From assembly GCA_009773205.1 (NCBI GenBank), contig WPAE01000002.1, positions 3,241 through 67,240 of the forward strand: a stretch of DNA of 64,000 bases. Direction: 5' to 3'. Of this stretch, positions 1 through 64,000 are shown piece by piece. The translations under genes were made by a program, and so were the position numbers. The DNA is from Ignavibacteria bacterium (lineage in GTDB: Bacteria; Bacteroidota; Ignavibacteria; Ignavibacteriales; Melioribacteraceae). Below the pieces are notes generated by a model, which saw only the letters and a list, made by a program, of their open reading frames with translations, had not been told where the DNA came from and did no database searches. How positions within the stretch are numbered: position 1 is the stretch's first letter; each line of letters opens with the position of its first letter.

Positions 1-969
1 ACAGAAAAGAAAACAACTTTGTACGTTGCTTCGTTCAATGTAGAAAATCTCTTTGATGCCGTAGATGACCCGGAAAAAGATGATGCGGAATTTCTGCCCG
101 AATCTGAAAAGTTTTGGACTGACGGGAAAATTAATGTTAAGCTGAACAATCTTGCTAAGGTTATTAATTACATGAATAATGGTGTTGGACCAGATGTCTT
201 AGCAATACAAGAAGTTGAAAATTTTAATATGATGAAACTGTTGTGTTATGCGCTTAAAGACCGAGAGTATATTCCTGCACATAGAGAATCTAAAGATCCA
301 CGCGGAATTGATGTTGGTTTGCTTTACGATAGAAAGCTTTTTGAGATAGAAGATTTGAAAGCGATTGAAATTGTGCTGCCAAACGGATTTCCAACACGCG
401 ATATTTTGCATGTTACGCTAAAACATAAAACGAGCGGCGAGGTTTTTCACTTCTTTGTTAATCATTGGCCATCAAGAAGAGGCGGAAAAGAAAAATCTGA
501 TATTAACCGCCAAGCTGCTGCAAAAATCTTAAAGTCCTTGCTTAATGAATTATCAGATAAAACTCCAGAAGCTAATGTTATTATACTTGGTGATTTTAAC
601 GACAGCCCTTTCGATCCCTCGATATCAAAAGTTTTGAGTGCGTTGGATTTTGAGTGTCAGCCGAATCTAGTTAAAAAGGAATTACTAAATCTTGCATACA
701 AAAAAGCTGATCAAAAAGATGGTTCTTACCTGTTCGCCCGTAATTGGGAGATGATTGATCAAATTATTGCAAGTCCAAATTTTATAGATGCCAAAAGATG
801 GGAATATGAATGTAACTCTTACGAAATAATAAAGCCGGAGTTTATGATAATTCCTTCAGGCGATAGAAAAGGCGGCGCTTTACCTACTTATATGGGAACA
901 AAATACATAGGCGGTTTTAGCGATCACTTTCCTGTAGGTGCAAGATTTTATTACAAAGATGAAAACTAA
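1..969 (+). CDS. Endonuclease/exonuclease/phosphatase (EEP) family protein, 5'-truncated by window edge
   Basis: Frame is open from base 1; motifs ASFNVENLFD, LAIQEVEN, NHWPSRRGG, IILGDFND, DQII, SDHFPV. Confidence 0.85.
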   Translation, partial: TEKKTTLYVASFNVENLFDAVDDPEKDDAEFLPESEKFWTDGKINVKLNNLAKVINYMNNGVGPDVLAIQEVENFNMMKLLCYALKDREYIPAHRESKDPRGIDVGLLYDRKLFEIEDLKAIEIVLPNGFPTRDILHVTLKHKTSGEVFHFFVNHWPSRRGGKEKSDINRQAAAKILKSLLNELSDKTPEANVIILGDFNDSPFDPSISKVLSALDFECQPNLVKKELLNLAYKKADQKDGSYLFARNWEMIDQIIASPNFIDAKRWEYECNSYEIIKPEFMIIPSGDRKGGALPTYMGTKYIGGFSDHFPVGARFYYKDEN

Positions 970-984
970 TTTAGAGAGGATACT

Positions 985-1437
985 TTGAATCTTAAAGAAA
1001 AAATTAATAATGATCTAAAAGAAGCAATGAAGAGCGGTGAGAAACTTCGTCTCGAAACAATTCGTTCTATACGTGCTTTAATTTTGGAATTTGAAAAAAG
1101 CGGAAGTGGAAAAGAATTTTCTGAAGAAGAGGGTTTGAGAATTTTAACTGTTGCTGCTAAAAAAAGAAAAGAGGCAATAGAGCAATTCAAAAATGCAAAC
1201 CGTAATGATTTAGCAGAAAAGGAAGAAGCCGAGCTAAAAATAATTGAATTATATCTTCCTAAACAGTTAACCCCGGAAGAAATACTTATTGAAGTAAAAA
1301 ATATTGCCGAAGAAGCTGGAGCTAAAGGAAAAGAAGATTTTGCAAAAGTAATGCCACTTGCTGCTAAAAGTTTAAAAGGCAAAGCTGATGGTAAAGTGAT
1401 TCGCGAAATTCTTGAAAAACTTTTGAGCGGCAATTGA
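985..1437 (+). CDS. GatB/YqeY domain protein
   Basis: LKEAMKS, KKRKEAIEQF..ANRNDLAEKEEAE..YLPKQL, KGKADGK typical of YqeY. Confidence 0.9.
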   Translation: MNLKEKINNDLKEAMKSGEKLRLETIRSIRALILEFEKSGSGKEFSEEEGLRILTVAAKKRKEAIEQFKNANRNDLAEKEEAELKIIELYLPKQLTPEEILIEVKNIAEEAGAKGKEDFAKVMPLAAKSLKGKADGKVIREILEKLLSGN

Positions 1438-1985
1438 ATTATCTAGATTACATAATTCTCGTTATAGCGCTTATTGGGTTCATACTTGGTTTTAAGGATG
1501 GGCTTGTTCGAAAAATAATTGGGTTACTTGGGTTGATCTTAGCTGTTGTTCTTGCATTTCAACTTGGTGGTAAAGCCGGAGAAGTACTTACCTCTTTTTT
1601 TATTGAAGATGATTATTTGGCAGCTTTGATTTCTGGAGTGATAATATTTTTGGGCGTTATGCTTATCTCTTCAATCCTTAAAAGAATTATTCATCCAGCA
1701 GATAAAGTAAATAATTTAATTAACCAAACTCTTGGCGGACTTATAGGCGTAATTCAAATACTTTTTTTTGCAAGCACAGTTTGTCTTATCTTAAACATAT
1801 TTGGCTTTCCTAAGAGCGATGATAGAAATAATTCTACTTTCTATAATTCTGTTCTTAACTTAATTCCAAAAACAACTGAGTTTCTAATTGGCAACCGTTC
1901 AAAAGCAACAGATGTCTTTAATGATTTTATAGAAATGAACGATATTGATTCTTCTGGACAAACAGATTCAAATACAATAAAATGA
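1434..1985 (+). CDS. cvpA: CvpA (colicin V production) family membrane protein
   Basis: MNYLDYIIL..GFKDGLVR N-terminus, four hydrophobic segments, LGGLIG; sits upstream of mutS2. Confidence 0.85.
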   Translation: MNYLDYIILVIALIGFILGFKDGLVRKIIGLLGLILAVVLAFQLGGKAGEVLTSFFIEDDYLAALISGVIIFLGVMLISSILKRIIHPADKVNNLINQTLGGLIGVIQILFFASTVCLILNIFGFPKSDDRNNSTFYNSVLNLIPKTTEFLIGNRSKATDVFNDFIEMNDIDSSGQTDSNTIK

Positions 1986-4333
1986 TTACAAAAGATATTT
2001 TAGAAAAATTAGAATACCCAAAAGTCGTTGCACAGATAGAAAAATACTGCTTTACAGATAGCGGGAAAAAGATTACTTCTGAATTGCTGCCTATGTACGA
2101 AACAGAGGCTATTCAGTTAGAATACAAACGAGTAAATGAAGCAAAAGAAATTTTAATAAGAAACGAAGAACCGCCTTTCGAATACTTACCTGACATAACG
2201 GAAACCTTATCAAGAAGCAGAATTCAAGGTGTTATTCTTGTATCGAAGCAAATTATAGAAGTTTATAATTTGGCTCAACTATCAAGAAAGCTATATCAAT
2301 TTTTAAAATTAAAAAATGATGCTGTTGAAACTAACCTAAATGATTTACTTACTCTGTTATTTGTAGATAAAGTATTTGAACACCACTTTACAAAAGTATT
2401 TGATGACAATGGCGAGATAAAAGATACTGCAAGCGTAAAACTTAGAGACATTCGTGTTGATATTAGAGAAAAAGAATCTGCTCTTCAAAAACTTGTACAG
2501 AGATTGTTAAAGCAGCTAAGCGATTCTTATTTAGTTCAAGAGGAATTTGTAACTCAACGCGATGGAAGAATTGTTTTGCCAATTAAAGCCGAACATAAAA
2601 GGCATGTTCGAGGATTCATTCATTCGGAATCTGCAACTGGACAAACCGTTTACATTGAGCCAGAAGAAACTCTTGAGATGAACAATGAAATTCTTTCTCT
2701 TCATTTTGCAGAAAAAAGGGAAATAGAAAAAATACTTCGTGGGCTAACAGAAAAAATTGCCGAACAGAATATTGCGCTAAAACAGTCTTTGTTTGCTATT
2801 GCACAACTCGATTCCATTTTTGCGCGTGCAAAGTATTCTATTGCTGTAATTGGATCGCATCCAAGTTATTTTCTCAACAAACCGTTTGAAATGATTGATG
2901 CAAGACATCCTCTTCTCTTAAAGCGTCTTGGCCATCAAAAAACTGTGCCGATGAACCTGAAGTTAAAAAATGAGAAAGTTGTTCTTATTACAGGACCAAA
3001 TGCTGGCGGTAAAACAGTAACGCTTAAAACTTGCGGCTTATTAGTATGTTTGGCTCAAGCGGGCATTCCGGTTCCAGTATTCCCCGATTCCAACTTCCAC
3101 ATTTTTGAAAGTGTTTTGGTAGATATTGGCGATGCGCAATCTATTGAAGATGACTTGAGCACGTTTAGCTCTCATTTAACAAACATTAAAAATATTATAG
3201 AATCTGCAGATGATAAATCTTTGGCTTTGCTCGATGAAATTGGAACTGGAACTGATCCGGCAGAAGGTTCGGCAATTGCTGTCGGAGTTTTAATTTCATT
3301 ACGCGATAAAGGAGCAATAGTATTAGCTACAACTCATCACGGAAGCTTGAAATTAGTTGCAAACCAGCTTGAAGAATTTCAAAATGCTTCTATGGAGTTT
3401 GATACCGATTTACTAAAACCGACTTACAGATTTAAGCAAGGAATGCCCGGCTCGAGTTATGCTTTTGAAGTTGCTCAACGAATTGGTTTTGATGATGAGT
3501 TTATAAATCTCTCTAAGCAGTATCTTGATACCGATAAAACTAAAATTGAAGAATTCTTAGTAAGCTTGGAAAAGAAATCTCAAGATTTGCGAGATCAGTT
3601 GAACAAAAGTGAGATTGAAAATCTTCGTTTGAAAGGATTAGCAAATCTGTATCAAAACAAAATTGAGAAGTTAGAACAGCAGAAGAAAGAAATTCTTTCC
3701 GATACTCAAGAGAAAGCACAAATGTATTTGAAAGATGTAAATAGACAGATTGAAGATACAATTAAGAACATTCGTGAATCTCAGGCAAAGAAAGAAGTTA
3801 TCAAACAAGAAAAAGAGAAAATCGAGCAGTTAAAGAGAGAAACAAAAAAGATAATTCCACAAAAGCAAAAAGTAGTGCTTGAGAAAAAAGAATTTAAAGT
3901 TGGAGATTATGCTTCAATTGTAAACACTTCTACAGCCGGCGTTATTCAAGAACTTGATAATGATAAAAATAAAGCTCTTCTTCTTGTTGGTTCGTTGAAA
4001 ATTAAAACTAAGATTAGCGAGCTGCAGACGGCAAAGAAAACCGAAGCTGAGTTAGTTTACAAAAAGAAGTATGAAAATGATTATCAGAATCTTAACTTTA
4101 GATTAGATTTACGCGGTATGAGATATGAAGATGCAGAGTTTGCTCTTATTAAATTTTTAGATGAAGCAAATATGAATGGAGTTGACCGAGTAGAAGTGCT
4201 TCATGGAAAAGGAACCGGTGTCTTAAAACAGCTTACTCTCGGAATTCTTAGAACAAATCATTCAGTTAAAAATTTCTACTTTTCTGGAATAGAAAGCGGC
4301 GGAGAAGGAATAACAATTGTAGAGTTTAAATAA
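1982..4333 (+). CDS. mutS2: MutS2 (ATPase with coiled coil, KOW and Smr domains)
   Basis: Walker A TGPNAGGKT, DIGDAQSIEDDLSTFSSH, DEIGTGTDP, ATTHHG; C-terminal LDLRG..HGKGTGVL Smr domain. Confidence 0.95.
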   Translation: MITKDILEKLEYPKVVAQIEKYCFTDSGKKITSELLPMYETEAIQLEYKRVNEAKEILIRNEEPPFEYLPDITETLSRSRIQGVILVSKQIIEVYNLAQLSRKLYQFLKLKNDAVETNLNDLLTLLFVDKVFEHHFTKVFDDNGEIKDTASVKLRDIRVDIREKESALQKLVQRLLKQLSDSYLVQEEFVTQRDGRIVLPIKAEHKRHVRGFIHSESATGQTVYIEPEETLEMNNEILSLHFAEKREIEKILRGLTEKIAEQNIALKQSLFAIAQLDSIFARAKYSIAVIGSHPSYFLNKPFEMIDARHPLLLKRLGHQKTVPMNLKLKNEKVVLITGPNAGGKTVTLKTCGLLVCLAQAGIPVPVFPDSNFHIFESVLVDIGDAQSIEDDLSTFSSHLTNIKNIIESADDKSLALLDEIGTGTDPAEGSAIAVGVLISLRDKGAIVLATTHHGSLKLVANQLEEFQNASMEFDTDLLKPTYRFKQGMPGSSYAFEVAQRIGFDDEFINLSKQYLDTDKTKIEEFLVSLEKKSQDLRDQLNKSEIENLRLKGLANLYQNKIEKLEQQKKEILSDTQEKAQMYLKDVNRQIEDTIKNIRESQAKKEVIKQEKEKIEQLKRETKKIIPQKQKVVLEKKEFKVGDYASIVNTSTAGVIQELDNDKNKALLLVGSLKIKTKISELQTAKKTEAELVYKKKYENDYQNLNFRLDLRGMRYEDAEFALIKFLDEANMNGVDRVEVLHGKGTGVLKQLTLGILRTNHSVKNFYFSGIESGGEGITIVEFK

Positions 4334-5830
4334 GTGTTTAAAAAAATATTAATTGCAAATAGAGGCGAGATAGCTCACCGCATAATAAAAGCATGCAGAG
4401 AGATGTCAATTACATCTGCAGTAATTTATTCTGAAGCTGATGTAAACGCTTTACATGTGCGGAGAGCTGATGAAGCTTATTTAATTGGCGCCGCACCGGC
4501 AAGTGATTCATATCTCAACAAAGAAAAAATTATTGCACTCGCAAAGCAAATAGGCGCAGATGCAATTCATCCCGGTTACGGCTTTCTTTCTGAGCGAGCA
4601 GAATTTATTAAAATGGTTGAAGACGCCGGAATTACTTTCATTGGACCATCATATAAATCTGTTGAAATGATGGGTGGAAAAACAGATGCTCGCACTTTAA
4701 TGAAAAATCATAATGTTCCTATTGTGCCTGGAACAACCGAGCCGATTACAGATATTGAAGAAGGGAAAAAGACTGCAAAAGAAATAGGATTTCCAGTAAT
4801 GCTAAAAGCAGCCGCAGGAGGAGGCGGCAAAGGAATGCGCAAGGTTTTTTCCGAAGTGGAATTTGAGCCGTCATTTCTCCGGGCTAAAAACGAAGCGTTA
4901 AAATTTTTTGGGAATGATGCTGTTTATATTGAAAAGTTTATAGAGCATCCCAAACATATTGAGGTCCAAATAATTGCTGATAAGTATGGGAATTATGTTC
5001 ATCTTTTTGAAAGAGAATGTTCTGTTCAAAGAAGACATCAAAAAGTAATTGAGGAAGCGCCTTCAATATCTGTTGATAATGAAACACGAATAAAATTAAC
5101 CGAAGCCGCAGTTAATGCTGCAAAGGCTTGCGGTTACTACAATGCAGGCACAATAGAAATGTTGATGGATAAAGACAAAAGTTTCTATTTCTTAGAAATG
5201 AATACTCGTTTGCAGGTAGAACATCCGGTTACAGAAATGATAACAGGTTTTGATATTGTAAAAGAGCAGATAAGAATTGCTTATGGGGAAAAGTTAAGTA
5301 TCACTCAAGACGAAATTAAAATTAATGGGCATGCTATTGAGTGTAGAGTTTACGCCGAAGATGTAGATAACAATTATGCTCCTTCGATTGGAAAAATTAC
5401 GCATCATAGACTTACTTCCGGTCCAGGCGTTCGCATTGATAGAGGAATTGATGTTATGAGTGAAGTGCCGATTTACTATGACCCGATGCTCGCAAAAGTA
5501 ATCTGCTGGGGAAAAGATAGAGATGAGGCAATTGAAAGAATGAAACGCGCTTTATGTGAATATCAAATTTGCGGTGTAACTACAAATATGCCAGCTTTTA
5601 ATTGGATGCTTAAGCAAAAGACTTTCGTAGATGGAACATTCGATATTAATTTTTTGGATAACGAGTTCTTACCATTAATACCAGATAAATGGAAAGGACA
5701 ATCAGCAGAACATTTAGAAGATGTTGCTGCTGTTTTAGCGGCGTTAATTAAAAATGTTGAGTCTGATGCAACTCTTACAGAAAATCATAGTAACAGAACG
5801 AATAACTGGCGGATTCAACTTTATGAATGA
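4334..5830 (+). CDS. accC: Biotin carboxylase subunit of acetyl/propionyl-CoA carboxylase
   Basis: KKILIANRGEIA, IHPGYGFLSE, GGGGKGMR, RECSVQRRHQKVIEE, EMNTRLQVEHPVTE. Confidence 0.93.
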   Translation: MFKKILIANRGEIAHRIIKACREMSITSAVIYSEADVNALHVRRADEAYLIGAAPASDSYLNKEKIIALAKQIGADAIHPGYGFLSERAEFIKMVEDAGITFIGPSYKSVEMMGGKTDARTLMKNHNVPIVPGTTEPITDIEEGKKTAKEIGFPVMLKAAAGGGGKGMRKVFSEVEFEPSFLRAKNEALKFFGNDAVYIEKFIEHPKHIEVQIIADKYGNYVHLFERECSVQRRHQKVIEEAPSISVDNETRIKLTEAAVNAAKACGYYNAGTIEMLMDKDKSFYFLEMNTRLQVEHPVTEMITGFDIVKEQIRIAYGEKLSITQDEIKINGHAIECRVYAEDVDNNYAPSIGKITHHRLTSGPGVRIDRGIDVMSEVPIYYDPMLAKVICWGKDRDEAIERMKRALCEYQICGVTTNMPAFNWMLKQKTFVDGTFDINFLDNEFLPLIPDKWKGQSAEHLEDVAAVLAALIKNVESDATLTENHSNRTNNWRIQLYE

Positions 5831-6323
5831 ATTTGTGATTACTGTTAATAATAAAAAGAAAACCGTGCGAGTGAATGATGACGGCACTGTAAATTTAGAT
5901 GGTAAGTTACAGAGTGCTTCTGTTACTAAAATTAGTAATCACTCATACTTACTTAGGTTTGGGAATAAGATTTATGAAGCTGCGGTAAACAAATCTAGTA
6001 ATGGCGAATTTAGATTTTTGATTGACGGATGGTATTTTGATACTAATGTAAGAACACGCCTGCAAGAAACCGCTTACGAGTTACTGAGAAACAAACAAAA
6101 AACTTATCACCATACGGAAGTAAAAGCGCCAATGCCTGGCTTGCTTATAAAAATAAAAAAGACTGTTGGAGATTTTGTTGAATTAGGCGAGCCAATTTTA
6201 GTACTTGAAGCGATGAAGATGGAAAATGATCTTCACTCTCCATCAAGCGGAATTATTAAAGAAATCCATTTCCAAGAAGGACAGACGGTTGAAAAAGGCT
6301 CTGTTATTTTAATAATAGAATAA
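5823..6323 (+). CDS. Biotin carboxyl carrier protein with N-terminal extension (split PCC-alpha-like C-terminal half)
   Basis: APMPG and EAMKMEN biotinylation motif; ATG at 5823 overlaps the accC stop. Confidence 0.88.
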   Translation: MNEFVITVNNKKKTVRVNDDGTVNLDGKLQSASVTKISNHSYLLRFGNKIYEAAVNKSSNGEFRFLIDGWYFDTNVRTRLQETAYELLRNKQKTYHHTEVKAPMPGLLIKIKKTVGDFVELGEPILVLEAMKMENDLHSPSSGIIKEIHFQEGQTVEKGSVILIIE

Positions 6324-6396
6324 TAATTCTTTTTTGCTTTTTATCTTCAATTATTTATTTTGTCCACGAAATTTCATTAACCCAAAAGGAGGATGT

Positions 6397-7671
6397 GTGA
6401 AGAAGTTAATTACTTCGTTTTTAGCTTGTTTTCTTTTAGCAAGCGTTTTATATGCGGGCGGTTTTCAAACAGGTACACAAAATGCAAGAGCAATGGGAAT
6501 GGGAAGTGCTTTTGTTGGTATGGCATCAGATGCATCGGCAATTTATTTTAATCCCGGCGGATTAACAAACGTAAAAGGATTGAGTATTCTTGCTGGTACA
6601 ACTCTTATTATGCCTACTTTAGATTTTACCGGACCAACTCCATTAACTGGAAAAACTTCTTCAATAGAAAGAACATTTACTCCAATTAATTTTTATGCAG
6701 CCTATGGTATGGGAAATGGCTTTGCATTTGGTGTTGGTGTTAATAATCCGTACGGTCTTGGAACAGAATGGCCGGCTACCTGGATAGGAAAAAGATTGGG
6801 TGTAAAAACAGAATTGAGGACATTCTACATTACTCCTACTGTTTCTTATCAATTAAGTGATAATTTTTCAATCGGCGCTGGTTTTTCATACATAATTTCT
6901 GATGTATTATTTAATCAAGCTGCAGATTTTCCTGCAATACCTTTAGCGCCAGGTGTTAGTTTACCAGCAGCTAAAAATGTTGGAATAAATTTAGAAGGTA
7001 ATGGCGATCCAGCTTATACATTTGTTGTTGGCTTATTATTCAAAGCCTCAAAAGATTTATCTTTTGGTGTTTCATACAGGCACTCAGCAGAAATAAATTT
7101 TAATGGCGATTTAACATTTCAGAATTTACCAGCAAAACCAACTGGCTTTCCTATTGGTCATTCTAACTTATTCCCAGAAGGAAAAGGAAAAGCGAGCTTA
7201 ACTATGCCTTCCGACCTGCGTGCAGGTGTTTCTTTTAACGCAACTAAGGATCTAACCTTCAATGCAGATTTAATGTACGTTGGCTGGGATAGTTACAAAG
7301 AACTAGCAGTAGATTTTGAAAAAAATTCTGCTGCTTGGACAGATATTAAGACAGCTAAAAATTGGGAAAACGCATTTGGCTTAAAAGCTGGCGGTGAATA
7401 TAGAATGGATCAACTGGCTTTCCGTGCTGGTTATGTATTTGACGGCTCTCCAATTCCAACAAAATATATGGACCCAACTTTACCTGGTTCAGACAGGCAC
7501 GAGTTTACACTTGGTCTTGGATATGAAATTATGCCATGCCTTCGTGTTGATGCTGCTTTCCAATATATTTCTTTTGAAACAGAAGTTAAAGATTCCGCTA
7601 TTCCATTTAATGGTGTTTACAAAAATTCAACAACACTATTTGGATTTAACATAGCTTACAATCTAAAGTAA
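6397..7671 (+). CDS. OMPP1/FadL/TodX family outer-membrane transporter
   Basis: GTG start after AAGGAGG; signal peptide; ARAMGMG..DASAIYFNPGGL hatch motif; beta-strand pattern ending in YNLK. Confidence 0.88.
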   Translation: MKKLITSFLACFLLASVLYAGGFQTGTQNARAMGMGSAFVGMASDASAIYFNPGGLTNVKGLSILAGTTLIMPTLDFTGPTPLTGKTSSIERTFTPINFYAAYGMGNGFAFGVGVNNPYGLGTEWPATWIGKRLGVKTELRTFYITPTVSYQLSDNFSIGAGFSYIISDVLFNQAADFPAIPLAPGVSLPAAKNVGINLEGNGDPAYTFVVGLLFKASKDLSFGVSYRHSAEINFNGDLTFQNLPAKPTGFPIGHSNLFPEGKGKASLTMPSDLRAGVSFNATKDLTFNADLMYVGWDSYKELAVDFEKNSAAWTDIKTAKNWENAFGLKAGGEYRMDQLAFRAGYVFDGSPIPTKYMDPTLPGSDRHEFTLGLGYEIMPCLRVDAAFQYISFETEVKDSAIPFNGVYKNSTTLFGFNIAYNLK

Positions 7672-7678
7672 GATTCTT

Positions 7679-7709
7679 CGGGATGGCTACTGAGCCATCC
7701 CGTTTTTTT
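7679..7709 (+). terminator. Rho-independent terminator
   Basis: Perfect 10-bp stem cgggatggct/agccatcccg, 4-nt loop, T7 tract. Confidence 0.9.
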
Positions 7710-7809
7710 ATTCCTCTTCTTTCCCCATCATCTAATTAAACTGAACTAATATTATTTAGTTTTATTAAATTAGCATTGTAGCCAAATTAATATTATTCTT
7801 GAGTATAAA

Positions 7810-8277
7810 ATGACTAAAAGAAACTTGGTTTTATTTGTTCCTTTAATAATCCTATCTGCATGTATTTCAGCAGAACATACAACTGAGCAGACAGAGAATA
7901 AAGAACCAGAAGTTTATGTTTTCGATGATATTAAAAAAGTTGACGAACCAAAATTGGATACTGTAATGGCAAAAACAGCAGTTAAGCATGTTGAACCAGA
8001 TAAATTAGATTCTGTTGTTGCAAAAGAAAATACTGCGATTAAAAAATACACAGTACAGTTTGGAGCTTTTACCTCAAAAGAGAGAGCGGATTCTTTCATA
8101 AATGAAAACCAAAGCAAAACTTCGCTGCCGATGCTAGTTTCGTTTAATGCAGCAACTAAATTGTTCGCTGTACAAGTTCCACCTTATAAAACTAAAGGTG
8201 AAGCAGATATAATAAGAGACAATCTCAGAAAGTTTCCCGCTTTTTCAGATTCGTTTACAGTTTTAGTTGAGAACTAA
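7810..8277 (+). CDS. SPOR-domain lipoprotein
   Basis: Lipobox ILSAC; C-terminal YTVQFGAF..A..F..VQVPPY..A SPOR pattern. Confidence 0.8.
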   Translation: MTKRNLVLFVPLIILSACISAEHTTEQTENKEPEVYVFDDIKKVDEPKLDTVMAKTAVKHVEPDKLDSVVAKENTAIKKYTVQFGAFTSKERADSFINENQSKTSLPMLVSFNAATKLFAVQVPPYKTKGEADIIRDNLRKFPAFSDSFTVLVEN

Positions 8278-8450
8278 TGAACCTTGCTTTATATAAGAGC
8301 GCTTCAAAAAGCTACAATTTACTTGGCGTTCTTTGCATTAAATTTTTTAAACAACGGTTTTTAGTAGTGCCAATATGTTTTAGCGGTTTGTATTTTACTT
8401 AAATAATGATAAATTGATAATCATAATCAAATAAAAATAGAGAGAATTAA

Positions 8451-8879
8451 ATGGCTTTTTCACTAAACAGAATTATGTTGATCGGTAATCTTGGTCAAGA
8501 TGCAGAAAATAGGTTCACAACAAATAATGTGTCTGTTACCACATTTTCTCTTGCAACAACAAGAAGCTATAAAGGCAAAGATGGAAATTGGGTTAACGAA
8601 GCTACTTGGCACAATATAGTATCTTATAATCTCCCCGATTTTTACAAAGAGCAGCTTAAAAAAGGTAAAAAGTTTTATGTAGAAGGAAGACTTTCAAAAA
8701 GAGATTATACTGATAAAGACGGTATAAAGCGCTATATAACCGAAGTAATTTCTGAGCAGTTAATTCCTCTTGAAGGCAGAGAAGGCGGCTCTACAGGAAG
8801 TAGTAATTATTCTGAAAAAGCCACAACTTATAACGATCCAGAACCAGCGGCTAGTACAGATGATGATCTTCCTTTTTAA
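8451..8879 (+). CDS. ssb: Single-stranded DNA-binding protein
   Basis: LNRIMLIGNLGQD, FSLAT, VEGRL; acidic tail DDDLPF. Confidence 0.97.
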   Translation: MAFSLNRIMLIGNLGQDAENRFTTNNVSVTTFSLATTRSYKGKDGNWVNEATWHNIVSYNLPDFYKEQLKKGKKFYVEGRLSKRDYTDKDGIKRYITEVISEQLIPLEGREGGSTGSSNYSEKATTYNDPEPAASTDDDLPF

Positions 8880-8913
8880 ATGTTATGTTGAACAATGTAG
8901 GAATTTTTAATAA

Positions 8914-10194
8914 TTGGAAGTTGACTGGTCGTTAAATTTACTCTTAATTCTTATTTCCCTTTTTACACTTGCATTTTTTTCTAGTGCCGAAGCAGCTTTA
9001 TTCTTACTAGATAAGAAAAAAATAAAAGAGCTTTACAAGCATAATAGGTTAATTGCCGGTTATATCGAATCAATGCTAGGTAACCAGCGAAGATTGCTTG
9101 TAACAATTATGCTTGGTGCAACTTTAGTTAGTGTTGGCGCTTCGATTGTTGGTGTTATATTAGCTTTAGAAGCCGCAAATACTATTGGAATCTCTGTAAC
9201 ATTAGCCATTTCTGTACAAATAGTTATCCTTTCTATTCTAATTCTTTTTATTGGTAAAGTAGCTCCTAAATTGTGGGCAACCAAATATCCGGAAAAGGCT
9301 GCTAAGTTAATTGCTGTTCCAATGTATTGGATAAACTTTGTCTTCTATCCAGCTTCAAAATTATTAACCGATGTGTTAGGAATGCTGACAAAGAACCTTG
9401 AAAACACAAACTCTAGTACGGCTTTGCAAGAAAGTGAAATTACAGAACTTGCTAATCTAAGTGTAGAGCAAGGCACTATTGAAGAAGATGAACACGAACT
9501 TATACATGGAATCGTAAGTTTTAAGACTGTGATGGCTCGCGAAATTATGACCCCACGAGTAGATATTGCTGCTGTATCTGTGGAGGAAACGTTTGATGAC
9601 TTAATGAAAGTTATCAATGAATCAGGACACAGCAGAATTCCTTTGTACGAAGATAGCCTCGATAGTGTAATTGGTATTATTTACGCTAAAGATTTGCTGC
9701 CATATCTGAAATCTCCAGAACTTAGAAAAAACTTACTTTTAAGAAGCATAGCAAGAGATGTTATCTATGTTCCTGCTACAAAACTCATAAATGATTTACT
9801 ACATGAGTTCCAAGAAAAGAAAATTCATATTGGTGTTGTAGTTGATGAATATGGCGGTACTTCCGGACTAATTTCTTTGGAAGACGTTCTCGAAGAAATT
9901 GTTGGCGAGATTAGAGATGAGCATGATAAAGATGAAACTGAAATTACCAAACTTAGCGGAACGAGCTATTTAGTTTTGGGAAAAGTTTCTATTGATGAAA
10001 TTAACGAAACGCTTGGAAAGAATTTTTCTTCGGAGAATGATGACTATGATACACTCGGTGGTTTTATTTTGAACCAAGCGGGTAACATTCCTAAGCAAGG
10101 ATATAAAACAGAGCACTTCGGCTTTGCATTTACTGTAAAGGAAGTTATTAACAACAGAATAAATAAAATCTTAGTAGAGAAAATACCGACTTGA
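8914..10194 (+). CDS. HlyC/CorC family CNNM-CBS-CorC protein (GldE-like)
   Basis: FFSSAEAALF, MTPRVDI, GHSRIPLY, VVDEYGGTSGLISLEDVLEEIVGEIRDEHD; follows ssb like Bacteroidota gldE. Confidence 0.88.
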   Translation: MEVDWSLNLLLILISLFTLAFFSSAEAALFLLDKKKIKELYKHNRLIAGYIESMLGNQRRLLVTIMLGATLVSVGASIVGVILALEAANTIGISVTLAISVQIVILSILILFIGKVAPKLWATKYPEKAAKLIAVPMYWINFVFYPASKLLTDVLGMLTKNLENTNSSTALQESEITELANLSVEQGTIEEDEHELIHGIVSFKTVMAREIMTPRVDIAAVSVEETFDDLMKVINESGHSRIPLYEDSLDSVIGIIYAKDLLPYLKSPELRKNLLLRSIARDVIYVPATKLINDLLHEFQEKKIHIGVVVDEYGGTSGLISLEDVLEEIVGEIRDEHDKDETEITKLSGTSYLVLGKVSIDEINETLGKNFSSENDDYDTLGGFILNQAGNIPKQGYKTEHFGFAFTVKEVINNRINKILVEKIPT

Positions 10195-10571
10195 TGAAAA
10201 AGGGCTGTTTCCTTACTACTATAACTATTGTTACTATTTTAGTAATGATTGGAATCTACGTTTACAAAACTGAATCTGAATTAATTAAAAATTTTGGTAA
10301 AGATAAACTTATCGCAATAGCATCAAAAGAAATTAGTGAGCAAATAAAAAATCTCGAATACACTCCTTACAAAGATTCGTTACTTTTTGTTCTTAGCGAA
10401 AGAGCCAAGCAAATTAAAGGTCAAGATTTTGATAGCACATTGAAAAAGTTCGGAGTAATTGTAGAGAATGTAAAATTAGTTATCAACGATGGCGTTCTCG
10501 ATTCTACTGAGTTCGCGGAAATAAAAAAACTGGTGAAATCACATGAAAGATCAGAGAAAAACAGAAATTAA
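10191..10571 (+). CDS. Hypothetical membrane-anchored protein
   Basis: 126-aa ORF overlapping both neighbours; single N-terminal TM (KGCFLTTITIVTILVMIGIY). Confidence 0.6.
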   Translation: MMKKGCFLTTITIVTILVMIGIYVYKTESELIKNFGKDKLIAIASKEISEQIKNLEYTPYKDSLLFVLSERAKQIKGQDFDSTLKKFGVIVENVKLVINDGVLDSTEFAEIKKLVKSHERSEKNRN

Positions 10572-11451
10572 AGTTGGTGTAACAGTTATTGTAGGAATTC
10601 TGATTTTGCTTTGGGTTTTTGGCTGGGCAAAGAATTTAACTATTGGCGCCGAAAAAAAAGAACTTTCTGTTATATTTAGTTCTGTCGCCGGTTTAGAAAT
10701 TGGAGATCCTGTTACTATAAACGGAGTTCGGAAAGGTTACGTTAAGGACATTGCAATCGAAAATGATGTTGTTGTTACCAAGCTGAATTTAGATAAAGAA
10801 GTTTCACTAAGAAAAGATTCTAAGTTTTCTGTAATGATGCTCGATCTTATGGGCGGCAAAAAAATTGAAGTTCATCCCGGAACTGCTCCTGAAGATATTG
10901 ATTATTCTAAAATGCAGAATGGCGAGTTTGTTGGAGATATTGCTTCTGCTATGGCTATGCTTAGCTCTGTGCAATATGATTTAGTTGATGTTATTAAAGA
11001 AGTCAAAATTTCTCTCGCTTCTGTTAACAAAACTTTAACAGATCAACAATTTAACAACGATTTGAAGAGCAGTGTAACAAATCTTGTTCAGCTAACAGAA
11101 AACTTGAATTCTTTGATACAAGCAAACAGCGGCGAAATTAACAAACTTCTTAAAACTGGAAACGAGTTAGCAGTTAATGTAAATAGTTTTATTGTATCTA
11201 ATAAAGATACAATTACAAATACGCTTTCAGCAGTTCAAGATGTTCTTAAAGAATCCAAATTGATGCTTTCTAAAGCGAATACACTAATTGATCAAACTAA
11301 CAATAGTGAAAATAATCTCGGTAAAATTTTATACGATCCGAAACTACTTACTGATATAAAAGAATCTATCAGCCATGTCAAAGAATTGACTCGCATTCTT
11401 GTAGAGCAGCTAAAAGGAAAGGGAATTGAAGTTAATGCGCACATTTTCTAA
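10543..11451 (+). CDS. MlaD/MCE family protein
   Basis: EIKVGV TM anchor; GLEIGDPVTINGV..G.V MCE domain; helical C-terminus. Confidence 0.9.
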   Translation: MKDQRKTEIKVGVTVIVGILILLWVFGWAKNLTIGAEKKELSVIFSSVAGLEIGDPVTINGVRKGYVKDIAIENDVVVTKLNLDKEVSLRKDSKFSVMMLDLMGGKKIEVHPGTAPEDIDYSKMQNGEFVGDIASAMAMLSSVQYDLVDVIKEVKISLASVNKTLTDQQFNNDLKSSVTNLVQLTENLNSLIQANSGEINKLLKTGNELAVNVNSFIVSNKDTITNTLSAVQDVLKESKLMLSKANTLIDQTNNSENNLGKILYDPKLLTDIKESISHVKELTRILVEQLKGKGIEVNAHIF

Positions 11452-13123
11452 AATTATTTTTATTCCGATTATATTCACTTCTTTGTGCTTTGCTCAAGAA
11501 GGAAATCCAGTATATGCTAAGAATGGAATGGTAGTTTCTGCAAGCACTTTGGCAAGCCAAGTTGGTGCAGATATTCTTAAAAATGGAGGAAATGCAATTG
11601 ATGCCGCAGTTGCAACCGGATTTGCATTAGCTGTTACTTATCCCGCAGCGGGAAATATTGGCGGTGGCGGCTTTATGGTAATTCATTTAGCCGATGGTAA
11701 AAATACTTCTCTCGACTTCCGCGAAATGGCACCACTAAAAGCACACAAGAATATGTTTTTGGATAGTCTCGGAAATTTTCTGCCAGAGTTAAGTCAGAAA
11801 AGTTGGCTTGCCTCTGGAATTCCTGGGACTGTTGCTGGTTTAATCTATGCTCTTGAGAAATATGGAACTATGAGATTAAAGGATGTAATTCAGCCGGCTA
11901 TTGATTTGGCAATAAATGGTTTTCATTTAGATTACAGATTAGTCAATAGTATTAATTATGAGAATGAAACATTTAAAAGCATCGAGGCTTCAAGAAGGGT
12001 TTTTACAAATGATGGTGATAAGCTACAGATTGGACAATCATTCAAACAAAGTGATTTAGCCAGAACTTTAGAATTGATTCGTGATGGTGGTGCTGAGCTT
12101 TTTTATAAAGGAGAAATTGCTCAAAAAATTGTTAAGGAAAGTAAGAAGTATGGCGGGATTTTCACTTTAGAAGATTTTGAAAACTATCAAGTTATCGAAC
12201 GTGCTCCACTAATTGGCAATTACAAAGGTTACGAAATTGTTTCTATGCCTCCGCCTTCTTCAGGTGGAATATGCTTGCTTCTTGCGCTAAACACTCTTGA
12301 GCATTTTTCATTTTCGAAAGAAGAATGGGGCAGTAGCAGCTATATTCATACACTTGTAGAAATTTTAAAACAAGTATATGCCGATCGTAAAGAACACATG
12401 GGCGATGCTGATTTTTATCCAGTACCAACTAACTACTTAATTTCTAAAGAGTATGCAGAAATAGTTAAGAGTAAAATTAACGATAAAACTAAATCAGCAA
12501 ACGAATTTTTACCAGCAGAAATTCCAAGATATAAGGAGAGCGAAGAGACAACGCACTATTCCGTAGTTGATAAATTTGGTAACGCAGTTAGCACAACTTA
12601 TACGTTAAATGGGTCTTTTGGAAACAAAATTGTAATTGATGGATTAGGATTTTTATTAAACAACGAAATGGATGATTTTAGCGCAAAGCCTAATGCTCCG
12701 AACATGTTTGGCTTGCTTGGCAGTGAAGCTAATTCTATCCAGCCTAAAAAGAGAATGCTTAGCTCTATGACTCCAACTATTGTTCTTAAAGATTCTAAGA
12801 CATTATTAGTAGTTGGTTCGCCTGGCGGCTCAACAATCATTACTTCTGTTCTTCAGGTAATTTTGAATGTTTTAGAGCATAAAATGAATGTTTACGAGGC
12901 AATTAATGCTCCTCGCATTCATCATCAACTTTTTCCGGATCAAATTGATTACGAACCTTTTGGTCTAAGCCAAGATGTAAAGCAAAATTTAATTTCAAAA
13001 GGGCACAAAATAGGAATTGAACGTTTTCTTGGTAGAGTAGAAGCAATCTATATAGATTATGAAATGAATTTTTTATTTGGCACAAGTGACCCGCGTGGTT
13101 ACGGAAAAGCTATAGGTTACTAA
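11435..13123 (+). CDS. ggt: Gamma-glutamyltransferase
   Basis: GGNAIDAAVA, AGNIGGGGF, ETTHYS autocatalytic Thr, NNEMDDFS, LSSMTP, GSPGG. Confidence 0.95.
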   Translation: MRTFSKIIFIPIIFTSLCFAQEGNPVYAKNGMVVSASTLASQVGADILKNGGNAIDAAVATGFALAVTYPAAGNIGGGGFMVIHLADGKNTSLDFREMAPLKAHKNMFLDSLGNFLPELSQKSWLASGIPGTVAGLIYALEKYGTMRLKDVIQPAIDLAINGFHLDYRLVNSINYENETFKSIEASRRVFTNDGDKLQIGQSFKQSDLARTLELIRDGGAELFYKGEIAQKIVKESKKYGGIFTLEDFENYQVIERAPLIGNYKGYEIVSMPPPSSGGICLLLALNTLEHFSFSKEEWGSSSYIHTLVEILKQVYADRKEHMGDADFYPVPTNYLISKEYAEIVKSKINDKTKSANEFLPAEIPRYKESEETTHYSVVDKFGNAVSTTYTLNGSFGNKIVIDGLGFLLNNEMDDFSAKPNAPNMFGLLGSEANSIQPKKRMLSSMTPTIVLKDSKTLLVVGSPGGSTIITSVLQVILNVLEHKMNVYEAINAPRIHHQLFPDQIDYEPFGLSQDVKQNLISKGHKIGIERFLGRVEAIYIDYEMNFLFGTSDPRGYGKAIGY

Positions 13124-13124
13124 A

Positions 13125-13499
13125 ATGATATTAGGAATCGGTATAGATATTATAGAGATTGATAGAATTAAAAGAAGTATTGATCAATACGGCGATAACT
13201 TTCTAAAAAAAATTTATACAAGAACCGAAATTGAATACGCTAAGAGTAAAAGTAACAAGTATCAACATTTTGCGGCAAGATTTGCTGCTAAAGAAGCAAT
13301 TTATAAGGCATTATCATCTGATACTGTGAAAATTTATAGCTGGCATGATGTAGAAATTTACAATGAAGTTAATGGCTTGCCAAAGGTTAATTTCTACGGC
13401 GAATTAAAAGATTATTTGAACGAAGATAAACAACTTAAAATCTCGATGAGCCATTCTGAAAACTACGTTACATGTGTAGCTATTCTTTACAACAAATAG
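13125..13499 (+). CDS. acpS: Holo-[acyl-carrier-protein] synthase
   Basis: GIGIDIIEI, FAARFAAKEAIYKA, ISMSHS. Confidence 0.95.
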   Translation: MILGIGIDIIEIDRIKRSIDQYGDNFLKKIYTRTEIEYAKSKSNKYQHFAARFAAKEAIYKALSSDTVKIYSWHDVEIYNEVNGLPKVNFYGELKDYLNEDKQLKISMSHSENYVTCVAILYNK

Positions 13500-13522
13500 A
13501 AGCATACAATTTTATTACTGAA

Positions 13523-13618
13523 TGGTACCTCTAATAACCACTTATTTTAATATTAACATACTGTAAACGAAGATTTAACAGGGTTACGCAGACTATTATT
13601 GAGTTTTTAGTGGTACCA
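13523..13618. mobile_element. Short non-autonomous TIR element (MITE-like), 96 bp
   Basis: Ends tggtacctctaataac / gtttttagtggtacca (14/16 inverted match) flanked by direct TGAA at 13519-22 and 13619-22. Confidence 0.65.
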
Positions 13619-13683
13619 TGAATGAATAGATTGAGTTAAAAGATTAAAATCACTATTTTCATGCAGGAAAAAGTATAGAGAAA

Positions 13684-13884
13684 ATGGAAACGATTAAAAA
13701 GAAATATGTAATTGACGAAAACAACAATCAGGTAGCAGTTCAGATTGATATAAAAGCATATCAAAAATTGGAAGAATTGTTAGAGAACTATGCTTTGGTT
13801 GAACTAATGAAAGAAGACAATAGCGAAAGACTCGAAGTACGGGAAGCAAAAGAATTTTATAAAAAACTCCCGAAAGAAAAGTGA
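13684..13884 (+). CDS. Small putative type II antitoxin
   Basis: 66 aa, acidic; KKYVIDENN..VAVQIDI beta-rich N-terminus; GTGA overlap with a RelE-like fragment. Confidence 0.6.
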   Translation: METIKKKYVIDENNNQVAVQIDIKAYQKLEELLENYALVELMKEDNSERLEVREAKEFYKKLPKEK

Positions 13885-13961
13885 AAATTGAGTATAGCAA
13901 GAAATTTTTAAGTGAACTATCTCTTGTTCCACTACCAATAATTGATTTGCCTCATTTATAA
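13881..13961 (+). pseudogene. Truncated RelE/ParE-like toxin (26 codons)
   Basis: GTG-start VKIEYSKKFLSELSLVP resembles RelE N-termini, then an early TAA. Confidence 0.55.
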
Positions 13962-13981
13962 TCTCAAATAAACTTATTCCT

Positions 13982-13989
13982 TATATTTG
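13982..13989 (+). promoter_or_regulatory. Possible Bacteroidota-type -7 promoter element for hicBA
   Basis: TATATTTG matches TAnnTTTG about 47 bp upstream of hicB. Confidence 0.35.
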
Positions 13990-14036
13990 TTGTTAGAAAA
14001 GTAATATGTAATAACTTTATCATAAAGGAATAAAGA

Positions 14037-14261
14037 ATGCGTACAATTCAGTTTACAGCTTTAATTGAACGTGAGGGAAACCAATACGTAGCTTTGTGTC
14101 CCGAATTAGATATTGCAAGTCAAGGCGGTACAGTAGAACAAGCACGCAAGAATTTGCACGAAGCTTTAGAACTGTTTTTTGAAACAGCTTCAAAAAAAGA
14201 AATTAAACAACGTCTTCATAACGAAGTTTTTATAACCCGGTTGGAAGTAGCAGTTGGGTAA
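14037..14261 (+). CDS. hicB: HicB-family antitoxin (short)
   Basis: FTALIEREG..YVALCPELDIASQGGTVEQARKNLHEALELF. Confidence 0.9.
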   Translation: MRTIQFTALIEREGNQYVALCPELDIASQGGTVEQARKNLHEALELFFETASKKEIKQRLHNEVFITRLEVAVG

Positions 14262-14475
14262 GTTAAAGTTACTTTCCGCAGAGCAAGTCTGTAAGATTCT
14301 GTCTAATCATGGTTTTGAGAAAGTTCGTCAGAAAGGAAGTCATATAATAATGCAGAAGAAAACTGGTGATTCAACAACCACAGTACCTGTCCCAAACCAT
14401 AAAGAAATTTTAATTGGAACGCTTAAATCAATTATCAGACAATCACAAATACCTGCTGCTGAGTTTAAGAACTAA
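14254..14475 (+). CDS. hicA: HicA-family toxin (mRNA interferase)
   Basis: KILSNHGFEKVRQKGSH, TVPVPNH..IGTLKSIIRQ. Confidence 0.92.
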   Translation: MGKLKLLSAEQVCKILSNHGFEKVRQKGSHIIMQKKTGDSTTTVPVPNHKEILIGTLKSIIRQSQIPAAEFKN

Positions 14476-14513
14476 CCTATAATCTTCGTTGTTAATCAAA
14501 TAAGAAAACAGAA

Positions 14514-15626
14514 ATGGATAACTTGAACGAGAAACGTGTTATAGTTGCTATGAGCGGTGGTGTTGATTCTTCCGTAGCTGCGGCATTACTGCATAAGCAA
14601 GGCTATGAAGTAATTGGTATAACTATGAAAACTTGGGGCTTTATGGAAGTAGGCGGCGCGCCGAAACATGAATCCGGCTGCTGCTCTTTAGATGCAATTT
14701 TTGATGCGAAGAATGTTGCAAATTCTTTTGACATACCACATTACACAGTTGATTTCACAAAAGCTTTTGAGGAAACTGTAATTGATAATTTTGTTGATGA
14801 ATATTTGAATGGCAGAACACCAAATCCTTGTGTTGTTTGCAACAGAAAAATTAAGTGGGAAGAACTTCTTAAGAAAGCCGATTCTCTTGATGCTAAATAT
14901 GTTGCAACTGGGCATTATGCAATTGTGGAGTACAATGAAAAATCAAATCGCTATACTCTGAAATTTTCTCGCGATGCAAAGAAGGATCAAACTTATGCGC
15001 TTTGGGGATTGACACAGGAGTCTTTATCTAGAACACTTTTTCCGCTTGGCGAGCTAACCAAAGAAGAAGTAAGAAACCTAGCAGTAGAATTTAATTTGAA
15101 GACCGCTAAGAAACCTGATAGTATGGAAATCTGCTTTGTTGCTGATGATAATTATGAACGCTTTTTACGTGAAAGAGTACCTGATTTAATTGATAAAGTG
15201 GAAGAGGGAGATTTTGTATATCATGGAAAAATAATTGGCAGGCACAAGGGAATACCATTTTATACAGTTGGGCAAAGGCGCGGTGTTGGAATTGCTTTTG
15301 GAAAGCCAATCTACGTAAAAAAGATTGACGAGTTAAATAATGTAGTGGAGTTAGGTGATAAAGAAGAATTAATGGAAACTATGGTACTTGTGCACGATGT
15401 AAATTATGTCAGTGTAAATCAGTTAAATGAGAATGAATTTGTTCACGCCAAGATTCGATATGCGGATAAAGCGGCAAAGGCAAAAATAATTTCCTTTGAT
15501 GAGAACTATATCAAACTGAGTTTTTTAGAACCGAAAAACGCGATAACTCCAGGACAATCTTTAGTTATTTACAATGAACAAGGTTACGTTTTGGCGGGCG
15601 GGATTATTTCTAAAGGACATCTCTAA
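14514..15626 (+). CDS. mnmA: tRNA 2-thiouridylase
   Basis: VAMSGGVDSSV, GRTPNPCVVCN, ATGHY, KDQTY, DSMEIC, TVGQRRG, ITPGQ. Confidence 0.97.
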   Translation: MDNLNEKRVIVAMSGGVDSSVAAALLHKQGYEVIGITMKTWGFMEVGGAPKHESGCCSLDAIFDAKNVANSFDIPHYTVDFTKAFEETVIDNFVDEYLNGRTPNPCVVCNRKIKWEELLKKADSLDAKYVATGHYAIVEYNEKSNRYTLKFSRDAKKDQTYALWGLTQESLSRTLFPLGELTKEEVRNLAVEFNLKTAKKPDSMEICFVADDNYERFLRERVPDLIDKVEEGDFVYHGKIIGRHKGIPFYTVGQRRGVGIAFGKPIYVKKIDELNNVVELGDKEELMETMVLVHDVNYVSVNQLNENEFVHAKIRYADKAAKAKIISFDENYIKLSFLEPKNAITPGQSLVIYNEQGYVLAGGIISKGHL

Positions 15627-15750
15627 AAACCCAGAGATGATTGTCATTACAAGCTGTTCTTTGGCGAAGTAATCTCGTTTTTCTTTTTATTAATTGGAAG
15701 ATTGCTTTCCCGCAACAAAACTGCGGGACAATCTTTCGCTTCTCGCATTC

Positions 15751-16111
15751 GAGCGTGTTGCACAATTAAAGATTTTATAAAATAGCTCCGTGCTTCAGCA
15801 CAGAGAATATTAGGAAAAATACAATGCGTGGCTTAGCCACATTTCTAAGTTTTATATGCAGCTATCCGAAGGATTTCTATGGAAAAGCCGGAAGATTCCT
15901 TTCCTAATTTTCTCCGGCATAAAGAGGCTGTGTGAAAAAGGCAAAAATATTGGTAGGCGCAACTTTTAAGTTGCGGTTTTATAATAGAAACCCAAGCTGA
16001 CCAGCTTCGCCAAGCGGCTTAGCGCGGCGAGAGCTTGCGGCTACCATAAAGATTTAATATTAACACAGTCTCTAAATGCAAGAGCTATATTAACGGTTGT
16101 GCAACACGCTC
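15751..16111. mobile_element. Middle TIR element (361 bp)
   Basis: Perfect 15-bp inverted repeat gagcgtgttgcacaa / ttgtgcaacacgctc; no clean target duplication. Confidence 0.65.
15924..16072. mobile_element. Inner TIR element (149 bp)
   Basis: gaggctgtgtgaaaa / tattaacacagtctc (12/15); direct TAAA at 15920-23 and 16073-76. Confidence 0.65.
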
Positions 16112-16388
16112 ATCGAAGCGGGCGCTCCCTTGCAATGACAGCAATGATTTTCGAGATGCCCTAAAGACTATTCTTAAGGAGGTATCCAAAATCAAAAATT
16201 AAGTATTACTCTTTCATTGTTGCAATCTAATTACGATATTTGCACAAATTAGTTTGATAGACGCTTAAAGGAGGTCAGTCTTCGAATATAGGAACAGCAC
16301 AAACGGCGCTCTTAATGCAAGAGTTCTACTACTCAACCAGAGTTACGAACCACTTTCCATATGTAATGTTAAGAAAGCTTTTATACTG

Positions 16389-16814
16389 ATGATTTTGGGG
16401 AAGGCAGAATTAATTGCTCCAAATGAGAAAAAATTTTTGCGCACGGTTTCTAATTCTTATCCTTGGCCAAGTGTAATCCGTTTAAGCGATTATATACGAG
16501 TCCCTTACAAAAAAATTATCCTCACACGCAAAAACATTTTGAGGCGCGATAGCCACAAATGTAAGTATTGTGGTAGAGGTGATTTACCACTTACTATTGA
16601 CCACATTATTCCCAAATCTAAAGGTGGAGATGACAGCTGGGAAAATCTTGTTGCAGCTTGTATGCCTTGTAACAACAAGAAAGGAGATAGAACTCCTGAT
16701 GATGCTGACATGAAACTGCGAGCTAAACCATTTGCACCAAATCATATTCACTTCATCACAAATAACAATGGTAGGATTGACGATACTTGGAAACCGTATT
16801 TATTTCAATCTTAG
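16389..16814 (+). CDS. HNH endonuclease (McrA-like, Zn-finger); true N-terminus probably upstream of this ATG
   Basis: RKNILRRD..CKYCG, TIDHIIPKSKGG, WENLVAACMPCNNKKG; in-frame VLLLNQSYEPL upstream. Confidence 0.88.
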   Translation: MILGKAELIAPNEKKFLRTVSNSYPWPSVIRLSDYIRVPYKKIILTRKNILRRDSHKCKYCGRGDLPLTIDHIIPKSKGGDDSWENLVAACMPCNNKKGDRTPDDADMKLRAKPFAPNHIHFITNNNGRIDDTWKPYLFQS

Positions 16815-16854
16815 GAACGTACTAATTTTTGACAGGTTGTGTTAATTAGATTTA

Positions 16855-16955
16855 TGAGCCTACTCTAAAAAGCCTCAAATTGAGTTTTTGCACTATGAAT
16901 TTGAGCAATAATCAAAGCATTTTTTCATCCGAAATACCTTTTTATAGTAGGCTCA
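16855..16955. mobile_element. Short TIR element (101 bp)
   Basis: tgagcctactctaaaaag / ctttttatagtaggctca (17/18); direct TTTA at 16851-54 and 16956-59. Confidence 0.7.
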
Positions 16956-16977
16956 TTTATGAAATTGCCAAAAGAAA

Positions 16978-17070
16978 GTAAAAAGCAATTATTTAAAAAT
17001 TTATCAGTGAAAATCATAATATATCCGTTCAATCTGCGTTCCGTTTTATGATTAAATAATTGCTTTTTAC
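16978..17070. repeat. Perfect 18-bp inverted repeat upstream of trpS
   Basis: gtaaaaagcaattattta (16978-95) / taaataattgctttttac (17053-70), inner aatcataa/ttatgatt pair. Confidence 0.75.
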
Positions 17071-17138
17071 CTCATTGAGATTAATTCACACAACGGGTTA
17101 ATTTTTATTATTTTTACAGCCCATTAAATAAATTGGTT

Positions 17139-18143
17139 ATGCCGAAAAAAAGAATACTTAGCGGAATGCGCCCAACCGGTAAATTGCACATTGGTCATTA
17201 CGTTGGCGCTTTGGAAAATTGGATTCTGCTTCAATCAGATTCGCAGAACCCTGGCGGGAATGAATACGAAAGCTTTCATTTAATTGCAGATTACCATGTT
17301 TTAACAACCGGACTTGAAACGGAAGAAATTTACCAGAATTCGATTGATATGGTGATTGATTGGCTTGCTGCCGGACTAGACCCGCAGAAAAGTCCATTTT
17401 TTAGACAATCGCAGATTAAAGAACATACCGAACTTTTTCTAATTTTTTCGATGCTGATAACTACTGCAAGGTTAGAGCGAAATCCAACTCTAAAAGAACA
17501 GGTGCGCGATTTGAATATTGAAAACGTTATCTATGGGCATCTTGGCTATCCGGTTCTTCAATCGGCGGATATTCTCCTTTACAAAGGCGATGCTGTTCCT
17601 GTTGGAGAAGACCAAGTTCCTCATATCGAAATTACAAGAGAGATTGCAAGAAGGTTTAATAATCTATATGGCAATGTTTTTCCGGAACCGGATGCATTGC
17701 TTACAAAATTTGCCCGGCTTCCAGGTTTAGACGGCGATGCAAAGATGAGTAAGTCGCTCGGGAATACGATTTTGCTTTCTGATGATGCAGAAACTGTAAA
17801 ACAGAAACTACGTAAAGCTGTAACAGATCCTCAGAAAGTAAGAAGGAATGATCCGGGAAGACCAGAGGTATGTTTAGTTTTCACTTACCATAGAAAGTTT
17901 AATTCTGAAGAAATTCCAGAGATAGAAGAAAACTGCAAAGCAGGAATTTTAGGATGTGTAGATTGCAAACTAAAATGTGCCGCAAAGATGAATGAATGGC
18001 TTGCGCCAATTATTGATAAGAGAAATCATTACGAAGATAATTTGAATGAAGTAAAAGATATTCTTGCTTATGGCGAATCTAAAGGAAGACTTGTTGCACA
18101 GGCAACCATGAACGAAGTTAGAGAAAAAATGAAGTTAGGATAA
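17139..18143 (+). CDS. trpS: Tryptophan--tRNA ligase
   Basis: SGMRPTGKLHIGHY (HIGH), VPVGEDQ.PH, KMSKS. Confidence 0.97.
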   Translation: MPKKRILSGMRPTGKLHIGHYVGALENWILLQSDSQNPGGNEYESFHLIADYHVLTTGLETEEIYQNSIDMVIDWLAAGLDPQKSPFFRQSQIKEHTELFLIFSMLITTARLERNPTLKEQVRDLNIENVIYGHLGYPVLQSADILLYKGDAVPVGEDQVPHIEITREIARRFNNLYGNVFPEPDALLTKFARLPGLDGDAKMSKSLGNTILLSDDAETVKQKLRKAVTDPQKVRRNDPGRPEVCLVFTYHRKFNSEEIPEIEENCKAGILGCVDCKLKCAAKMNEWLAPIIDKRNHYEDNLNEVKDILAYGESKGRLVAQATMNEVREKMKLG

Positions 18144-18863
18144 ATGTATAAAATTCATTTAAATACTTTTGAAGGCCCGCTGGATCTTCTTCTTTTCTTT
18201 ATCAAACGTGATGAGTTGGATATTTACGATATTCCAATTTCCCGTATAACTAAAGAATTTATTGAATATCTTCATCTGTTAGAGAAGCTTGATTTGGAAG
18301 CAGCAGGCGAATTTATTTTGATGGCTTCAACTTTGATGCAGATAAAAGTAAGAATGCTTCTGCCGCGCGAAGTAGATGCAAAAGGTGAAGAGATTGATCC
18401 TCGTGCAGACCTTGTAAAGGCTTTACTCGAGTACAAAAGATATAAAGAAATGTCTGATGAACTTTCCTATATGGAATCTAACCAGCGAAATTATATGTAC
18501 CGCGGCAATTACGATTCCGACCCAAAAGAAACTCCGCCAGATTACGAAGTTCTGCTGAAAAATATTTCGGTTTATGATCTGATTAAAGCATTCAAAAAAG
18601 TTTTGTTAGATAAACCTGCCGAGCCTGTGCATCAAATAAAGAAGTGGAATGTTACAATTGATGAACAGATGGAATATGTTAATGCTAAGCTGCTCGAAAA
18701 ACCGGAAATGAGTTTTCTTGAGCTGCTAATTGACTTAAATGACAGAATCAAAATTGTTGTTACGTTTATAGCAATGTTAGAAATGGTTAAAGCCGGCACT
18801 ATTGGTTTGCGAGAATCCGGCGTTCTAAATGATTTTACAATTTACGCGGTTAATAATGGATAA
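18144..18863 (+). CDS. scpA: Segregation/condensation protein A
   Basis: FEGPLDLLLFFI, EFILMASTL..IKVRMLLP, VTFIAMLEM. Confidence 0.95.
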   Translation: MYKIHLNTFEGPLDLLLFFIKRDELDIYDIPISRITKEFIEYLHLLEKLDLEAAGEFILMASTLMQIKVRMLLPREVDAKGEEIDPRADLVKALLEYKRYKEMSDELSYMESNQRNYMYRGNYDSDPKETPPDYEVLLKNISVYDLIKAFKKVLLDKPAEPVHQIKKWNVTIDEQMEYVNAKLLEKPEMSFLELLIDLNDRIKIVVTFIAMLEMVKAGTIGLRESGVLNDFTIYAVNNG

Positions 18864-19626
18864 TATCTATTACTCGGTTATAGAATCTTTGGTTTTTGCT
18901 AGCGATGAACCAATCACTCCGCAAGAAATTATGAATGCTATTAAAGGAATTGATGGACATGACTCGGATGTTGATTCTAATGAGATAGATTCTGCCGTTG
19001 ATGAGCTGAATAAAAAATATGAAGAAAGCGGAAGTGCTTTTACAATTCTTAAAATTGCACACGGTTATTCATTTGCAACAAGACCAAGCCACGCAAAGTA
19101 TGTAGGATTTCTTTCCACAGAAAAAAGTAAAAGAAGATTAAGCAACGCTGCGCTCGAAACGCTTGCAATTATAGCTTACAAGCAGCCTCTTACAAAACCG
19201 GAATTGGAAATGATTCGCGGCGTAAACTCTGATTATACTTTAAACACTTTATTAGAGAAAAACCTTGTTACAATTTCTGGTAGAGCTGAAAGCGTTGGAA
19301 GACCTTTGCTGTATGTAACAACAGATGAATTTCTCAAATACTTTGGGTTGCATTCGATAAATGATTTACCCAAGCCGCGAGAAATAGAGGAAATTATGAA
19401 AGATGAAGATTTCTTAGAGCAGAAAAGAAAAATTATGATGGGTAATTTGGAAGAAGAAGCCGAAGCTGCGTTGGAAAGAGAAATTACTCGCGGTACTGAT
19501 GAAGACTCTGATGAGATCATTGATGAATCTGAAACTGAATTAAAAAAAGAAGAGCAAGAGGGAGAAGTAACCTCGTTTGATGAAAATGAATTAGGAGCAG
19601 ATGAAGATGAAGGTAAGACTAAATAG
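18856..19626 (+). CDS. scpB: SMC-Scp complex subunit ScpB with acidic tail
   Basis: IESLVFAS, LSNAALETLAIIAYKQP, IRGVNSD, GRPLLY.TT..FL. Confidence 0.95.
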   Translation: MDNIYYSVIESLVFASDEPITPQEIMNAIKGIDGHDSDVDSNEIDSAVDELNKKYEESGSAFTILKIAHGYSFATRPSHAKYVGFLSTEKSKRRLSNAALETLAIIAYKQPLTKPELEMIRGVNSDYTLNTLLEKNLVTISGRAESVGRPLLYVTTDEFLKYFGLHSINDLPKPREIEEIMKDEDFLEQKRKIMMGNLEEEAEAALEREITRGTDEDSDEIIDESETELKKEEQEGEVTSFDENELGADEDEGKTK

Positions 19627-20320
19627 ATTTCTTTCAGAAGCGGGTATCGCTTCGCGGAGAAAATCTGAAGAGTATATTAAAGATGGACGCGTTACTGTTA
19701 ATGGTAAACTTATCTATGATCTTGCAACTACGATTGATGAAGAAAATGATATAGTAAAAGTTGACGGTGAAAGAATACGCCCGGAAACAAAAGTTTACTT
19801 TTTGCTGAACAAGCCGAAAGGATTTATTACTACGACTGAAGATGAAAAAGGAAGAAAGACAGTTGTAGATTTAATTAAGACCAATGCAAAAATATTTCCA
19901 GTTGGCAGATTAGATTACGATACAACCGGTGTTCTGCTTCTTACAAACGATGGAGACTTTGCTAATTTTTTGATGCATCCAAGTAACAAAATTCCGAGAG
20001 AGTATAAAGTTGCGCTGGATAAGCCGATTGAAGACGAGCATAGATTCAAACTCACAAAAGGAATAACATTAGAAGGGAAAAAAGGCAGGTTTGAGAAAAT
20101 ATTCTATGCTCATAAAGATCATAAAGACAAGCTAGTTGCAACAACTGTAGAAGGAAGAAATCATTTTGTTAAAAGAATGTTTGGCGCTCTTGGGTATAAT
20201 GTTAAGAAGCTGGAAAGATTAAGCTATGCCGGTTTTACAACTAAAGGAATTCCAACCGGTTCTTACAGAATAATTTCTGATGTTGAAATAAGAAGCATAT
20301 ATGAACAATACAGCCGCTAA
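19607..20320 (+). CDS. rluB: rRNA pseudouridine synthase (RluB/RsuA family)
   Basis: S4 domain RLNRFLSEAGIASRR; LNKPKG; GRLDYDTTG catalytic Asp. Confidence 0.88.
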   Translation: MKVRLNRFLSEAGIASRRKSEEYIKDGRVTVNGKLIYDLATTIDEENDIVKVDGERIRPETKVYFLLNKPKGFITTTEDEKGRKTVVDLIKTNAKIFPVGRLDYDTTGVLLLTNDGDFANFLMHPSNKIPREYKVALDKPIEDEHRFKLTKGITLEGKKGRFEKIFYAHKDHKDKLVATTVEGRNHFVKRMFGALGYNVKKLERLSYAGFTTKGIPTGSYRIISDVEIRSIYEQYSR

Positions 20321-21812
20321 AATTATTCTTCTGCTTTTATTTACTGCTAATTTTGCTTTTGCGCAAGTAACACATAAAGATACATTGAGCGAGAGGAGAA
20401 CTTCGCCTGCAGTAAATCCATTAACTGAGTTGAAAGAACAACTTGATGATTTCTTTGGCGATAAAAGCTTTAACAATGCGGTTTGGGGCGTTATGGTAAA
20501 ATCTTTGAAAACTGGTGAAGTTATTTACAGACGCAATGCCGATAAGCTTTTCACTCCGGCTTCTAACATGAAACTCTTTACAAGCGCTGCTGCATTTTTG
20601 AGTTTAGGTTCAAACTACAAATATCAAACATCATTTATGGGAAATGGTGAATTTCTTCGAGGAACTCTTAAGGGCGATTTAATTATACAAGGTTCTGGCG
20701 ATCCAACTTTTTCTAACCGGTTTTATAGCAGCAGCAAAAAGATTTTTGAAGACTGGGCTGACACACTTAAAGCAAAAGGCATTTACGAAATAACCGGAGA
20801 TATTTACGGCGATGACTCCGCATTTGATAATATCGGTTTTGGAAAAGGCTGGCATTTAGATTACGAATCAAGCTGGTTTGCTTCTCCTTCATCCGCTCTT
20901 AGTTTTAACGATAACATAATTGAAATTAGAATTGAACCCAGCGAAATTAACTTTCCGGCTAAAGTAAGTATTGACCCCGATACCAGATTTGTAACTATTC
21001 TTCCTAAAGTTCTTACTGCAGATGAAAGTGCCGAATCTAATATTAAAGCTGCTCGGGTTAGAGGCACTAACCTTATTACTGTTAGCGGGCAAATTGCAAA
21101 AGGAACGAAAACTATAACAGAGCATGTATCAATTTCGAATCCTTCGCTATACTTTCTTACCGTACTTCGAGAAGTTCTAGAGAAAAGCGGTATTGTAATT
21201 CGCGGAAAAATTGTTCGTTTAGATGAAGCTGATAAAAATATTGATCAAAATAACCTTGTTCCAATTTTTAACCATACTTCGGTTCCTTTAAGACTTATAA
21301 TAAGAGAAATGAATAAGAACAGTAATAATTTTTACGCAGAGCAGATTTTGAAAACTATTGGTTTAGAGGAAAATGATTTAGGTACTGTTGATAATGGTGT
21401 CAAAACTAGCAAAATTCTTTTCAACGATATGGGAATTAACTCGGAGAGTATGGTTCTCGCTGATGGTTCCGGTTTATCGAGATTAAATTTAGTTACGCCA
21501 AGACAAATTATAAACTTGCTTACATACATGTACAAGCATGAAGACTTTATTAAATATTACGAATCACTACCGATTGCCGGAATTGATGGAACAATGGCAG
21601 ATAGAATGAAACGCACTGTTGCTCAAAATAATGTTCACGCCAAACCAGGTTACAACGAATTTGTTTCCTCACTTTCTGGTTATTTGAAAACAATTTCCGG
21701 CGAGCCGCTTGTATTTTCTATGATTGTAAATAATTACTTAACACCACCGGCTTTAGCAAACTACATTCACGATAATGTATGCCAAAGGTTAATAAATTTT
21801 AATAGAAACTAA
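20301..21812 (+). CDS. dacB: D-alanyl-D-alanine carboxypeptidase/endopeptidase (PBP4)
   Basis: PASNMK (SxxK), SNNFYAE (SxN), DGSGLSR, AKPG in place of KTG. Confidence 0.92.
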   Translation: MNNTAAKIILLLLFTANFAFAQVTHKDTLSERRTSPAVNPLTELKEQLDDFFGDKSFNNAVWGVMVKSLKTGEVIYRRNADKLFTPASNMKLFTSAAAFLSLGSNYKYQTSFMGNGEFLRGTLKGDLIIQGSGDPTFSNRFYSSSKKIFEDWADTLKAKGIYEITGDIYGDDSAFDNIGFGKGWHLDYESSWFASPSSALSFNDNIIEIRIEPSEINFPAKVSIDPDTRFVTILPKVLTADESAESNIKAARVRGTNLITVSGQIAKGTKTITEHVSISNPSLYFLTVLREVLEKSGIVIRGKIVRLDEADKNIDQNNLVPIFNHTSVPLRLIIREMNKNSNNFYAEQILKTIGLEENDLGTVDNGVKTSKILFNDMGINSESMVLADGSGLSRLNLVTPRQIINLLTYMYKHEDFIKYYESLPIAGIDGTMADRMKRTVAQNNVHAKPGYNEFVSSLSGYLKTISGEPLVFSMIVNNYLTPPALANYIHDNVCQRLINFNRN

Positions 21813-21839
21813 AACGATTGATTCAAATAGGAGGATAGA

Positions 21840-23348
21840 TTGGAAAATGTAAATATGGAACAAGATATTAATTCTTTGATGCAAAGAAGACTTGATGAAT
21901 TGCATGAGTTGAATCAAAAAGGAATTCCCGCTTTTGCATACAGCTTCGATGTTGATTCTTATTCAAACGAAATAAAAGACAATTACGAAAAATTTGAAAA
22001 CAAAGATGTTAAGATTGCCGGAAGAATTATGGCTATTCGCAGAATGGGCAAAGCTTCTTTTGCGCATATTCAAGATCATCGCGGAAGAATACAAATCTAT
22101 ATTAAGAAAGATGATATTGGTGAGTATTACGATGTTTTCAAACTTCTTGATATTGGAGATATAATTGGCGTAAACGGATTTGTATTCAAAACAAAAACCG
22201 GCGAAACTTCTGTTCACGCTAAATCGTTCCATCTTCTTACAAAATCTATTCGTCCTATACCAATTGCAAAAGAGCAGATTGATGAAAACGGTAACAAAGT
22301 TATTCACGATCAGTTCACCGATAAAGAAATGCGTTACCGCCAGCGTTATGTAGATTTGGTTGTGAATCCAGAAGTGAAAGAAGTGTTTGTTCTCCGCTCA
22401 AAAATTGTTACAGAAATTAGAAGATATCTCGATGCAAACGGATTACTAGAAGTTGAAACTCCGATATTGCAGCCGTTGTATGGCGGCGCATCTGCAAGAC
22501 CTTTTGTAACTCATCATAATGCATTAGATGTTGATTTGTATTTAAGAATTGCTGATGAGCTTTATCTTAAAAGATTAATTGTTGGCGGGTTCGACGGCGT
22601 TTACGAAATCTCTAAAGATTTTAGAAACGAAGGAATGGATAGAACCCATAATCCAGAGTTTACTATGCTTGAACTTTATGTTGCTTATAAAGATTATTTC
22701 TGGATGATGAAATTTGTTGAAAACATGATTGCTGATCTTGCTCAAAATGTTTTCGGAAAAACAGAATTTGAAATTGAAGGAAACATCATCAACTTCAAAC
22801 CGCCTTGGCAAAGAATTTCTATGGTGGATGAGTTGAAAAACAAAGTTGGTGTAGATGTTCTTGCAGCTACAAGTGATGAATTAATAAAAATTCTAAAGAG
22901 CAGACATGTTGATTTAGAAGGAGGCGAAAGCAAAGGCAAGTTAATTGACATGCTTTTTGAAGTAACTATACAAGGAAGTTTAATTCAACCAACATTTGTT
23001 ACAGATTATCCGGTCGAACTTTCTCCGCTGGCAAAGAAACACAGAACAAGAGAAGGTTTAGTTGAACGTTTTGAAGGTTTCGTTCTTGGAAGGGAAATAT
23101 GCAATGCTTTCAGTGAATTGAACGACCCGATTGAACAGAAAAATAGATTTGAAGATCAAAACAAAATGCGTGAAGAAGGTGATGATGAAGCTCATCAGAT
23201 TGATGAAGATTTTGTACGAGCACTTGAGTATGGAATGCCGCCAACTGCCGGTCTTGGAATTGGTATTGACAGATTAGTTATGCTGCTTACTAATCAATCA
23301 TCTATCAGAGATGTTTTGTTATTCCCTCAAATGAGACCACAGAAATAA
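21840..23348 (+). CDS. lysS: Lysine--tRNA ligase (class II)
   Basis: [45 protein letters not shown]; TTG after AGGAGG. Confidence 0.98.
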
Positions 23349-23349
23349 C

Positions 23350-24957
23350 ATGAAAAAATTCTTAAACATTTTTCCTTATATATTTTTAGCTCTCGTAGTT
23401 GGCGTTTACTTCGGAATTAAGCTAAGCAGCTATGTTGCTTTTTCTGAGAGCCGAAAGCAAGCCAATAAATTTAGCGAAGTGCTTGAGTTTACAGAAAAAT
23501 ACTATGTTGATTCTGTAAGCTCTGAAAAGTTAGTAGAAGATGCAATAAACGGAATGTTTGAAAGCTTAGATCCACACACAGCTTATGTTGATGTAAAAGA
23601 GCAGAAATCTTCGGAAGAAGAGTTCCGCGGTAACTTTGAAGGAATCGGCGTTGAGTTCCAAATTGTTAACGATACTATAACAGTTGTGTCTCCAATTACC
23701 GGCGGCCCAAGCGAAGCTGTTGGAATTATTTCCGGAGATAGAATTGTAAAGATTGATGGAAAAGACTGCGTAAAATGGAAAAGTGATCAGGTGATAAAAA
23801 AACTTCGCGGCAAAAAGGGAAGTGAAGTTGTACTATCTATCTATCGTCCTTCTGCAAAATTTGTTTCCGAGTACAAAGTGATCCGTGATAGAATCAATCT
23901 CTATTCTGTTGATACTGCAATAATGACAGATAAAGAAACAGGCTACATTAACGTTACTCGTTTTGCAGAAACAACTACACAAGAAACAATTGATGCATTA
24001 GAAAAACTTACTGCTCAAGGAATGAAGCAGCTTGTACTTGATTTGAGAAATAATCCCGGCGGTTACCTAAACCAAGCTTATATGATTGCTGATCTTTTCT
24101 TGAACGATAATAAAATGATAGTTTACACAAAATCACGGAACGAAAGATTTAACGAAGAATTCCGCGCTAACAAAACCTATCCTTACGAAAAAGTGCCTTT
24201 AGTAATTTTGGTCAATGCAGGAAGTGCGTCTGCTTCAGAAATTGTTAGCGGCGCAGTGCAGGATTGGGATCGTGGTTTAATTGTTGGCGAAACAACTTTT
24301 GGCAAAGGACTTGTTCAGCGGCCTGTTGAACTATCTGATGGTTCTGCTGTAAGAATTACTATTGCAAAATATTACACTCCAAGCGGAAGAGAAATTCAAA
24401 GAAATTACAAAGACAAAAGAAAGTATTACGAAGAAATAATGGAAAGGGAAGAAGCCGATAGCAATAATATTAATCACACTGCTGAAAAAGATTCTGTAAA
24501 ACCAAAATATAAAACTAACAGCGGAAGATTTGTTTATGGCGGTGGCGGAATAACTCCAGATTATATTATTGATGCTGGAAAAATTTCAAACTATTCTTTC
24601 GAATTGAGAAAGAATAATATCTATTATCAATTTGTAAGAGAATTCTTAGATAAGAACAACGCTTTAATTAAAAAGAAATATGGAAAAGACTTGCTCACTT
24701 TTAATAACGAGTTCTCATTTTCAGAGCAGCAAATGAATGAGTTTGTGCAATTTGCAGAAAGAATGAAAGTTAAATTTGACGCTAAAGGTTATGCATCAGA
24801 TAAAGAAGCAATTAGATTTCGTTTAAAAGCATTTGTTGCAAGAGACTTATTTAAGAATGATGGCTGGTATTTAAGTTTATTAAGCACTGACCGTCAATTT
24901 AAGAAGGCTGTAAGCATGTTTAATGAAGCAAAGAAAATGAAAGGTTTGCCAAAGTAA
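23350..24957 (+). CDS. S41 C-terminal processing peptidase
   Basis: LDPHT, PDZ GIGV, LDLRNNPGG, SASASEI, TFGKG. Confidence 0.93.
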   Translation: MKKFLNIFPYIFLALVVGVYFGIKLSSYVAFSESRKQANKFSEVLEFTEKYYVDSVSSEKLVEDAINGMFESLDPHTAYVDVKEQKSSEEEFRGNFEGIGVEFQIVNDTITVVSPITGGPSEAVGIISGDRIVKIDGKDCVKWKSDQVIKKLRGKKGSEVVLSIYRPSAKFVSEYKVIRDRINLYSVDTAIMTDKETGYINVTRFAETTTQETIDALEKLTAQGMKQLVLDLRNNPGGYLNQAYMIADLFLNDNKMIVYTKSRNERFNEEFRANKTYPYEKVPLVILVNAGSASASEIVSGAVQDWDRGLIVGETTFGKGLVQRPVELSDGSAVRITIAKYYTPSGREIQRNYKDKRKYYEEIMEREEADSNNINHTAEKDSVKPKYKTNSGRFVYGGGGITPDYIIDAGKISNYSFELRKNNIYYQFVREFLDKNNALIKKKYGKDLLTFNNEFSFSEQQMNEFVQFAERMKVKFDAKGYASDKEAIRFRLKAFVARDLFKNDGWYLSLLSTDRQFKKAVSMFNEAKKMKGLPK

Positions 24958-25551
24958 ATGACTAAGTCAGAAAAATTTAAATTTGCCAATCAATACGGTA
25001 ATGAAGTAAAACTTTTGCCATACGAAAAATCTTTTCCTAAACTTGATGAGAATGTTTTTCTTGCTTCCGGAAGCAAAGTAATTGGCGAGGTAGAAATTGG
25101 AAAAGATTCTTCTGTTTGGTATAACACAGTTGTAAGAGGAGATGTTAATTTCATACGCATTGGAGAGAGAACAAATGTGCAGGATTGCTCAATGCTTCAC
25201 GTAACAAACCAAAAGTTTCCTCTTGTTATTGGAAGTGATGTTACAATAGGTCATAGTGTAACACTTCATGGCTGTATTCTTAAAGATTTATGCTTAATTG
25301 GAATGAACGCTGTTGTTTTAGATGGCGCTGTAATCGAAGAAAAATCTATGGTTGCAGCAGGTGCGGTTGTAAGACCAGGTTTCGTAGTTCCAGCCGGCAT
25401 GCTTGCAGCTGGAGTTCCTGCTAAAATTATACGCAATTTAACCGAAGATGAAATGCAAGAGTTTGAAAGATCATCTAAGCGTTATGTTAAGTACACTGAG
25501 ACTACTATTGATTCATTAGTTGAGTTTCTGCATAAAACGGATTGTAAATGA
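24958..25551 (+). CDS. Gamma carbonic anhydrase family protein
   Basis: VRGDVN.IRIG..TNVQD..LH, TIGHSVTLHGC hexapeptide repeats. Confidence 0.9.
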   Translation: MTKSEKFKFANQYGNEVKLLPYEKSFPKLDENVFLASGSKVIGEVEIGKDSSVWYNTVVRGDVNFIRIGERTNVQDCSMLHVTNQKFPLVIGSDVTIGHSVTLHGCILKDLCLIGMNAVVLDGAVIEEKSMVAAGAVVRPGFVVPAGMLAAGVPAKIIRNLTEDEMQEFERSSKRYVKYTETTIDSLVEFLHKTDCK

Positions 25552-25991
25552 AAAAAGTAAAATTGTTCTCTGAAAAGGGAATAAGGCTCGAAAAGAAATG
25601 TGTTGATAATCTTGTTGCTAAACTACAAGATGAACTTGAATTTGAAATCGAGTCACTCGAGTTTAACTTTGTAGGAACGAACACAATTGTAGAGATTAAC
25701 AAACAACATTTGGAACACAATAATGCTACCGACATAATTACCTTTAATTATTCAGATGAAAGCCATACATTTGATGCCGAAATATTTATCTCTGTGCCGG
25801 TAGCAATGGATAATTCTAAAAAGTATAGGGTAACGCCCGATAATGAACTTGGGAGATTGATTATTCACGGTATCTTGCATTTGATTGGTTACGATGATAA
25901 AACTGCATCTAAGAAAAGAAAAATGAAAAAAACAGAAAACGAATTAACAGAAAAGTACAAAAGATATACTAAAGGACTTCTTAAGAAATGA
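25548..25991 (+). CDS. ybeY: rRNA maturation RNase YbeY
   Basis: TDIITF; HGILHLIGYDD (last His of H3xH5xH replaced by D). Confidence 0.88.
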   Translation: MKKVKLFSEKGIRLEKKCVDNLVAKLQDELEFEIESLEFNFVGTNTIVEINKQHLEHNNATDIITFNYSDESHTFDAEIFISVPVAMDNSKKYRVTPDNELGRLIIHGILHLIGYDDKTASKKRKMKKTENELTEKYKRYTKGLLKK

Positions 25992-26446
25992 CTTCCAAAT
26001 TAGTTGATGTATTAGCAAAAATATTAGAAGGACTTAGCCGTAATGTTTCACTCGAAGAAGTTAGCAAAGGTTTAATAAAGAGCAAGCAGTTCGATGAAAA
26101 CCTTTTAAGCGCAGCATTTTCTTTGGTTTATGATAAAATTTTGCTCAAAACTAGCATAAAAAAAATTGAAGATAACTCAGTAAAGAGAAGCATTAGAATG
26201 CTATCCGAAGATGAAATTAGTTTATTAGGATTAACCAATTATAATTATTTGCTGCATCTAATGAATCTTGGTCTAATAGACATAAATAATTTTGAAACAA
26301 TTCTAAACCAAATTTCATTGTTTCCTGAGCTAATAGTAACACGTAAAGAAATCAATTGGATAATCTTGTTATCTTTGGTTGAGTTTGAAAGTGAACTTTT
26401 GCCAGGCAGCAGATTTCTTTTATATTCTTCCGATACAGTTAATTAA
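25988..26446 (+). CDS. DUF494/Smg-like protein
   Basis: SAAFSL, RMLSEDE..LG..YLLHL..LGLI..FETIL; directly upstream of topA. Confidence 0.7.
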   Translation: MTSKLVDVLAKILEGLSRNVSLEEVSKGLIKSKQFDENLLSAAFSLVYDKILLKTSIKKIEDNSVKRSIRMLSEDEISLLGLTNYNYLLHLMNLGLIDINNFETILNQISLFPELIVTRKEINWIILLSLVEFESELLPGSRFLLYSSDTVN

Positions 26447-26455
26447 GGGCAATTA

Positions 26456-28690
26456 ATGGGCAAAGATTTAATCCTTGTAGAATCACCTTCTAAAGCTAAG
26501 ACGATAAATAAGTATGTTGGAAAAAAATACACCGTAGAAGCTACCGTTGGGCACATTCGTAATCTTCCTAAAACAAAACTTGGTATTGATGTAGATAATG
26601 GTTTTGTTCCTACTTTGCTAAACATTAGAGGCAAAGGAGATTTAATAAAAAAGATTCGAACGCTTGCCGTCAAGTCAGAGAAAATTTATATAGCAACAGA
26701 CCCCGACCGCGAAGGCGAAGCTATTGCACAAGATGTTGTTGATATTTTAGATTCTAAGCTGCACGAGAAAATTGAGCGTGTTTTATTCAATGAAATAACT
26801 AAAAAAGCTGTTACAGAAGCCCTAAATAACACAATTAAAATTGATGAGCATTTAGTTGTATCTCAGCGCGCACGCCGTGTGATGGATAGAATTATTGGTT
26901 ACAAAGTAAGCCCATTTTTATGGCGAGCCGTTATTGATTCTTCCGGGAATACTCTTTCTGCAGGCAGAGTGCAATCCGTTGCGCTTCGCCTGGTCTGCGA
27001 AAGAGAAGAGGAAATTGAAAAATTTATTACCACCGAATATTGGTCGTTGGTTGCTGTCTTTACTACAAAAAATGGAGAAGAACTTACTGCAAAACTTTAC
27101 GAAGTTAATGGCAAACAGATAAAAATTCCTCCTAAGCCTAAAATGACCGAAGAAGAGTGGAGCGAGTTTTTCAAAACAAATTTTGCTATCCCCGGCAAAG
27201 ATATAGCAAATAAGATTTTAGAAATCTTGAAATCAAAAAACAATTATGCAATCAGCGATATTTCTAAGAAAGAAAGCAGAAGAAATCCTTATCCGCCATT
27301 TATTACTAGCGCTCTGCAAGTTGAATCTTCTCGCAAACTTAGATTAAGACCAAGAAGAACTATGATGCTCGCTCAACAATTATACGAAGGAATTGATTTA
27401 GGTTCCGAAGGCACAACCGGTTTGATTACTTACATGAGAACCGACTCAACACGATTAAGCGATGAAATTGTTAATGATGCACGCAGGTTTATTAGTGAAC
27501 GTTATGGCAGCAATTACTTGCCAGAAAAACCTAAGAGCTACGAAAAACAGAATAAGAAAAATGTTCAAGATGCACACGAGGCAATTCGACCTACTTCGTT
27601 AAAATACACTCCGGAGTTTGTTAAAGAATTTTTGGATGATACTCAGTTCAAATTATATGAGCTTATCTGGAAAAGATTTATAGCTTGCCAAATGGAATCT
27701 GCAAGACTTGAAACTACTTCTGTTAACATATCAGCAGATGAATACACTTTTCGTTCTTCCGGCACTACTATTCTTTTCGATGGTTTTCAAATACTATATG
27801 ATGAAACCTCAGAAGAAACCGGAGATAAAGGTGAAAATGGTAGCAGCTTAATTCCTGCAGGTTTACAAGTTAATCACAAAATGGAATTAAAGGATATTAA
27901 TGCAAATCAGCATTTTACAAAACCGCCAGCAAGATTTACAGAAAGTACTCTAATTAAAGAATTAGAGAATAACGGAATTGGAAGACCAAGTACTTATGCA
28001 ATGATTATGGGTACTATTGTTGATAGAGGTTACGTGCAACAACTAGATAGAAAACTTATTCCAACTTCACTTGGAAGAAAAGTAAATACAGTTTTAGTTA
28101 AAAACTTTCCAGACATTATAAATGTTAATTTTACTGCACAGATGGAAGAAGAATTGGATTTAATTGCAAACGGTGAGACAAATTATCTTAGTGTACTGAA
28201 TGATTTTTATGGTCCGTTTATAAAAGACTTAAAAGAAGTTGAAGCAAATTTAGAAAAAATTATTTGTGATAAGTGCGGCGGTGAGCTAGAACTTAAGATT
28301 GGCAGATTTGGCAAATACTTCGCTTGCAATAATTATCCAGAGTGTAAAAACATAAAATCTCTTAAAGAAATTGCCGGCGGTAGTAACGAGCCAGATTACA
28401 CAGGCGAAGATTGCCCCAAGTGCAGCAGCAGAACCGTTTACCGCGAAGGCAAATTTGGCAAGTTTATTGGCTGTGAAAAATATCCGGATTGCGATTTTAC
28501 AAAAGTGATAACACTTGGGTTATCTTGCCCAAAGTGCAATGAAGGTGAAATTGTTACTCGAAGAACTAAACGCGGTAAAATATTCTATGGCTGCAATAAA
28601 TATCCAGATTGCGATTATGCGAGTTGGACTTTGCCAAAGCCAAAAGAAGAGCAAGAAGAACCAGTTGATTCATCCGAAGATGAATATTAA
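26456..28690 (+). CDS. topA: DNA topoisomerase I
   Basis: LVESPSKA, ATDPDREGE, SAGRVQ, GLITYMRTDS, QDAHEAIRP; three C4 zinc ribbons. Confidence 0.98.
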   Translation: MGKDLILVESPSKAKTINKYVGKKYTVEATVGHIRNLPKTKLGIDVDNGFVPTLLNIRGKGDLIKKIRTLAVKSEKIYIATDPDREGEAIAQDVVDILDSKLHEKIERVLFNEITKKAVTEALNNTIKIDEHLVVSQRARRVMDRIIGYKVSPFLWRAVIDSSGNTLSAGRVQSVALRLVCEREEEIEKFITTEYWSLVAVFTTKNGEELTAKLYEVNGKQIKIPPKPKMTEEEWSEFFKTNFAIPGKDIANKILEILKSKNNYAISDISKKESRRNPYPPFITSALQVESSRKLRLRPRRTMMLAQQLYEGIDLGSEGTTGLITYMRTDSTRLSDEIVNDARRFISERYGSNYLPEKPKSYEKQNKKNVQDAHEAIRPTSLKYTPEFVKEFLDDTQFKLYELIWKRFIACQMESARLETTSVNISADEYTFRSSGTTILFDGFQILYDETSEETGDKGENGSSLIPAGLQVNHKMELKDINANQHFTKPPARFTESTLIKELENNGIGRPSTYAMIMGTIVDRGYVQQLDRKLIPTSLGRKVNTVLVKNFPDIINVNFTAQMEEELDLIANGETNYLSVLNDFYGPFIKDLKEVEANLEKIICDKCGGELELKIGRFGKYFACNNYPECKNIKSLKEIAGGSNEPDYTGEDCPKCSSRTVYREGKFGKFIGCEKYPDCDFTKVITLGLSCPKCNEGEIVTRRTKRGKIFYGCNKYPDCDYASWTLPKPKEEQEEPVDSSEDEY

Positions 28691-28705
28691 TTAACTAGGA
28701 TAATT

Positions 28706-29602
28706 ATGAAGCAGCTTGACCTAAAAATTGTTGCTGCTCAAATGCTTACTGAGCTTTCGGGTGTAAACCGTGCATCTGAAAACACAGTCTTTGCTTACAC
28801 GCGCGATATTAACGAGTTTATCAAGTTTTGCCAAGAATTTGACCTTAATGAAATAGATAAAATTTCTGAAAGAACAATTCGGCTTTATGTAATGAATTTA
28901 AGTTCTTGGGAAATTGAAAAATCAACTATATCAAGAAAACTTTCTTCAATTCGCAAATTGTTTGAATATGCTGTAAAAAATGAAATAATTGAAACCAACC
29001 CTATCAATAAGATTCCAAATCCAAAATCAAAAAGAAAATTACCGGAAACAATTAGTCTTGATTCTTTTCTGGAAATTTATAAATTGATTAGTGAAGAAAA
29101 TGATGATATTGCTGCAAAGAGAATTAAAGCTATTTTTGAATTACTGTACGGTTGCGCTTTACGAGTTTCGGAGTTGTGTTCATTAAATATTGGAGACATT
29201 GACTTTAGTAATGCTAGCATTAGAGTATTAGGCAAAGGCTCAAAAACTAGGATTGTTCCATTAGGTGCAAAATCATCAGGAATAATTATGGATTATTTAA
29301 GCGATTCAGAAAGCAAAAATCTAAACTATCCGCTCTTAGTCTCAGAAAGTGGAGCTAGAATAAATAGATTTGAAGTTTATAATTTAGTTAAAAAATACAT
29401 CGGAAAAATTTTAGACATTCACAAAAAAAGTCCTCATACACTTAGGCATAGTGCGGCAACACATATGTTGGATAATGAAGCTGACATAATGGCTGTAAAA
29501 GAAATACTTGGTCACGAAAATTTATCAACAACTCAAATTTATACGCACGTGAGCATCGAACGGCTAAAAAAAACGTACAAAAAAGCCCATCCAAAATCCT
29601 AA
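28706..29602 (+). CDS. xerC: Tyrosine recombinase XerC
   Basis: LYGCALRVSEL, VLGKGSKTR, SPHTLRHSAATHML, LGHENLSTTQIYTHV; topA-xerC-hpf context. Confidence 0.88.
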   Translation: MKQLDLKIVAAQMLTELSGVNRASENTVFAYTRDINEFIKFCQEFDLNEIDKISERTIRLYVMNLSSWEIEKSTISRKLSSIRKLFEYAVKNEIIETNPINKIPNPKSKRKLPETISLDSFLEIYKLISEENDDIAAKRIKAIFELLYGCALRVSELCSLNIGDIDFSNASIRVLGKGSKTRIVPLGAKSSGIIMDYLSDSESKNLNYPLLVSESGARINRFEVYNLVKKYIGKILDIHKKSPHTLRHSAATHMLDNEADIMAVKEILGHENLSTTQIYTHVSIERLKKTYKKAHPKS

Positions 29603-29612
29603 AGGAGTAACT

Positions 29613-29945
29613 ATGAATATCAGAATAACTTCCCGCAAGTTCAAAGCAAAAGAATCTTTAAAAGATTTCCTTAGAAGTGAAATTAAATCTTTAGAAAGAT
29701 TTAATGATCAGATTATGGATTGCAATGTTGTACTTAGTTTTACTCATCTAAAGGATAGTATTAAAACTGCAGAGTTTATCATAAAACTGCCTAAACATAC
29801 TATTACTGTTTCTGTTTCAAGCGATGAGTTTGAAAAATCTGTAACGCTTGCAATTGATAAAATTGTTAAGCAGCTTGTAAAAGTTAAAACTAAAAAACAT
29901 AATAGAAAAAAGGTTGAGCCAAAAGGCGATGTAGATGAAGATTGA
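29613..29945 (+). CDS. hpf: Ribosome hibernation promoting factor (short HPF/RaiA)
   Basis: MNIRITSR, sigma54-modulation/S30EA pattern; upstream of hprK. Confidence 0.85.
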   Translation: MNIRITSRKFKAKESLKDFLRSEIKSLERFNDQIMDCNVVLSFTHLKDSIKTAEFIIKLPKHTITVSVSSDEFEKSVTLAIDKIVKQLVKVKTKKHNRKKVEPKGDVDED

Positions 29946-30945
29946 TGAAAAAAATATTTCTAGAAAAGAAAGTATTTCGGTTGAATTCTTTTTTAACAAT
30001 ATAAAAGAGAAGTTTAAACTTACTCATATTAATGAGCAAGTTGATCTTACTAGAAAAATATTTGATCAGAATTTACATAGACCAGGTTTGCCTCTTGCCG
30101 GCTTTCTAGATTTGTTCTCTTACAAAAGAGTGCAAGTATTTGGCAATACTGAAATGAAATATTTAGAAGACTTAACTCTTGCAGAAAGAGTTAAGTCTTT
30201 AGACAGAATTTTCAAATACGAAATTCCATGCATTATTATTACAAACAATAATCAAGTTTCTAACGAAATGTTAGATTTAGCTAACCAGCATAAAGTGCCA
30301 ATGTTTGTTACACCTTATGAAACTACAAAGCTCGCTTATTTATTATCAGATTTTCTTGATGACCAGTTTTCGCCGCGGCTTTCTATACACGGCTCTTTTG
30401 TAGATGTTTACGGTGCCGGAATGCTCTTCGTTGGTAAATCCGGAATTGGAAAAAGCGAAGTAGCCTTAGACTTAGTAGAACGTGGACATCGTTTAGTTGC
30501 AGATGACGTGGTTATCCTAACTAAAAAAGGGGAAGGAATTCTTATGGGCTCCGGAACCGAATTAGTAAAACATTTTATGGAAATACGTGGAATTGGAATT
30601 ATTGATATTAGAAGCATGTTTGGAGTCCGAGCAATTAGATACCAAAAACGTTTAGAAGTGGTTATAGAACTCGAAATCTGGAATAACCAATCTGATTATA
30701 CACGCACTGGCTTAGATACTGGTACAATTAACGTAATGGGCATAGAAATGCCTTACGTTAAACTACCTATTCTTCCAGGAAAGAACATAACCGTAATATC
30801 TGAGATTATTGCACTAAATTACTTACTTAAACTCTACGGTTACGATGCAGCTAAAGTTTTGCAGCAACGAATTAGTAGTAAAATTCAACAAAAATCGAAC
30901 AGTTATAACAGATCTGTTAACTATTTTGAACATGATTTTGAATAA
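29935..30945 (+). CDS. hprK: HPr kinase/phosphorylase
   Basis: GKSGIGKSE, RGHRLVADD, MEIRGIGII, GKNIT. Confidence 0.96.
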   Translation: MKIDEKNISRKESISVEFFFNNIKEKFKLTHINEQVDLTRKIFDQNLHRPGLPLAGFLDLFSYKRVQVFGNTEMKYLEDLTLAERVKSLDRIFKYEIPCIIITNNNQVSNEMLDLANQHKVPMFVTPYETTKLAYLLSDFLDDQFSPRLSIHGSFVDVYGAGMLFVGKSGIGKSEVALDLVERGHRLVADDVVILTKKGEGILMGSGTELVKHFMEIRGIGIIDIRSMFGVRAIRYQKRLEVVIELEIWNNQSDYTRTGLDTGTINVMGIEMPYVKLPILPGKNITVISEIIALNYLLKLYGYDAAKVLQQRISSKIQQKSNSYNRSVNYFEHDFE

Positions 30946-31081
30946 GGAGTACTTGTAGAATTTTACTAAGTGTTTTTGCTGGCATTGAAAGTAAAAATTT
31001 AAAACTCGGTTACTCCCGTTGAACTTGCTTATACACTTAGAAAATTCATTTTTAACAAAAAGGTGATTAGTTAATAAATCC

Positions 31082-31110
31082 TTGACACAATTTTGTTGAT
31101 TTGTTATCTT
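31082..31110 (+). promoter_or_regulatory. Sigma70-type promoter for the M23 peptidase gene
   Basis: TTGACA - 17 bp - TATCTT, 16 bp before the ATG. Confidence 0.55.
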
Positions 31111-31126
31111 CGCACCTCTAAAAGCT

Positions 31127-32050
31127 ATGAAAAAATTCTATTACTTTTCTAAATCGAAATTGAAGTTTGTTGAGATACGAAATTTCTACAAGAAATTTGT
31201 ATTCTTATTGGTATTTTTTGCAATACTTGTTTCTTTTTTTGTTTTTGGTACTTTTTTAGTCTTCCACGAATTTATAAACCCCGATTCTGAAGTAAAAGCC
31301 CTCAAAAAAAGCAATAAACTACTTAGAGAAAAATTTGAATTACTTGTTGATAAATATGAGAATTTAGATCAGACTGTTAATCAACTTAACGAAAAAAGTA
31401 GAGAACTACGCCTAAAAGCAAATCTTGATCCAAAAAATACTGAGATTGCTTATGGAATTGGCGGTAGTATTTTTGAACCAATAGAATCTTATAATTCTGG
31501 TGAAATAACTACCTTCTTAAACGAAATTGATACTTACATTGACAAGGTTTCGCTAAAAGTTAAAATTGAAAAGAATAACTACAGTGAAATAACTTCCACA
31601 TTAAAGCAGAATGAGCTTCTGTATGACGCAATTCCCGCGATTAGACCTTGTGAAGGAAGGATTGCTGATGATTTTGGTATGCGCTTCCATCCTATCTTAA
31701 AATTTGTACGCATGCATAACGGTATTGATATTATTACTGATGTTGGTACAAAAGTTTATGCACCTGGGAATGGCACAGTTGAAAGTGTTGGCTGGAAAGG
31801 TGGTTATGGCTTAACTATGGAAATTGCTCATGGATTTGGATACAAAACCTTATATGCTCATTTGGAAAGTGTTAAAGTTAAAGTAGGGCAAAAAGTTAAC
31901 CGCGGTGATTTTGTTGCGTACTCTGGTAACACTGGGAGATTATCTTCTGGACCACATTTACACTACGAAGTACATCACAATGGTGTTACTTTAGACCCTA
32001 TGAATTTTATCTATGATGATGTTAGTCTTTTTGAAATTGTTAAAAAATAA
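31127..32050 (+). CDS. M23 family metallopeptidase
   Basis: N-terminal TM, coiled coil, HNGID (HxxxD), YAHL, GPHLHYE. Confidence 0.93.
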   Translation: MKKFYYFSKSKLKFVEIRNFYKKFVFLLVFFAILVSFFVFGTFLVFHEFINPDSEVKALKKSNKLLREKFELLVDKYENLDQTVNQLNEKSRELRLKANLDPKNTEIAYGIGGSIFEPIESYNSGEITTFLNEIDTYIDKVSLKVKIEKNNYSEITSTLKQNELLYDAIPAIRPCEGRIADDFGMRFHPILKFVRMHNGIDIITDVGTKVYAPGNGTVESVGWKGGYGLTMEIAHGFGYKTLYAHLESVKVKVGQKVNRGDFVAYSGNTGRLSSGPHLHYEVHHNGVTLDPMNFIYDDVSLFEIVKK

Positions 32051-32077
32051 TATTTATAACTAAAAGGAGTTTTTTTT

Positions 32078-32308
32078 ATGATTTGGACCGTCGAATTAGC
32101 ATCTTATCTTGATGACGCTCCTTGGCCAGCTACAAAAGAAGAATTATTGGATTACGCTGAAAGAATAGGCGCTCCTTTAGAAGTAGTTGAAAATTTACAA
32201 GAACTAGAAGACTCTGACGAGCCTTATGAATCAATAGAAGATATTTGGCCAGACTATCCTAGTGATGAAGATTTCTTTTACAATGACGATGATGAATTTA
32301 AATCGTAA
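32078..32308 (+). CDS. DUF2795 family small acidic protein
   Basis: WTVELASYLDDAPWPATKEEL..GAPLEVVENLQE, recognised conserved FCB-group protein. Confidence 0.85.
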   Translation: MIWTVELASYLDDAPWPATKEELLDYAERIGAPLEVVENLQELEDSDEPYESIEDIWPDYPSDEDFFYNDDDEFKS

Positions 32309-32313
32309 TTACT

Positions 32314-33429
32314 ATGATTGATTTTTTGGAATTAGTTATAGAGCAAAAAAAAGCAAAAAAACAGTTACAGAAAATTTTAGATTCAAGGCGTGTACCACAC
32401 GCCTTTATTTTTTCTGGACAACAAGGAGTTGGCAAATTTAACACAGCTATTCAATTTACAAAGAACATATACCAAACTTTCTCTAAAGAAGAAAATAGCA
32501 AAAACCTTAATAGAATTGATGAACTGCAAGAGCCTTTAATTAAGCTTATTATGCCGCTTCCAAGAGGTAAAGGGGAACAACTCGATGACTCTGGATTTGA
32601 TAAATTGTCTAAAGATACGCTTGAAGAAATCAAAAGTGAGCTTCAGAAAAAATCAAAAAATGCATTTTATCAAATTAGTATTGAAGGTGCAAACACAATA
32701 AAAATAAGCAGCATTAGAGATATTAAGAAGTTCGTTTCGTTTGCTGAAGATGATAATATAATGCGATTTATTATTATTATCGACTCGGAGTTAATGAACG
32801 ATCAAGCACAAAACGCATTATTAAAAAATCTTGAAGAACCCCCTAACGGCGTTTTTTTTATTTTGCTCACTTCACAAAAAGAAAAATTGCTTCCTACAAT
32901 AGTTTCACGATGTAGAGAGATTTCATTTGAACCACTTTCTTATAAAGCTGTATCTCAAATCCTAAGAGATCAGTTTGGTACTGACAATATTACTGCAAAT
33001 AAAGTTGCAAGATTCTCTAGCGGTTCTGTAACTCAAGCTAACATGCTTATTGGTTATGATTTTCAAGCTATCCAACAAAAGACAATTTCTGTTCTGAGAT
33101 TTTCTTTTGGCAATAAATACCAAGCCGCTCTAAATGAGTTAATTGATTTCTCGAAAAACAACCCTATTGGTTCAGTGAAATTATTGCTTAGAATGATTAA
33201 AATTTGGTTGAATGACGTTATTCGTTACAGAGAATCTTTTGATGATTTCTGTTTTGTTGACGATAAAGAAACCATTGAGAAATTTAACTCTAAACATAGT
33301 AAAGTTAAACTGGACTTTCTTTTTGCTAATCTTGATTATCTAGAGTCTCTCATCAACAGAAATATCAACTTGAATGTCTTATTTTTGAACCTTATATTTG
33401 AATTGTCATCTGTTGTAAAGAGGAATTAA
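32314..33429 (+). CDS. holB: DNA polymerase III delta' subunit
   Basis: HAFIFSGQQGVGK, AQNALLKNLEEPP, LLPTIVSRC. Confidence 0.92.
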   Translation: MIDFLELVIEQKKAKKQLQKILDSRRVPHAFIFSGQQGVGKFNTAIQFTKNIYQTFSKEENSKNLNRIDELQEPLIKLIMPLPRGKGEQLDDSGFDKLSKDTLEEIKSELQKKSKNAFYQISIEGANTIKISSIRDIKKFVSFAEDDNIMRFIIIIDSELMNDQAQNALLKNLEEPPNGVFFILLTSQKEKLLPTIVSRCREISFEPLSYKAVSQILRDQFGTDNITANKVARFSSGSVTQANMLIGYDFQAIQQKTISVLRFSFGNKYQAALNELIDFSKNNPIGSVKLLLRMIKIWLNDVIRYRESFDDFCFVDDKETIEKFNSKHSKVKLDFLFANLDYLESLINRNINLNVLFLNLIFELSSVVKRN

Positions 33430-33430
33430 A

Positions 33431-34267
33431 TTGACACATATAGATATACCTTTCCAGAAAGAAGAACTTCAACTCCAAGAAGTTGATTTTCCATATCAGT
33501 GTAAGTCTATTTATGAAAGCATAATCCTAAAACGAATTAATGATAAATGTAACAATGTTAGTTGTTGCATGCATTCTAATTTCAGTCAGCTAGAAAAAAT
33601 ACCAATTGATACTAGAAGTATTATTGAGATAAATTGCTGCGGACTTTTGCCTTCTAATTTTGTGTGCATTCCAGATCATCTTGCTAACACAATTTTTCCA
33701 GAAGATTTTGTTGTAGTTACTAATTATGATTCTATTGAAATTGCACAAGTTAAAGCAATAGGGGAATTGGTTAAAAAGAAGAGGCAATATATTGGATTGT
33801 ATAAAGAAGATTTACTTAATGTAACTAGAAAAGCAACAATAGAAGATTTGGATCGTACGCGTAAGAACATCTCCGATGAGCAAAATGCAGCTCCAAAATT
33901 TAGAAGCTCTGCATTGAAATTTAACTTAGACATGAAATTAGTTAGTATTCATTATCAGTTCGATCGTAAGAAACTCTTTTTCTTTTATACTGCAGATGGA
34001 CGTATTGATTTTCGGGAGTTAGCTAAAGAATTAGCCTCCGAGTTTAAAACTAGAATTGAACTGAGACAAATTGGAGTTAGAGACGAAGCCAAAAAAATTG
34101 GTGGTGTTGGTTCTTGTGGTAGGCAGTTTTGTTGTTTCTCTTTTTTAAATAATTTCAAACGTATTACTACACAATTAGCAAGCGATCAAAATATAGCTTC
34201 AAATATGGGCAAACTAAGCGGACCTTGTAACAAACTTAAGTGTTGCCTTTCATTCGAAACCGAATAG
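33431..34267 (+). CDS. ricT: PSP1/RicT (YaaT) family Fe-S protein
   Basis: FFYTADGRIDFRELAKELA..RIELRQIGVRDEAK..GSCGRQFCC..LSGPCNKLKCCL; follows holB. Confidence 0.9.
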   Translation: MTHIDIPFQKEELQLQEVDFPYQCKSIYESIILKRINDKCNNVSCCMHSNFSQLEKIPIDTRSIIEINCCGLLPSNFVCIPDHLANTIFPEDFVVVTNYDSIEIAQVKAIGELVKKKRQYIGLYKEDLLNVTRKATIEDLDRTRKNISDEQNAAPKFRSSALKFNLDMKLVSIHYQFDRKKLFFFYTADGRIDFRELAKELASEFKTRIELRQIGVRDEAKKIGGVGSCGRQFCCFSFLNNFKRITTQLASDQNIASNMGKLSGPCNKLKCCLSFETE

Positions 34268-34295
34268 TTATTAACTTAAACTTATAGAGTAAGAA

Positions 34296-35474
34296 ATGAG
34301 AAAAACAGTTATTGTCGCAGCTAAAAGAACTCCAATTGGTTCTTTTCAAGGTTCACTTTCTAGTTTATCTGCTGTAGAATTAGGCGCACGTGTTATTCAA
34401 GATATTGTAGAGACAACAAATCTTGATGCTTCAATTGTTGATGAAGCGATTTTTGGTAATGTTATTTCTTCTGGGTTGGGTCAGGCGCCTGCACGGCAAG
34501 CAGCAATTTTTGCAGGACTTCCAGATAAAACCGAATGTTTAACAATTAATAAGATGTGTGGAAGTGGATTAAAATCAGTGATGTTAGCACATCAAGCAAT
34601 TTTTTGTGGCGATGCTGATGTTATTATTGCAGGTGGTATGGAAAGCATGTCTAATGCTCCGTACATTCTTCAAAATGCTAGAAACGGTTATAGATTGGGC
34701 AATGCTACTATTTACGATACTTTAATAAAAGATGGCTTATGGGATGTTTATAATAATATTCACATGGGAAGCTGCGCCGAAGTTTGCGCAAAAGATTTTA
34801 CTATTACCAGAAACGATGTGGATACTTTTGCGATTAATTCTTACAAAAACGCTTTATCTGCAATTGATGCAGGTAAATTCATTAATGAAATTACTCCGGT
34901 TTCTATTTCACAGAAAAAAGGAACTATAAAAGTTGATACAGATGAAGAGCCATCTAAAGTAAATTTCGACAAAATTCCCGAGCTTCGTCCAGCTTTTGAA
35001 AAAGATGGAGTTATAACCGCAGCAAATGCCTCTAAACTAAACGATGGAGCCTCGGCTCTATTACTTATGAGCGAAGAAAAGGCAATTCAATTAGGATTGA
35101 CACCTTTGTTTGAAGTTATTGCACAGGCATCTGCTGCTAAAGCGCCTCTTTATTTCTCGACTGCTCCCGCAGACGCAATTATTAAAGTTCTCGCAAAGGC
35201 AAAATTAGGTTTAGCCGATATAGATTTGTTCGAGATTAACGAGGCTTTTGCTGTTGTTTCTATTGCTGTAAGTAAAATTTTAAGACTCGATAATTCTAAA
35301 ATAAATGTAAACGGAGGCGCTATTGCTCTTGGACATCCAATTGGAGCAAGTGGAGCAAGAATCCTTACTACCTTAGTTCACGAAATGCTGAAAAAGAATG
35401 CAAATCTTGGTTTAGCATCTTTGTGTATTGGTGGTGGAGAAGCCAGCGCTGTTATTATAAAAAAATACTTATAA
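34296..35474 (+). CDS. Acetyl-CoA C-acetyltransferase (thiolase)
   Basis: NKMCGSG, FEINEAF, GGAIALGHPIGASG, LCIGGG. Confidence 0.96.
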   Translation: MRKTVIVAAKRTPIGSFQGSLSSLSAVELGARVIQDIVETTNLDASIVDEAIFGNVISSGLGQAPARQAAIFAGLPDKTECLTINKMCGSGLKSVMLAHQAIFCGDADVIIAGGMESMSNAPYILQNARNGYRLGNATIYDTLIKDGLWDVYNNIHMGSCAEVCAKDFTITRNDVDTFAINSYKNALSAIDAGKFINEITPVSISQKKGTIKVDTDEEPSKVNFDKIPELRPAFEKDGVITAANASKLNDGASALLLMSEEKAIQLGLTPLFEVIAQASAAKAPLYFSTAPADAIIKVLAKAKLGLADIDLFEINEAFAVVSIAVSKILRLDNSKINVNGGAIALGHPIGASGARILTTLVHEMLKKNANLGLASLCIGGGEASAVIIKKYL

Positions 35475-35483
35475 GGTGAATTT

Positions 35484-36329
35484 ATGAAGAATATTGCAGT
35501 TATTGGTTCTGGGACTATGGGAAATGGAATAGCTCATATTTTCGCGCTAAAGGGGTTTAAAGTTCAACTTTTTGATACGCACCAACCTGCATTAGAGCGC
35601 GCTGTTTCAGTAATCAGCAATAATTTAGACCGCCAAGTGAAGAAACAATTCATTACTGCTGACGAAAAAGCAACAGCGTTGAACAATATTAAGACTGAAA
35701 CTCTAATTTCTAATTTGCTTCCTGAAACTGACCTTGTTATTGAGGCAATTATTGAAAACAAGGCTGCTAAACTTCAGCTTTATAACGAGTTAACTAATCT
35801 GATTAATGATACTTGTATTCTTGCAACAAATACTTCATCAATTTCTATTACAGAATTAGCACCTAAGCAAATTTCTAATAGGTTCATTGGAATGCATTTT
35901 ATGAATCCAGTTCCAATAATGGAACTTGTGGAAATTATTAAAGGGTATTCAACTTCCGAAGCTACTTTAAAACTTATAGTAGAGACTGTTAAAAACTTAA
36001 GTAAGAAACCTGTTGTAGTTAATGACTATCCAGGTTTTATAGCTAACAGAATTTTAATGCCTATGATAAACGAAGCAATATTTGCATTATATGAAAATGT
36101 AGCAGCCGCAGAGGATATTGATCAGGTAATGAAGCTCGGTATGAATCATCCGATGGGACCTTTAGCATTAGCCGATTTTATTGGACTAGACGTTTGCTTA
36201 AATATTCTTGAAGTATTATACAATGGATTCAACGACTCAAAATACCGTCCGTGTCCGTTGTTAAAGAATATGGTAAATGCAGGAAATTTAGGTAGAAAGA
36301 CTGGTAAAGGTTTTTACAATTACACATAA
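35484..36329 (+). CDS. hbd: 3-hydroxybutyryl-CoA dehydrogenase
   Basis: GSGTMGNG, ATNTSS, GMHFMNP, GFIANR, NHPMGP. Confidence 0.93.
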   Translation: MKNIAVIGSGTMGNGIAHIFALKGFKVQLFDTHQPALERAVSVISNNLDRQVKKQFITADEKATALNNIKTETLISNLLPETDLVIEAIIENKAAKLQLYNELTNLINDTCILATNTSSISITELAPKQISNRFIGMHFMNPVPIMELVEIIKGYSTSEATLKLIVETVKNLSKKPVVVNDYPGFIANRILMPMINEAIFALYENVAAAEDIDQVMKLGMNHPMGPLALADFIGLDVCLNILEVLYNGFNDSKYRPCPLLKNMVNAGNLGRKTGKGFYNYT

Positions 36330-36346
36330 TGTATATTATGTTAACT
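36319..36346 (+). other. dif: dif site (XerC/XerD chromosome dimer resolution)
   Basis: ATTACACATAA-TGTATA-TTATGTTAACT versus E. coli GGTGCGCATAA-TGTATA-TTATGTTAAAT; lies at the gene-orientation switch. Confidence 0.9.
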
Positions 36347-36353
36347 AATTGAT

Positions 36354-37274
36354 TCATTCAAAAATTGATTTTATATAGTCTTTAGGATCGAATTCTACAA
36401 AGTCATTTACTTGCTCTCCTATTCCTAAAAACTTTATTGGTACTTTGTTTGCTAAACACAACTGAAGTACCGAGCCACCCTTTGCTGTGCCATCGAGTTT
36501 GGTAATTATTAGCCCAGTTACGTTAACCACTTTTGAAAACTCATTTAATTGATTTTTTGCGTTTTGCCCAGAATTACCATCCACAACTAAAAAAATTTCA
36601 ATTGATTTTTCTTTTGCAACTTTTTTTACCGCATTCAGAATTTTCTTAAGCTCATCCAATAAGTTTTTATTTGTATGTAATCTTCCGGCTGTATCAAGTA
36701 GTACCACATCAATTGAGTTGTTAAGTGCTACGTTACAAGTTTCATAAGCAACAGCAGCAGGGTCTTTAGAAAAATCCTCAATTATTTGGACATTTGTACG
36801 CTTAGCCCAAATGTTTAATTGCTCATTTGCTGCTGCTCTAAAAGTATCGCAAGACCCGATAACTACACTCTTATTCAAATTTGAATAATAATTTGCCAAC
36901 TTTGCAATAGTTGTAGTTTTGCCGGAGCCGTTAATACCCAATAAAATAATGAAATGCGGAGAAGAGTGAGTAAGTTGACTATCTTTAATCAATGAGTTGT
37001 ACTCGCTGATAAATATTTGTTGCGTAATTTCCTTCAGATTTTGAAGAGTAATCTCTTCCCCGTTTCTAATTTTTTTCTTTAAAATTTCTAATAGTTTTTC
37101 GGTAAACTCAATGCCAAAATCGCTTTGGAGCAGTATATTTTCGATTTGCTCCAAGTCTCCTGGTTCAATGGTTTTCTTCGAAAAGACTTCTGAAAGCTTA
37201 TCTGTAATTTGATCTTTAGTTTTAGTAAAAGCTTGTTTTACTGATTGAAATATTGTGGTCTTAAAGATTCCCAT
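36354..37274 (-). CDS. ftsY: Signal recognition particle receptor FtsY
   Basis: GINGSGKTTT, DTFRAAA, DTAGR, TKLDGTAKGG. Confidence 0.96.
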   Translation of the reverse strand: MGIFKTTIFQSVKQAFTKTKDQITDKLSEVFSKKTIEPGDLEQIENILLQSDFGIEFTEKLLEILKKKIRNGEEITLQNLKEITQQIFISEYNSLIKDSQLTHSSPHFIILLGINGSGKTTTIAKLANYYSNLNKSVVIGSCDTFRAAANEQLNIWAKRTNVQIIEDFSKDPAAVAYETCNVALNNSIDVVLLDTAGRLHTNKNLLDELKKILNAVKKVAKEKSIEIFLVVDGNSGQNAKNQLNEFSKVVNVTGLIITKLDGTAKGGSVLQLCLANKVPIKFLGIGEQVNDFVEFDPKDYIKSIFE

Positions 37275-37827
37275 ATAGTTTTATTAACTTTAATCCTCTA
37301 ATTAAATAAACAAAAATTGATAATATGCTTAAAGCCCCACTAATTATTAACATCAAATTACTTAACCAGTACTCTGCTCCCACAAATAATATAGTCAAAA
37401 AGTATAACCCAATAGTAAATACTGTAAACTTACCAAAGAAATTTGATGGTGTAATTGTACCAATTTTCTTAGCTAATAAAATGCCTCCGATAAAAATGAC
37501 AACGTCTCTGGAAAGTAATATGATAAGGTAAATTAGAGGCACAAACTCTAGCATCCAAAATAATATAATTAAGATTGCTGTTAAGAGTTTGTCTGCTAAT
37601 GGATCTAGCAGCTTACCCATTTCTGTAACAGTATTAGTTTTTCTTGCTACATAGCCATCAGCCAAATCTGATATAAAAGCAATAATAATACATAAAATTA
37701 AATAGTAGTTAGGAAAACTTAATTTATTGTAATTAAAGGCAATATATGCAATTGGTAAAGCTAAAAAAAGTCTGAATAGTGTTATGAGATTAGGGAGTAA
37801 AAATATTTCTTTGAAATTTAATTTCAT
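37261..37827 (-). CDS. pgsA: CDP-alcohol phosphatidyltransferase (PgsA-like)
   Basis: PNLITLFR; SDLADGYVARK..MGKLLDPLADK signature. Confidence 0.85.
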   Translation of the reverse strand: MKLNFKEIFLLPNLITLFRLFLALPIAYIAFNYNKLSFPNYYLILCIIIAFISDLADGYVARKTNTVTEMGKLLDPLADKLLTAILIILFWMLEFVPLIYLIILLSRDVVIFIGGILLAKKIGTITPSNFFGKFTVFTIGLYFLTILFVGAEYWLSNLMLIISGALSILSIFVYLIRGLKLIKLYGNL

Positions 37828-37840
37828 TATTTGCTTTAAA

Positions 37841-39292
37841 CTATTCGTTTATAGGTATAGGATAGCTGCCTGAAAAGCAAGCAGTACAAAAATCGTTTTT
37901 ATCGTGATCCGTCATTGCAGAAAGCATATCTTCAATGCTTAAATATTCCAAAGAGTCTACTTCTAAATACTTCTTTACTTCTACAATGTCTGAATTAAAT
38001 TTATTGGCAATTAATTCTTCCTTTGATGGGAAATTCATCCCGTAAAAGCAAGGGTGAGTAATCATTGGTGAGGAAATTCGTAAATGTATTTCTTTGGGTT
38101 TTGCTTCTTTTAGAAGTTTAATAAGCTGCTTAGATGTTGTCCCTCGTACAATTGAATCATCTACTACAACCACAGTTTTATTTTCCAAAACACCTTTAAC
38201 AATATTGAATTTTATTTTTACACCAATTTCTCTGTTGTGCTGAGTAGGAGCAATAAAAGTTCTTCCTATATAGTGACTTCTAATTAGCCCGATTTCGAGT
38301 TTTGAATTAATATTCAATTTATGCAAGCCAGAATTATATCCAATTGCAGTTGTGTTCGAACTATCGGGCACACTTATTACAATAACCTTCTCATCATCTT
38401 TATCATTAACTGGGTGCCTTAGAGCTAATATTTTGCCGAGCTTACGCCTCATCTTATCTACATTAGAGCCAAAAACTTGACTATCTGGGCGAGAAAAATA
38501 AATATACTCAAAGACGCAATGTTTTTTAGGAAAGACTGAATTAGGCTCATCAAACAAGCTATAACTTGAAATTTTTTGATTATTTAAGTCTTCATTACTA
38601 AGCACTAGAATTTCACCGGGGGCAATATCGCGTATAAAAGTAGCGGAATTAATATCCAAAGCACAAGTTTCTGATGAAACTATATATGCTCCGCCAAGTT
38701 TTCCTATGCTTAATGGTCGAATGCCAAATTTATCTCTTGCTGCAATTAACTTACTATCGGTTAAAATTACTAACGAAAATGCTCCTTGAATTTGAGAAAG
38801 AGCATCTTTAACTTGTTCGATTTGATCAGTTTTTCGGCTTCGTGCAATTAAGTGTAAGATAACTTCAGTATCACTTGTAGTTTGAAAGATTGCTCCTTCA
38901 TCAACTAGCTTAGTTCTGAGAGATTTAGCATTTGTTAGGTTGCCATTATGAGCTATAGCAAGCATTCCTAATCTATAATTCACAAAAAATGGTTGAATAT
39001 TTTTTCTGGAATCAGATGCTCCTGTAGTTGAATATCTATTGTGCCCAATAGCTGAGTTCCCTACCAAATCATCAGTAAGTACTTTAGGGTCTGAAAAAAC
39101 TTCTGAAACTAACCCCATTCCTTTGTGTATATTAAAATTAGAATTTTGATCTGATGTTAAAATGCCGGCGGCTTCTTGACCGCGATGCTGCAGTGCATGG
39201 AGTCCATAATAAGATATTAAACTAGCGTCTGGATGACCAAAAACTCCAATTATTCCGCAATTACATGTAGGTTTATCAATTAGATTGTTCAT
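37841..39292 (-). CDS. purF: Amidophosphoribosyltransferase
   Basis: Propeptide then CGIIG, LQHRGQE, GHNRYST, VDDSIVRGTT, FCTACFSG. Confidence 0.97.
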   Translation of the reverse strand: MNNLIDKPTCNCGIIGVFGHPDASLISYYGLHALQHRGQEAAGILTSDQNSNFNIHKGMGLVSEVFSDPKVLTDDLVGNSAIGHNRYSTTGASDSRKNIQPFFVNYRLGMLAIAHNGNLTNAKSLRTKLVDEGAIFQTTSDTEVILHLIARSRKTDQIEQVKDALSQIQGAFSLVILTDSKLIAARDKFGIRPLSIGKLGGAYIVSSETCALDINSATFIRDIAPGEILVLSNEDLNNQKISSYSLFDEPNSVFPKKHCVFEYIYFSRPDSQVFGSNVDKMRRKLGKILALRHPVNDKDDEKVIVISVPDSSNTTAIGYNSGLHKLNINSKLEIGLIRSHYIGRTFIAPTQHNREIGVKIKFNIVKGVLENKTVVVVDDSIVRGTTSKQLIKLLKEAKPKEIHLRISSPMITHPCFYGMNFPSKEELIANKFNSDIVEVKKYLEVDSLEYLSIEDMLSAMTDHDKNDFCTACFSGSYPIPINE

Positions 39293-39308
39293 ATAGGGTT
39301 ATTTTTAG

Positions 39309-39382
39309 TCGGAACGGCGGGATTTGAACCCGCGACCACTTGAACCCCATTCAAGTACGCTACCGGGCTGCGCTACGTTCCG
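39309..39382 (-). tRNA. tRNA-Pro (GGG), CCA not encoded
   Basis: Reverse complement CGGAACGTAGCGCAGCCCGGTAGCGTACTTGAATGGGGTTCAAGTGGTCGCGGGTTCAAATCCCGCCGTTCCGA folds as a cloverleaf. Confidence 0.96.
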
Positions 39383-39389
39383 AGTTATG

Positions 39390-39767
39390 TTACATAGATG
39401 AATGGATAAATAAGAGAAAATTCTTAATATCTTCTAAATCTTTTTTCATAGTTTTTTGCGGCGGAACAATTTTTTTCTTTTCTTCTCCAGTTTCCTCCGC
39501 TGCATTAACTATATTCTCGAAATTCAACTCAACTAAAATTTTTTTAGCACCTTCAATAGTATATTTTTCTTCACGGAGTAGCTGCTTTATTTGAATAATT
39601 AGCTTGATGTCTTTGTTAGTATAAATTCTGTTTCCAGCTCTATTTTTTCCAGGCTTTAACTGTTCAAACTCTGTTTCCCAATAACGAAGAATGTATTGTT
39701 CTAAGCCGGTTAATCTACTTACCTCACTAATTGAGTAGTATAATTTTTTTAAGCCGAAGTCCTTCAT
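39390..39767 (-). CDS. MerR-family HTH regulator
   Basis: YYSISEVSRLTGLEQYILRYWETEF..GNRIY..YTIEGAK. Confidence 0.9.
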   Translation of the reverse strand: MKDFGLKKLYYSISEVSRLTGLEQYILRYWETEFEQLKPGKNRAGNRIYTNKDIKLIIQIKQLLREEKYTIEGAKKILVELNFENIVNAAEETGEEKKKIVPPQKTMKKDLEDIKNFLLFIHSSM

Positions 39768-40210
39768 TTTGCACCTTCGAGTTGCTTAGCTTCAAACATT
39801 TTTTTTAATATAAATACACCTGCAAGATAACTATTTTCTTTGAATCCCGATACATAACCTGAAGTTTTTGATGAAGTTAATTGAGTTTTTCGGAAATTTT
39901 CTCTACTAGAAATATTTGATAAATGTACTTCAATAATTGGTCTTCCTGAAGCCTCAATTGCATCGCGGATAGCTACGGAGGTATGCGAAAATCCACCTGG
40001 ATTTAAGATAATTCCGTCAAATTGATTAGAATCTTGAATGCTATCGCAAATGTCATGTTCAGAATTAGATTGAAAAAAAGTAAAATCATCTTTAGGAAAT
40101 TCGTTTTGAATTTTTGCTTCAATCATTTTTAAAGTAAGAATACCATATTGAGATTTATCCCTCATGCCAAGTAAACTAAGATTAGGTCCATTTATAACTA
40201 AAATTTTCAT
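39764..40210 (-). CDS. aroQ: Type II 3-dehydroquinate dehydratase
   Basis: INGPNLSLLG.R..QYG, FQSNSE, NPGGFSHTS, IEVHLSN. Confidence 0.95.
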   Translation of the reverse strand: MKILVINGPNLSLLGMRDKSQYGILTLKMIEAKIQNEFPKDDFTFFQSNSEHDICDSIQDSNQFDGIILNPGGFSHTSVAIRDAIEASGRPIIEVHLSNISSRENFRKTQLTSSKTSGYVSGFKENSYLAGVFILKKMFEAKQLEGAK

Positions 40211-40479
40211 GTAGTTTCGCTGATTTCTTCAATCACTTCTCTCAATTTAGGAGGAAGGTAAATTTCATTAACGCCTAATTCTTTGAGAGCGCTAGTTAAT
40301 ATAATAATCTTTCGCTGAAGTGATGAAAGTTTATTTATAACAATTGTTTTATCGGTTTTAACTATACAATATCCACCATTAAAATCACCTCTTTCAAAAC
40401 GAACCTTTGCGCCCAACTCCGAGGCAAGTTGCTTTAGCTCCAAAAGAATGCTTTCAAGTTCCTTTTCTTTTAATTTCAT
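40207..40479 (-). CDS. Conserved hypothetical protein
   Basis: 90 aa, translationally coupled; VRFERGDFNGGYC..IVINK, YLPPKLRE. Confidence 0.65.
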   Translation of the reverse strand: MKLKEKELESILLELKQLASELGAKVRFERGDFNGGYCIVKTDKTIVINKLSSLQRKIIILTSALKELGVNEIYLPPKLREVIEEISETT

Positions 40480-40991
40480 CAGTTCTTAGAGAGAGGTTTA
40501 AAAATTGTTAAAAATACTATTGCAAGATAGGAGAAAATTTCGATTAGTGGAAAACTACTAAGAATTGTAATCCGCTCTCTTACGAGGTATAGTATATTCA
40601 TCGGATCCGCTGCATTTGATAGTATAAGAGTTACTATATGGTAGTCTTTCACCATTAAAAAAAATTCAAACGGAGCAGTTACAGTTATAATGAGAAAAGA
40701 AATAAAAAGCCATCCCTCATTCCTTAAATTTCGCTTGGAAATAAATAAATAAACTATGAAGAGTAAGATAAACAGTGGAAACGATATCAAAGTTGTTACA
40801 AAGAGTGGCAATATGGTTATCCAAACTGTGCTTAGATTTTCTTGATTAAAAACAGAACGTAAAACTAATCCATCTGGTTCGAATAGTTGATATATTGCTA
40901 AATGCCGAGCGATGTAAGTACCTAACCATATTATGAAGGAAGAGACAACTAAAAATAGATTAAACTTGTGGAAAAGGTTATTATTTTTCAT
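40479..40991 (-). CDS. Hypothetical four-TM membrane protein
   Basis: Four hydrophobic segments; ends FKPL. Confidence 0.6.
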   Translation of the reverse strand: MKNNNLFHKFNLFLVVSSFIIWLGTYIARHLAIYQLFEPDGLVLRSVFNQENLSTVWITILPLFVTTLISFPLFILLFIVYLFISKRNLRNEGWLFISFLIITVTAPFEFFLMVKDYHIVTLILSNAADPMNILYLVRERITILSSFPLIEIFSYLAIVFLTIFKPLSKN

Positions 40992-41027
40992 AGGTAATTA
41001 TTTTTTTACAAAAAATATAAAAAAGTT

Positions 41028-41969
41028 ATGAATGTTGCTTCCATAGATTTAGGTTCTAACTCGGTTATTTTGCTTATAGTAAAGTACGATAAAGACATAC
41101 AAAGCATAATTAGTTTTCGAGATTATTACACAACACCCAGAATTAGTGAGAACGTATCTCAAACAGGTATTATTTCAAGCGAAGCGATATTTAGATTAAC
41201 TAAAGTACTATCAGATTTCTATAAAATAATAAATGAGAATGAATGCGAGAGCGTTCTTGTTAATGCTACAAACACATTTAGAATTGCAGAAAATTCAAGC
41301 GCAGTAAAAAAGAACTTAGAAGATAAGTTCAATTGGAATATTTCTATTATTACTGGCGAAGAAGAAGCGCGGCTATCTTACTTAGGTACAGTAATACCGC
41401 TATATAAGAATTGCACTTCCCTATTAATTGATATTGGAGGCGGTAGTACAGAATTTATTGTTGGAGCCGGACTTAAAATACATTTTAGTAAAAGCATTCA
41501 ACTTGGGGTTGTTACTTTGCATGAGCAATTTCCAATGAGTCTAACTTCAGAAGAGAGTTCTATACAAAAAGCTGAAAAATTTATAATTAGTAAACTACAC
41601 GAGTTAGATTTTAAAATTGGAAACAATTTAACTGCTTTAGCTGTTGCTGGCACACCTACAACTTTATCGGCAATTGCTCACAATGTAAAAAGTTATTCCA
41701 ATGAACTGGTAGATAATACTATTCTTGAATTAGAGAAGATCACAGCAATTCGGGATAGATTATTGCAACTCTCTTATGCTGAAATGAGAAATGAATTCGG
41801 TGATGTAGTTGCGGGACGCGAAGAATTAATTGCAGGTGGAAGTTTAATCTTAGAAACTATTATGAAGTATTTTCAGATTAAAAAGATAATTGTAAGTACA
41901 AAAGGTTTACGTTACGGTGCGGTTTACGATTATCTGATAAAACACAATCTTTACGAAATTAATAGCTGA
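41028..41969 (+). CDS. Ppx/GppA phosphatase family protein
   Basis: ASIDLGSNS, ITGEEEARLSYLG, DIGGGSTE, GLRYG. Confidence 0.9.
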   Translation: MNVASIDLGSNSVILLIVKYDKDIQSIISFRDYYTTPRISENVSQTGIISSEAIFRLTKVLSDFYKIINENECESVLVNATNTFRIAENSSAVKKNLEDKFNWNISIITGEEEARLSYLGTVIPLYKNCTSLLIDIGGGSTEFIVGAGLKIHFSKSIQLGVVTLHEQFPMSLTSEESSIQKAEKFIISKLHELDFKIGNNLTALAVAGTPTTLSAIAHNVKSYSNELVDNTILELEKITAIRDRLLQLSYAEMRNEFGDVVAGREELIAGGSLILETIMKYFQIKKIIVSTKGLRYGAVYDYLIKHNLYEINS

Positions 41970-42634
41970 TAACCGAAGATTATAAGAAAAATTATTACTC
42001 CAATAATTAATGATGTAATTTTTCTGCCGCCTATTTGTACATAAGTTGTTAAAACGAGTAGTAACAGAACCCATAAGTAAAACAAAAACTCAATTCCGTA
42101 TAATACATAGCTAACAAGAGGCTTAATTATTAATGGCGGCGGATTAATTGTGTACCAATAAAAACCGTAAAGTGCTATATGGAAAGGTGTAAGAAATACA
42201 AAAGCGAGAATTATAGGTGTAAGTGAATAAGTATAGATTGCCAGTATATCTTTGTGTCTGACTTGTATTTTTGACATTTTAAAAATTTCGGTGAGTAAAA
42301 AAGAAGCGCCTGTTAAAACTCCAATAGATAGCAACCCGCCTTTAAGAAAAGCATCAGATAATGATACATCATGGTTCAGATAATTGCTAAGAATATAGTA
42401 ATTGATACTAGATTTAATGAACCAAAGCGATAATAAAAAAAAAACAAAGTTCTTTTTTTCGGCTTGAATAATTTTTACAGCAGTTTCTGTAGGTGAAACA
42501 AATAAATTCCAAACAGTATCCCAAAGATCAATATTAGGAACGCGTGCTCGTAGAAACGAATTACAATTGCTACAATAAAGAGCAAAAATTGGATTGCACA
42601 CGCCGCAGTTATTACAAGTTAATTTATTTATCAC
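41951..42634 (-). CDS. Zinc-ribbon plus Yip1-like multi-pass membrane protein
   Basis: CNNCG..CSNC N-terminus followed by about five TM segments. Confidence 0.6.
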   Translation of the reverse strand: MINKLTCNNCGVCNPIFALYCSNCNSFLRARVPNIDLWDTVWNLFVSPTETAVKIIQAEKKNFVFFLLSLWFIKSSINYYILSNYLNHDVSLSDAFLKGGLLSIGVLTGASFLLTEIFKMSKIQVRHKDILAIYTYSLTPIILAFVFLTPFHIALYGFYWYTINPPPLIIKPLVSYVLYGIEFLFYLWVLLLLVLTTYVQIGGRKITSLIIGVIIFLIIFGYQLLIS

Positions 42635-42636
42635 AA

Positions 42637-43194
42637 TTAAAACCTAATTTTTAGTGAAAGCAGATAATTACCGCTCACTTGATCGGTTTCAACATCAAAA
42701 TCGAAAAGGTGTGCATCTACGTATGCATCTACAAGATTTAAGAAATATGTCAATCCAATAAACACGGCAAACATATCTCTCTGGTCTCTGTAAAATTCTC
42801 TTTCTTTATAGAAAGATTCTGCAACGCTATTATTAATTAAATTGTTGTAATATAAATCTCTGTATGTTTTGTAAGTATTATTGTTCGCATTCCATTGGTA
42901 TCCTAAATACCCTAATACTCCCAAAAACAATGGAATTTTCCAATATGATTCATTATAGTATTGACCAAAACCCGGTAAGATAGCACTTCTTAATACTGAA
43001 CCCCAAGCTGATTTTTGCATAATGAATTTTGATGTATCTGCAAGTGAAGAAATTTTAACGGAAATTGAATCGGTCTGAGAAATAGATTGTGCTCTAATAC
43101 TTGTAAGAAAAAATAAGCTGCAAAAAGCAAAACAAACAAATATCAAAGTTGGCTTTTTAATTATATCCTCTGCCAATTGTTTCAATAAGTTCAT
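42637..43194 (-). CDS. DUF5683-like protein (start uncertain)
   Basis: SAILPGFGQYYN..YWKIP, NLVDAYVDAHL.DFDV; downstream of parB. Confidence 0.75.
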   Translation of the reverse strand: MNLLKQLAEDIIKKPTLIFVCFAFCSLFFLTSIRAQSISQTDSISVKISSLADTSKFIMQKSAWGSVLRSAILPGFGQYYNESYWKIPLFLGVLGYLGYQWNANNNTYKTYRDLYYNNLINNSVAESFYKEREFYRDQRDMFAVFIGLTYFLNLVDAYVDAHLFDFDVETDQVSGNYLLSLKIRF

Positions 43195-44104
43195 ATAAGC
43201 GTTCTAGTTCTTCAGTTGAGTAGAACTCAATAATTATTTCTCCGGCGCCGCTTTTATCTTGCTTAAACATAACTTTAGTGCCGAGTAACCTCTGCATCTT
43301 TTCTTCAATTTCTTTTTTTGAAACGTCGTTAATTCTACCGTTTGTGGAACTTGTTGAAAGTTTTTGCTTTTTGCTTGGAGCAAAGGTCTTACGAACTGCT
43401 TCCTCTACTTTACGAACAGATAGACTATGTTTTATAATCTTTTCAAGGAGGTTTATTTGCAATATTTCGTTGTTTAAATTAATTAATGCACGAGCATGAC
43501 CTGTTGTAATTTCATCTTTAGCCAAGCTTTGCTGAATCTTTTGCGGAAGCTTTAGCAGCCTAATAAAATTTGTAACTGTTGTTCTGTCTTTACCTACTTT
43601 GTCTGCAATTTCTTCTTGAGTAAGATTGCACTCTTCCATCAATCTTTTGTATGCGTTCGCAATTTCAATAGCGTTTAGCTTTTCTCTTTGAATATTTTCA
43701 ATGAGAGCAAGAGCTATCATTGCCTCTTTTGTATCAACCTTTATAATGTAGGCAGGTATTTCTCTAATCCCAATTTCTTTGCAAGAACGGAGTCTTCGTT
43801 CGCCCGAAATCAATTCATAAGAATTGCTTTGAGTTCTGCGAACGGTAATTGGCTGAATAAGTCCATTTTCGAGTATTGATTTTTTTAATTCTTCGAGTGG
43901 AGTAGAATCAAATTCCATTCTAGGTTGATACGGATTAGGAGCTATTTTATCTACATCAATTTTGGCTAAAACATCTAACGAAGCTCCGTCATCTTTAGGT
44001 AATTCGTTGGAAGAGACTGCTATAGGAGCATCAATCTTATCTTTAATTTTGGGATTTATAAGAGCTTCTAAACCACGACCTAAACCTGGCTTTATCAAAT
44101 TCAC
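43157..44104 (-). CDS. parB: Chromosome partitioning protein ParB
   Basis: [60 protein letters not shown]. Confidence 0.96.
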
Positions 44105-44892
44105 GTAGACACTTCCCTTTTCTGAAAATTATTTCTTTGAATTAATTCTGAAGCAAGCGAAATATAATTTTGTGCACCAATAGAACTTGCATCGTATAAA
44201 ATAACAGGTTTAGAGTGACTTGGCGCTTCGGATAATCTAACATTTCTATGAATTATTGTTTCATAAACTTTATTACCAAAATATTTTTTTACTTCATCAA
44301 CAACCTGATGGGAAAGACGAAGCCGTGTATCGAACATTGTTAAAACAACTCCTTCAACTGCAAGTTCTGGGTTTAGATTTTTCTTAACAATGTTAATTGT
44401 ATTTAAGAGCTGTCCAAGACCTTCAAGTGCAAAATACTCGCATTGAACAGGAATTAAAACAGAATTTGCAGAGCTTAGCGCATTTAATGTTAATAGCCCA
44501 AGCGATGGAGGACAATCAATAAAAATAAAATCGTAATTGTTTAGTAGAGGCTCAAGAGATTTTTTGAGTATATATTCGCGGGCTTCTAAGGATACCATTT
44601 CAACCTCTGCGCCAACTAAATTTATGTTGGAAGGAAGAATATCTAAAAACGGCATATAAGTGTTTTGAATGCAGTATTTTGCTGGCTCTTCACCAATTAA
44701 AACTTGATAAACAGATAAATCGTTGTTCTCAACACCTAAACCGGAAGTTGAATTAGCTTGTGGATCAATATCAATTAATAAAGTTCTAAACTCGGCAGCG
44801 GCTACCGAAGCGGAAAGATTAATTGCAGTTGTAGTTTTTCCAACGCCGCCTTTCTGATTTGCAATTACAATTGTTTTTGCCATATTTCTCAT
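44101..44892 (-). CDS. parA: Chromosome partitioning ATPase ParA/Soj
   Basis: [42 protein letters not shown]. Confidence 0.96.
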
Positions 44893-44898
44893 AATAAA

Positions 44899-45576
44899 TT
44901 AAAGTTCTATTTCTTCGCCAAATTGCATAACTATACTTTGTTTACCTAACTCTTCAACTCTCTTTTTGAAATCAAACGGATCGGCTGCGATAAGAGGAAA
45001 TGTATTATAATGCATCGGGATAGCAATTTTTGGGTTTGCTAACTCTACGGCTTTTACTGCATCTGTAATTCCCATTGTAAAATTATCACCAATTGGCAGC
45101 AGCATATAATCAATGTGAGTTATTTCGCCAATCAATTTCATATCGTAAAAAAGTCCAGTATCTCCTGTATGATATACACTCTTCCCATCAATAGTTAAAA
45201 TAACTCCTGAAGGTTCTGCAGCATAGTAGTTATCTGGCGTCATTGAACCATGATGTGCAATTGTAAGTTTAACTCTGCCAAATTCAAAATTGTAACTGCC
45301 GCCTATATGCATATTATGTGCGTTGAAGCCTTTTTCAGAAACATAATTTGCAAGTTCATTCAAGCAAATAAAGAGTGAATTACAACGTTTAGCAATTTTA
45401 AAGGCATCGCCCAAATGATCGCCGTGACCGTGAGTTAGAATTATGTAATCTGCATTCACTTCTTCGGATTTAACCGGAGAAGTTGGGTTATCGTCTAAAA
45501 AAGGATCAATCAGAATTACTTTTCCATCAGAAGCCGTTAGCTGAAATGCCGAATGCGAAAAATATCTCAGCTTCAT
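44899..45576 (-). CDS. Metallo-beta-lactamase-fold hydrolase (UPF0173-like)
   Basis: THGHGDHLGD, YHTGDT, LLPIGD, IPMHYNTF. Confidence 0.88.
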   Translation of the reverse strand: MKLRYFSHSAFQLTASDGKVILIDPFLDDNPTSPVKSEEVNADYIILTHGHGDHLGDAFKIAKRCNSLFICLNELANYVSEKGFNAHNMHIGGSYNFEFGRVKLTIAHHGSMTPDNYYAAEPSGVILTIDGKSVYHTGDTGLFYDMKLIGEITHIDYMLLPIGDNFTMGITDAVKAVELANPKIAIPMHYNTFPLIAADPFDFKKRVEELGKQSIVMQFGEEIEL

Positions 45577-45652
45577 AGCGTTCTCCTTTTATTTGTTGTA
45601 GTAATATTTGATTGCAAATTTAGTTATTTCTTTGTTACAATTTTTATAAATA

Positions 45653-46465
45653 CTAACTCTTAGCACCTTGAAATATACCACGTATTCCCCTTTCAGAAGA
45701 TTTTTTAAGCGACTCGTTAAGTATGCGTTTTAATGAATCTTTTGATAAGCCGGTTTTAAGATTGCCGTTTTCTGCAACAGAAATGCTTCCAGTTTCTTCT
45801 GATACTATAACAGAAATAACATCTGCCATTTCCGAAATTCCAAGCCCGGCTCTATGGCGCATACCAAGAACTCTTCCATCTTTCTTTGTCTCGGTAGAAA
45901 GAGGCAAAGTGCATCTGGCGGCTTCAATAATTTCGTTGTTAATAATTACAGCGCCATCGTGTAATGGCGATCTAGGGAAAAAGATTGAGCGTAGTAAATT
46001 CTTTGTAACTTTCGAATCAACCGGTTCACCAGTTTCTGCAACGCCGCGTATTCCACCAGTTTTTACAATTACCATAAGCGCGCCATGCTGGTTTTGTGCA
46101 AGTTCATAAGCTGATTCAGCAATTACATCTGTTATTGTTGTATGATCATTTTTTATGAAATAACTAATTAATGGGCTTCTGCCGATGAGAACTAAAATTC
46201 TTCTTATCTCTGGTTGAAAAAGAATGATGAAAGCAATTACCCAAATATCTGAAAGAAGTTTTAGCAGCCAGCCTAAAGCTTTTAAATTAGCTGCTTGTAC
46301 CAATAGAGAAAGAAGCAACACAAGAATTAAACCGAAGAAAATCTGTGAAGCAATAGTTCTGCGAATAATAGTATAAATTTTGTAAAAGATTGCAGTAACT
46401 AACACGATGTCAATTACATCGAGCATTGTAACCGAAAGAAAACCTATGCGAAATAATTCAAACAT
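45653..46465 (-). CDS. cdaA: Diadenylate cyclase CdaA/DacA
   Basis: Three N-terminal TMs, FQPEIRR, SPLHDGAV (DGA), GMRHRA (RHR), VSEETG. Confidence 0.93.
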   Translation of the reverse strand: MFELFRIGFLSVTMLDVIDIVLVTAIFYKIYTIIRRTIASQIFFGLILVLLLSLLVQAANLKALGWLLKLLSDIWVIAFIILFQPEIRRILVLIGRSPLISYFIKNDHTTITDVIAESAYELAQNQHGALMVIVKTGGIRGVAETGEPVDSKVTKNLLRSIFFPRSPLHDGAVIINNEIIEAARCTLPLSTETKKDGRVLGMRHRAGLGISEMADVISVIVSEETGSISVAENGNLKTGLSKDSLKRILNESLKKSSERGIRGIFQGAKS

Positions 46466-47639
46466 TTTCTAATAGTTCCGGGGATTCAAAAAATTTGTTT
46501 AGTTCTACAGCATATTTTGTTTTTTTTACGTTGTGTGTACGTATAAAACGTGCACAATTCTTTATTGCAATTGTTTCTGCAATTAAAGTTGGGTCTTCCC
46601 TTTCATCTATTTGTAAATTTAATGCTTTACCCAAAAATGATTTCTTTGATAAACCAACAAGTATTGGATACCCAATACCTCTAAACTCTTGCAGTCTTTT
46701 TATTATTTCATAATTATCAATAACTCTTTTGCCAAACCCAATCCCGGGGTCAATAATTATATTCTTTACACCAACTTTTTTTGCTTGGTCTGCTTTATTT
46801 ATCAGATAGTCATAAATCTCACTAACAACTTCATTATAAGTTGGATTAATCTGCATAGACTTTGGCTCGCCTTTAATGTGCATCAAAACATAAGAAGCAT
46901 TGTATTTTTTAACTACTTCTAATATCTGTAGATCATTATTAAATCCGTTTATATCATTAATAATTTTAGCACCGGCTTTAAGCGCTTCTTCAGCAACTTT
47001 AGATTTGCTTGTGTCCACAGAAATTAATGCTTCCGGTTTTAGTTTAAGTATTTCATTAATAACAGGAATAACTCTGTTTAATTCTTCCTCATCACTAATA
47101 GATTCTGCACCGGGACGGGAAGATTCTCCTCCAATATCTAAAATATCAGCGCCATCGTTAAGTAACTCAATTCCTTTAGTGGCAGCTCTTTCTACAGAAA
47201 AATATTTACCTCCGTCAGAAAAAGAATCCGGCGTTACATTTAATATTCCAAAGATGTAAGAATTATTTAACGAGAACTTCTTACCGCCTATTTGAATTTC
47301 TAACTCGTTATAACCAATTATATTGTTAATTGTGTGAGTGATTTTTCGGCCGAGATCTTCGTTTCCAATTGCTATTATTTCTTTAGCAAGCTCTTTAAAT
47401 ACAGAATAAGAACCTAAAACCAATAATTCACATTTATCGGTTTGATTTACTGCGGTAGTGTAACAAATCTCTTTGTTGTTCAAGATAATTTTCTTAATAG
47501 ATTTTGAAAAACGATAATTAAGCCCTCTTATTTCTAAGCCAAGAATGTCTTTCTCGTAAAGGTTTCTGAAAATATTGTACTTAACAGAAAATCTTTTAAA
47601 TACATCAGCAAAAAAGAGCTCGATAATGTGAACTGTCAA
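46458..47639 (-). CDS. folP: Dihydropteroate synthase with N-terminal extension
   Basis: GILNVTPDSFSDGG, IGGESSRPG, SVDTS, DPGIGFGK, SKKSF, RTHNV. Confidence 0.93.
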   Translation of the reverse strand: MTVHIIELFFADVFKRFSVKYNIFRNLYEKDILGLEIRGLNYRFSKSIKKIILNNKEICYTTAVNQTDKCELLVLGSYSVFKELAKEIIAIGNEDLGRKITHTINNIIGYNELEIQIGGKKFSLNNSYIFGILNVTPDSFSDGGKYFSVERAATKGIELLNDGADILDIGGESSRPGAESISDEEELNRVIPVINEILKLKPEALISVDTSKSKVAEEALKAGAKIINDINGFNNDLQILEVVKKYNASYVLMHIKGEPKSMQINPTYNEVVSEIYDYLINKADQAKKVGVKNIIIDPGIGFGKRVIDNYEIIKRLQEFRGIGYPILVGLSKKSFLGKALNLQIDEREDPTLIAETIAIKNCARFIRTHNVKKTKYAVELNKFFESPELLENV

Positions 47640-47724
47640 ATCGTCCTCAAAAAAAGATTATTAGTTAATTTCTAACTGAAATTAAGAAAAAATGATTTGG
47701 AAGTTGTTTCTGCAAAAAAACTTA

Positions 47725-48384
47725 TTAAGAAAGCAGGTTCTTAAACTCAACTGTTGAGGCAGTAATATTATCGTTCTTAAATATCGAGTTACCGATTACA
47801 AAAGAGTTGCAGCCAGCTTCCAAAACAGTTTTTACGTTATTAAGGTCAATACCGCCATCTACTTGAATTAGATATTTGTAGTTGCTATCAGTTCTAAGTT
47901 TATCTAATTCTATAATTTTATTTAAAGAGCCTTCTATAAACTTCTGCCCGCCGAATCCTGGATTAACAGACATTACCAAAATCATATCAACAATTGGAAG
48001 CACTTCTTTTAGTGAAGATACAGGTGTTGCAGGGTTAACAGCTACTCCAGCTTTTGCTCCCAACTCTTTTATTCTGGTTAAAGTTCTATGTAAGTGAACA
48101 ACCTCTTCTTGATGAATAGTGATATAATCTGCGCCGGCGTTAATAAATTCTTCAAGTAAATTATCGGGAGTTTTAATCATCAAATGAGCATCTAATGGCA
48201 GCTTAGTAGATTTACGAATAGCTTTTAAAACAATTGGACCAAAAGTAATATTAGGAACAAACTGCCCATCCATAATATCGCAATGAATCCAATCTGCTCC
48301 GCCAAGTTCTACGCAACGAATTTGTTGTGCAAGGTTAGAAAAATCTGCAGTTAAAATTGAAGGCGCTAAAATTTTGTTTTTCAT
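47725..48384 (-). CDS. rpe: Ribulose-phosphate 3-epimerase
   Basis: APSIL, HCDIMDGQFVPN, DAHLM, MSVNPGFGGQ, QVDGG. Confidence 0.97.
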   Translation of the reverse strand: MKNKILAPSILTADFSNLAQQIRCVELGGADWIHCDIMDGQFVPNITFGPIVLKAIRKSTKLPLDAHLMIKTPDNLLEEFINAGADYITIHQEEVVHLHRTLTRIKELGAKAGVAVNPATPVSSLKEVLPIVDMILVMSVNPGFGGQKFIEGSLNKIIELDKLRTDSNYKYLIQVDGGIDLNNVKTVLEAGCNSFVIGNSIFKNDNITASTVEFKNLLS

Positions 48385-49121
48385 CTTACACCTGTTTTAC
48401 TGCCAACTAAATCAACATTAACGCTATCGCCAATATTTATCAAAGTGCCTTCGGGTGGGAAATGATTAATAACTGTGTTTGGCAGATAAGTACTTGAGCG
48501 GAAAAAAGTTTGAGTTCCAATTCTTATTTGCAATTGCTTTAATATGTTTTCTGCTTCAGAAAAAGATCTGCCAATTAAATCCGGAACGCGAACCATTCCT
48601 TGTTGAGGTCCAATACTTATTTTTACATTTACATTAGAACCTTTTGCTAATTCTCTGCCTTGGAAATATTGCTGTTCAACTATAATGTTTGGGTCTGTTT
48701 CAGATTCAACAGAATCAATTTCACCCAAAAATAAACCTGCACGTTCGAGTGTAACTTGAGCATCACGAATAGTTTTATTTACAATGAAAGGAACACGAAC
48801 GAGCTGTTCTCCTCCGCTAACTGTAATGTAAACTCTCCTGCCACCTTTAACTAACTTATTCGCCTCCGGCTTCTGAAATATTATTTTATCTTTACCATAC
48901 TTTTCATCATAGCGAGTTGTTTGAATAATTGGAGTTAAACCTGCATCGTTAATTAGCTCAAATGCTTTTTCCTTATCAATGCCAATTACATTAGGAATCT
49001 TAATTTCACTTCCGCTAACGTAAATTGGCATAATTATCAGATCGAAAATAAATAACACACCAGAAGCAAGAATTAGAGCAGAAACTACCGGCTTCCAAAT
49101 ATTTTTTGATTGCTTTTTCAT
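48381..49121 (-). CDS. PASTA-domain protein (three PASTA repeats, no kinase domain)
   Basis: N-terminal TM; repeats IPNVIG / VPFIVN / VPDLIG. Confidence 0.88.
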   Translation of the reverse strand: MKKQSKNIWKPVVSALILASGVLFIFDLIIMPIYVSGSEIKIPNVIGIDKEKAFELINDAGLTPIIQTTRYDEKYGKDKIIFQKPEANKLVKGGRRVYITVSGGEQLVRVPFIVNKTIRDAQVTLERAGLFLGEIDSVESETDPNIIVEQQYFQGRELAKGSNVNVKISIGPQQGMVRVPDLIGRSFSEAENILKQLQIRIGTQTFFRSSTYLPNTVINHFPPEGTLINIGDSVNVDLVGSKTGVR

Positions 49122-49233
49122 ACATCAAATATATTAAAGAAGGGCTTTCTTGCAAAATAGAAGATTTGAATGAATTTTTGTTTATTCGGTAAGTGTCTTT
49201 TTTTTATTTTAGCTTCAACAAACTGAACTAATT

Positions 49234-50475
49234 ATGAAAAAGAATATCTGTTTATTTGAAGACGAAAAATATGAGAATTTGTTACCGCTTGCCTTTACTC
49301 GACCAGTTTATGATTTACGCTGCGGGATTTTAACTTTGCGGGAAAAACTTAGTTACCACCTCCCAAATATCAAATTTTGCTTGCATACAAGAAAAATTTT
49401 ACACAATTCTGTCCAAGAAAGAAATCCAAAATTCAGTGTTAATTATTATGGCAGCGAAGATATTCTCTTCATAAATGGACGGCTGCTTATAGACAAACAG
49501 ACTGCTAAAGAAATTAAAAAACTTGAGCTAAACTATGCTTTAACTTGCAGCGGAGAAATTATAGCCGCTAATGTTACTTCTAATCTTGTAGAACAATTAT
49601 TTTCTGATGACTCGGAATTTATTCGCTTTGAAAGGATTAAATTGAACAGCAAAGAAATTTCAGCAAAGCTAATTTGTTATCCTTGGAACTTAGTAAATGA
49701 GAATGGTAATCAAATCAAAAGCGATTATTCGCTTCTTGTAAAAGAGTCTGCAACTAGTAAAAAGCACTCGTCTGTTGAGTATTCGAATAAGAAAGAAATT
49801 TATGTTGCAAGAGGTGCGAAGATTAACCCTTTTGTTCATCTCGATGCAAGTGATGGTCCAATCTATATTTCTAAAGGTGTGCATATAATGTCGCACAGTT
49901 TAATTCAAGGTCCTGTATTTATTGGAGAAGACACAGTAGTAAAAGCTCATGCGTCAATTTATCACGATACCAGTATAGGTGAAGTCTGTAAAGTTGGCGG
50001 TGAAATAGAAGCATCAATAATTCATTCACATTCCAACAAACAGCATGAAGGTTTTTTAGGACACGCTTACTTAGGCAGCTGGATTAATCTTGGAGCTAGC
50101 ACAAACAACAGCGATTTAAAGAACAATTACAGCTCTGTATCAGTTTTGATTAAAGGAAAGAATGTTGATACAAAATCACAATTTGTTGGGTTAATAATGG
50201 GAGACCACTCAAAGACCGCAATAAATACAATGTTTAATACAGGTACGATTGTTGGCGTGTCATGTAATATTTTTGGCGCCGGTTTTCCAGCCAGATATAT
50301 TCCTTCGTTTTCTTGGGGCGGTTCAGATTTTCTACGCAATTACGATATAGAAAAATGTATTGAAGTTGCACGTGTAGTCTTCGGAAGAAGAAAAATTTTA
50401 CTTACTTATGCTGAAGAGGAGTTGCTGCGTAATGTTTACGAGCTGACAAAACATGAAAAAGTAAAGAAATCTTAA
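49234..50475 (+). CDS. GlmU-family putative sugar nucleotidyl/acyltransferase
   Basis: LLPLAFTRPVYDLRCGILTLREK, INGR; hexapeptide region; SNKQHEGFLGH, LGASTNNSDLKN. Confidence 0.8.
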   Translation: MKKNICLFEDEKYENLLPLAFTRPVYDLRCGILTLREKLSYHLPNIKFCLHTRKILHNSVQERNPKFSVNYYGSEDILFINGRLLIDKQTAKEIKKLELNYALTCSGEIIAANVTSNLVEQLFSDDSEFIRFERIKLNSKEISAKLICYPWNLVNENGNQIKSDYSLLVKESATSKKHSSVEYSNKKEIYVARGAKINPFVHLDASDGPIYISKGVHIMSHSLIQGPVFIGEDTVVKAHASIYHDTSIGEVCKVGGEIEASIIHSHSNKQHEGFLGHAYLGSWINLGASTNNSDLKNNYSSVSVLIKGKNVDTKSQFVGLIMGDHSKTAINTMFNTGTIVGVSCNIFGAGFPARYIPSFSWGGSDFLRNYDIEKCIEVARVVFGRRKILLTYAEEELLRNVYELTKHEKVKKS

Positions 50476-50477
50476 CA

Positions 50478-52085
50478 ATGTATAAGAGCTATTTCTACTT
50501 ACTAAGAGCAGCGCAAGAGTTGAGCTCAATATTGCAAAACAAGAAACTATTGGAATGCTATACTCAAGAAAGAGATAAATTATTTCTTCATATTCCAATT
50601 ATGGATTTTCCTCATTTTCATTTACTAATTTCTACTAATGCTCAAGAGTTCCATTTCTATTTTAAGATTGAGCAGCGCAAAGCGAAAAAAAATACAGCAA
50701 ATTTCTTTACTGATTTTCTGCCGCAGAAAATTGAAGCTGTTAAGATTGCTCTTGGTGAAAGGATTATTGTATTAGAAATGGAAACAGGAAGGTTTTATAT
50801 TCTTTTCCGTGGCAATAAATCCAACTGCTTTTTTAGCGATACAAAAAATCAATTACATACTTTTAAAAAAGTTTCTGGTGAACAACTTACTAAACTCAAA
50901 CATGAATTCTCGCAGCTATCATTAATATCTACGAGCGAAACAGTTATTGAAAGAATTTCTAAGGTAGAGCGATTCGATGAGCTAAAAGCGCTTCCCTATT
51001 TATCTAAAGATATTTTAAAGATTGCAGAAGCAAAAGAACATCCGGCTAATGCAGCAGTTAAGATCATAGAAGAAATAGTGTTTGATAAAATTGCAGTTGG
51101 AATTGATAAAAAAACTGGTGAAGCAATTTTTTCTCCTATTTCTATGCTCGATTCCAACAAGGAAATGAATCTGGAACTATTTGAAAACTACTTTGATGCA
51201 GTTACAAACTATTTTTCTTTGAAAAGAACTACAGTAAAAACACATGATTCAAAACTAGAAATCGAAAAATTTCTTGGCAATGAACTTGAGAAGATTACAT
51301 CAAAGCTTAATAAACTTAAAACAAGAATTGAAAACGGTTCTAAAGAAGCTGAGTACAAAAGAAACGGTGAGGCTTTACTTTCGGCTATAAGCGCAATTAA
51401 AAAGGGTTCTGCTGAAATTACTGTAAGCGATTGGAAAAGTAATTCTGAATTAAAGATTAAGATTGACCCCAAATTATCAGCGCAGCAGAACATCAATTAC
51501 CATTTTGATAAAGCTCGCTCAGAAAAACTAGAATATGAAAAATCTACATTGTTGTATAAGAATACTAAAGATAGATTTGAAAGGTTAATTACGTTTAGAG
51601 AAAAATTATCTATCGAACTGACTACTGAACAACTGCAAGAAATCAAAAAAGAATTAAAGATGAACATGCAGCAAAACTCAACTGAAGAGAAAAAAGAGAA
51701 ATTACCATTTAGACATTTTATTATTGAAGGCAAATATCATTTTTATATTGGGAAAGATGGCAAGAACAATGATGTTCTGACAACAAAATTTGCCAAACAA
51801 AATGATTTTTGGTTTCATGCAAGATCAGTTGCTGGCTCTCACGGCGTGTTAAGAGTTGAAAACACTAAAGAAGCAATTCCAAAACGTGTTTTGGAAAAAG
51901 CGGCTTCAATTACTGCGTTTTACAGTAAATCCAAAACTTCTAAATTGGCTCCTGTTACTTATACTCTTAAGAAATATGTAACAAAAAATTCGCGACACGA
52001 AGTTGGACAAGTGTCGGTAATGAAAGAAAATGTTTTACTCGTTCGCCCAGAAATTCCGGCTGACTGCGAGTACATCGAAGATTAG
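50478..52085 (+). CDS. rqcH: NFACT/RqcH family ribosome quality control protein
   Basis: ERIIVL, N.NYHFDKA coiled coil, IGKDGKNND.LT, WFHARSVAGSH NFACT-R domain. Confidence 0.8.
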   Translation: MYKSYFYLLRAAQELSSILQNKKLLECYTQERDKLFLHIPIMDFPHFHLLISTNAQEFHFYFKIEQRKAKKNTANFFTDFLPQKIEAVKIALGERIIVLEMETGRFYILFRGNKSNCFFSDTKNQLHTFKKVSGEQLTKLKHEFSQLSLISTSETVIERISKVERFDELKALPYLSKDILKIAEAKEHPANAAVKIIEEIVFDKIAVGIDKKTGEAIFSPISMLDSNKEMNLELFENYFDAVTNYFSLKRTTVKTHDSKLEIEKFLGNELEKITSKLNKLKTRIENGSKEAEYKRNGEALLSAISAIKKGSAEITVSDWKSNSELKIKIDPKLSAQQNINYHFDKARSEKLEYEKSTLLYKNTKDRFERLITFREKLSIELTTEQLQEIKKELKMNMQQNSTEEKKEKLPFRHFIIEGKYHFYIGKDGKNNDVLTTKFAKQNDFWFHARSVAGSHGVLRVENTKEAIPKRVLEKAASITAFYSKSKTSKLAPVTYTLKKYVTKNSRHEVGQVSVMKENVLLVRPEIPADCEYIED

Positions 52086-52300
52086 TTTATTTATCTTCTC
52101 TACCTCTAAACTTGTGCACACTTTTATGAACACCCATAAGAATAATCATCTTTTGGAAAAGAAAACCATGCAGAATTCCTCCTCATTCTGAAATTAGGAA
52201 GAATTTTGTCAGAGTAATTCATTCTTTGTAAATTGTAATAGAAGAATCAAGTATAACTAATTGATTCTGTTTTGCATTTCAATAATAACATGAGCCGAGA

Positions 52301-53356
52301 TTGGAAAGATTTGTACTTCAAAAAAATAAAGTAAAAAAAATTTTAATAATAAAACTTCGCGGAATTGGCGATGTTGTTTGCTCTACTATTGTACTAGACA
52401 ACTTACGTGAAGAATTTCCAAATGCTCAAATTGATTTTCTCACCGAGAAACCTTCATCGTTAGGTTTACGCGGCTTGAGCCAGATTAATAACGTACTCAT
52501 ATTCGATAAAAAAAGTTTAGCAGAAAGACTTAAACTTGCTTGGAAAATTAGAAAAACTAATTACGATCTTGTCTTCGACTTTTTCTGCAATCCAAGCTCT
52601 GCTCAAATTACATTTTTCAGCAGAGCTAAGTACAGAATCGGCTTTCCGTTACGTGGAAGAAAATATGCTTACAATCTATACGGTCCAGAAGAACGAAGCA
52701 CTTGGCACAACGCTGTATTACATCTGAAAGTACTAGAAAGATTTGGCTTAGAGACAAAACACCAGAATCTTCTTTATTCACTTGATTCAAAAAGCAAATC
52801 GTTCGCTGATAAATACTTCGACGATACATTTGAAAAGAACGATTTTGTTGTTGGAATTTGTCCTACCGGCAGTTGGGCATCTAAAAAATGTGATGCTGAA
52901 AAATTGGCTGAAATTGCAGAGTTGGTAATAAAAAGGTTTAATGCAAAGATTCTAATTCTTTGGGGAAAAGGTGACGAAGCCGACGGGGAAAAATTATTAG
53001 GCTTGCTTAAAAATAAGACCACATATGCTCCGCCAACAAGCATTTTGGAAATGTCTGCTCTTATATCTAAATGCAAATTCTTAATTGCAAATGATAGCGG
53101 ACCGATGCATATTTCTACTGCTTTATGTACACCTGTTTTAAGTATTCACGGACCTACATCACCACAATTGCAAGGTCCTTTTGGAGCGAAACACGAATGG
53201 ATCAATTTGCCAGAACTTGATTGCATAGTCTGCAACTTGCTTGAGTGTAAAAGAAACCACGAATGTTTTCTCAACTTACCAATTGAAAACATTATGAAAA
53301 AAATTGATTCGCTTGTATTAAAGAATAATCTAATAAGTAGTAAAAGATTTAGATAG
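52301..53356 (+). CDS. GT9 family glycosyltransferase (LPS heptosyltransferase-like)
   Basis: IIKLRGIGDVV, ANDSGPMH, HGPT. Confidence 0.9.
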   Translation: MERFVLQKNKVKKILIIKLRGIGDVVCSTIVLDNLREEFPNAQIDFLTEKPSSLGLRGLSQINNVLIFDKKSLAERLKLAWKIRKTNYDLVFDFFCNPSSAQITFFSRAKYRIGFPLRGRKYAYNLYGPEERSTWHNAVLHLKVLERFGLETKHQNLLYSLDSKSKSFADKYFDDTFEKNDFVVGICPTGSWASKKCDAEKLAEIAELVIKRFNAKILILWGKGDEADGEKLLGLLKNKTTYAPPTSILEMSALISKCKFLIANDSGPMHISTALCTPVLSIHGPTSPQLQGPFGAKHEWINLPELDCIVCNLLECKRNHECFLNLPIENIMKKIDSLVLKNNLISSKRFR

Positions 53357-53379
53357 TTTGCTTAACTTATTTTTTTGAA

Positions 53380-54270
53380 ATGAGAAATCAATATCAATTA
53401 ATTCAAAATAGAATAAAAAATAAAAAGCCGCTTTTGTTAAATGGCGCAATAGGAACTTATCTTTCTGAACTTGGCTTTGAACCAGATAAGCACTTATGGT
53501 TCTCTCACTTGAATATCTTAAATCCGGAAGCTATAGTTGAACTGCATAACGAGTACATTGAAGCCGGAGCAGATATTATAACGACCAATACTTTTAGAAC
53601 AAATCCGGCAGCTAAAAAGAAAAGTAACTTAGCAATTACAAACGCAGAACTCGTAAAAAAAAGTGTAAAATTAGCCCTACAAGCTAAAGGAGATTCGGAA
53701 ATAATTATTGCTGGTTCTAATGCTCCCGCCGAAGATTGCTACCAACGAGAAAGAACTATCTCAGCATTCGCTCTTGAGTACAATCATAAAAAACATATTG
53801 AATTACTGTATGAATCTGGCTGCGATATAATATTGAATGAAACGCAATCGCATTTAGATGAGTTAGATGTTATTTGTAAATTCTGCACAAACAATTCAAT
53901 TCCCTACTCAATCAGCCTTTACTTCGATGATTCGCTGCATATTTTAAGTGGACACACTCTAGAAGAAACTATTGAGCTTGTTAGCAGCTATTCCCCGCAA
54001 TCCATTGGTTTTAATTGCATTAAGATTGATTATCTAAAATGTTTTTTGTACAAATATTATTTCCCTCATAATTTCGGATTTTATTTGAACTGCGCTGAAA
54101 GTAGTGTCACATATCCAGAAATGAACTGCAAGATTACGCCTCAAAACTACTTGGATTTGGTGAAAGAATATATTACAGATGACCTTTTGTTCATTGGCTC
54201 ATGCTGTGGCTCAAGCCCAAGGCACACAAAGTTACTAAGGGAGCATGTTGATGAAATTTATAGAAATTAA
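53380..54270 (+). CDS. Homocysteine S-methyltransferase family protein
   Basis: LNGAIGT, HNEYIEAGADIITTNTF, GFNC, GSCCG Zn ligands. Confidence 0.85.
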   Translation: MRNQYQLIQNRIKNKKPLLLNGAIGTYLSELGFEPDKHLWFSHLNILNPEAIVELHNEYIEAGADIITTNTFRTNPAAKKKSNLAITNAELVKKSVKLALQAKGDSEIIIAGSNAPAEDCYQRERTISAFALEYNHKKHIELLYESGCDIILNETQSHLDELDVICKFCTNNSIPYSISLYFDDSLHILSGHTLEETIELVSSYSPQSIGFNCIKIDYLKCFLYKYYFPHNFGFYLNCAESSVTYPEMNCKITPQNYLDLVKEYITDDLLFIGSCCGSSPRHTKLLREHVDEIYRN

Positions 54271-55093
54271 AGCACACGCTAAGATCAATATTGGTTTAGA
54301 TGTCTTGTCTAAACGCGAAGACGGCTTTCATAACCTAAATACATTGTTTTACCCGATCCTCGATCTATTCGATACACTTTATTTTGAGCGTTCAGATAAA
54401 TTCGAGTTCAAATGTGATTCTAAATCTATCCCAACTGATAGCTCTAATCTTGTTGTAAAAGCTGTTAAGTTGTTAGAAGATATTAGTGGAAAAAAACTTA
54501 CTGCAAAGGTAGAATTGCACAAAAAAATACCTTCACAAGCTGGTTTAGGCGGCGGTAGTTCTGATGCAGCTGCTACTTTAATTTCATTGAATGAAATGTT
54601 TCAACTTGAAATTAAGTACGAACAAATGTTAGAACTTGCTCTCGAACTTGGCTCCGATGTTCCTTTTTTCATAAAAGCAAAACCAGCTATAGGAAAGTTA
54701 CGTGGTGAAATTCTTGAGTACGTAGAACTTTTCATTGAAGAGCCGATTCTAATTGTGAATCCGTGTATTAATGTTTCCACTAAAGAGGCATTTTCATACA
54801 TTCAGCCAAAGGATACTGCAACAGAATTTAAAAATCTAATAGTAAATGAAAAATTAGACTACTCTAAATGTAGATCTGTAGTCAAAAATGATTTCGAGAC
54901 ACCGGTTTTTAATTTGCATCCACAATTACAACAAATCAAAAAGGAATTTTACAATCAAGGAGCTTTATTTGCTTTGATGTCCGGAACCGGCTCTACTATG
55001 TATGGAATTTTCCCGGATTTGAGTTCTGCCGAATCTGCAAGATCGAGAATGGATTCATCTTATTTCTGTTTTATGAGTACTCCTCACTTGTAA
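54251..55093 (+). CDS. ispE: 4-diphosphocytidyl-2-C-methyl-D-erythritol kinase
   Basis: AHAKINIGL, KKIPSQAGLGGGSSDAA, LGSDVPFF, MSGTGS. Confidence 0.96.
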   Translation: MKFIEIKAHAKINIGLDVLSKREDGFHNLNTLFYPILDLFDTLYFERSDKFEFKCDSKSIPTDSSNLVVKAVKLLEDISGKKLTAKVELHKKIPSQAGLGGGSSDAAATLISLNEMFQLEIKYEQMLELALELGSDVPFFIKAKPAIGKLRGEILEYVELFIEEPILIVNPCINVSTKEAFSYIQPKDTATEFKNLIVNEKLDYSKCRSVVKNDFETPVFNLHPQLQQIKKEFYNQGALFALMSGTGSTMYGIFPDLSSAESARSRMDSSYFCFMSTPHL

Positions 55094-56492
55094 CTGTATC
55101 TATTTCCAGTCCAGCTTTTTTATAAGGCAGTTTGATAATTACAGTTGTCCCCGGTGAATCGGCATTTCCAATTTTTGAAGGACTTATGATAGAAATTTCT
55201 CCTTGATGTTTGACAATAATTTCGTGAGTAATTGAAAGCCCCATACCACTTCCTTCAATTTCCGATTTCTTAACATTAGTAGCTCTATAGAAATGCAGAA
55301 AAATATCCTTTTGCTCTGGTTCCGGAATCCCAATTCCATTATCGCTTATTTCAATAAATAGCAATTCCTTTTCATCGGTTAAGATGATAAATATTTCTCC
55401 GTTCTGTCTTGAGTATTTTATTGCATTAGATATAAGATTTGATAGAGCTAATTCCAATAGCATTGGGGCGCCATATAAATCACATTTTTCTTTCCTCTTA
55501 TCGCTAAAACTCAGCATTATATTTTTCTCTTCAATATCTTCTAAACGAACATCAAGTATGTTTTTTATTAACTCTTCAATTCTAACTAATTCATTATTCT
55601 TAATATCCAGCAGTTTGATTCTAGAAAATCTGAGAATATCGTTGATAAGAGATATAGCTTCATCGCTTCTCAGCCTTGCGCGCTGAAGTTTATTAGTAAT
55701 CTCTAAATTTACCGGGCCTACATAGTTTCCAAGAAGGAGATCAATAATTGATTTAACAGCAATGACCGGAGATTTAATTTCATGAACTACACCAAGTGTG
55801 TATCTCTGTTTAGTGTTTTCAGCTTCTTTCAGCTTTTCAAGAGAATCTCTTAGCTGCTGCTCTCTCTTAAACAACTGCCTTGAAATCTTGTTGGTTATGT
55901 AAACACTTACAAATAGTGTAAATGAAAATGTAAGAACATATATCAGATCGTATTCTGATGAGAGAAAAGTAGAACTTTGAATAGTGCCAATGATTTTATG
56001 GCTTGGAATAATAAATAAATATTCTAAGTACAGCAGAACAACTAAGCTGATAGAAATAATTGCTGCGGCAGTATAAACTAAAAAGCCGGGCAATATCATA
56101 CTGCCAATTATCATGTGAAAAACAAATAACATAATTAACGGCGAATCAATTGTACCTGTAAAGTAAACAAGTAAAAGCAATTCCATTAAATCTAAAACCA
56201 TCATTATAAGAGAAGTGTGTAAACAGTTGAATTTATTTGGGCTGCAGCCAATACGTAAACGAAAAACATGAATAATTATATTATAAAAAAGAATTGTTAC
56301 TGCTATAATTAGTATGGCAACAAACTGAATTTCACTTAATCTGAAACTAAACAGATAGTTTACTATTAACAGAAATGCTATTAAGATTACTACAGCTAAG
56401 TATCGTAATCTTATAAACCACAAATTTCTGACCCTTATTGCTCTCCAGAACTCACCGTAATGGTGCGCCCAATCCGGTACAAGCGAAAGCAT
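55071..56492 (-). CDS. Integral-membrane sensor histidine kinase
   Basis: About five N-terminal TMs; H-box HEIKSP, N-box NLISNAIKY, DNGIG, GSGMGL. Confidence 0.9.
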   Translation of the reverse strand: MLSLVPDWAHHYGEFWRAIRVRNLWFIRLRYLAVVILIAFLLIVNYLFSFRLSEIQFVAILIIAVTILFYNIIIHVFRLRIGCSPNKFNCLHTSLIMMVLDLMELLLLVYFTGTIDSPLIMLFVFHMIIGSMILPGFLVYTAAAIISISLVVLLYLEYLFIIPSHKIIGTIQSSTFLSSEYDLIYVLTFSFTLFVSVYITNKISRQLFKREQQLRDSLEKLKEAENTKQRYTLGVVHEIKSPVIAVKSIIDLLLGNYVGPVNLEITNKLQRARLRSDEAISLINDILRFSRIKLLDIKNNELVRIEELIKNILDVRLEDIEEKNIMLSFSDKRKEKCDLYGAPMLLELALSNLISNAIKYSRQNGEIFIILTDEKELLFIEISDNGIGIPEPEQKDIFLHFYRATNVKKSEIEGSGMGLSITHEIIVKHQGEISIISPSKIGNADSPGTTVIIKLPYKKAGLEIDTVTSEEYS

Positions 56493-56660
56493 ATCTATCT
56501 CAATTGAATGAATGTGCTATTCAAATTATGTTCAATATAACTTATGTACTCACTTTGCGCAAGAGAATCTTAGTGTAGACCCCAAATGAAACAATGGCTT
56601 TCTTTTGTAATGCGAGTAAGAAAGAAATTGTATTATAAACTAATTTTCTTTTTGCTACAT

Positions 56661-56693
56661 AAAAAACAGGCTCGGCAATACCGAGCCTGTTTT
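56661..56693 (-). terminator. Rho-independent terminator after hydA
   Basis: Stem aaaacaggctcgg / ccgagcctgtttt with 5-nt loop; T-tract on the minus strand. Confidence 0.88.
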
Positions 56694-56696
56694 GTT

Positions 56697-58613
56697 TTAG
56701 GCAATATATCTTCCACGTTTTACATAGTGAGTATGCAGTAATTTATGCGACTTATGACCGCAAGGTCCATCGGTAAAAAATTCTTCATACAATTTAACTA
56801 CGTTTGGATTATCGTGAGCTTTGCGTACTTGAAGCGATTCATCTTCCGAATAAATTGCTTGCGCACGTTTCTTACGAATTTCTGGTGTTGTTGGTATTGG
56901 CTGCCCGCCGCCGCCTAAACAGCCGCCTGGACAAGCCATAAATTCTATGAAATGACATTCGGAGAATTTACCGCCTGCTTTAATATCATCCATAATCTTT
57001 TTAGCATTTGCAGTACCGTGTGCCACAGCAACTTTAAGCGTTACACCTTTAAGCCAATCCCAGTTTGGAACTAAGTGTTTAATAACATCGGGAACCGGTC
57101 CAAATTTTTCTCCAAGAGGCAGCTCTACATATTTAATTCCTTCGAAACCTCTAACAGGAGTAACGTTGGCATTTGCAAAAGCATCTTCCGTTTTATTGCC
57201 GGTTATAAATTCATAGATAGAGCGGATTGCAGCTTCCATAACACCGCCTGTAGCACCAAAAATTAATCCGGCGCCAGAAGCTTCGCCAAACGGAGAGTCG
57301 AAATCACTCTTTGGCATTTCCGGTAAATTAATTCCCGCTTCTTTAATCATCCGAGCTAATTCGCGGGTTGTTAAACCATAATCAACATCTTTGTAACCGC
57401 TGTCATTCATTTCGGGTCTGTTGCACTCATATTTTTTTGCAGAACAAGGCATAACAGCTACAGAAACTATGTCTTCTGGTTTTACACCAGCTTTTTCTGC
57501 GTAAAAAGTTTTTATTAATGCGCCAAACATTTGCTGCGGAGATTTTGCAGTTGAAAGATTATCAATTTGTTCTGGATAATAATGCTCTAAGAATTTTACC
57601 CATCCTGGTGAACAAGAAGTGAATTGTGGAAGTGCAACGGGTTCTTTTTGAACTATTGCTTTGTAAAGACGGAGAACTAATTCCGTTCCCTCTTCAAAGA
57701 TTGTTAAATCAGCTGTAGTATTTGTATCGAATACTTTATCGAAACCAATTCTACGCAAAGCTGTGTTTAATTCTTTTGTTAGAGAATGCCCTGCTTCCAT
57801 TGCAAATTCTTCGCAGATAGCCGCACGTGGCGATGGTGCTGTTTGAATTACAACATGCTTAGCCGGGTCATCAATAGCAGCCCAAATTTCATCTGATGGA
57901 TCGTTTGCGCGGAGTGCAGCCGTTGGACAGCGGTTAATGCATTGCCCGCAGTTTATACAAATTACATCAAGCAGAGGCTTATCTAAAAAAGTGCTTATGC
58001 GTGTATTATGTCCACGCTCTACAGATTCTAGAACACCAACTTCTTGTAAATCAATACATGTTCTAACGCATCTCTTGCAAAGAACGCATTTACTCATATC
58101 TCTTATAACAGAATAAGAAGATTCATCAAGTTCGTATCGCGGCGCTTCTACATGTCCAAAAGTAAAATTATCAACTCCATACTCTTTAGCTAAATACTGA
58201 AGTTCGCATTTGCCGTTTCTTAAACATGAATAGCATTCGCCGTAATGCTCACTTAACATCAAATCAATTATATGGCGGCGTGCTTTGCGTACAGAAGGCG
58301 TGGATGTTTTAATTTTAATAGGCGAAGTAATTGGATAAGCACAAGAAGCCTGAAGCGTTCTCATTCCTTCTACTTCTACAACGCAAACGCGGCATACACC
58401 GGCAACGCACAAATCTTCATGATGACAAAGTGTTGGAACTGTAATTCCATTCATTTTGCATGCATCAAGAATTGTTGTGCCAAGTGGAACAGTAACTTTC
58501 TTTTCATTTATCTCTATTGAAATTGTTCCGCCTATGTAAGAAGGATCAACCGGTTTCTCAATAACGAGGGGCTTCTGGCTAACCGGAGCTCTAAGTTTAC
58601 CTTTATTTTCCAT
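56697..58613 (-). CDS. hydA: [FeFe]-hydrogenase catalytic subunit (group A, multimeric)
   Basis: [2Fe-2S] TLC..CRVC, His-ligated H..EC..C..C, 2x[4Fe-4S] CVLCKRC / CINCGQC; H-cluster motifs FTSCSPGW, MPCSAKK, EFMACPGGCLGGGG. Confidence 0.95.
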   Translation of the reverse strand: MENKGKLRAPVSQKPLVIEKPVDPSYIGGTISIEINEKKVTVPLGTTILDACKMNGITVPTLCHHEDLCVAGVCRVCVVEVEGMRTLQASCAYPITSPIKIKTSTPSVRKARRHIIDLMLSEHYGECYSCLRNGKCELQYLAKEYGVDNFTFGHVEAPRYELDESSYSVIRDMSKCVLCKRCVRTCIDLQEVGVLESVERGHNTRISTFLDKPLLDVICINCGQCINRCPTAALRANDPSDEIWAAIDDPAKHVVIQTAPSPRAAICEEFAMEAGHSLTKELNTALRRIGFDKVFDTNTTADLTIFEEGTELVLRLYKAIVQKEPVALPQFTSCSPGWVKFLEHYYPEQIDNLSTAKSPQQMFGALIKTFYAEKAGVKPEDIVSVAVMPCSAKKYECNRPEMNDSGYKDVDYGLTTRELARMIKEAGINLPEMPKSDFDSPFGEASGAGLIFGATGGVMEAAIRSIYEFITGNKTEDAFANANVTPVRGFEGIKYVELPLGEKFGPVPDVIKHLVPNWDWLKGVTLKVAVAHGTANAKKIMDDIKAGGKFSECHFIEFMACPGGCLGGGGQPIPTTPEIRKKRAQAIYSEDESLQVRKAHDNPNVVKLYEEFFTDGPCGHKSHKLLHTHYVKRGRYIA

Positions 58614-59799
58614 TGTTACCTCCGTTATTGAAAATTTCTTCTTTGAAGTTTTCTAAGATTGATAAAAATGCGTTTGGGCTTGATTGACCTAAGCCGCACT
58701 TGGATGAAAGCTGCATTGTTTTGCCAAGTTCTTTTAGTTTGTTGATGTAGCCGAAAGTGTATTCATGCCTCTCAAGCATTTCAACTCCTTCTAAAAGTTT
58801 TACATTTCCTATTCGGCAAGGTGTACATTGCCCGCAAGATTCTTCAACAAAAAATTCCATAAAGTTTTTTAACACATGAAGCATATTTCTACTTTCATTA
58901 AATATCATAATAGAACCGCCGGTTGCAGCATCTTCGTAGCCAAATATTCTTTCGAATTGAGATTTTGGAATGCAAATACCAGAGGCACCTCCAACTTGTA
59001 CGGCTTTTGTGTCTTTAGCTTCAACAAGTTTTAGCAGCTCAGATATTTTTGTTCCCCAAGGCAATTCGTAAACTCCAGGCTTATCGCAATCGCCGCTAAC
59101 AGAAAATAATTTTGAACCGGTTGATTTATCTGTACCATGTTTGCAGTACCAAGAACCGCCTTTAATAACAATATGAGCAACTGAGGCAAAAGTTTCTACA
59201 TTATTAACGGTTGTTGGCTTTCCCATAAAACCAGTGTTTACTGGATAAGGCGGGCGGTTGCGTGCTTCGCCGCGGTTCCCTTCAAGAGACTCAATCAATG
59301 CAGTTTCTTCGCCGCAAACATAAGCGCCGCTGCCAAGACGAATTTTAATGTCAAAATTAAAATCTACTTTGCCGCAAATATTTTTGCCGAGCAAGTTTTC
59401 TTTACGCATCGTCTCTAAATAATCTTCTAAAGATTTTAACATGTACTCGTATTCGCCGCGTAAATAAACTATGCCAAGCTTAGCGCCAATTACATAACCG
59501 GCTATTACCATTCCGTCAAAAACCAATTCGGGATATTCGAGCAGCAGAACTCTATCCTTAAATGTTCCCGGTTCACCTTCATCTGCATTACATACTACAT
59601 ATTTTTCTTCAGCAGAAGCTGCAGCTACTAAAGTCCATTTTGTTGCTGTTGGAAATCCTGCACCGCCTCTTCCCTTTAGTTTTGATTCGCGAAGTTCAAA
59701 TAAAATATCTTCACGTTTTAAAGAGACTGCTTTAATTATTGATTCACCTTTAATGTAAGGCGAGAATATTACAGATCCTTCTCTATTTTTCTTTTCCAT
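58603..59799 (-). CDS. hydB: NuoF-like diaphorase subunit, short form
   Basis: GRGGAGFP, NADEGEPGTFKDR, YVCGEETAL, ESCGQCTPCRIG..CGLG; ends right after the single [4Fe-4S] domain. Confidence 0.92.
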   Translation of the reverse strand: MEKKNREGSVIFSPYIKGESIIKAVSLKREDILFELRESKLKGRGGAGFPTATKWTLVAAASAEEKYVVCNADEGEPGTFKDRVLLLEYPELVFDGMVIAGYVIGAKLGIVYLRGEYEYMLKSLEDYLETMRKENLLGKNICGKVDFNFDIKIRLGSGAYVCGEETALIESLEGNRGEARNRPPYPVNTGFMGKPTTVNNVETFASVAHIVIKGGSWYCKHGTDKSTGSKLFSVSGDCDKPGVYELPWGTKISELLKLVEAKDTKAVQVGGASGICIPKSQFERIFGYEDAATGGSIMIFNESRNMLHVLKNFMEFFVEESCGQCTPCRIGNVKLLEGVEMLERHEYTFGYINKLKELGKTMQLSSKCGLGQSSPNAFLSILENFKEEIFNNGGNNGK

Positions 59800-59807
59800 T
59801 CTTCACC

Positions 59808-60281
59808 TCACTTAATCGCGTTTAATATTTGTACAGCTTTTTCGGTAGATACTTTTGGGAATACTCTTTCATTAACAAGTAATGCAGGACCTTGATCGCA
59901 CATTCCTAAACAGTTAACATATTCGAGAGTAATTTTGTTATCCTTTGTTGTTTCTCCGAACTTAATTCCGAGTTCTCTTTCGATTGCTTTAGCAACACTT
60001 GCTTTGCCTGCTATATCGCAAGTAATTGTCTGGCAGAGACGAACTATGTTTCTTCCTTTCGGGTTAGTGTTCAAAAAAGCATAGAAAGAAATTACGCTGT
60101 AAACTTCAACCGGATGAATATCTAGCAGGCGTGCAATTTCTTGTTGAGCGAAATCTGGAACGTGTTTATGCTTTCTTTGAATATCCTGAAGAATTGGTAA
60201 AAGTGCCGAACGTGAATTGCCATGTTCCTTAACAAGCAATTCTATCTCTTCAGTCATAGCATTTTTTTCTAGTACAAGCAT
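59808..60281 (-). CDS. hydC: NuoE-like [2Fe-2S] subunit
   Basis: VYSVISFY, CQTITC, NCLGMCDQGP. Confidence 0.92.
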   Translation of the reverse strand: MLVLEKNAMTEEIELLVKEHGNSRSALLPILQDIQRKHKHVPDFAQQEIARLLDIHPVEVYSVISFYAFLNTNPKGRNIVRLCQTITCDIAGKASVAKAIERELGIKFGETTKDNKITLEYVNCLGMCDQGPALLVNERVFPKVSTEKAVQILNAIK

Positions 60282-60664
60282 TATATTTTCTCCCCAACTT
60301 TGTTAAGTAATGTTTCTACTTTAGCAACCAATTGCTCTGGAGAAATTGGCTTTTCAACAAAGTCATCCACAGGCACCATTTCGCTCTTGTTAAAATCCAT
60401 TCCTATTGCTTTAGATACAGAAGTGTACATGAGAATTGGTGTGTGAATATTTTCTCTTCTTAACTTTTGAGCAAGAAAGAACCCATCATCAGGCTCATCC
60501 ATCATAACATCAAGAATAATTAAGTTTGGTTTTCTTTCCTCAATAATTTTGAAGCCATCCGTTGGGTTAGATGCTGTAACAACATCGTAGCCTTTCGATT
60601 TTAACACTAGCGAGCTGGCGTCCAGAATATCTGGATCGTCGTCGATAATAGCTATTAGCGCCAT
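60281..60664 (-). CDS. Single-domain response regulator
   Basis: IDDD, LDVMM phospho-Asp, TS, EKP; no output domain. Confidence 0.92.
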   Translation of the reverse strand: MALIAIIDDDPDILDASSLVLKSKGYDVVTASNPTDGFKIIEERKPNLIILDVMMDEPDDGFFLAQKLRRENIHTPILMYTSVSKAIGMDFNKSEMVPVDDFVEKPISPEQLVAKVETLLNKVGEKI

Positions 60665-60678
60665 AGCTTTCTCCTTTT

Positions 60679-62166
60679 TTAGTTCTGATTTATTGGTAAG
60701 TGAATTGTGAACGTAGTTCCGTAACCGAAAACAGATTCTACTTCGATTTTTCCGTAATACGACTCGACAATTTTTTTAACTATTGATAAACCTAATCCTG
60801 TACCACTAATGCCGCGGGTCTTTTCATTTTTTGCGCGATAAAACTCGTTGAACAATCTGTCTTTTTCTTCCGGCTTCATACCAATTCCGGTATCGCGAAT
60901 TTTTATAGAGACATAACTGTTTTCTTGATGCGCAATAATGTAAATAGAGCCGCTTTCTTTATTGTATTTTATAGCATTGCTAATCAGATTTGTGAACAGA
61001 CGGGTAATTTCACTTACATCAGCTTTAATAATCGGAAGGTTTTCTTGAATATTAGTATCAACAACAATTTCTTTTTTCTTCAGTTCAAATTCTAAGAATT
61101 GTAAAGTACTCTTTATAGTTTCTATAATATTTACATTTTCAATTTCACGATGCTTGGTTTTCAATTCCATTCTAGAAATATCGAGAAGATCATTAACAAG
61201 GTCTGTTAAACTTCTGAGCCGAACCGTAGATCTTGTTAAATATTCTTTCTCTTTTTCCTTATCAACACCAAGAGAATCGTCCAAAATGATATTTATAAAA
61301 CCCTGAACTGCTGCAAGCGGAGTTTTAAGCTCGTGAGCAACCATAGAAACAAATTGAGATTTTATCAGTTCAATCTTTTTGAACTGAGTTACGTTGCTGA
61401 GAATTATTACAACTCCAGCTAAACTACCATCCGGATTTGGAACCGGAGTGCAAGCTGCTTCAATTATTAATTCATTATTAGGAAGAATTTCTATTTGAGT
61501 AGTGTAAGTTTTTAGAAGAATTTTTTCTTTAGAGATTATTTTATCTATTATTTCAGAAATTTCTTTCGGGAGTTTCTCAACAACCTTCTCGCCAATTTTT
61601 ACATCTCTAATATTTAGAAAACGAAGAGCAGCATAATTAAAATAAACAAGCTCTTCGTTTCGGTTTATTACTATAACGCCGTCGCTTATTGCTTTAATTA
61701 TTGTGTTGAGCCGGGATTTTTCTGAAGCAAGTTCAAGCAGTTTTTCTTCACGTTCTTGCTTAAGCCGCAAAGCTTCAAGAATTAGTTGGCGCTGTTTTAG
61801 TCCTTGCTCAATTTGATAAATAAACTCTTCTGGTGTAAACGGTTTTGGAATATAGCTATATGCGCCAAGCCGTGTGGATTGAATGGCAGTATCGTAACTT
61901 GCATAAGCAGTTGCTATAAAGCAGATTGTATTAGGGAATGTTGTTTTAATTTCTTTAAGAACTTCCAGACCGTCAATATCCGGCATCTTTAAATCAATCA
62001 CCGCAACATCAAAATCTTTTGATGTTCCTAAACGAATACCTACTTCGCCGCAATCGGCAGTTTCTACTTCGTATCCTTCGTCCTCAAGTAATCTTTGCGT
62101 TCCAATGCGTAAGCCTTTTTCGTCATCAACAATAAGGATACTAGCTTTTTTAACTTGATCAGACAT
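60679..62166 (-). CDS. Hybrid REC-PAS-histidine kinase
   Basis: REC (VDDE, IDLKMPDIDG, PKPF), PAS-like ISDGVIVIN, H-box AHELKTP, NLISNAIKY, DTGIG, GTGLGL. Confidence 0.92.
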   Translation of the reverse strand: MSDQVKKASILIVDDEKGLRIGTQRLLEDEGYEVETADCGEVGIRLGTSKDFDVAVIDLKMPDIDGLEVLKEIKTTFPNTICFIATAYASYDTAIQSTRLGAYSYIPKPFTPEEFIYQIEQGLKQRQLILEALRLKQEREEKLLELASEKSRLNTIIKAISDGVIVINRNEELVYFNYAALRFLNIRDVKIGEKVVEKLPKEISEIIDKIISKEKILLKTYTTQIEILPNNELIIEAACTPVPNPDGSLAGVVIILSNVTQFKKIELIKSQFVSMVAHELKTPLAAVQGFINIILDDSLGVDKEKEKEYLTRSTVRLRSLTDLVNDLLDISRMELKTKHREIENVNIIETIKSTLQFLEFELKKKEIVVDTNIQENLPIIKADVSEITRLFTNLISNAIKYNKESGSIYIIAHQENSYVSIKIRDTGIGMKPEEKDRLFNEFYRAKNEKTRGISGTGLGLSIVKKIVESYYGKIEVESVFGYGTTFTIHLPINQN

Positions 62167-62179
62167 TTATCACATTTTG

Positions 62180-62596
62180 TTAATTGCTTTTTGGTACAAC
62201 CTCGTAAGATTCTAACTTCGATAGCAATTCTTCTACTACAACAGGCTTGTTCAAAATACCGTCACACTTAATCCATTCCCTTTCTTCACTTGTAGATACA
62301 CTAAATTTGTAACCGGTTTCGTAAGTAGCAGAAGTAAGAATAAACACCGGCATTTGCTTTCCGTGTGCAGTTTTTTTGATTTTATAAGCTAGAATAAAAC
62401 CGGAATCCATTTGTTCCATAATTAAATCTATAATAGCCGCATCTGGTTTCTCTTTCTGGAAAACGTTAAATCCTTCTTCTGCACTTTCTGCACTAACAAC
62501 TAGAAAACCTTTTGCTTCAAGCAGCATTTTATTTTGTTCTAATAAATCAATATCATCATCAACAAGCAAGATTTTTTTTACATCAGCTAAGTTCAT
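62180..62596 (-). CDS. Single-domain response regulator
   Basis: VDDD, IDLIM phospho-Asp, TS, NKP; no output domain. Confidence 0.92.
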   Translation of the reverse strand: MNLADVKKILLVDDDIDLLEQNKMLLEAKGFLVVSAESAEEGFNVFQKEKPDAAIIDLIMEQMDSGFILAYKIKKTAHGKQMPVFILTSATYETGYKFSVSTSEEREWIKCDGILNKPVVVEELLSKLESYEVVPKSN

Positions 62597-62609
62597 TTCT
62601 TATATCCTT

Positions 62610-64000
62610 TTAATTCAATAAAACGTTTGTATTTAATTTTACCGGAAATTTAATTGTAAATGTAGTTCCTTTTCCTTCAAGACTTTTAACTCTAATATCA
62701 CCTTTGTGCATTTTTACTATTCCGTAAGTAATAGCTAAACCAAGTCCTGTTCCTTTGCCCATTTTCTTTGTTGTAAAAAAAGGAGTAAATATTTTTGCAA
62801 CATTTTCAGCAGGTATTCCGCACCCGGAATCAGAAATTTCTGCAGTTAGAAATTCTTCGGTGCGCTTAATGTTAACAGATATTTCTTTCTGTTCGCATGA
62901 TTCAACTGCTTCTACAGCATTAACAAGTAAATTGATAAAAACTTGTTTTATCTGATCTCCATCGCCGCCTATAATTGCATCTTCGGTAAGTTCATTTATA
63001 TTAAAAGTTACTCCACTGTATTCTGGATTCAATCTCAAAGTTGATACAATTCCTTTAACTATATCTGCTGCATTAATTGTAGAAATACGGAGTTTACCTT
63101 GTCTTGCAAAATTTAGAAGATTAGAGACAATATTTCTGCATCTGTTAGCTTCTTCCATAATTAATGCTAAGTCTTCGCTATTCTGATTCTCGCCGCCCGA
63201 TTTTTCTAACTTGCGTTTCAGCATTGAAGCATAAAGCATAATTGAACCAAGTGGATTATTAATTTCGTGTGCCACTCCGGCAGCAAGCTGACCAATTGAA
63301 GCAAGTTTTTCAGCGCTGTTAAGCTGCTCATGCGTTTCTTTAATCTCTATGTTAGCGGCTTCAAGTTTATCAATCAAATACGGAAGGCACATATCATCTT
63401 CTGCTAAGCATTTTGCAATGGCTACTGCATAGTTTCTGCAGGTAGAGTATCCGCAAGAGCCGCAATTTAATTCATCGCTCTTGGTTAATTTGTTAGTACG
63501 TAAAAGAATTTCTTTAATCTCTTCTTCACTTGGCATTGGTCTTCTTTGAGGTTTTGATGTAAACTTCCTCTTAAGGTTAACATCTCTTGAGTTAAAGATG
63601 TTACTTTGCCACTCTCGCTTATCCAATGAGTTCAAGTTTTCATTTATGTAACAAACTACTTTTTCTCTTCTCGAATAATAGTTCAAATCGGAGTCTATTG
63701 CCGGTCCATTTATACAGCCTTCGCAGAAAAGTATATCAACAAATTTCGATTTAAGATTACCATTTGCAATTTCTTCTATAATCTCCGTTACTTTAGTTCT
63801 TCCTTCTACAACAATAATATCCTTATGAAGAATATCTTCATTAATATTTGCTGTTTTAAGCAAGCCGCCTACAAGCGGATACGATTTTCCTAAATATGCG
63901 TGTGGTTTGTCAAAATCGGTTTCTTCTAGTTCATCGAAATTTATGTTCTGTTCTCGAAAAATTTTTTTCAGCTCTTTAAATGTTAAAACTGCATCAACAG
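62610..64000 (-). CDS. [FeFe]-hydrogenase-like / Fe-S / histidine kinase fusion (group C1-type putative H2 sensor), 5'-truncated
   Basis: Frame stays open to the window edge (VDAVLTFKEL..); ILFCEGCINGP; CGSCGYSTC..C Fe-S domain; H-box AHEINNP, N-box, G1, F and G2 boxes. Confidence 0.85.
   Translation of the reverse strand, partial: VDAVLTFKELKKIFREQNINFDELEETDFDKPHAYLGKSYPLVGGLLKTANINEDILHKDIIVVEGRTKVTEIIEEIANGNLKSKFVDILFCEGCINGPAIDSDLNYYSRREKVVCYINENLNSLDKREWQSNIFNSRDVNLKRKFTSKPQRRPMPSEEEIKEILLRTNKLTKSDELNCGSCGYSTCRNYAVAIAKCLAEDDMCLPYLIDKLEAANIEIKETHEQLNSAEKLASIGQLAAGVAHEINNPLGSIMLYASMLKRKLEKSGGENQNSEDLALIMEEANRCRNIVSNLLNFARQGKLRISTINAADIVKGIVSTLRLNPEYSGVTFNINELTEDAIIGGDGDQIKQVFINLLVNAVEAVESCEQKEISVNIKRTEEFLTAEISDSGCGIPAENVAKIFTPFFTTKKMGKGTGLGLAITYGIVKMHKGDIRVKSLEGKGTTFTIKFPVKLNTNVLLN

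What the first reader, a model, noticed from the sequence alone, without database searches (positions are those of the whole stretch)
15615..16161. Russian-doll stack of nested TIR elements with no transposase
Four concentric layers: outer TIR with TAAA duplication (15615-16161); a REP-like palindrome (15642-16140); a perfect 15-bp TIR element (15751-16111) sitting inside a cgcttc..gaagcg hairpin; and an inner TIR element with TAAA duplication (15924-16072). Small hairpins fill the interior (gtgcttcagcac, gtggcttagccac, gcgcaacttttaagttgcg). Inference: repeated insertion of different non-autonomous elements into each other, or one highly structured RNA.
Basis: partly seen in the sequence, partly recalled or inferred. 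Interest (0 to 1): 0.65.

Follow-up and report, generated by a model that had tools for sequence, protein, structure and literature searches.

The report
Nested MITE and REP repeat stack
A 551-base block inserted at the very end of the mnmA gene of an uncultured Ignavibacteria-type bacterium is a nest of small transposase-less mobile repeats sitting inside one another; it is a tidy example of a known phenomenon, not a new kind of element or a new RNA gene.

Summary
Window 15615-16161 is a 547-nt element (family A) with 12/14 terminal inverted repeats and a TAAA duplication. Five related genomes keep the mnmA-HNH-trpS gene order but lack it. Removing it restores an in-frame mnmA end and a normal spacer length.

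Inside it lie:
- a 361-nt unit bounded by a perfect 15-bp inverted repeat (B);
- a 149-nt TIR element with a TAAA duplication (C);
- a dimer of GTAG-tagged REP hairpins forming the core of C;
- a 31-nt hairpin in the loop of the second REP.

The layers have different copy numbers in metagenomes. C has solo copies in other Ignavibacteria genomes, each at the 4-nt A/T loop of a hairpin and flanked by a 4-nt direct repeat (one copy with a mismatch). One A copy lacks everything from B inwards. B occurs once in another context.

There is no Rfam match, no compensatory change in the C arms, and no transposase in the 64 kb.

Verdict: nested non-autonomous repeats (MITEs plus REP dimers), mobilised in trans. 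These are new families of a known kind. Interest is low to moderate.

The parts
14514..15626 (+). mnmA (tRNA 2-thiouridylase). Its last 3 codons and stop codon (15615-15626, GHL*) are supplied by the inserted element.
   Evidence: Pfam tRNA_Me_trans, E=2.8e-75. The reading frame across the junction was checked.
15611..15614 (.). Left copy of the TAAA target-site duplication of element A.
15615..16161 (.). Element A with all its contents (547 nt): the whole insertion relative to related genomes.
   Evidence: Absent from L001, L003, L005, L006 and L007. Joints skipping 592-612 nt in relatives' contigs. After removal the spacer is 48 nt, against 53-54 nt in L006/L007.
15615..15628 (.). Left terminal inverted repeat of A (GGACATCTCTAAAA). 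Other copies start GGGCATCTATAAAAAT, GGGCGTCTCTAAAAAT and GGGCTTATCTAAAAAT.
   Evidence: (I4).
15642..15653 (.). Subterminal inverted repeat of A, left arm (the partner is 16129-16140). It belongs to family A and is not a separate layer.
   Evidence: I14. 15636-15688 and 16123-16162 are the parts of A that recur in other contigs.
15697..15737 (.). Central hairpin of A (GAAGATTG / CAATCTTTC). Its loop holds a 19-nt hairpin, CCCGCA..TGCGGG (15709-15727), which a solo A copy lacks.
   Evidence: The solo copy reads GAAAGACTGCTTCGGTCTTTT|GCGCTCCC. Related TGTCCCGC..GCGGG hairpins occur in L015.
15737..15742 (.). CGCTTC, left arm of the short hairpin that encloses B (the partner GAAGCG is at 16115-16120). 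It is absent from the solo A copy.
15751..16111 (.). Unit B (361 nt), bounded by a perfect 15-bp inverted repeat, GAGCGTGTTGCACAA. It has no clear target duplication.
   Evidence: I5. 0 of 200 shuffles reach 15 nt. B is single-copy in runs X1-X5. One 227-nt contig in X18 matches 15750-15853 at about 97% and has an unrelated left flank.
15803..15914 (.). Internal 15-nt inverted repeat within B (GAGAATATTAGGAAA / TTTCCTAATTTTCTC, 14/15), enclosing the small hairpins.
   Evidence: I8.
15912..15919 (.). CTCCGGCA, left arm of the imperfect hairpin of B whose TAAA loop received C (the partner TGCAAGAG is at 16077-16084).
   Evidence: (I1).
15920..15923 (.). Left copy of the TAAA duplication of element C.
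15924..16072 (.). Element C (149 nt), a TIR element (GAGGCTGTGTG / CACAGTCTC) that carries a REP dimer.
   Evidence: 86% identity over 160 nt to L010 (which equals L020 and L021), and 85-89% to L009, in unrelated contexts. Depth is raised and contigs break at 15922/15923 and around 16067.
15953..15976 (+). REP unit 1: a GTAG tag plus the hairpin GCGCAACTT-TT-AAGTTGCG, followed by GTTTTAT (terminator-like).
   Evidence: 2 matches against 0.29 expected. (terminator-like site). This is the highest-depth part of the stack, 565-685 against 13.5 in X2.
15993..16044 (-). REP unit 2 in inverted orientation: a GTAG tag at 16044-16041 and the hairpin GCAAGCT..AGCTTGC, interrupted by the 31-nt piece.
16001..16031 (.). 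31-nt hairpin-forming piece in the loop of REP unit 2. It is present in L010 and absent from L009 and from other metagenome copies.
   Evidence: Alignment A2. Joints 15998>16032 with 2 nt (TA or AA) in between.
16073..16076 (.). Right copy of the TAAA duplication of C.
16148..16161 (.). Right terminal inverted repeat of A (TTTTCGAGATGCCC).
16162..16165 (.). Right copy of the TAAA duplication of A.
16166..16177 (+). Former last codons and stop codon of mnmA (GAC TAT TCT TAA), now cut off from the gene.
   Evidence: Joining 15614 to 16166 reads ...GGIISKDYS* in frame.

Best explanation
Window 15615-16161 is a compound nest of non-autonomous mobile repeats in the chromosome of an uncultured Ignavibacteria/Melioribacter-like bacterium (MAG GCA_009773245.1).

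What happened. A MITE of family A, about 140 nt in its simple form, inserted at a TAAA 10 nt before the original mnmA stop codon. It duplicated the TAAA and gave the gene a new 3-codon tail. This copy of A carries extra material in its central hairpin region:
- a short hairpin enclosing unit B (361 nt, perfect 15-bp terminal repeat);
- in the TAAA loop of a hairpin of B, the 149-nt TIR element C, again with a TAAA duplication;
- the core of C, a head-to-head dimer of GTAG-tagged REP hairpins;
- in the loop of the second REP, a further 31-nt hairpin.

Mechanism (inferred). A and C are moved in trans by DDE-type transposases encoded elsewhere. These make 4-bp duplications at A/T-rich tetranucleotides (TAAA, TTAA). 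The REP units are the kind of substrate handled by RAYT/HUH enzymes. C prefers the A/T loop at the tip of a DNA hairpin. Every inserted element is itself a hairpin with an A/T-rich centre, so each insertion creates the next target. That would explain the concentric architecture.

Shown: the insertion relative to relatives, the duplications, the family membership of A, C and the REPs, and the nesting order.
Inferred: the enzyme types, supply in trans, whether the nest was assembled at this locus or arrived ready-made, and any effect on transcription. REP unit 1 looks like an intrinsic terminator downstream of mnmA.
For: Empty sites
- L001, L003, L005, L006 and L007 (HNH 74-87% identical) keep the order acpS/mnmA-HNH-trpS-scpA-scpB with a 120-215-nt spacer.
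- Deleting 15615-16165 leaves a 48-nt stretch where L006/L007 have 53-54 nt, and restores an in-frame ...SKDYS*.
- Contigs of relatives in three metagenomes skip 592-612 nt here.

Layers have separate copy numbers (run X2)
- 13.5 for the flanks and for B.
- 207-297 for A-left and 63-78 for A-right.
- 83-128 for the ends of C.
- 565-685 for REP1.

Family C
- Copies in L009 and L010 are 85-89% identical. Similarity stops at the duplicated TTAA (L009) or TAAA/CAAA (L010). Each sits at the tip of a hairpin, AGCCCACGGA/TCCGTGGGCT or CCCCACGA/TCGTGGGG, in an intergenic spacer; in L009 the flanking genes are convergent.
- Further copies in X3 and X5 have TTAA before the left end.

Family A
- Three other left ends start GGGC(A/G/T)T.. 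with different flanks.
- One other right end reads ...GAAAGACTGCTTCGGTCTTTT|GCGCTCCCTTGCAATGACA...GATGCCC|TTATATA. That is A without the 19-nt hairpin, the short hairpin, B and C.

Unit B
- An X18 contig matches from 15750 onward at about 97% and has an unrelated left flank. The same sample holds an empty L007-like mnmA-HNH spacer.

REPs
- GTAG plus hairpin occurs on both strands.
- Similar dimers stand alone in L012, L015, L018 and L011.
- GTAG REP dimers embedded in longer palindromes are described by Di Nocera et al. 2013 (PMC3733652).

Not an RNA family
- No Rfam hit at E<=1.
- Changes in the arms of C are not compensated: 11-12 of 16 positions pair in each copy.

Other
- No transposase in the window.
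- The neighbouring HNH-trpS spacer holds two more repeat families, one at roughly 100-200 times the carrier-strain depth (about 30 times the depth of the flanking HNH gene), with a TTTA duplication.
Against: - No autonomous partner with matching ends was found, so the transposase family is a guess.
- B has no recognisable target duplication and only one partial second copy, in a contig of depth 2.4. It could be a diverged internal part of one A lineage.
- No intermediate allele (A alone, or A plus B) was seen at this locus, so stepwise assembly in place is not shown.
- Other A copies are known only as 40-50-nt matches plus 30-nt overhangs. I could not pair a left end with a right end to check their duplications.
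- Copy numbers come from assembler k-mer depths in mixed communities and are rough.
- The REP family looks low-copy here (of the order of 5-10 per genome equivalent), whereas classical REPs number over 100.
- Sequence-only TIR-plus-duplication statistics are modest: 3 of 200 shuffles do as well.
Confidence: 0.8

Rival explanations
1. One ready-made composite. The nest was assembled somewhere else and then moved into the mnmA end in a single event, using only the outer A ends. The inner layers would then say nothing about events at this locus.
For: - Only full and empty states are seen at this locus.
- The mnmA protein with the new tail has no variant that is at least 90% identical in the protein collection.
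- The A ends carry a clean TAAA duplication.
Against: - No second copy of the composite, nor of A joined to B, was seen in any run. B is single-copy wherever the strain occurs.
- This rival differs from the main explanation only in where the nesting happened, not in what the parts are.
Confidence: 0.3
2. All layers are REP/REPIN-type hairpins moved as single-stranded DNA by a RAYT or IS200/IS605-like HUH enzyme. The apparent terminal repeats and duplications would be by-products of insertion into palindromes.
For: - The core of C is a GTAG-tagged REP dimer.
- L015 shows arrays of GTAG-tagged hairpins with hairpins nested in their loops.
- Every insertion point for C is a hairpin tip.
Against: - The flanking tetranucleotides are direct repeats, not inverted ones. 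In the window TAAA is followed by TAAA, not TTTA, for both A and C. That is the signature of staggered cuts by a DDE enzyme. HUH transposition makes no duplication.
- The site of A is not a hairpin.
- No Y1 or HUH gene is in the window.
Confidence: 0.12
3. A single large structured non-coding RNA gene or 3' UTR element of mnmA, whose long-range helices only look like terminal inverted repeats.
For: - Very stable predicted fold, z = -8.9.
- Terminator-like hairpins are enriched: 6 found against 1.3 expected.
Against: - No Rfam family at E<=1.
- Absent from all five related genomes at this locus.
- Both strands fold equally well, as expected for DNA palindromes.
- Sub-parts occur separately elsewhere at different copy numbers.
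- Arm changes in C are uncompensated.
- No RNA runs were available to test transcription.
Confidence: 0.04
4. Local growth of a palindrome by replication slippage or hairpin-templated repair, with no mobile elements involved.
For: - The concentric symmetry.
- A 15-nt near-repeat shared between A and B: GGAAGATTGCTTTCC at 15696 and GGAAGATTCCTTTCC at 15890 (D6).
Against: - Independent copies of A, C, the REP dimer and (once) B exist at unrelated loci and in other genomes.
- A and C carry direct target duplications.
Confidence: 0.04

Closest known systems
Bacterial MITEs (for example Correia/NEMIS in Neisseria, RUP in Streptococcus, Nezha in cyanobacteria, Chunjie in Geobacter)
   Same: - Short (about 100-550 nt) and non-coding.
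- Terminal inverted repeats and a short A/T-rich target duplication.
- Dispersed multi-copy families.
- Presence/absence differences between relatives.
- Located at gene ends, with possible terminator activity.
   Different: - No parent insertion sequence was identified.
- The families are new and come from Ignavibacteria.
- Copy numbers of A and C are low.
- This copy is nested several levels deep.
GTAG-tagged REP dimers / REPINs, including dimers embedded in longer palindromes (Di Nocera et al. 2013, PMC3733652; Bertels & Rainey 2011, PMC3116915)
   Same: - Each unit is an unpaired GTAG followed by a 9-bp-stem hairpin.
- Two units lie in inverted orientation with the GTAG tags outside (the head-head type) and a short spacer.
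- The dimer sits inside a longer palindrome, as described for Anabaena variabilis GTAG-15.
- The position is downstream of genes.
   Different: - The surrounding palindrome here has its own terminal repeats and 4-bp duplications, so it behaves as a MITE.
- The apparent copy number is low.
- No RAYT was found.
- In that survey's passage on CGTC repeats, Chlorobi and Bacteroidetes appear as CGTC hosts; I did not read its list of GTAG phyla.
Insertion sequences that target REP or palindromic units, such as IS1397/ISKpn1 and ISPpu9/ISPpu10 (Tobes & Pareja 2006, PMC1525189, title and abstract seen; details from my own knowledge)
   Same: A mobile element is inserted at a defined place in an extragenic hairpin.
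   Different: - Those are autonomous insertion sequences with their own transposase.
- Here the inserting elements are themselves small hairpins, which is why the result is concentric.

Membership tests
MITE (non-autonomous DDE-type element) | Terminal inverted repeats | tested here: met
   A 12/14, C 12/16 over the first 16 nt (9/11 core... 10/11 with one mismatch), B 15/15.
MITE (non-autonomous DDE-type element) | Direct target-site duplication | tested here: met
   - TAAA/TAAA for A and for C in the window.
- TTAA/TTAA in L009 and TAAA/CAAA in L010 for C.
- Not met for B.
MITE (non-autonomous DDE-type element) | Small, with no transposase coding capacity | tested here: met
   The element is 547 nt in total. 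The only ORFs (42 and 51 aa) straddle its edge. There is no transposase in the 64 kb.
MITE (non-autonomous DDE-type element) | Several dispersed copies with unrelated flanks | tested here: met
   - A: 3-4 other contigs.
- C: L009, L010 and 10 or more contigs.
- B: only one other context.
MITE (non-autonomous DDE-type element) | Insertion polymorphism (filled and empty sites) | tested here: met
   Empty in five related genomes and in relatives' contigs. No empty allele was seen within the same species.
MITE (non-autonomous DDE-type element) | A related autonomous insertion sequence with the same ends | not testable with these tools
   - The rest of the MAG is not readable here, and no ISfinder is on hand.
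- The viral scans gave only chance hits.
GTAG REP / REPIN | A 20-40-nt imperfect palindrome with an unpaired GTAG tag at one end | tested here: met
   GTAGGCGCAACTT..AAGTTGCG on the + strand and GTAGCCGCAAGCT..AGCTTGC on the - strand; 2 matches against 0.29 expected.
GTAG REP / REPIN | Two units in inverted orientation separated by a short spacer | tested here: met
   Tags lie outside and the spacer is about 16 nt. The same layout is seen in L009, L010, L012, L015 and L018.
GTAG REP / REPIN | High copy number within a genome | tested here: inconclusive
   - Depth is 565-685 against about 90 for all related strains together in X2, which suggests fewer than 10 per genome equivalent.
- The exact-pattern scan found one match per MAG.
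- Diverged copies would be missed.
GTAG REP / REPIN | A cognate RAYT (Y1 HUH transposase) gene in the genome, flanked by REPs | not testable with these tools
   None in the window or next to the dimers in L009-L018 (ORF lists only). The rest of the genome was not available.
Structured non-coding RNA family | A match to a curated family, or conserved structure with covariation across genomes | tested here: not met
   No Rfam match at E<=1. The element is absent from syntenic loci. No compensatory changes in the arms of C.

The most novel reading that the evidence does not exclude
The TIR elements of this lineage (C certainly, perhaps B and the small hairpins) may choose their target by DNA structure: the 4-nt A/T loop (TAAA or TTAA) at the tip of a hairpin. 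Terminator hairpins and the centres of earlier insertions would both qualify, so nests would reinforce themselves. In addition, C would be a chimeric vehicle in which a DDE-type MITE carries a RAYT-type GTAG REP dimer, linking two mobilisation systems in Ignavibacteria.
Probability: 0.3. Interest if true: 0.5.

Novelty: new member of a known kind. Interest (0 to 1): 0.3.

Why it matters
Mostly as annotation. It explains a 762-nt "empty" spacer and a changed mnmA C-terminus. It also warns against calling the very stable fold a new large RNA.

It documents several undescribed small repeat families (A, B, C, a GTAG REP dimer and two more in the next spacer) in Ignavibacteria. It gives three clean cases of a MITE landing in the loop of a hairpin. 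If that preference is general, it is a simple rule for how concentric repeat nests arise. It could also matter for transcription termination at gene ends in these genomes.

Tried and rejected
- Rfam over 14000-18000 at E<=1 and over the whole window at gathering score: only tRNA-Pro at 39309. ARAGORN found no tmRNA.
- HEARO/IscB-type association with the downstream HNH gene: rejected. The 141-aa HNH gene is syntenic in all relatives without the RNA-like block.
- Other copies inside the window: none, by blastn-short or self-blastn.
- Phage and plasmid collections: no match.
- Genome-collection scan with the REP1 hairpin motif: 11 loci, 6-7 of them relevant. The window's own MAG is not in that collection.
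- Metagenome scan with a longer motif: only the L010 locus again.
- Viral scans with the B repeat (87 single chance hits, no pairs), the end of the 16850 element (4 chance hits) and the REP motif (0 hits).
- RNA-seq runs: none available.
- Runs holding only B: the same runs as before.
- An empty-site allele within the species, looked for through the mnmA protein cluster: the cluster has one member.
- RAYT next to solo REP dimers: nothing obvious in the ORF lists; not scanned with Pfam.
- Literature search for nested bacterial MITEs and for Ignavibacteria repeats: nothing specific.
Full report
**Context.** The window is contig WPIH01000003.1 of MAG GCA_009773245.1. Homologues of the flanking HNH protein come from Melioribacter, Melioribacteraceae and Ignavibacteriales MAGs. 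The finding lies between mnmA (14514-15626, +) and a 141-aa HNH gene (16389-16814, +). That spacer is 762 nt long. G+C is about 34% for the window and 38-45% in the block.

- Outer arms: GGACATCTCTAAAA / TTTTCGAGATGCCC (12/14), with TAAA on both sides.
- TGTCATTACAAG / CTTGCAATGACA (11/12).
- A perfect 15-bp pair at 15751-15765 / 16097-16111.
- GAGGCTGTGTG / CACAGTCTC, with TAAA on both sides.

The stretch folds 8.9 sd (+ strand) and 8.1 sd (- strand) better than shuffles. In 200 dinucleotide shuffles of 15400-16400, none had a perfect inverted repeat of 15 nt. Only 3 had as many arm pairs flanked by a 4-nt direct repeat as the real sequence (3 observed against 0.48 expected). So sequence statistics alone are suggestive rather than overwhelming.

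**It is an insertion.** Five related genomes (L001, L003, L005, L006, L007; HNH 74-87% identical) keep the order mnmA-HNH-trpS-scpA-scpB, but their mnmA-HNH spacer is 120-215 nt. The alignment puts one gap of about 550 nt directly after the conserved GGCGGGAT(T/A)AT near the mnmA end.
- Removing 15615-16165 (the element plus one TAAA) leaves 48 nt between that motif and the conserved ACTCTTTCATTG..TTACGATATTTGCA block upstream of HNH. L006 and L007 have 53-54 nt there.
- The same operation restores an in-frame mnmA end...GGIISKDYS*, in place of the present ...GGIISKGHL*. The element therefore landed 10 nt before the old stop codon and now supplies the last three codons and the stop.
- In three metagenomes that hold the strain, contigs of 13-15% diverged relatives skip 592-612 nt here, with 44-50 unrelated bases in between.
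- No variant of the mnmA protein that is at least 90% identical exists in the protein collection, so no empty allele of the same species was seen.

**The layers are separate families.** Assembler depths along the block differ sharply in run X2.

| Part | Coordinates | Depth in X2 |
|---|---|---|
| Flanks | - | 13.5 |
| B-specific parts | 15744-15919 and 16074-16117 | 13.5-19 |
| A, left | 15634-15677 | 207-297 |
| A, right | 16118-16161 | 63-78 |
| Ends of C | 15920-15941 and 16052-16073 | 83-128 |
| REP unit 1 | 15942-15985 | 565-685 |
| REP unit 2 | 16008-16051 | 232-274 |

Contigs break at 15636-15639, 15688, 15922-15923, 15950, 16050 and 16067.

**Family A (outer).**
- Three other contigs match 15636-15688 at about 85%. 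They continue leftwards as ..TATT|GGGCATCTATAAAAAT....ATAT|GGGCGTCTCTAAAAAT.. and ..TTAA|GGGCTTATCTAAAAAT.. These are the same end sequence with different flanks.
- One other contig matches 16123-16162 and reads TTTTTAATTGAAAGACTGCTTCGGTCTTTT|GCGCTCCCTTGCAATGACA...GAGATGCCC|TTATATATG. It goes straight from the central hairpin of A to the right arm. It lacks the 19-nt CCCGCA..TGCGGG hairpin (15709-15727), the CGCTTC/GAAGCG hairpin, B and C.
- A simple A is therefore about 140 nt, and the window copy carries about 410 nt of extra material in its centre.
It is a subterminal repeat of A, not a separate insertion.

**Unit B.** B is single-copy wherever the strain occurs. In run X18, a 227-nt contig matches 15750-15853 with 3 substitutions and 1 indel. 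To its left it reads ...GACCAGACTTGCTTAA, which is unrelated to the window. The same run also holds an L007-like empty mnmA-HNH spacer. The break falls at the first base of the 15-bp repeat, which argues that B is a discrete unit. However, B has no clear target duplication here and this is one low-depth contig, so I rate B's independence as probable, not shown.

**Family C (inner).**
- A genome-collection scan with the hairpin GGCGCAACTTYTAAGTTGCG found 11 loci.
- L009 (Ignavibacteria MAG) and L010 (Stygiobacter MAG; L020 and L021 are the same locus) carry the whole element at 85-89% identity over 160 nt.
- Similarity ends exactly at the flanking tetranucleotides. In the window: GGCA TAAA [C] TAAA TGC. 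In L009: AGCCCACGGA TTAA [C] TTAA TCCGTGGGCT. In L010: CCCCACGA TAAA [C] CAAA TCGTGGGG.
- In all three the reconstructed target is a hairpin with the 4-nt A/T loop as the insertion point. In L009 and L010 that hairpin lies in an intergenic spacer; in L009 the flanking genes are convergent, and in L010 the downstream gene is on the same strand.
- Partial copies in X3 and X5 have ..TT|AAGAGG at their left end, which suggests TTAA targets.
- In the window the flanking TAAA copies are direct repeats, not inverted, which is the mark of a staggered cut.
- The arms of C pair at only 11-12 of the first 16 positions, and the differences between copies are never compensated. That fits a decaying DNA repeat, not a selected RNA helix.

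**The core of C is a REP dimer.** GTAG followed by a 9-bp-stem hairpin occurs on the + strand at 15953 and on the - strand at 16044 (2 matches against 0.29 expected).
- Dimers of the same design, GGTAGGCGCAAC..GTTGCG..GCAAGCTGAAGCTTGCGGCTACC, stand outside any C element in L012, L015 and L018. A diverged one is in L011.
- This matches the definition of GTAG-tagged REPs and their head-head dimers. Such dimers embedded in longer palindromes are on record for Anabaena variabilis (Di Nocera et al. 2013, PMC3733652).
- The loop of the second REP carries 31 extra nucleotides (16001-16031). They are present in L010, and absent from L009 and from several metagenome copies (joint 15998>16032).
- L015 shows arrays of related GTAG-tagged hairpins with hairpins nested in their loops. 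Nesting therefore looks like a habit of these genomes.

**Not an RNA gene, and no enzyme nearby.**
- Rfam gives nothing at E<=1.
- Both strands fold equally well.
- No RNA-seq run holds the locus.
- Pfam scans of all 64 ORFs in the window found only housekeeping genes, a RelB-like/HicA pair and one XerC/D-type recombinase next to topA. There was no DDE, Y1/HUH or GIY-YIG protein.

**Mechanism.**
- Shown: the insertion, the duplications, dispersed copies with unrelated flanks, and the nesting order A > short hairpin > B > C > REP dimer > 31-nt piece.
- Inferred: A and C are moved in trans by DDE-type transposases that duplicate 4 bp at A/T-rich tetranucleotides. Their ends share a G(A/G)G(C/G)C..AAAA pattern with the very abundant 16850 element (GGGCATCTCTAAAAA, GAGGCTGTGTGAAAA, GAGCCTACTCTAAAAA), so related enzymes are plausible. 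The REP units would be RAYT substrates.
- Also inferred: each inserted element is a hairpin with an A/T-rich centre, and C demonstrably lands in hairpin loops. Each insertion thus makes a new target, which explains the concentric layout.
- Not settled: whether the nest grew at this locus or arrived ready-made.
- A likely side effect: REP unit 1 (15958-15975 followed by GTTTTAT) scores as an intrinsic terminator downstream of mnmA. Terminator-like sites are enriched (6 against 1.3 expected). The conserved promoter-like block of HNH lies downstream of the insertion and is untouched.

**Verdict.** The thing is ordinary in kind (MITEs and REP dimers, which are known to nest and to sit at gene ends). 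It is new in its families and its host group, and it is a clean illustration of insertion into hairpin loops. Interest 0.3.

Noticed in passing
window 16831-17106 (HNH-trpS spacer): A second compound insertion. Relatives join about 16830 directly to about 17107 (their spacer is 35-105 nt, against 318 nt here). It holds two parts. (a) A roughly 105-nt MITE at 16850-16956, with ends ATGAGCCTACT / AGTAGGCTCAT and TTTA on both sides. Its depth is 1,100-3,500, against 13-80 for the flanks, in three metagenomes. (b) A family at about 16976-17101 with a perfect 19-bp inverted repeat, GTAAAAAGCAATTATTTAA (16978-16996 / 17052-17070), at about 5-10 times the depth.
   Followed up: partly
window 16269-16388: The 40 codons upstream of the HNH ATG are in frame and conserved at protein level in all relatives (..NGALNARVLLLNQSYEPLSICNVKK..). 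They contain no ATG, GTG or TTG in the window. Relatives are called from a TTG that is CTC here. A conserved GGAGG lies at 16270. The real start may be non-canonical or mis-called.
   Followed up: partly
window 13500-14513: A RelB-like antitoxin (13684-13884), a 74-aa ORF (14037-14261) and a HicA toxin (14254-14475) lie between acpS and mnmA. L003 and L005 have acpS directly before mnmA, and L001 has a FapA-domain gene on the other strand. This spacer is therefore another variable spot.
   Followed up: partly
L015 190-400 and 1440-1746: A Melioribacter MAG contig with arrays of small hairpin repeats (TTGTCCCGC..GCGGG, GTAGAGACTTGCC..GGCAAGTCTTTAC, GTAGAGCCGTAG..CTACGGCTTTAC). Several have a hairpin nested in the loop of another, and many are followed by TTTAC.
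   Followed up: no
window 15696-15710 and 15890-15904; 15545-15562 and 15719-15736: Two short direct near-repeats. GGAAGATTGCTTTCC in A matches GGAAGATTCCTTTCC in B (14/15). AACTCCAGGACAATCTTT in the mnmA coding region matches AACTGCGGGACAATCTTT in A (16/18). They may be chance or traces of shared ancestry.
   Followed up: no
window 16209-16250: The block ACTCTTTCATTG..AATCT(A/T)ATTACGATATTTGCA is conserved in the window and in most of the related spacers (not recognisable in L005). It is probably the HNH promoter region (Bacteroidota-type TAnnTTTG-like motif) and it lies just downstream of the insertion.
   Followed up: no
window 5916-6211: An 18-nt inverted repeat (83%) with 260 nt between the arms, in the 504-nt spacer before the FadL-like gene. 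It is a possible further small element.
   Followed up: no

Follow-up and report, generated by a model that had tools for sequence, protein, structure and literature searches.

What does a set of histidine kinases and receiver domains do inside an [FeFe]-hydrogenase operon? The question is raised by the minus-strand run of genes that closes a 64-kb stretch of Ignavibacteria DNA (the window, 64,000 nucleotides). A sequence-only reading had proposed a multi-kinase phosphorelay that senses H2 and is wired onto a hydrogenase operon.

Organization and conservation of the cluster

All genes between positions 55071 and 64000 were placed on the minus strand by gene calls and Pfam (Table 1), and the genes, domains, gaps, hydB-hydA overlap, terminator and membrane kinase first read from the sequence were all found again. 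From HydS-HK to HydA2, adjacent genes are separated by gaps of 13, 13 and 14 nt, a 1-nt overlap of the REC2 stop codon with the hydC2 start codon, a gap of 8 nt and the 11-nt hydB/hydA overlap. The terminator following hydA2, a hairpin with a U-tract, has a ΔG of -24.1 kcal/mol and a z-score of -6.5, and 0 of 200 shuffled sequences scored equally well.

Table 1. Features of the hydrogenase and signaling cluster, in order of transcription
Feature	Coordinates	Strand	Evidence
HydS-HK, C-terminal 462 codons	62610..64000	-	Pfam: Fe_hyd_lg_C tail, PF04060 FeS, HisKA, HATPase_c; open to window edge
REC1, stand-alone receiver, 138 aa	62180..62596	-	Pfam Response_reg
RPHK, REC-PAS-HisKA-HATPase hybrid (response-regulator kinase), 495 aa	60679..62166	-	Pfam
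REC2, stand-alone receiver, 127 aa	60281..60664	-	Pfam
HydC2, NuoE-like [2Fe-2S] subunit, 157 aa	59808..60281	-	Pfam 2Fe-2S_thioredx, E 7e-47; NCBIfam NuoE family
HydB2, short NuoF-like FMN/NADH subunit, 398 aa	58603..59799	-	Pfam Complex1_51K + NADH_4Fe-4S
HydA2, catalytic [FeFe]-hydrogenase subunit, 638 aa	56697..58613	-	Pfam Fer2_4, NADH-G_4Fe-4S_3, Fer4, Fe_hyd_lg_C, Fe_hyd_SSU
Intrinsic terminator closing operon	56657..56693	-	14-bp stem then UUUUUUAU
memHK, membrane histidine kinase, PilS-like 6TM domain, 473 aa	55071..56492	-	Pfam HisKA/HATPase

The same contig, matched at 100% identity, runs 5.1 kb past coordinate 64000, and the full unit begins there with a second hydrogenase. Ten genes make up this operon, which is conserved in Ignavibacteriota and of which the window contains the distal two-thirds. 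Their order is hydC1-hydB1-hydA1, HydS-kinase, REC1, REC-PAS-kinase, REC2, hydC2-hydB2-hydA2, and they are trailed by a membrane kinase that is its own transcription unit. The operon first described from the window was therefore right in its genes and their order but incomplete, as its first gene is cut by the window edge (full-length HydS-HK has 663 aa; identical contig L001:4546-6537). Likewise, the linkage of signaling genes to a hydrogenase stands, but the cassette sits between two hydrogenases of different type rather than beside one. Co-transcription, as had been assumed, fits the tight spacing, the single recognizable promoter and the single terminator.

Related loci numbered 80, nearly all from Ignavibacteriota and including cultured species. 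All ten genes occur in order in 44 of them, with most of the others interrupted by contig ends, and memHK follows hydA2 in 38. A core of HydS-HK with REC and/or REC-kinase recurs beside hydABC in relatives only 34–47% identical, and one distant lineage has a memHK homolog next to a HydS-HK of 47% identity. Because the gene order is kept in dozens of species-level genomes together with the phospho-acceptors, the arrangement is not a product of chance, and the conservation expected of a functional unit is strong.

Two hydrogenases of different predicted type

Hydrogenases were typed by the published criteria of PMC7311640. The upstream Hyd1 (hydC1B1A1) bears the marks of an electron-bifurcating enzyme, and Hyd2 (hydC2B2A2) in the window is predicted to be a non-bifurcating, NADH-dependent enzyme. 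HydB2 aligns to residues 136–523 of Acetobacterium woodii HydB and has no extra FeS domains. It carries Tyr where bifurcating HydB proteins carry Phe (Tyr in 47 of 53 orthologs), and GGASG replaces GGPSG and the ferredoxin motifs are missing in all 53. HydA2 passes the NCBIfam model NF040763 for group A6, and its best relative among solved structures is A. woodii HydA (7q4v), with the same L1 motif, TSCSPGW, which is present in 48 of 49 orthologs scanned.

The non-bifurcating NADH-dependent enzymes Syntrophomonas wolfei Hyd1ABC and Syntrophus aciditrophicus HydAB share with HydB2 the absence of extra FeS domains and of GGPSG, the Tyr at the FMN-site position and a Thr at the 232-equivalent. 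Hyd2 differs from them in having Thr instead of Lys, Ser or Ala at the 234-equivalent of HydB2, in the TSCSPGW motif and H-domain insertion of HydA2, and in being co-encoded with a receiver and a bifurcating-type paralog.

HydS-HK, a putative sensor with a kinase transmitter

The first gene, noted earlier as a hydrogenase-like kinase, was identified by Pfam and conserved residues as a sensory [FeFe]-hydrogenase module of the HydS type that continues directly into a histidine kinase. Its orthologs invariably keep the phospho-accepting H445 as well as C138, C186, C293 and C296, the cysteines of the H-cluster. The module has three or four FeS clusters in addition to the H-cluster site and retains the Cx2Cx4Cx16C motif. 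It lacks the proton-relay cysteine and the proton-pathway region: L1 reads SS[P/A/S]CP, M353 is replaced by Gly as in Thermotoga maritima TmHydS (group C/M2f), M497 by Leu as in Thermoanaerobacter mathranii TamHydS (group D/M2e), and the E279/E282 stretch is missing. The last cluster motif lies about 40 residues ahead of the phospho-His. A structure prediction for the protein had low confidence, above all in the linker. The kinase core is nearest to AtoS and ZraS.

These features match the published description of HydS enzymes (PMC8163306). TmHydS and TamHydS have the same two N-terminal [4Fe-4S] motifs, the H-domain with four cluster cysteines and the C-terminal Cx2Cx4Cx16C; in them too Cys299 and the proton pathway are lost, M353 and M497 are changed, and the gene adjoins a trimeric group A hydrogenase. 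HydS-HK differs in having no PAS domain, its FeS motif leading straight into the HisKA/HATPase transmitter, and in its partners, which are receivers and kinases, unlike those reported for the two enzymes. PP2C-type partners occur in other systems. HydS-HK belongs to the known putative group C1 of HydDB, a group defined by clustering alone and labeled 'histidine kinase-linked (putative)', with which it shares the linkage of a histidine kinase to a sensor resembling a hydrogenase. C1 genes adjoin A3 hydrogenases in Hydrogenedentota and lie three genes from hndABCD in Petrimonas mucosa. None of the papers searched describes for C1 a four-protein relay, a two-hydrogenase sandwich or cis-elements like those of the present loci. 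In other proteins the sensor module carries GGDEF, PAS-kinase or kinase-REC outputs or is joined directly with a sigma-54 AAA+ domain and HTH_8, and such varied outputs indicate that it serves as an input domain.

The input could also be O2 or the ferredoxin/NADH redox state rather than H2, which would tie the use of hydrogenases by these facultative anaerobes to anaerobiosis. The additional FeS clusters are compatible with this view, as is the PAS domain contributed by the REC-PAS-kinase, and a Hydrogenedentota study found no H-cluster motifs in its C1 proteins and doubted H2 sensing. Moreover, the Melioribacter roseus proteins are missing from aerobic cells: in published proteomics, MROS_2480–2483 and MROS_2485–2489 were detected in three fermentative replicates and in none of three aerobic ones, MROS_2489 (memHK) thus under fermentation only, and MROS_2484 (REC1) was seen weakly, in one replicate alone (p = 0.37). 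However, the sensor gene sits in this fermentation-only operon, so HydS-HK cannot be the first detector of anoxia. Plain FeS redox sensing would also require neither the H-cluster cysteines nor the L1–L3 framework, all invariant over 60–90% identity, and characterized HydS enzymes bind the H-cluster and react with H2 (PMC8163306). We regard a redox or O2 sensor as doubtful.

Receivers and kinases of the cassette

Three kinases and three REC domains were counted among the cluster genes between 55071 and 64000, and Pfam found no DNA-binding domain among them, in agreement with the earlier count. The phospho-acceptor His and Asp residues are intact in every kinase and every receiver and are kept in orthologs. 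No Hpt domain was found among the cluster genes, and a classical His-Asp-His-Asp phosphorelay was rejected for this reason in favor of a multi-kinase network.

REC1 follows HydS-HK in 79 of 80 loci, conserves the acidic pocket, D57, T/S and K (34 orthologs), and has as its nearest NCBIfam receiver that of GlrR, an NtrC-family protein. RPHK conserves D57, the H-box HELKTPL and the N and G boxes (72 orthologs); its receiver is nearest to NtrC and AtoC and its transmitter to PnpS, WalK and PhoR. REC2, with D52, T and K conserved in orthologs, is nearest to the OmpR-family receivers of RpaB, VanR, MtrA and PhoB. In none of 64 loci do more than 15 nt separate it from hydC2; it remains with hydC2 in rearranged loci, and in one locus (L181) it heads an operon of REC2-hydC2B2A2 only. 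As REC2 always travels with hydC2, it is the best candidate for action on the second enzyme. However, about 10 Ignavibacteriaceae loci keep REC2-hydC2 with no adjoining hydB2A2, a poor fit to simple regulation of Hyd2 by REC2. REC2 could be a phosphate sink.

Several kinases are also encoded together with output-less receivers in the Caulobacter MrrA/LovK-PhyK and DivK and Myxococcus RedCDEF networks, where the receivers are shuttles, sinks or allosteric partners and not transcription factors. The present proteins have no sequence kinship with these past common domains, and differ in their input, a metallo-enzyme module, and in their suspected target, a redox enzyme.

Motors or other proteins are frequent targets of stand-alone receivers, and H2 might likewise be a cue for motility, biofilm formation or another metabolic pathway, the operon location giving co-expression only. 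Sensor relatives with GGDEF outputs would suit such a role, and one distant lineage combines HydS-HK, REC-PAS-kinase and a SpoIIE phosphatase with no hydrogenase nearby. Nevertheless, the linkage to hydABC persists across lineages 34–92% identical, and with the fixed REC2-hydC2 spacing it makes an output unrelated to hydrogenases very improbable.

Promoter and transcriptional control

In most loci a sigma-54-type promoter (-24/-12 element) precedes hydC1, with a conserved dyad, TTCTYA-N4-TARGAA, about 85 nt upstream of the element. Within 2.9 Mb of loci sequence the composite motif has 41 occurrences, every one ahead of hydC1. The search for a DNA-binding regulator was extended beyond the window, and neither a response regulator carrying an output domain nor a sigma-54 activator was present within 10 kb in any of the 80 loci. 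The conserved promoter and dyad without a linked activator suggest that an unlinked DNA-binding activator probably drives the operon. On other contigs the same promoter and dyad stand ahead of an oxoacid:ferredoxin oxidoreductase operon, so transcription may follow a general fermentation regulator and not the H2 relay.

In Cupriavidus necator (HoxBC-HoxJ-HoxA) and Rhodobacter capsulatus (HupUV-HupT-HupR), a low-activity hydrogenase is the H2 sensor that steers a histidine kinase over hydrogenase genes, and in C. necator an NtrC-type regulator serves target promoters that depend on sigma-54. These [NiFe] systems keep sensor and kinase on separate proteins and encode the DNA-binding regulator within the cluster. 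The [NiFe] sensors, HydDB group 2b, have an unrelated metal site and protein family. The present cassette, in contrast, fuses the sensor to its kinase, has two additional receivers and another kinase, and lacks a linked DNA-binding regulator.

On this precedent the relay might end on an unlinked NtrC-type regulator that binds the dyad and activates the sigma-54 promoter, a purely transcriptional feedback with REC1 and REC2 as phosphate sinks or shuttles that do not contact the enzymes. Besides the cis-elements, this is favored by the AtoS/ZraS-like transmitter of HydS-HK, a type usually paired with sigma-54 activators, by relatives that fuse the sensor module directly to Sigma54_activat and HTH_8, and by one unrelated contig where the same composite precedes an operon of a kinase and an NtrC-type regulator. 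Yet no such regulator lies within 10 kb in any of the loci, the cis-element before the oxidoreductase operon suggests a broader regulon, and neither the invariant REC2-hydC2 coupling nor the retention of REC2 in the Hyd2-only operon is explained. Purely transcriptional feedback is therefore unlikely, although it merits consideration.

A putative H2-sensing network between two hydrogenases

We give about an even chance to an H2-sensor relay between a bifurcating and an NADH hydrogenase, with REC2 the likeliest effector on the second and an unlinked transcription activator. Here H2 would reduce the H-cluster and accessory clusters of HydS-HK, and the redox state of the last cluster would set its kinase/phosphatase balance. 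Phosphate would pass to two NtrC-like receivers, REC1 and that of the REC-PAS-kinase, whose PhoR/WalK-like transmitter would integrate a second signal through the PAS domain. The OmpR-like REC2, whose gene is inherited in one block with those of the second hydrogenase, would be phosphorylated by the REC-PAS-kinase, possibly together with memHK, and may act on Hyd2 or its HydC2 subunit. An unlinked enhancer-binding protein at the dyad would turn on transcription of the whole operon under fermentation.

We infer that the cassette senses H2, how phosphate passes between its proteins and that it exerts post-translational control; the wiring draws on gene order and the resemblance of domains to curated families, and post-translational tuning is a speculation prompted by one observation, the invariant REC2-hydC2 linkage. 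As had been supposed, no paper dissecting a cascade of this kind was found in the searched literature, where the cassette architecture likewise appears to be undescribed.

H2 can be produced from NADH only while its level is very low. Sited between a bifurcating hydrogenase and one that uses NADH only, an H2 sensor could choose which of them carries flux, and HydS-kinase with its three signaling partners is a strong candidate for how these bacteria gauge H2 and manage both enzymes.

Genomic organization of the operon

ORF calling identified eight closely spaced genes on the minus strand of the window between positions 55071 and 64000. The first encodes HydS-HK, a HydS-type sensory [FeFe]-hydrogenase module fused to a histidine kinase, and its reading frame remains open up to the window edge. 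Pfam searches bore out the domain assignments made in the sequence-only reading and, as noted there, found no DNA-binding domain in the visible part. HydS-HK is followed by a stand-alone receiver (REC1), a REC-PAS-HisKA-HATPase kinase (RPHK), a second stand-alone receiver (REC2) and the genes of a hydrogenase, hydC2-hydB2-hydA2 (Hyd2). From HydS-HK to REC2 the genes are 13, 13 and 14 nt apart; REC2 and hydC2 overlap by 1 nt, 8 nt separate hydC2 from hydB2, and hydB2 and hydA2 overlap by 11 nt, in agreement with the tight spacing and hydB-hydA overlap described earlier, with 14 nt as the largest gap. A terminator followed by a membrane kinase had also been proposed at the end of this run. Direct folding located a hairpin with a U-tract 3' of hydA2 (dG -24.1 kcal/mol, z -6.5), which an automated terminator scan had missed, and Pfam identified a six-transmembrane kinase (memHK) beyond it.

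The upstream contig completed the operon and changed its reading in one respect. The relay had been placed on a single hydrogenase operon; hydC2-hydB2-hydA2 indeed belong to the same unit, but a second hydrogenase lies upstream of the sensor. The ENA contig ERZ27284381 k139_277263 (L001), 100% identical to the window over 13,322 bases, runs 5,146 bases past window coordinate 64000 and encodes a full-length HydS-HK of 663 aa, with hydC1-hydB1-hydA1 (Hyd1) ending 2 nt upstream of its gene. The full unit is composed of ten genes with gaps of no more than 16 nt, in the order hydC1-hydB1-hydA1-hydS(HK)-rec1-rphk-rec2-hydC2-hydB2-hydA2. Both the ENA contig and an NCBI copy (GCA_009773245.1, WPIH01000003.1) stop about 5.1 kb past the window end, approximately 280-320 nt upstream of hydC1 and just past the promoter, and this shared break of two independent assemblies suggests a repeat or strain variation at that point. 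The remainder of the window, all housekeeping genes, contained neither hydEFG nor regulator genes. A RelB-like and HicA-toxin-like small gene pair followed by an HNH endonuclease gene, placed in the window by homology to L087:13142-13933, was seen among these housekeeping genes.

Location and content of the operon genes and of related features in other loci
Feature	Location	Strand	Length	Content
Dyad and sigma-54-type element	L001:190-290 and equivalent regions of L002-L081			upstream of hydC1
hydC1, hydB1, hydA1	L001:323-4543, beyond window end		162, 662 and 576 aa	Hyd1
HydS-HK, in-window part	window	minus		[FeFe]-hydrogenase H-domain tail, PF04060 FeS, HisKA, HATPase_c (Pfam)
REC1	window	minus	138 aa	receiver (Pfam)
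RPHK	window	minus	495 aa	REC-PAS-HisKA-HATPase (Pfam)
REC2	window	minus	127 aa	receiver (Pfam)
HydC2	window	minus		thioredoxin-like 2Fe-2S (Pfam)
HydB2	window	minus	398 aa	Complex1_51K, NADH_4Fe-4S (Pfam)
HydA2	window	minus		full-length HydA (Pfam)
HydA2 L1 motif	window 57600-57625			TSCSPGW
memHK	window	minus		membrane kinase, PilS-like 6TM domain; 204-nt spacer after hydA2
RelB-like/HicA-toxin-like pair, HNH endonuclease gene	window ~13680-14480			among housekeeping genes
Rearranged loci	L024, L030, L034, L043, L048, L050, L064, L072, L074, L075			REC2-hydC2 apart from hydB2A2
hydF (example)	L044:4197-5435			directly upstream of hydC1
Hyd2-module operon	L181:7980-12210			composite, REC2-hydC2-hydB2-hydA2
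2-Oxoacid:ferredoxin oxidoreductase operon	L177:6450-9369			subunits delta, alpha, beta, gamma
Kinase and NtrC-type regulator	L167:668-4000	minus		histidine kinase, REC-AAA+-HTH_8 regulator

Conservation and rearranged forms

The arrangement is conserved among relatives. In a survey restricted to one genome per species, which gave 80 loci, nearly all from Ignavibacteriota and including Stygiobacter electus, Rosettibacter primus, Melioribacter sp. Ez-97 and a Melioribacter roseus MAG, all ten genes were present in order and on one strand in 44 loci, and most of the others were cut by contig ends. In 79 loci the gene after HydS-HK is REC1, REC2 precedes hydC2 at a distance of no more than 15 nt in every case (64/64), and memHK lies 3' of hydA2 in 38 loci. 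In four loci, the position directly upstream of hydC1 is taken by the maturase gene hydF.

About ten Ignavibacteriaceae loci showed a rearranged form, in which REC2-hydC2 lies by itself upstream of hydC1 on the other strand, with no hydB2A2 alongside, and an intergenic TAnnTTTG-type motif replaces the sigma-54 element. An 86-aa ORF of the CPF_0552 family, weakly TM1266-like, lies between REC2-hydC2 and hydC1 in eight of the ten (not in L034 and L043). Beyond the phylum, relatives with 34-47% identity carry a core of HydS-HK with REC and/or REC-kinase behind hydCBA. One distant relative has two stand-alone receivers, and in another memHK and a SpoIIE phosphatase are present and the hydrogenase is absent. 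At the distant locus L094, Rex precedes hydC, and two radical-SAM genes, the second with a BATS domain, follow the relay in the hydE/hydG position.

HydS-HK as a putative H2 sensor

On the basis of its sequence, HydS-HK shows the published hallmarks of HydS-type putative sensors, which include a non-conserved Cys299 and proton pathway (PMC8163306). All of 12 and all of 20 aligned orthologues retain the four H-cluster cysteines (C138, C186, C293 and C296). The N-terminal cluster motifs, comprising two [4Fe-4S] motifs with Fer4 families matched on the full-length protein, the Cx2Cx4Cx16C motif and the phospho-accepting H445 are likewise invariant in the aligned orthologues. Because the L1 motif reads SS[P/A/S]CP, and not TSCCP as in HydA1, the proton-relay cysteine Cys299 is lost. 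The Glu-rich proton-pathway stretch (EExTE) is absent in alignment to HydA1 and HydA2, and M353 and M497 are replaced by Gly and Leu, respectively. HisKA and HATPase_c domains reside in the same polypeptide as the hydrogenase module, which is the histidine-kinase linkage of HydDB group C1, a group whose role is listed there as 'undetermined'. A protein housing both an H-cluster site and additional FeS motifs could instead read the redox state or O2 and not H2, an alternative that we consider unlikely.

HydS-HK is a member of a large, highly conserved family; its best 120 matches, at 62-92% identity, all share one architecture. TmHydS (group C, subclass M2f) differs in having a PAS domain fused after the FeS motif, whereas Pfam found no PAS domain in HydS-HK; relatives carrying PAS include P0136 and P0194. 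The last cluster cysteine, C405, is located 40 residues before H445, and the stretch between them may be helical. This is a low-confidence assignment, as the AlphaFold2 model of full HydS-HK had a mean pLDDT of 60.6, with FeS regions and linker below 50, and only its helix pattern was used. For the transmitter, the nearest solved structure is ZraS and the nearest NCBI families are AtoS and ZraS. Elsewhere, the sensor module is fused to PAS-kinase, kinase-REC, GAF-kinase, GGDEF or sigma-54 AAA+ with HTH_8. Three such relatives (P0165, P0180 and P0184), in which the fusion partner of the HydS-type module is either a GGDEF diguanylate cyclase or an HTH_8-bearing sigma-54 AAA+ activator, would be one-component H2-to-c-di-GMP or H2-to-transcription devices.

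Two types of hydrogenase flank the sensor

Both HydA1 and HydA2 pass the NCBI group A6 model, and the difference between the two enzymes is found in the beta subunits. HydB1 (~660 aa) begins with a CCxxC 'NuoF prefix' domain (NF040902) and has two C-terminal ferredoxin motifs (63/64), Phe at the FMN-site 367-equivalent position (64/64) and the SLBB motif GGPSG (62/64). HydB2 (~400 aa) aligns to Acetobacterium woodii HydB residues 136-523 only, and has no C-terminal ferredoxin motif (53/53), Tyr at the 367-equivalent position (47 of 53 read) and GGASG in the SLBB motif (53/53). Losey et al. 2020 (PMC7311640) established beta-subunit criteria separating electron-bifurcating from non-bifurcating NADH-dependent [FeFe]-hydrogenases. 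HydB2 shows their non-bifurcating pattern, with no extra FeS motifs, Thr at the 232-equivalent and Tyr at the 367-equivalent position and no GGPSG; its 234-equivalent residue, Thr, is outside the published non-bifurcating set, yet it is not the Met of the bifurcating enzymes. Because HydB2 fits this pattern, Hyd2 is assigned by sequence to the type of Syntrophomonas wolfei Hyd1ABC and is predicted to be a non-bifurcating NADH-dependent enzyme. Features of the electron-bifurcating HydABC (group A3), which Hyd2 lacks, are present in HydB1, and Hyd1 is predicted to be of the bifurcating type, apart from the 232/234 residues, which depart from the published bifurcating pattern.

The L1 motif of HydA1 reads TSCCPGW in 67 of 68 orthologues scanned, as in canonical enzymes. 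In 48 of 49 hydA2 orthologues scanned it reads TSCSPGW, with the Ser aligned to the [4Fe-4S]H ligand Cys300. This substitution was not read as loss of function because the active A. woodii HydA (7q4v) carries the same motif; an inactive or sensory HydA2, which also passes the group A6 model, was therefore rejected.

Phosphotransfer components

HydS-HK orthologues conserve the phospho-His in the H-box and the N and G boxes, and orthologues of REC1, REC2, RPHK and memHK keep their phospho-sites (kinase boxes, or the receiver acidic pocket, Asp, T/S and K). A classical His-Asp-His-Asp phosphorelay was rejected, since Pfam found no Hpt family in any of the eight window proteins; the protein carrying the second His, RPHK, is a full kinase and not an Hpt or a Spo0B/ChpT-like phosphotransferase. 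By NCBI family comparison, REC1 and the RPHK receiver are NtrC-like, the RPHK transmitter is PhoR/WalK-like and REC2 is OmpR-like.

A predicted sigma-54 promoter upstream of hydC1

A -24/-12-type element, TGGCAT-N5-ATGCA, was found 53 nt before hydC1 on the window's own contig, outside the window. The TGGCAY sequence, about 50 nt ahead of the hydC1 start codon, occurs in 52 of 63 loci, with a variable -12 C. In 44 of these 52, a 16-bp dyad, TTCTYA-N4-TARGAA, with a background rate of 0.06 per kb, lies 65-124 nt (about 85) upstream of TGGCAY-N5-WTG. The -24 GG/-12 GC arrangement at fixed spacing, conserved position and upstream site looked for in a predicted sigma-54 promoter are all present at hydC1. 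Counting both strands, 2.9 Mb of locus sequence contained 41 copies of the composite of dyad and element, always before hydC1; none was located before hydS, rec2, hydC2 or memHK in that sequence. This exclusive position is in line with a single sigma-54 promoter on which an unlinked enhancer-binding protein acts. Inside the window, one further sigma-54-like match and one dyad match were dismissed as being at chance level and lying in coding sequence. A search with the sigma-70 consensus found no more sites than chance would give (35, with 43 expected). The dyad was also considered as a Rex operator and rejected, being unlike the Rex consensus, and Rex was linked only in one distant relative.

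Nor was a DNA-binding regulator found around the operon: within 10 kb of the 80 loci, neither a response regulator carrying an output domain nor a sigma-54 activator was detected. The search involved clustering of flanking ORFs from the 80 loci, Pfam analysis of recurrent ones, a scan for GAFTGA and Walker A motifs, and inspection of receivers longer than 165 aa, and otherwise gave HydF (in four loci) and unrelated genes.

A metagenome scan for the composite returned mostly noise, together with at least nine further hydC1 promoters. Among the metagenome matches listed, L181 has the composite directly before REC2-hydC2-hydB2-hydA2, and the cation-efflux gene upstream of it is one that in 20 other loci borders the ten-gene cluster; L181 thus appears by gene content to be a natural operon of the Hyd2 module only, retaining REC2. 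In at least three metagenome contigs (L132, L177 and L190), a four-subunit 2-oxoacid:ferredoxin oxidoreductase operon begins 46-47 nt downstream of the composite, which hints at a shared fermentation regulon. The unrelated high-GC contig L167 has the dyad, with a perfect TGGCAC-N5-TTGC, ahead of genes for a histidine kinase and an NtrC-type regulator; this arrangement may be chance or may point to the activator family reading the dyad. In the main rival to the mechanism proposed below, the unlinked activator is the end point of the relay, with REC1 and REC2 acting as sinks. The promoter pattern is in line with this rival, which does not account for the retention of REC2 in L181; we regard it as less likely.

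Expression in Melioribacter roseus

The M. roseus cluster was assigned to MROS_2480-2489 by annotation order and synteny of the M. roseus MAG. The genome paper of this organism described its three hydrogenases as bifurcating throughout and left the regulators undiscussed. A multi-omics paper placed hydrogenase subunits among the proteins found only under fermentation, and its supplementary table shows the same pattern for MROS_2483, 2485, 2486 and 2489, each with signal in three of the replicates and none in the remaining three; MROS_2484 is listed in one replicate only. These proteomic data represent co-expression and are not proof of one transcript. Runs matching the window's operon, only DNA metagenomes and one thin run of unspecified type, showed no junction reads. 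As to annotation, the sensor-kinase orthologue MROS_2483 is named a 'sigma-54 dependent transcription regulator', which looks like a misannotation, and at MROS_2487 hydC2/hydB2 is annotated as a fused beta-gamma subunit.

Proposed mechanism and significance

NADH-driven H2 formation is established to require an H2 pressure no higher than a few to tens of pascals, and a cell with both enzyme types therefore needs H2 sensing. We propose that H2 would reduce the clusters of HydS-HK and shift its kinase/phosphatase balance, and that HydS-HK would serve both NtrC-like receivers, REC1 and that of RPHK. RPHK, perhaps with memHK, would in turn serve the OmpR-like REC2. Because REC2 is never parted from hydC2 and heads the Hyd2-only operon, its proposed target is the NADH-only Hyd2 or its HydC2 subunit. 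For its transcription, the operon would belong to a fermentation regulon under the control of a sigma-54 activator encoded elsewhere. A more specific version, which we consider unlikely, is that REC2 is a phosphorylation-controlled, dissociable subunit of Hyd2, so that HydS-HK, through RPHK and REC2, would switch Hyd2 on or off post-translationally while Hyd1, produced from the shared transcript, carries the flux at high H2. If true, this would be a two-component system with redox-enzyme activity as its output and the first signaling pathway of an [FeFe] H2 sensor to become readable.

As annotations, group C1 sensors and their adjacency to group A hydrogenases are already known. According to reviews and recent studies, the role and signaling of HydS are still unclear, and characterized HydS proteins have no proven partner. 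The searchable literature yielded no description of the ten-gene cassette, of the pairing of bifurcating and non-bifurcating enzymes around the sensor, of the REC2-Hyd2 unit or of the sigma-54 promoter with dyad. The parts of the system are ordinary, and its architecture is distinctive. Because the sensor and a standard kinase form one protein, autophosphorylation compared with and without H2 would serve as the read-out, and candidate partners encoded beside it ease dissection. The system is unusually tractable because the cluster is present in the cultured M. roseus, S. electus and R. primus. Finally, the Hyd1/Hyd2-type pairing around the sensor offers a testable hypothesis, that fermenters tune electron disposal to H2 partial pressure, a relationship central to syntrophy and subsurface carbon turnover.

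Follow-up and report, generated by a model that had tools for sequence, protein, structure and literature searches.

HydB, a NuoF-like protein encoded in the window (the whole 64,000-nucleotide stretch of DNA analysed here), is probably the NADH-binding flavoprotein of a predicted cytoplasmic heterotrimeric hydrogenase, HydC-HydB-HydA, of the non-bifurcating, ferredoxin-independent type. An earlier note on this DNA had already proposed an enzyme that links NADH and H2 without ferredoxin, and this prediction agrees with every sequence test run (diagnostic residues, cluster content, NADH loop and position relative to the bifurcating clade). The distinction between bifurcating and non-bifurcating HydABC enzymes alters the reading of a genome's hydrogen and redox metabolism, as a non-bifurcating enzyme can pass electrons from NADH to H2 only if partner organisms hold H2 very low, or else H2 is harvested as NADH. 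The more useful result lies in the genomic context: in groundwater Melioribacteraceae a putative H2 sensor is flanked by one hydrogenase of each type. Cultured relatives exist (Melioribacter, Rosettibacter, Stygiobacter), and they therefore offer a tractable test system for the choice between the two modes. The same system could reveal the actual targets of control by group C1 sensory hydrogenases.

The hydB gene opens with an ATG located 9 nt after the hydC stop codon, and its end overlaps hydA by 11 nt. The gene and the diagnostic elements of its product are the following:

58603..59799, minus strand: hydB, 398-aa NuoF-like FMN/NADH subunit with one [4Fe-4S], of predicted non-bifurcating type (ORF, Pfam, signature residues)
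59551..59589, minus strand: NADH-site loop NADEGEPGTFKDR, HydB residues 71-83 (alignments to 7p5h_B, 7q4v_B, 5xf9_A, 2fug_1 and 6q9c_B)
59320..59322, minus strand: FMN-site Tyr Y160 in GSGAYVCGEE, at the position of TmHydB F312 (alignment; criterion of Losey Table S1)
58978..58992, minus strand: GGASG, HydB residues 270-274 in the SLBB region, replacing the bifurcating-type GGPSG (alignment; homolog survey)
58696..58836, minus strand: single [4Fe-4S] site, N3/B1 equivalent, Cys322/325/328 and Cys368 (Pfam NADH_4Fe-4S; ESCGQCTPCR and KCGLG conserved)

Two Pfam domains are recognized in HydB, Complex1_51K (residues 37-208, E 2.3e-42) and NADH_4Fe-4S (residues 309-389, E 4.3e-25), together with a weak, sub-threshold match to SLBB, and the Pfam search found neither a thioredoxin-like [2Fe-2S] domain nor a Fer4 domain. 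Bfu enzymes have an N-terminal [2Fe-2S] domain (B2) and, as their ferredoxin branch, a C-terminal 2x[4Fe-4S] domain (B3/B4); HydB has neither, as the earlier note had read from the letters. In the alignment with T. maritima HydB the overhangs amount to 18 residues at the N-terminus and 9 at the C-terminus, with no Cys in either, and the four cysteines C322, C325, C328 and C368 constitute the sole cluster motif of the protein. The length of HydB is not an artefact of truncation, because the nearest 120 database homologs are all 397-406 aa long; all of them carry CNADEGEPGTFKDR and GGASG, and the NADH-site loop is invariant in 120/120. The AlphaFold2 model of HydB is of low confidence (mean pLDDT 66.9), and a Foldseek search with it retrieved NuoF and HydB chains of both types at TM ~0.43, so that model and search confirm the family and leave the bifurcating and non-bifurcating types inseparable.

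The assignment to the non-bifurcating type follows the criteria of Losey et al. 2020, which are correlations drawn from 17 characterised sequences. In TmHydB numbering the signature of HydB reads E229, T232, K234, Y312 and GGASG. Non-bifurcating enzymes are expected to present Thr or Ser at position 232 (NADH site 1) and Lys, Ser or Ala at position 234 (NADH site 2) (Losey et al. 2020), and HydB has T79 and K81 at these two positions. At the FMN site a Tyr should replace the Phe of the GAGAFVCGEE motif of TmHydB (Losey et al. 2020), which corresponds to Y160 of HydB; the residue is numbered 367 in the main text of that work and ~312 in its tables, and the alignment favours 312. The GGPSG motif (TmHydB 427-431) should be lacking (Losey et al. 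2020), and both HydB and 120/120 of its homologs have GGASG instead. The Pfam results and the Cys inventory agree on FMN plus a single [4Fe-4S] and no extra Fe-S domains, and HydA, an [FeFe]-hydrogenase, and the NuoE-like HydC are encoded together with HydB, a partnership kept in 77-80 loci. These criteria can conflict, as illustrated by a short 413-aa HydB (locus L087) that reads E/N/K/Y yet retains GGPSG. Short length alone proves nothing, because the bifurcating signature is also found in some HydBs of just 443-486 aa. A further candidate for the FMN-site criterion, the PP(Y/F)P motif, was rejected, as the TmHydB alignment places the criterion residue at F312; PPYP is present in the bifurcating-type HydB' described below and PPFP in the non-bifurcating-type HydB of S. 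lipocalidus, which renders the motif uninformative.

Alignment with the T. maritima and A. woodii proteins sets E/T/K/Y/GGASG of HydB against D/A/M/F/GGPSG of the bifurcating enzymes, and the comparison loops quoted in the earlier note, NADEGDPGAFMDR for A. woodii HydB and NGDEGDPGAFMNR for T. maritima HydB, proved correct. It has been reported that F182, A202 and M204 (A. mobile), around the FMN/NAD site, are specific to bifurcating enzymes, and that B2-B5 are missing from non-bifurcating homologs, S. wolfei Hyd1 among them, which have no ferredoxin interaction (Schut et al. 2022). In HydB this Phe, Ala and Met are replaced by Y, T and K. [quoted passage not shown] In a small neighbor-joining tree of 12 sequences, HydB is not part of the bifurcating clade (98% bootstrap) but is the sister of the short HydB of I. 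album (100% bootstrap), and the non-bifurcating sequences fail to form one supported clade. Identity of HydB to every reference except I. album is 38-43%.

The partner subunits are encoded on either side of hydB:

59808..60281, minus strand: hydC, 157-aa NuoE-like thioredoxin-like [2Fe-2S] subunit (Pfam 2Fe-2S_thioredx, E 6.9e-47)
56697..58613, minus strand: hydA, 638-aa [FeFe]-hydrogenase catalytic subunit (Pfam; NCBIfam NF040763; best PDB match A. woodii HydA1)
57600..57620, minus strand: H-cluster L1 motif TSCSPGW of HydA, with Ser at the CpI C300 position (alignment; 77/77 orthologs)

HydA comprises a [2Fe-2S], a His-ligated [4Fe-4S], a 2x[4Fe-4S], an H-domain and an SSU domain (Pfam), and it scores 796 bits against NF040763 (cutoff 765). 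Its L1 motif TSCSPGW stands where TSCCPxW is usual, while L2 and L3 are canonical, and among the 150 nearest cluster representatives at 50% identity 23 share the motif. The motif was considered as a marker of non-bifurcating complexes and discarded after checking five TSCSP HydAs from other lineages, whose neighbours are two short HydBs, one 1043-aa HydB fused to GltD (D/A/M/F/GGPSG) and two HydB fragments ending in 2x[4Fe-4S].

In the mechanism that we infer for HydCBA, NADH would reduce FMN by hydride transfer within the NuoF-like Rossmann domain of HydB (NADEGEPGTFKDR / GSGAYVCGEE), and single electrons would leave HydB through its one [4Fe-4S] cluster. From there they would pass to the [2Fe-2S] and the three [4Fe-4S] clusters of HydA and on to the H-cluster, where protons would be reduced, with the [2Fe-2S] of HydC lying beside the flavin in a manner comparable to N1a of complex I. 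The predicted net reaction is NADH + H+ <-> NAD+ + H2. With neither the N-terminal [2Fe-2S] nor the C-terminal 2x[4Fe-4S] present in HydB, the low-potential branch and the ferredoxin docking site are missing, and there would be no route to ferredoxin. The earlier note named a separate gene supplying the missing cluster domains as one finding that would overturn this scheme, and inspection of ORFs and Pfam matches revealed no extra Fe-S gene in the hydCBA operon. It had also proposed that such an enzyme would evolve H2 only at very low H2 pressure, or oxidise H2; the restriction of H2 evolution to low H2 pressure follows from published data, and HydCBA would make H2 only with H2 at roughly 1-40 Pa and would otherwise run toward NAD+ reduction.

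The operon is embedded in a set of signalling genes, most of them upstream of hydC:

60281..60664, minus strand: RR2, 127-aa receiver-only response regulator (Pfam; almost all related loci keep it upstream of hydC)
60679..62166, minus strand: hybrid REC-PAS-HisKA-HATPase histidine kinase, 495 aa (Pfam)
62180..62596, minus strand: RR1, 138-aa receiver-only response regulator (Pfam)
62610..64000, minus strand: fusion of a HydS-like sensory [FeFe]-hydrogenase with a histidine kinase, C-terminal 463 codons of 663 aa (Pfam; parent contig)
55071..56492, minus strand: membrane histidine kinase, 473 aa, 6TM PilS-like with HisKA and HATPase (Pfam)

The last of these genes lies 205 nt downstream of hydA, and most related loci keep it on the downstream side. 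The HydS-histidine kinase gene runs past the window end, and the parent contig beyond it carries a second, complete hydC'B'A' set of bifurcating type, five genes upstream, in which the end of hydA' is separated by 3 nt from the start of the HydS-histidine kinase gene. HydB' is 662 aa long, with D/A/M/F/GGPSG, 12 and 10 extra Cys and a C-terminal 2x[4Fe-4S], and its gene is located ~6.5 kb upstream of hydB on the same strand. Since a separate and complete bifurcating-type HydC'B'A' is present on the contig, the short HydB represents a distinct paralog rather than a degraded copy. In the Melioribacteraceae cluster, hydC'B'A', the relay and hydCBA follow one another on one strand, no gap exceeding 15 nt, the relay running from the HydS-histidine kinase to a receiver-only protein, the REC-PAS-kinase and a second receiver-only protein. 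A sensor relay placed between bifurcating-type and non-bifurcating-type hydrogenase sets is found in 33/51 related loci, while in the remaining 18/51 the short hydCBA operon has no adjacent HydS-kinase sensor or nearby bifurcating set. The earlier note had assumed an H2 sensor dedicated to HydCBA, a view that is not supported in that form: because hydA' is the gene that adjoins the sensor, and because those 18 loci have no adjacent sensor, the sensor is either shared or belongs to the hydrogenase pair, not to HydCBA alone.

None of the three receiver proteins of the cluster contains a DNA-binding domain, and the RR2 stop codon overlaps the hydC start by one nucleotide, which raises the possibility that the relay output acts on the enzyme and not on transcription. 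It may tentatively be suggested, as one possibility among others, that the cluster switches H2 metabolism between a ferredoxin-coupled and an NADH-only mode according to H2 pressure, with its output perhaps at the protein level. In a promoter scan, promoter-like sites were scarcer in the cluster than in shuffled sequence, and terminator-like sites occur in it at about chance level. The rest of the window contains housekeeping genes and no genes for ferredoxin, PFOR or Rnf. The public runs that hold this DNA are all of metagenomic DNA.

Several other readings of the operon have to be weighed. The same mechanism might operate in the direction of H2 uptake, supplying NADH for respiration or biosynthesis as soluble NAD+-reducing hydrogenases do. 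Reduction of NAD+ by H2 is the exergonic direction, HydB and the NAD+-reducing [NiFe] HoxF have identical NADH loops, the relatives are facultative anaerobes with respiratory chains, and the organism is found in groundwater, aquatic and sediment metagenomes. We nevertheless regard uptake as possible but the less likely direction, given that both assayed bacterial non-bifurcating enzymes produce H2 in vivo and that the M. roseus proteins MROS_2487/2488 appear only in fermentative, H2-producing conditions, alongside the bifurcating-type set. That HydCBA is still coupled to ferredoxin, through a borrowed HydB', an unlinked Fe-S partner or ferredoxin docking on HydA, is improbable. The nearby full-length HydB' could lend itself to this, HydA has CpI-like N-terminal clusters, ferredoxin could in principle pass electrons straight to the distal clusters of HydA, and HydB is overall slightly more similar to bifurcating B subunits than to NuoF; but HydB' has its own HydC' and HydA', the 18 loci mentioned above keep the short operon without a bifurcating set nearby, the flavin-site residues tied to bifurcation are all replaced in HydB, no ferredoxin-like gene lies in or beside the hydCBA operon, and enzymes of the same layout are ferredoxin-independent.

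Use of NADPH instead of NADH as the nucleotide partner of HydB appears even less probable. The DEGEPG loop contains a Glu, as in NADH-specific complex I subunits and HoxF, and this loop Glu would be expected to disfavour a 2'-phosphate. All assayed T/K/Y non-bifurcating enzymes use NADH, and the fungal one has been shown not to use NADPH; on the other side, some HydABC enzymes use NADP(H), and NAD(P)+ is written for the T. kivui enzyme (Katsyv 2023). Finally, the Cys-to-Ser exchange at an H-cluster ligand, together with the signalling genes that flank the operon, could be taken to mean that HydA is impaired and the complex regulatory or of very low turnover. This seems most unlikely, as TSCSPGW is strictly kept in all 77 orthologs, the 23 cluster representatives with the motif include HydAs beside ordinary bifurcating-type HydBs, L2 and L3 are intact, and the full electron-transfer chain and NADH module are retained.

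A non-bifurcating, NADH-dependent HydCBA can be placed among several known systems. Complex I NuoEF(G)/Nqo1-2-3 and HoxF share with HydB the NuoF core and the single N3-type cluster; the NADH loop is identical in the HoxF of the H. thermoluteolus [NiFe]-hydrogenase (5xf9) and close in Nqo1 and Aquifex NuoF. HydB differs from NuoF in scoring 380 bits on TIGR01959 (cutoff 558.65), and hydB adjoins hydA and hydC of an [FeFe]-hydrogenase and is not part of a nuo or hox operon. The Bfu family (T. maritima 7P5H, A. woodii 7Q4V, T. kivui 8A6T) has homologous A, B and C subunits in the same gene order and provides the best PDB matches by whole-sequence score (HydB, to bifurcating-type B subunits, ~1e-98; HydA 9.5e-175), and it is set apart by D/A/M/F/GGPSG and by the two Fe-S domains missing from HydB. 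S. aciditrophicus HydAB (Losey et al. 2020) has the non-bifurcating NADH:H2 chemistry predicted here, the non-bifurcating residues and no C-terminal 2x[4Fe-4S], but it is an alpha2beta2 dimer of dimers whose HydC is fused to the HydB N-terminus (66 kDa), whereas hydC and hydB are unfused in 79/79 related loci. The statement of the earlier note that non-bifurcating beta subunits are short therefore applies to S. wolfei Hyd1B and not to this fusion, with its extra [2Fe-2S].

In M. roseus, two [FeFe]-hydrogenase sets, MROS_2480-2482 and MROS_2487-2488, are separated by four genes (Kadnikov 2013; Gavrilov 2017), a spacing that matches the tandem layout described here, with orthology suggested by gene numbering and related MAG loci. 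Proteins of both sets were detected during fermentation, and MROS_2487/2488, whose position by gene number matches hydCBA, under fermentative conditions only. The M. roseus hydrogenases have all been described as bifurcating, with Mros2487 as a fused accessory subunit, which differs from the present call, and none of the 79 related loci has such a HydC-HydB fusion. The matching layout is found in S. wolfei Hyd1ABC (Losey et al. 2017), which is likewise built of three unfused subunits and agrees in predicted cofactors, namely FMN and one [4Fe4S] in HydB (43.9 kDa), one [2Fe2S] in HydC (17.5 kDa), and three [4Fe-4S], one [2Fe-2S] and the H-cluster in HydA. With the Syntrophomonadaceae representative S. 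lipocalidus as stand-in for the characterised S. wolfei enzyme, T/K/Y and the lack of GGPSG are common to both, core identity of HydB is only 39.7%, and GGASG stands against GGTSG. HydA also departs from that of S. wolfei in its 638 aa, its TSCSPGW and a 21-aa insertion, and S. wolfei is an obligate syntroph of another phylum, whereas the host lineage here is a facultative fermenter. The nearest relative is I. album YP_005845236 (409 aa), of similar length, 78% identical to HydB over 389 aa and with identical T/K/Y/GGASG, which Table S1 of Losey et al. 2020 lists as predicted non-bifurcating. It belongs to the Ignavibacteriaceae and not to a Melioribacteraceae-like lineage, and loci of the Ignavibacteriaceae type have no adjacent bifurcating set or HydS-kinase. 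The non-bifurcating call for HydB is sound and ordinary, the same prediction having already been published for this counterpart.

The hydB product is encoded on the reverse strand, within an operon that is followed by a kinase gene:

59808-60281, reverse strand: hydC, 157 aa, thioredoxin-like [2Fe-2S] protein, 9 nt upstream of hydB
58603-59799, reverse strand: hydB, open reading frame with an ATG start, 398 aa
56697-58613, reverse strand: hydA, 638 aa, with an 11-nt overlap with hydB
55071-56492, reverse strand: 6TM histidine kinase, which follows hydA in most related loci

HydA contains [2Fe-2S], NuoG-type [4Fe-4S], dicluster, H-domain and small-subunit domains. In Pfam, HydB matches Complex1_51K (residues 37-208, E 2.3e-42) and NADH_4Fe-4S (residues 309-389, E 4.3e-25), with a sub-threshold SLBB match, and no further Pfam domain was found in the protein. 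In the alignment its overhangs amount to 18 aa at the N-terminus and 9 aa at the C-terminus, with no cysteine in either; the bifurcating references carry N-terminal extensions of 140-194 aa with 5-13 Cys and a C-terminal extension of 75 aa with 10 Cys. HydB is thus the short form without extra Fe-S domains, as the earlier note had described it. This shortness is a conserved property rather than the product of truncation or of a miscalled start, because the lengths of the 120 homologs closest to it in the database all fall within 397-406 aa; their NADH-site loop (NADEGEPGTFKDR, HydB residues 71-83) is likewise identical in 120 of 120. A search with a 45-aa query around the loop found it unchanged in HoxF (5xf9), which belongs to a non-bifurcating NAD+-reducing [NiFe]-hydrogenase, while T. 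thermophilus Nqo1 has ESEPGSFKDR and Aquifex NuoF ESEPGTFKDR at this site, bearing out its description as complex-I-like.

It has been proposed that extra Fe-S domains characterize bifurcating beta subunits, together with A or E at position 232 of T. maritima HydB (T or S in non-bifurcating enzymes), M at position 234 (K, S or A in the latter), F versus Y at an FMN-site residue, and GGPSG at 427-431 (Losey et al. 2020, PMC7311640). The FMN-site residue is numbered 367 in the main text of that work versus about 312 in its Tables S1-S3; alignment to 7p5h_B identifies it as F312 in GAGAFVCGEE. Residues F182, A202 and M204 of A. mobile have independently been described as specific to bifurcating enzymes, and clusters B2-B5 as absent from non-bifurcating homologs, including S. 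wolfei Hyd1, with no ferredoxin interaction (Schut et al. 2022, PMC9304861). Deletion of the HydB C-terminus left only low bifurcation activity (Katsyv et al. 2023, PMC10021017). HMMER alignments to two HydB chains of known structure, 7p5h_B of T. maritima and 7q4v_B of A. woodii, and a MAFFT alignment with the reference sequences of the Losey et al. 2020 supplement, assign E229, T232, K234, Y312 and GGASG to the window protein (T. maritima numbering), whereas the bifurcating references have D, A, M, F and GGPSG at the equivalent positions.

HydB is probably of the non-bifurcating, ferredoxin-independent type, a prediction based on the missing domains and the flavin-site residues rather than on close kinship with any enzyme that has been assayed. 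These same features support, as a prediction, the core of the earlier reading, namely an NADH:H2 enzyme that works without ferredoxin. In a neighbor-joining tree (380 columns) the bifurcating sequences form one clade (98% bootstrap), outside which the window HydB pairs with the short I. album HydB (100%); the non-bifurcating sequences form no single supported clade in this tree. Scored over its full sequence, the window protein finds its best PDB matches among bifurcating-type B subunits, and it is only 38-43% identical to all references except I. album, with 39.7% identity to the S. lipocalidus HydB used as a stand-in for S. wolfei. The AlphaFold model of HydB was of low confidence, and its fold search gave nothing decisive. 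The Ignavibacterium album protein YP_005845236 (409 aa; T, K, Y, GGASG), 78% identical to the window HydB over 389 aa, is among the trimeric hydrogenases re-predicted as non-bifurcating (Losey et al. 2020, Table S1, PMC7311640); the prediction for the window protein is, in this sense, already published for its sister ortholog. A 2026 paper recognises no more than three experimentally verified non-bifurcating cases, those of S. wolfei, S. aciditrophicus and an anaerobic fungus. In another lineage, a short HydB of 413 aa (locus L087, 1904-3145) shows a mixed signature of E, N, K and Y with GGPSG, so the published criteria are not always concordant. Some HydB proteins with A, M, F and GGPSG are only 443-486 aa long.

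Upstream of the operon, the 417-aa open reading frame at 62610-63863 represents only the C-terminal portion of a larger gene, which runs past the window end. A protein look-up led to the parent contig (ENA ERZ27284381:k139_277263, 72,633 bp); it was made with RR1, a receiver-only response regulator. The contig's locus, L081, shares 11,821 nt with the window with 0 mismatches, window position 64000 corresponding to L081 5147. Just outside the window it carries a second hydrogenase set, followed by the complete form of this larger gene:

L081 323-4543, same strand as hydCBA: complete HydC'B'A' set
HydC', same strand: 162 aa, first in the gene order given below
HydB', same strand: 662 aa, with a CCxxC prefix, an N-terminal Cys-rich region, a NuoF core and a C-terminal dicluster (2x[4Fe-4S])
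HydA', same strand: 576 aa, with TSCCPGW
window 62610-64000 continuing to L081 4546-6537, reverse strand: HydS-like protein, 663 aa, starting 3 nt after hydA'

HydB' reads D, A, M, F and GGPSG, which is the bifurcating signature, and has 12 extra N-terminal Cys. The HydS-like protein, a putative sensory [FeFe]-hydrogenase fused to a histidine kinase, comprises 2x[4Fe-4S], an H-domain, a PF04060 Fe-S domain, HisKA and HATPase, and fits the putative group C1 in which HydDB places kinase-linked sensory [FeFe] hydrogenases. Its L1 motif, read by eye, is SSPCP, in which the proton-relay Cys would be Pro. The order on one strand is HydC', HydB', HydA', HydS-like protein, RR1, a REC-PAS-histidine kinase, RR2 (the other receiver-only regulator), HydC, HydB, HydA and, 205 nt past hydA, the membrane histidine kinase. 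The sensory hydrogenase-kinase therefore lies between a bifurcating-type and a non-bifurcating-type hydrogenase and directly abuts the former. The earlier note had regarded this sensor as dedicated to the short-HydB enzyme, a rationale that needs revision because a second, bifurcating-type hydrogenase adjoins it just outside the window. No DNA-binding output domain was found in any of the three receiver proteins (RR1, REC-PAS-kinase and RR2; 60281-62596, reverse strand). The stop codon of RR2 overlaps the start of hydC, and nearly every related locus has RR2 ahead of hydC, even where the sensor is missing. Promoter and terminator scans gave nothing decisive.

Among 80 related genome loci, 51 have enough upstream sequence, and the tandem is present in 33 of these; the other 18, mostly labelled Ignavibacteriaceae, have RR2-HydC-HydB-HydA-kinase only. 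In some of them (L036 6118-7126; L015, L029, L042) a NuoE-like [2Fe-2S] protein (180 aa) and a stand-alone HATPase_c protein (163 aa) precede RR2, a pair that takes the place of the HydS-kinase relay. Uncultured Melioribacter and Melioribacteraceae MAGs are the nearest genomes (96-81% identity); Rosettibacter, Stygiobacter and Ignavibacteriaceae come next. Two loci with the full Melioribacteraceae-type cluster and 80-82% HydB identity (L043, L052) are labelled as Syntrophomonadaceae and Acidobacteriota MAGs, labels that are probably binning errors. The window DNA is present in groundwater, aquatic and sediment metagenomes; a search of public runs for RNA runs containing it gave nothing decisive.

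The H-cluster L1 motif of HydA is TSCSPGW, not TSCCPxW (residues 332-338; window 57600-57620, reverse strand), and its Ser335 aligns with CpI C300. C300 is a ligand of the [4Fe-4S] subcluster; C299, the proton relay, is kept in HydA. TSCSPGW is found in all 77 HydAs downstream of a short HydB and TSCCP[GS]W in all 36 upstream HydA' copies; the variant is not confined to this lineage, as 23 of the 150 cluster representatives (50% identity) nearest to HydA have (T/S)SCSP(G/A)W, and TSCCP is present in each of the best five PDB matches to the L1 stretch. TSCSPGW was considered as a marker of non-bifurcation and rejected, since the partner HydBs of SCSP-motif HydAs are of both types. The literature search found a single mention of SCSP, in a remark on two Melainabacteria hydrogenases, and this type of L1 is a widespread natural variant unrelated to bifurcation and apparently unstudied. 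At locus L083 (1831-4962), a 1043-aa HydB with a GltD-like Fer4_20/Pyr_redox_2 fusion and D, A, M, F and GGPSG adjoins a TSCSPGW HydA. Compared with HydA', HydA has a Cys-free N-terminal extension of 29-30 aa (residues 1-30) and a 21-aa H-domain insertion (GEKFGPVPDVIKHLVPNWDWL region, about residues 500-520).

Window positions 1-52000 are housekeeping (MutS2, biotin carboxylase, FadL-type porin, gamma-glutamyltranspeptidase, MnmA, TrpRS, LysRS, topoisomerase I, HPr kinase, thiolase, PurF, ParB and DHPS), with a XerC/D-type recombinase at 28706-29602, and no ferredoxin, PFOR or Rnf genes were annotated there.

The reading with the strongest support is that of a linear path like that of complex I, without a ferredoxin branch, in which electrons would pass from NADH to FMN, the HydB [4Fe-4S] cluster, the HydA clusters and the H-cluster, the HydC [2Fe-2S] cluster lying off the path. 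Published values for H2 are 2.2-40.2 Pa at NADH/NAD+ ratios of 1-5, with feasibility placed below about 10 Pa H2. H2 uptake is a live alternative as the direction in vivo, being the exergonic one and consistent with the HoxF-like NADH loop; however, M. roseus proteomics, in which proteins of both hydrogenase sets were detected under fermentation only, favours a fermentative role in which the enzyme would evolve H2.

All M. roseus hydrogenases of both sets were called bifurcating in 2013. Their genes, Mros2480-2482 and Mros2487-2488, lie four genes apart, which fits the tandem layout seen here. Where a genome encodes both types, each may be deployed at different H2 levels, as was suggested earlier (Losey et al. 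2020, PMC7311640); to that suggestion the present analysis adds that a sensor relay physically links a bifurcating-type and a non-bifurcating-type hydrogenase.
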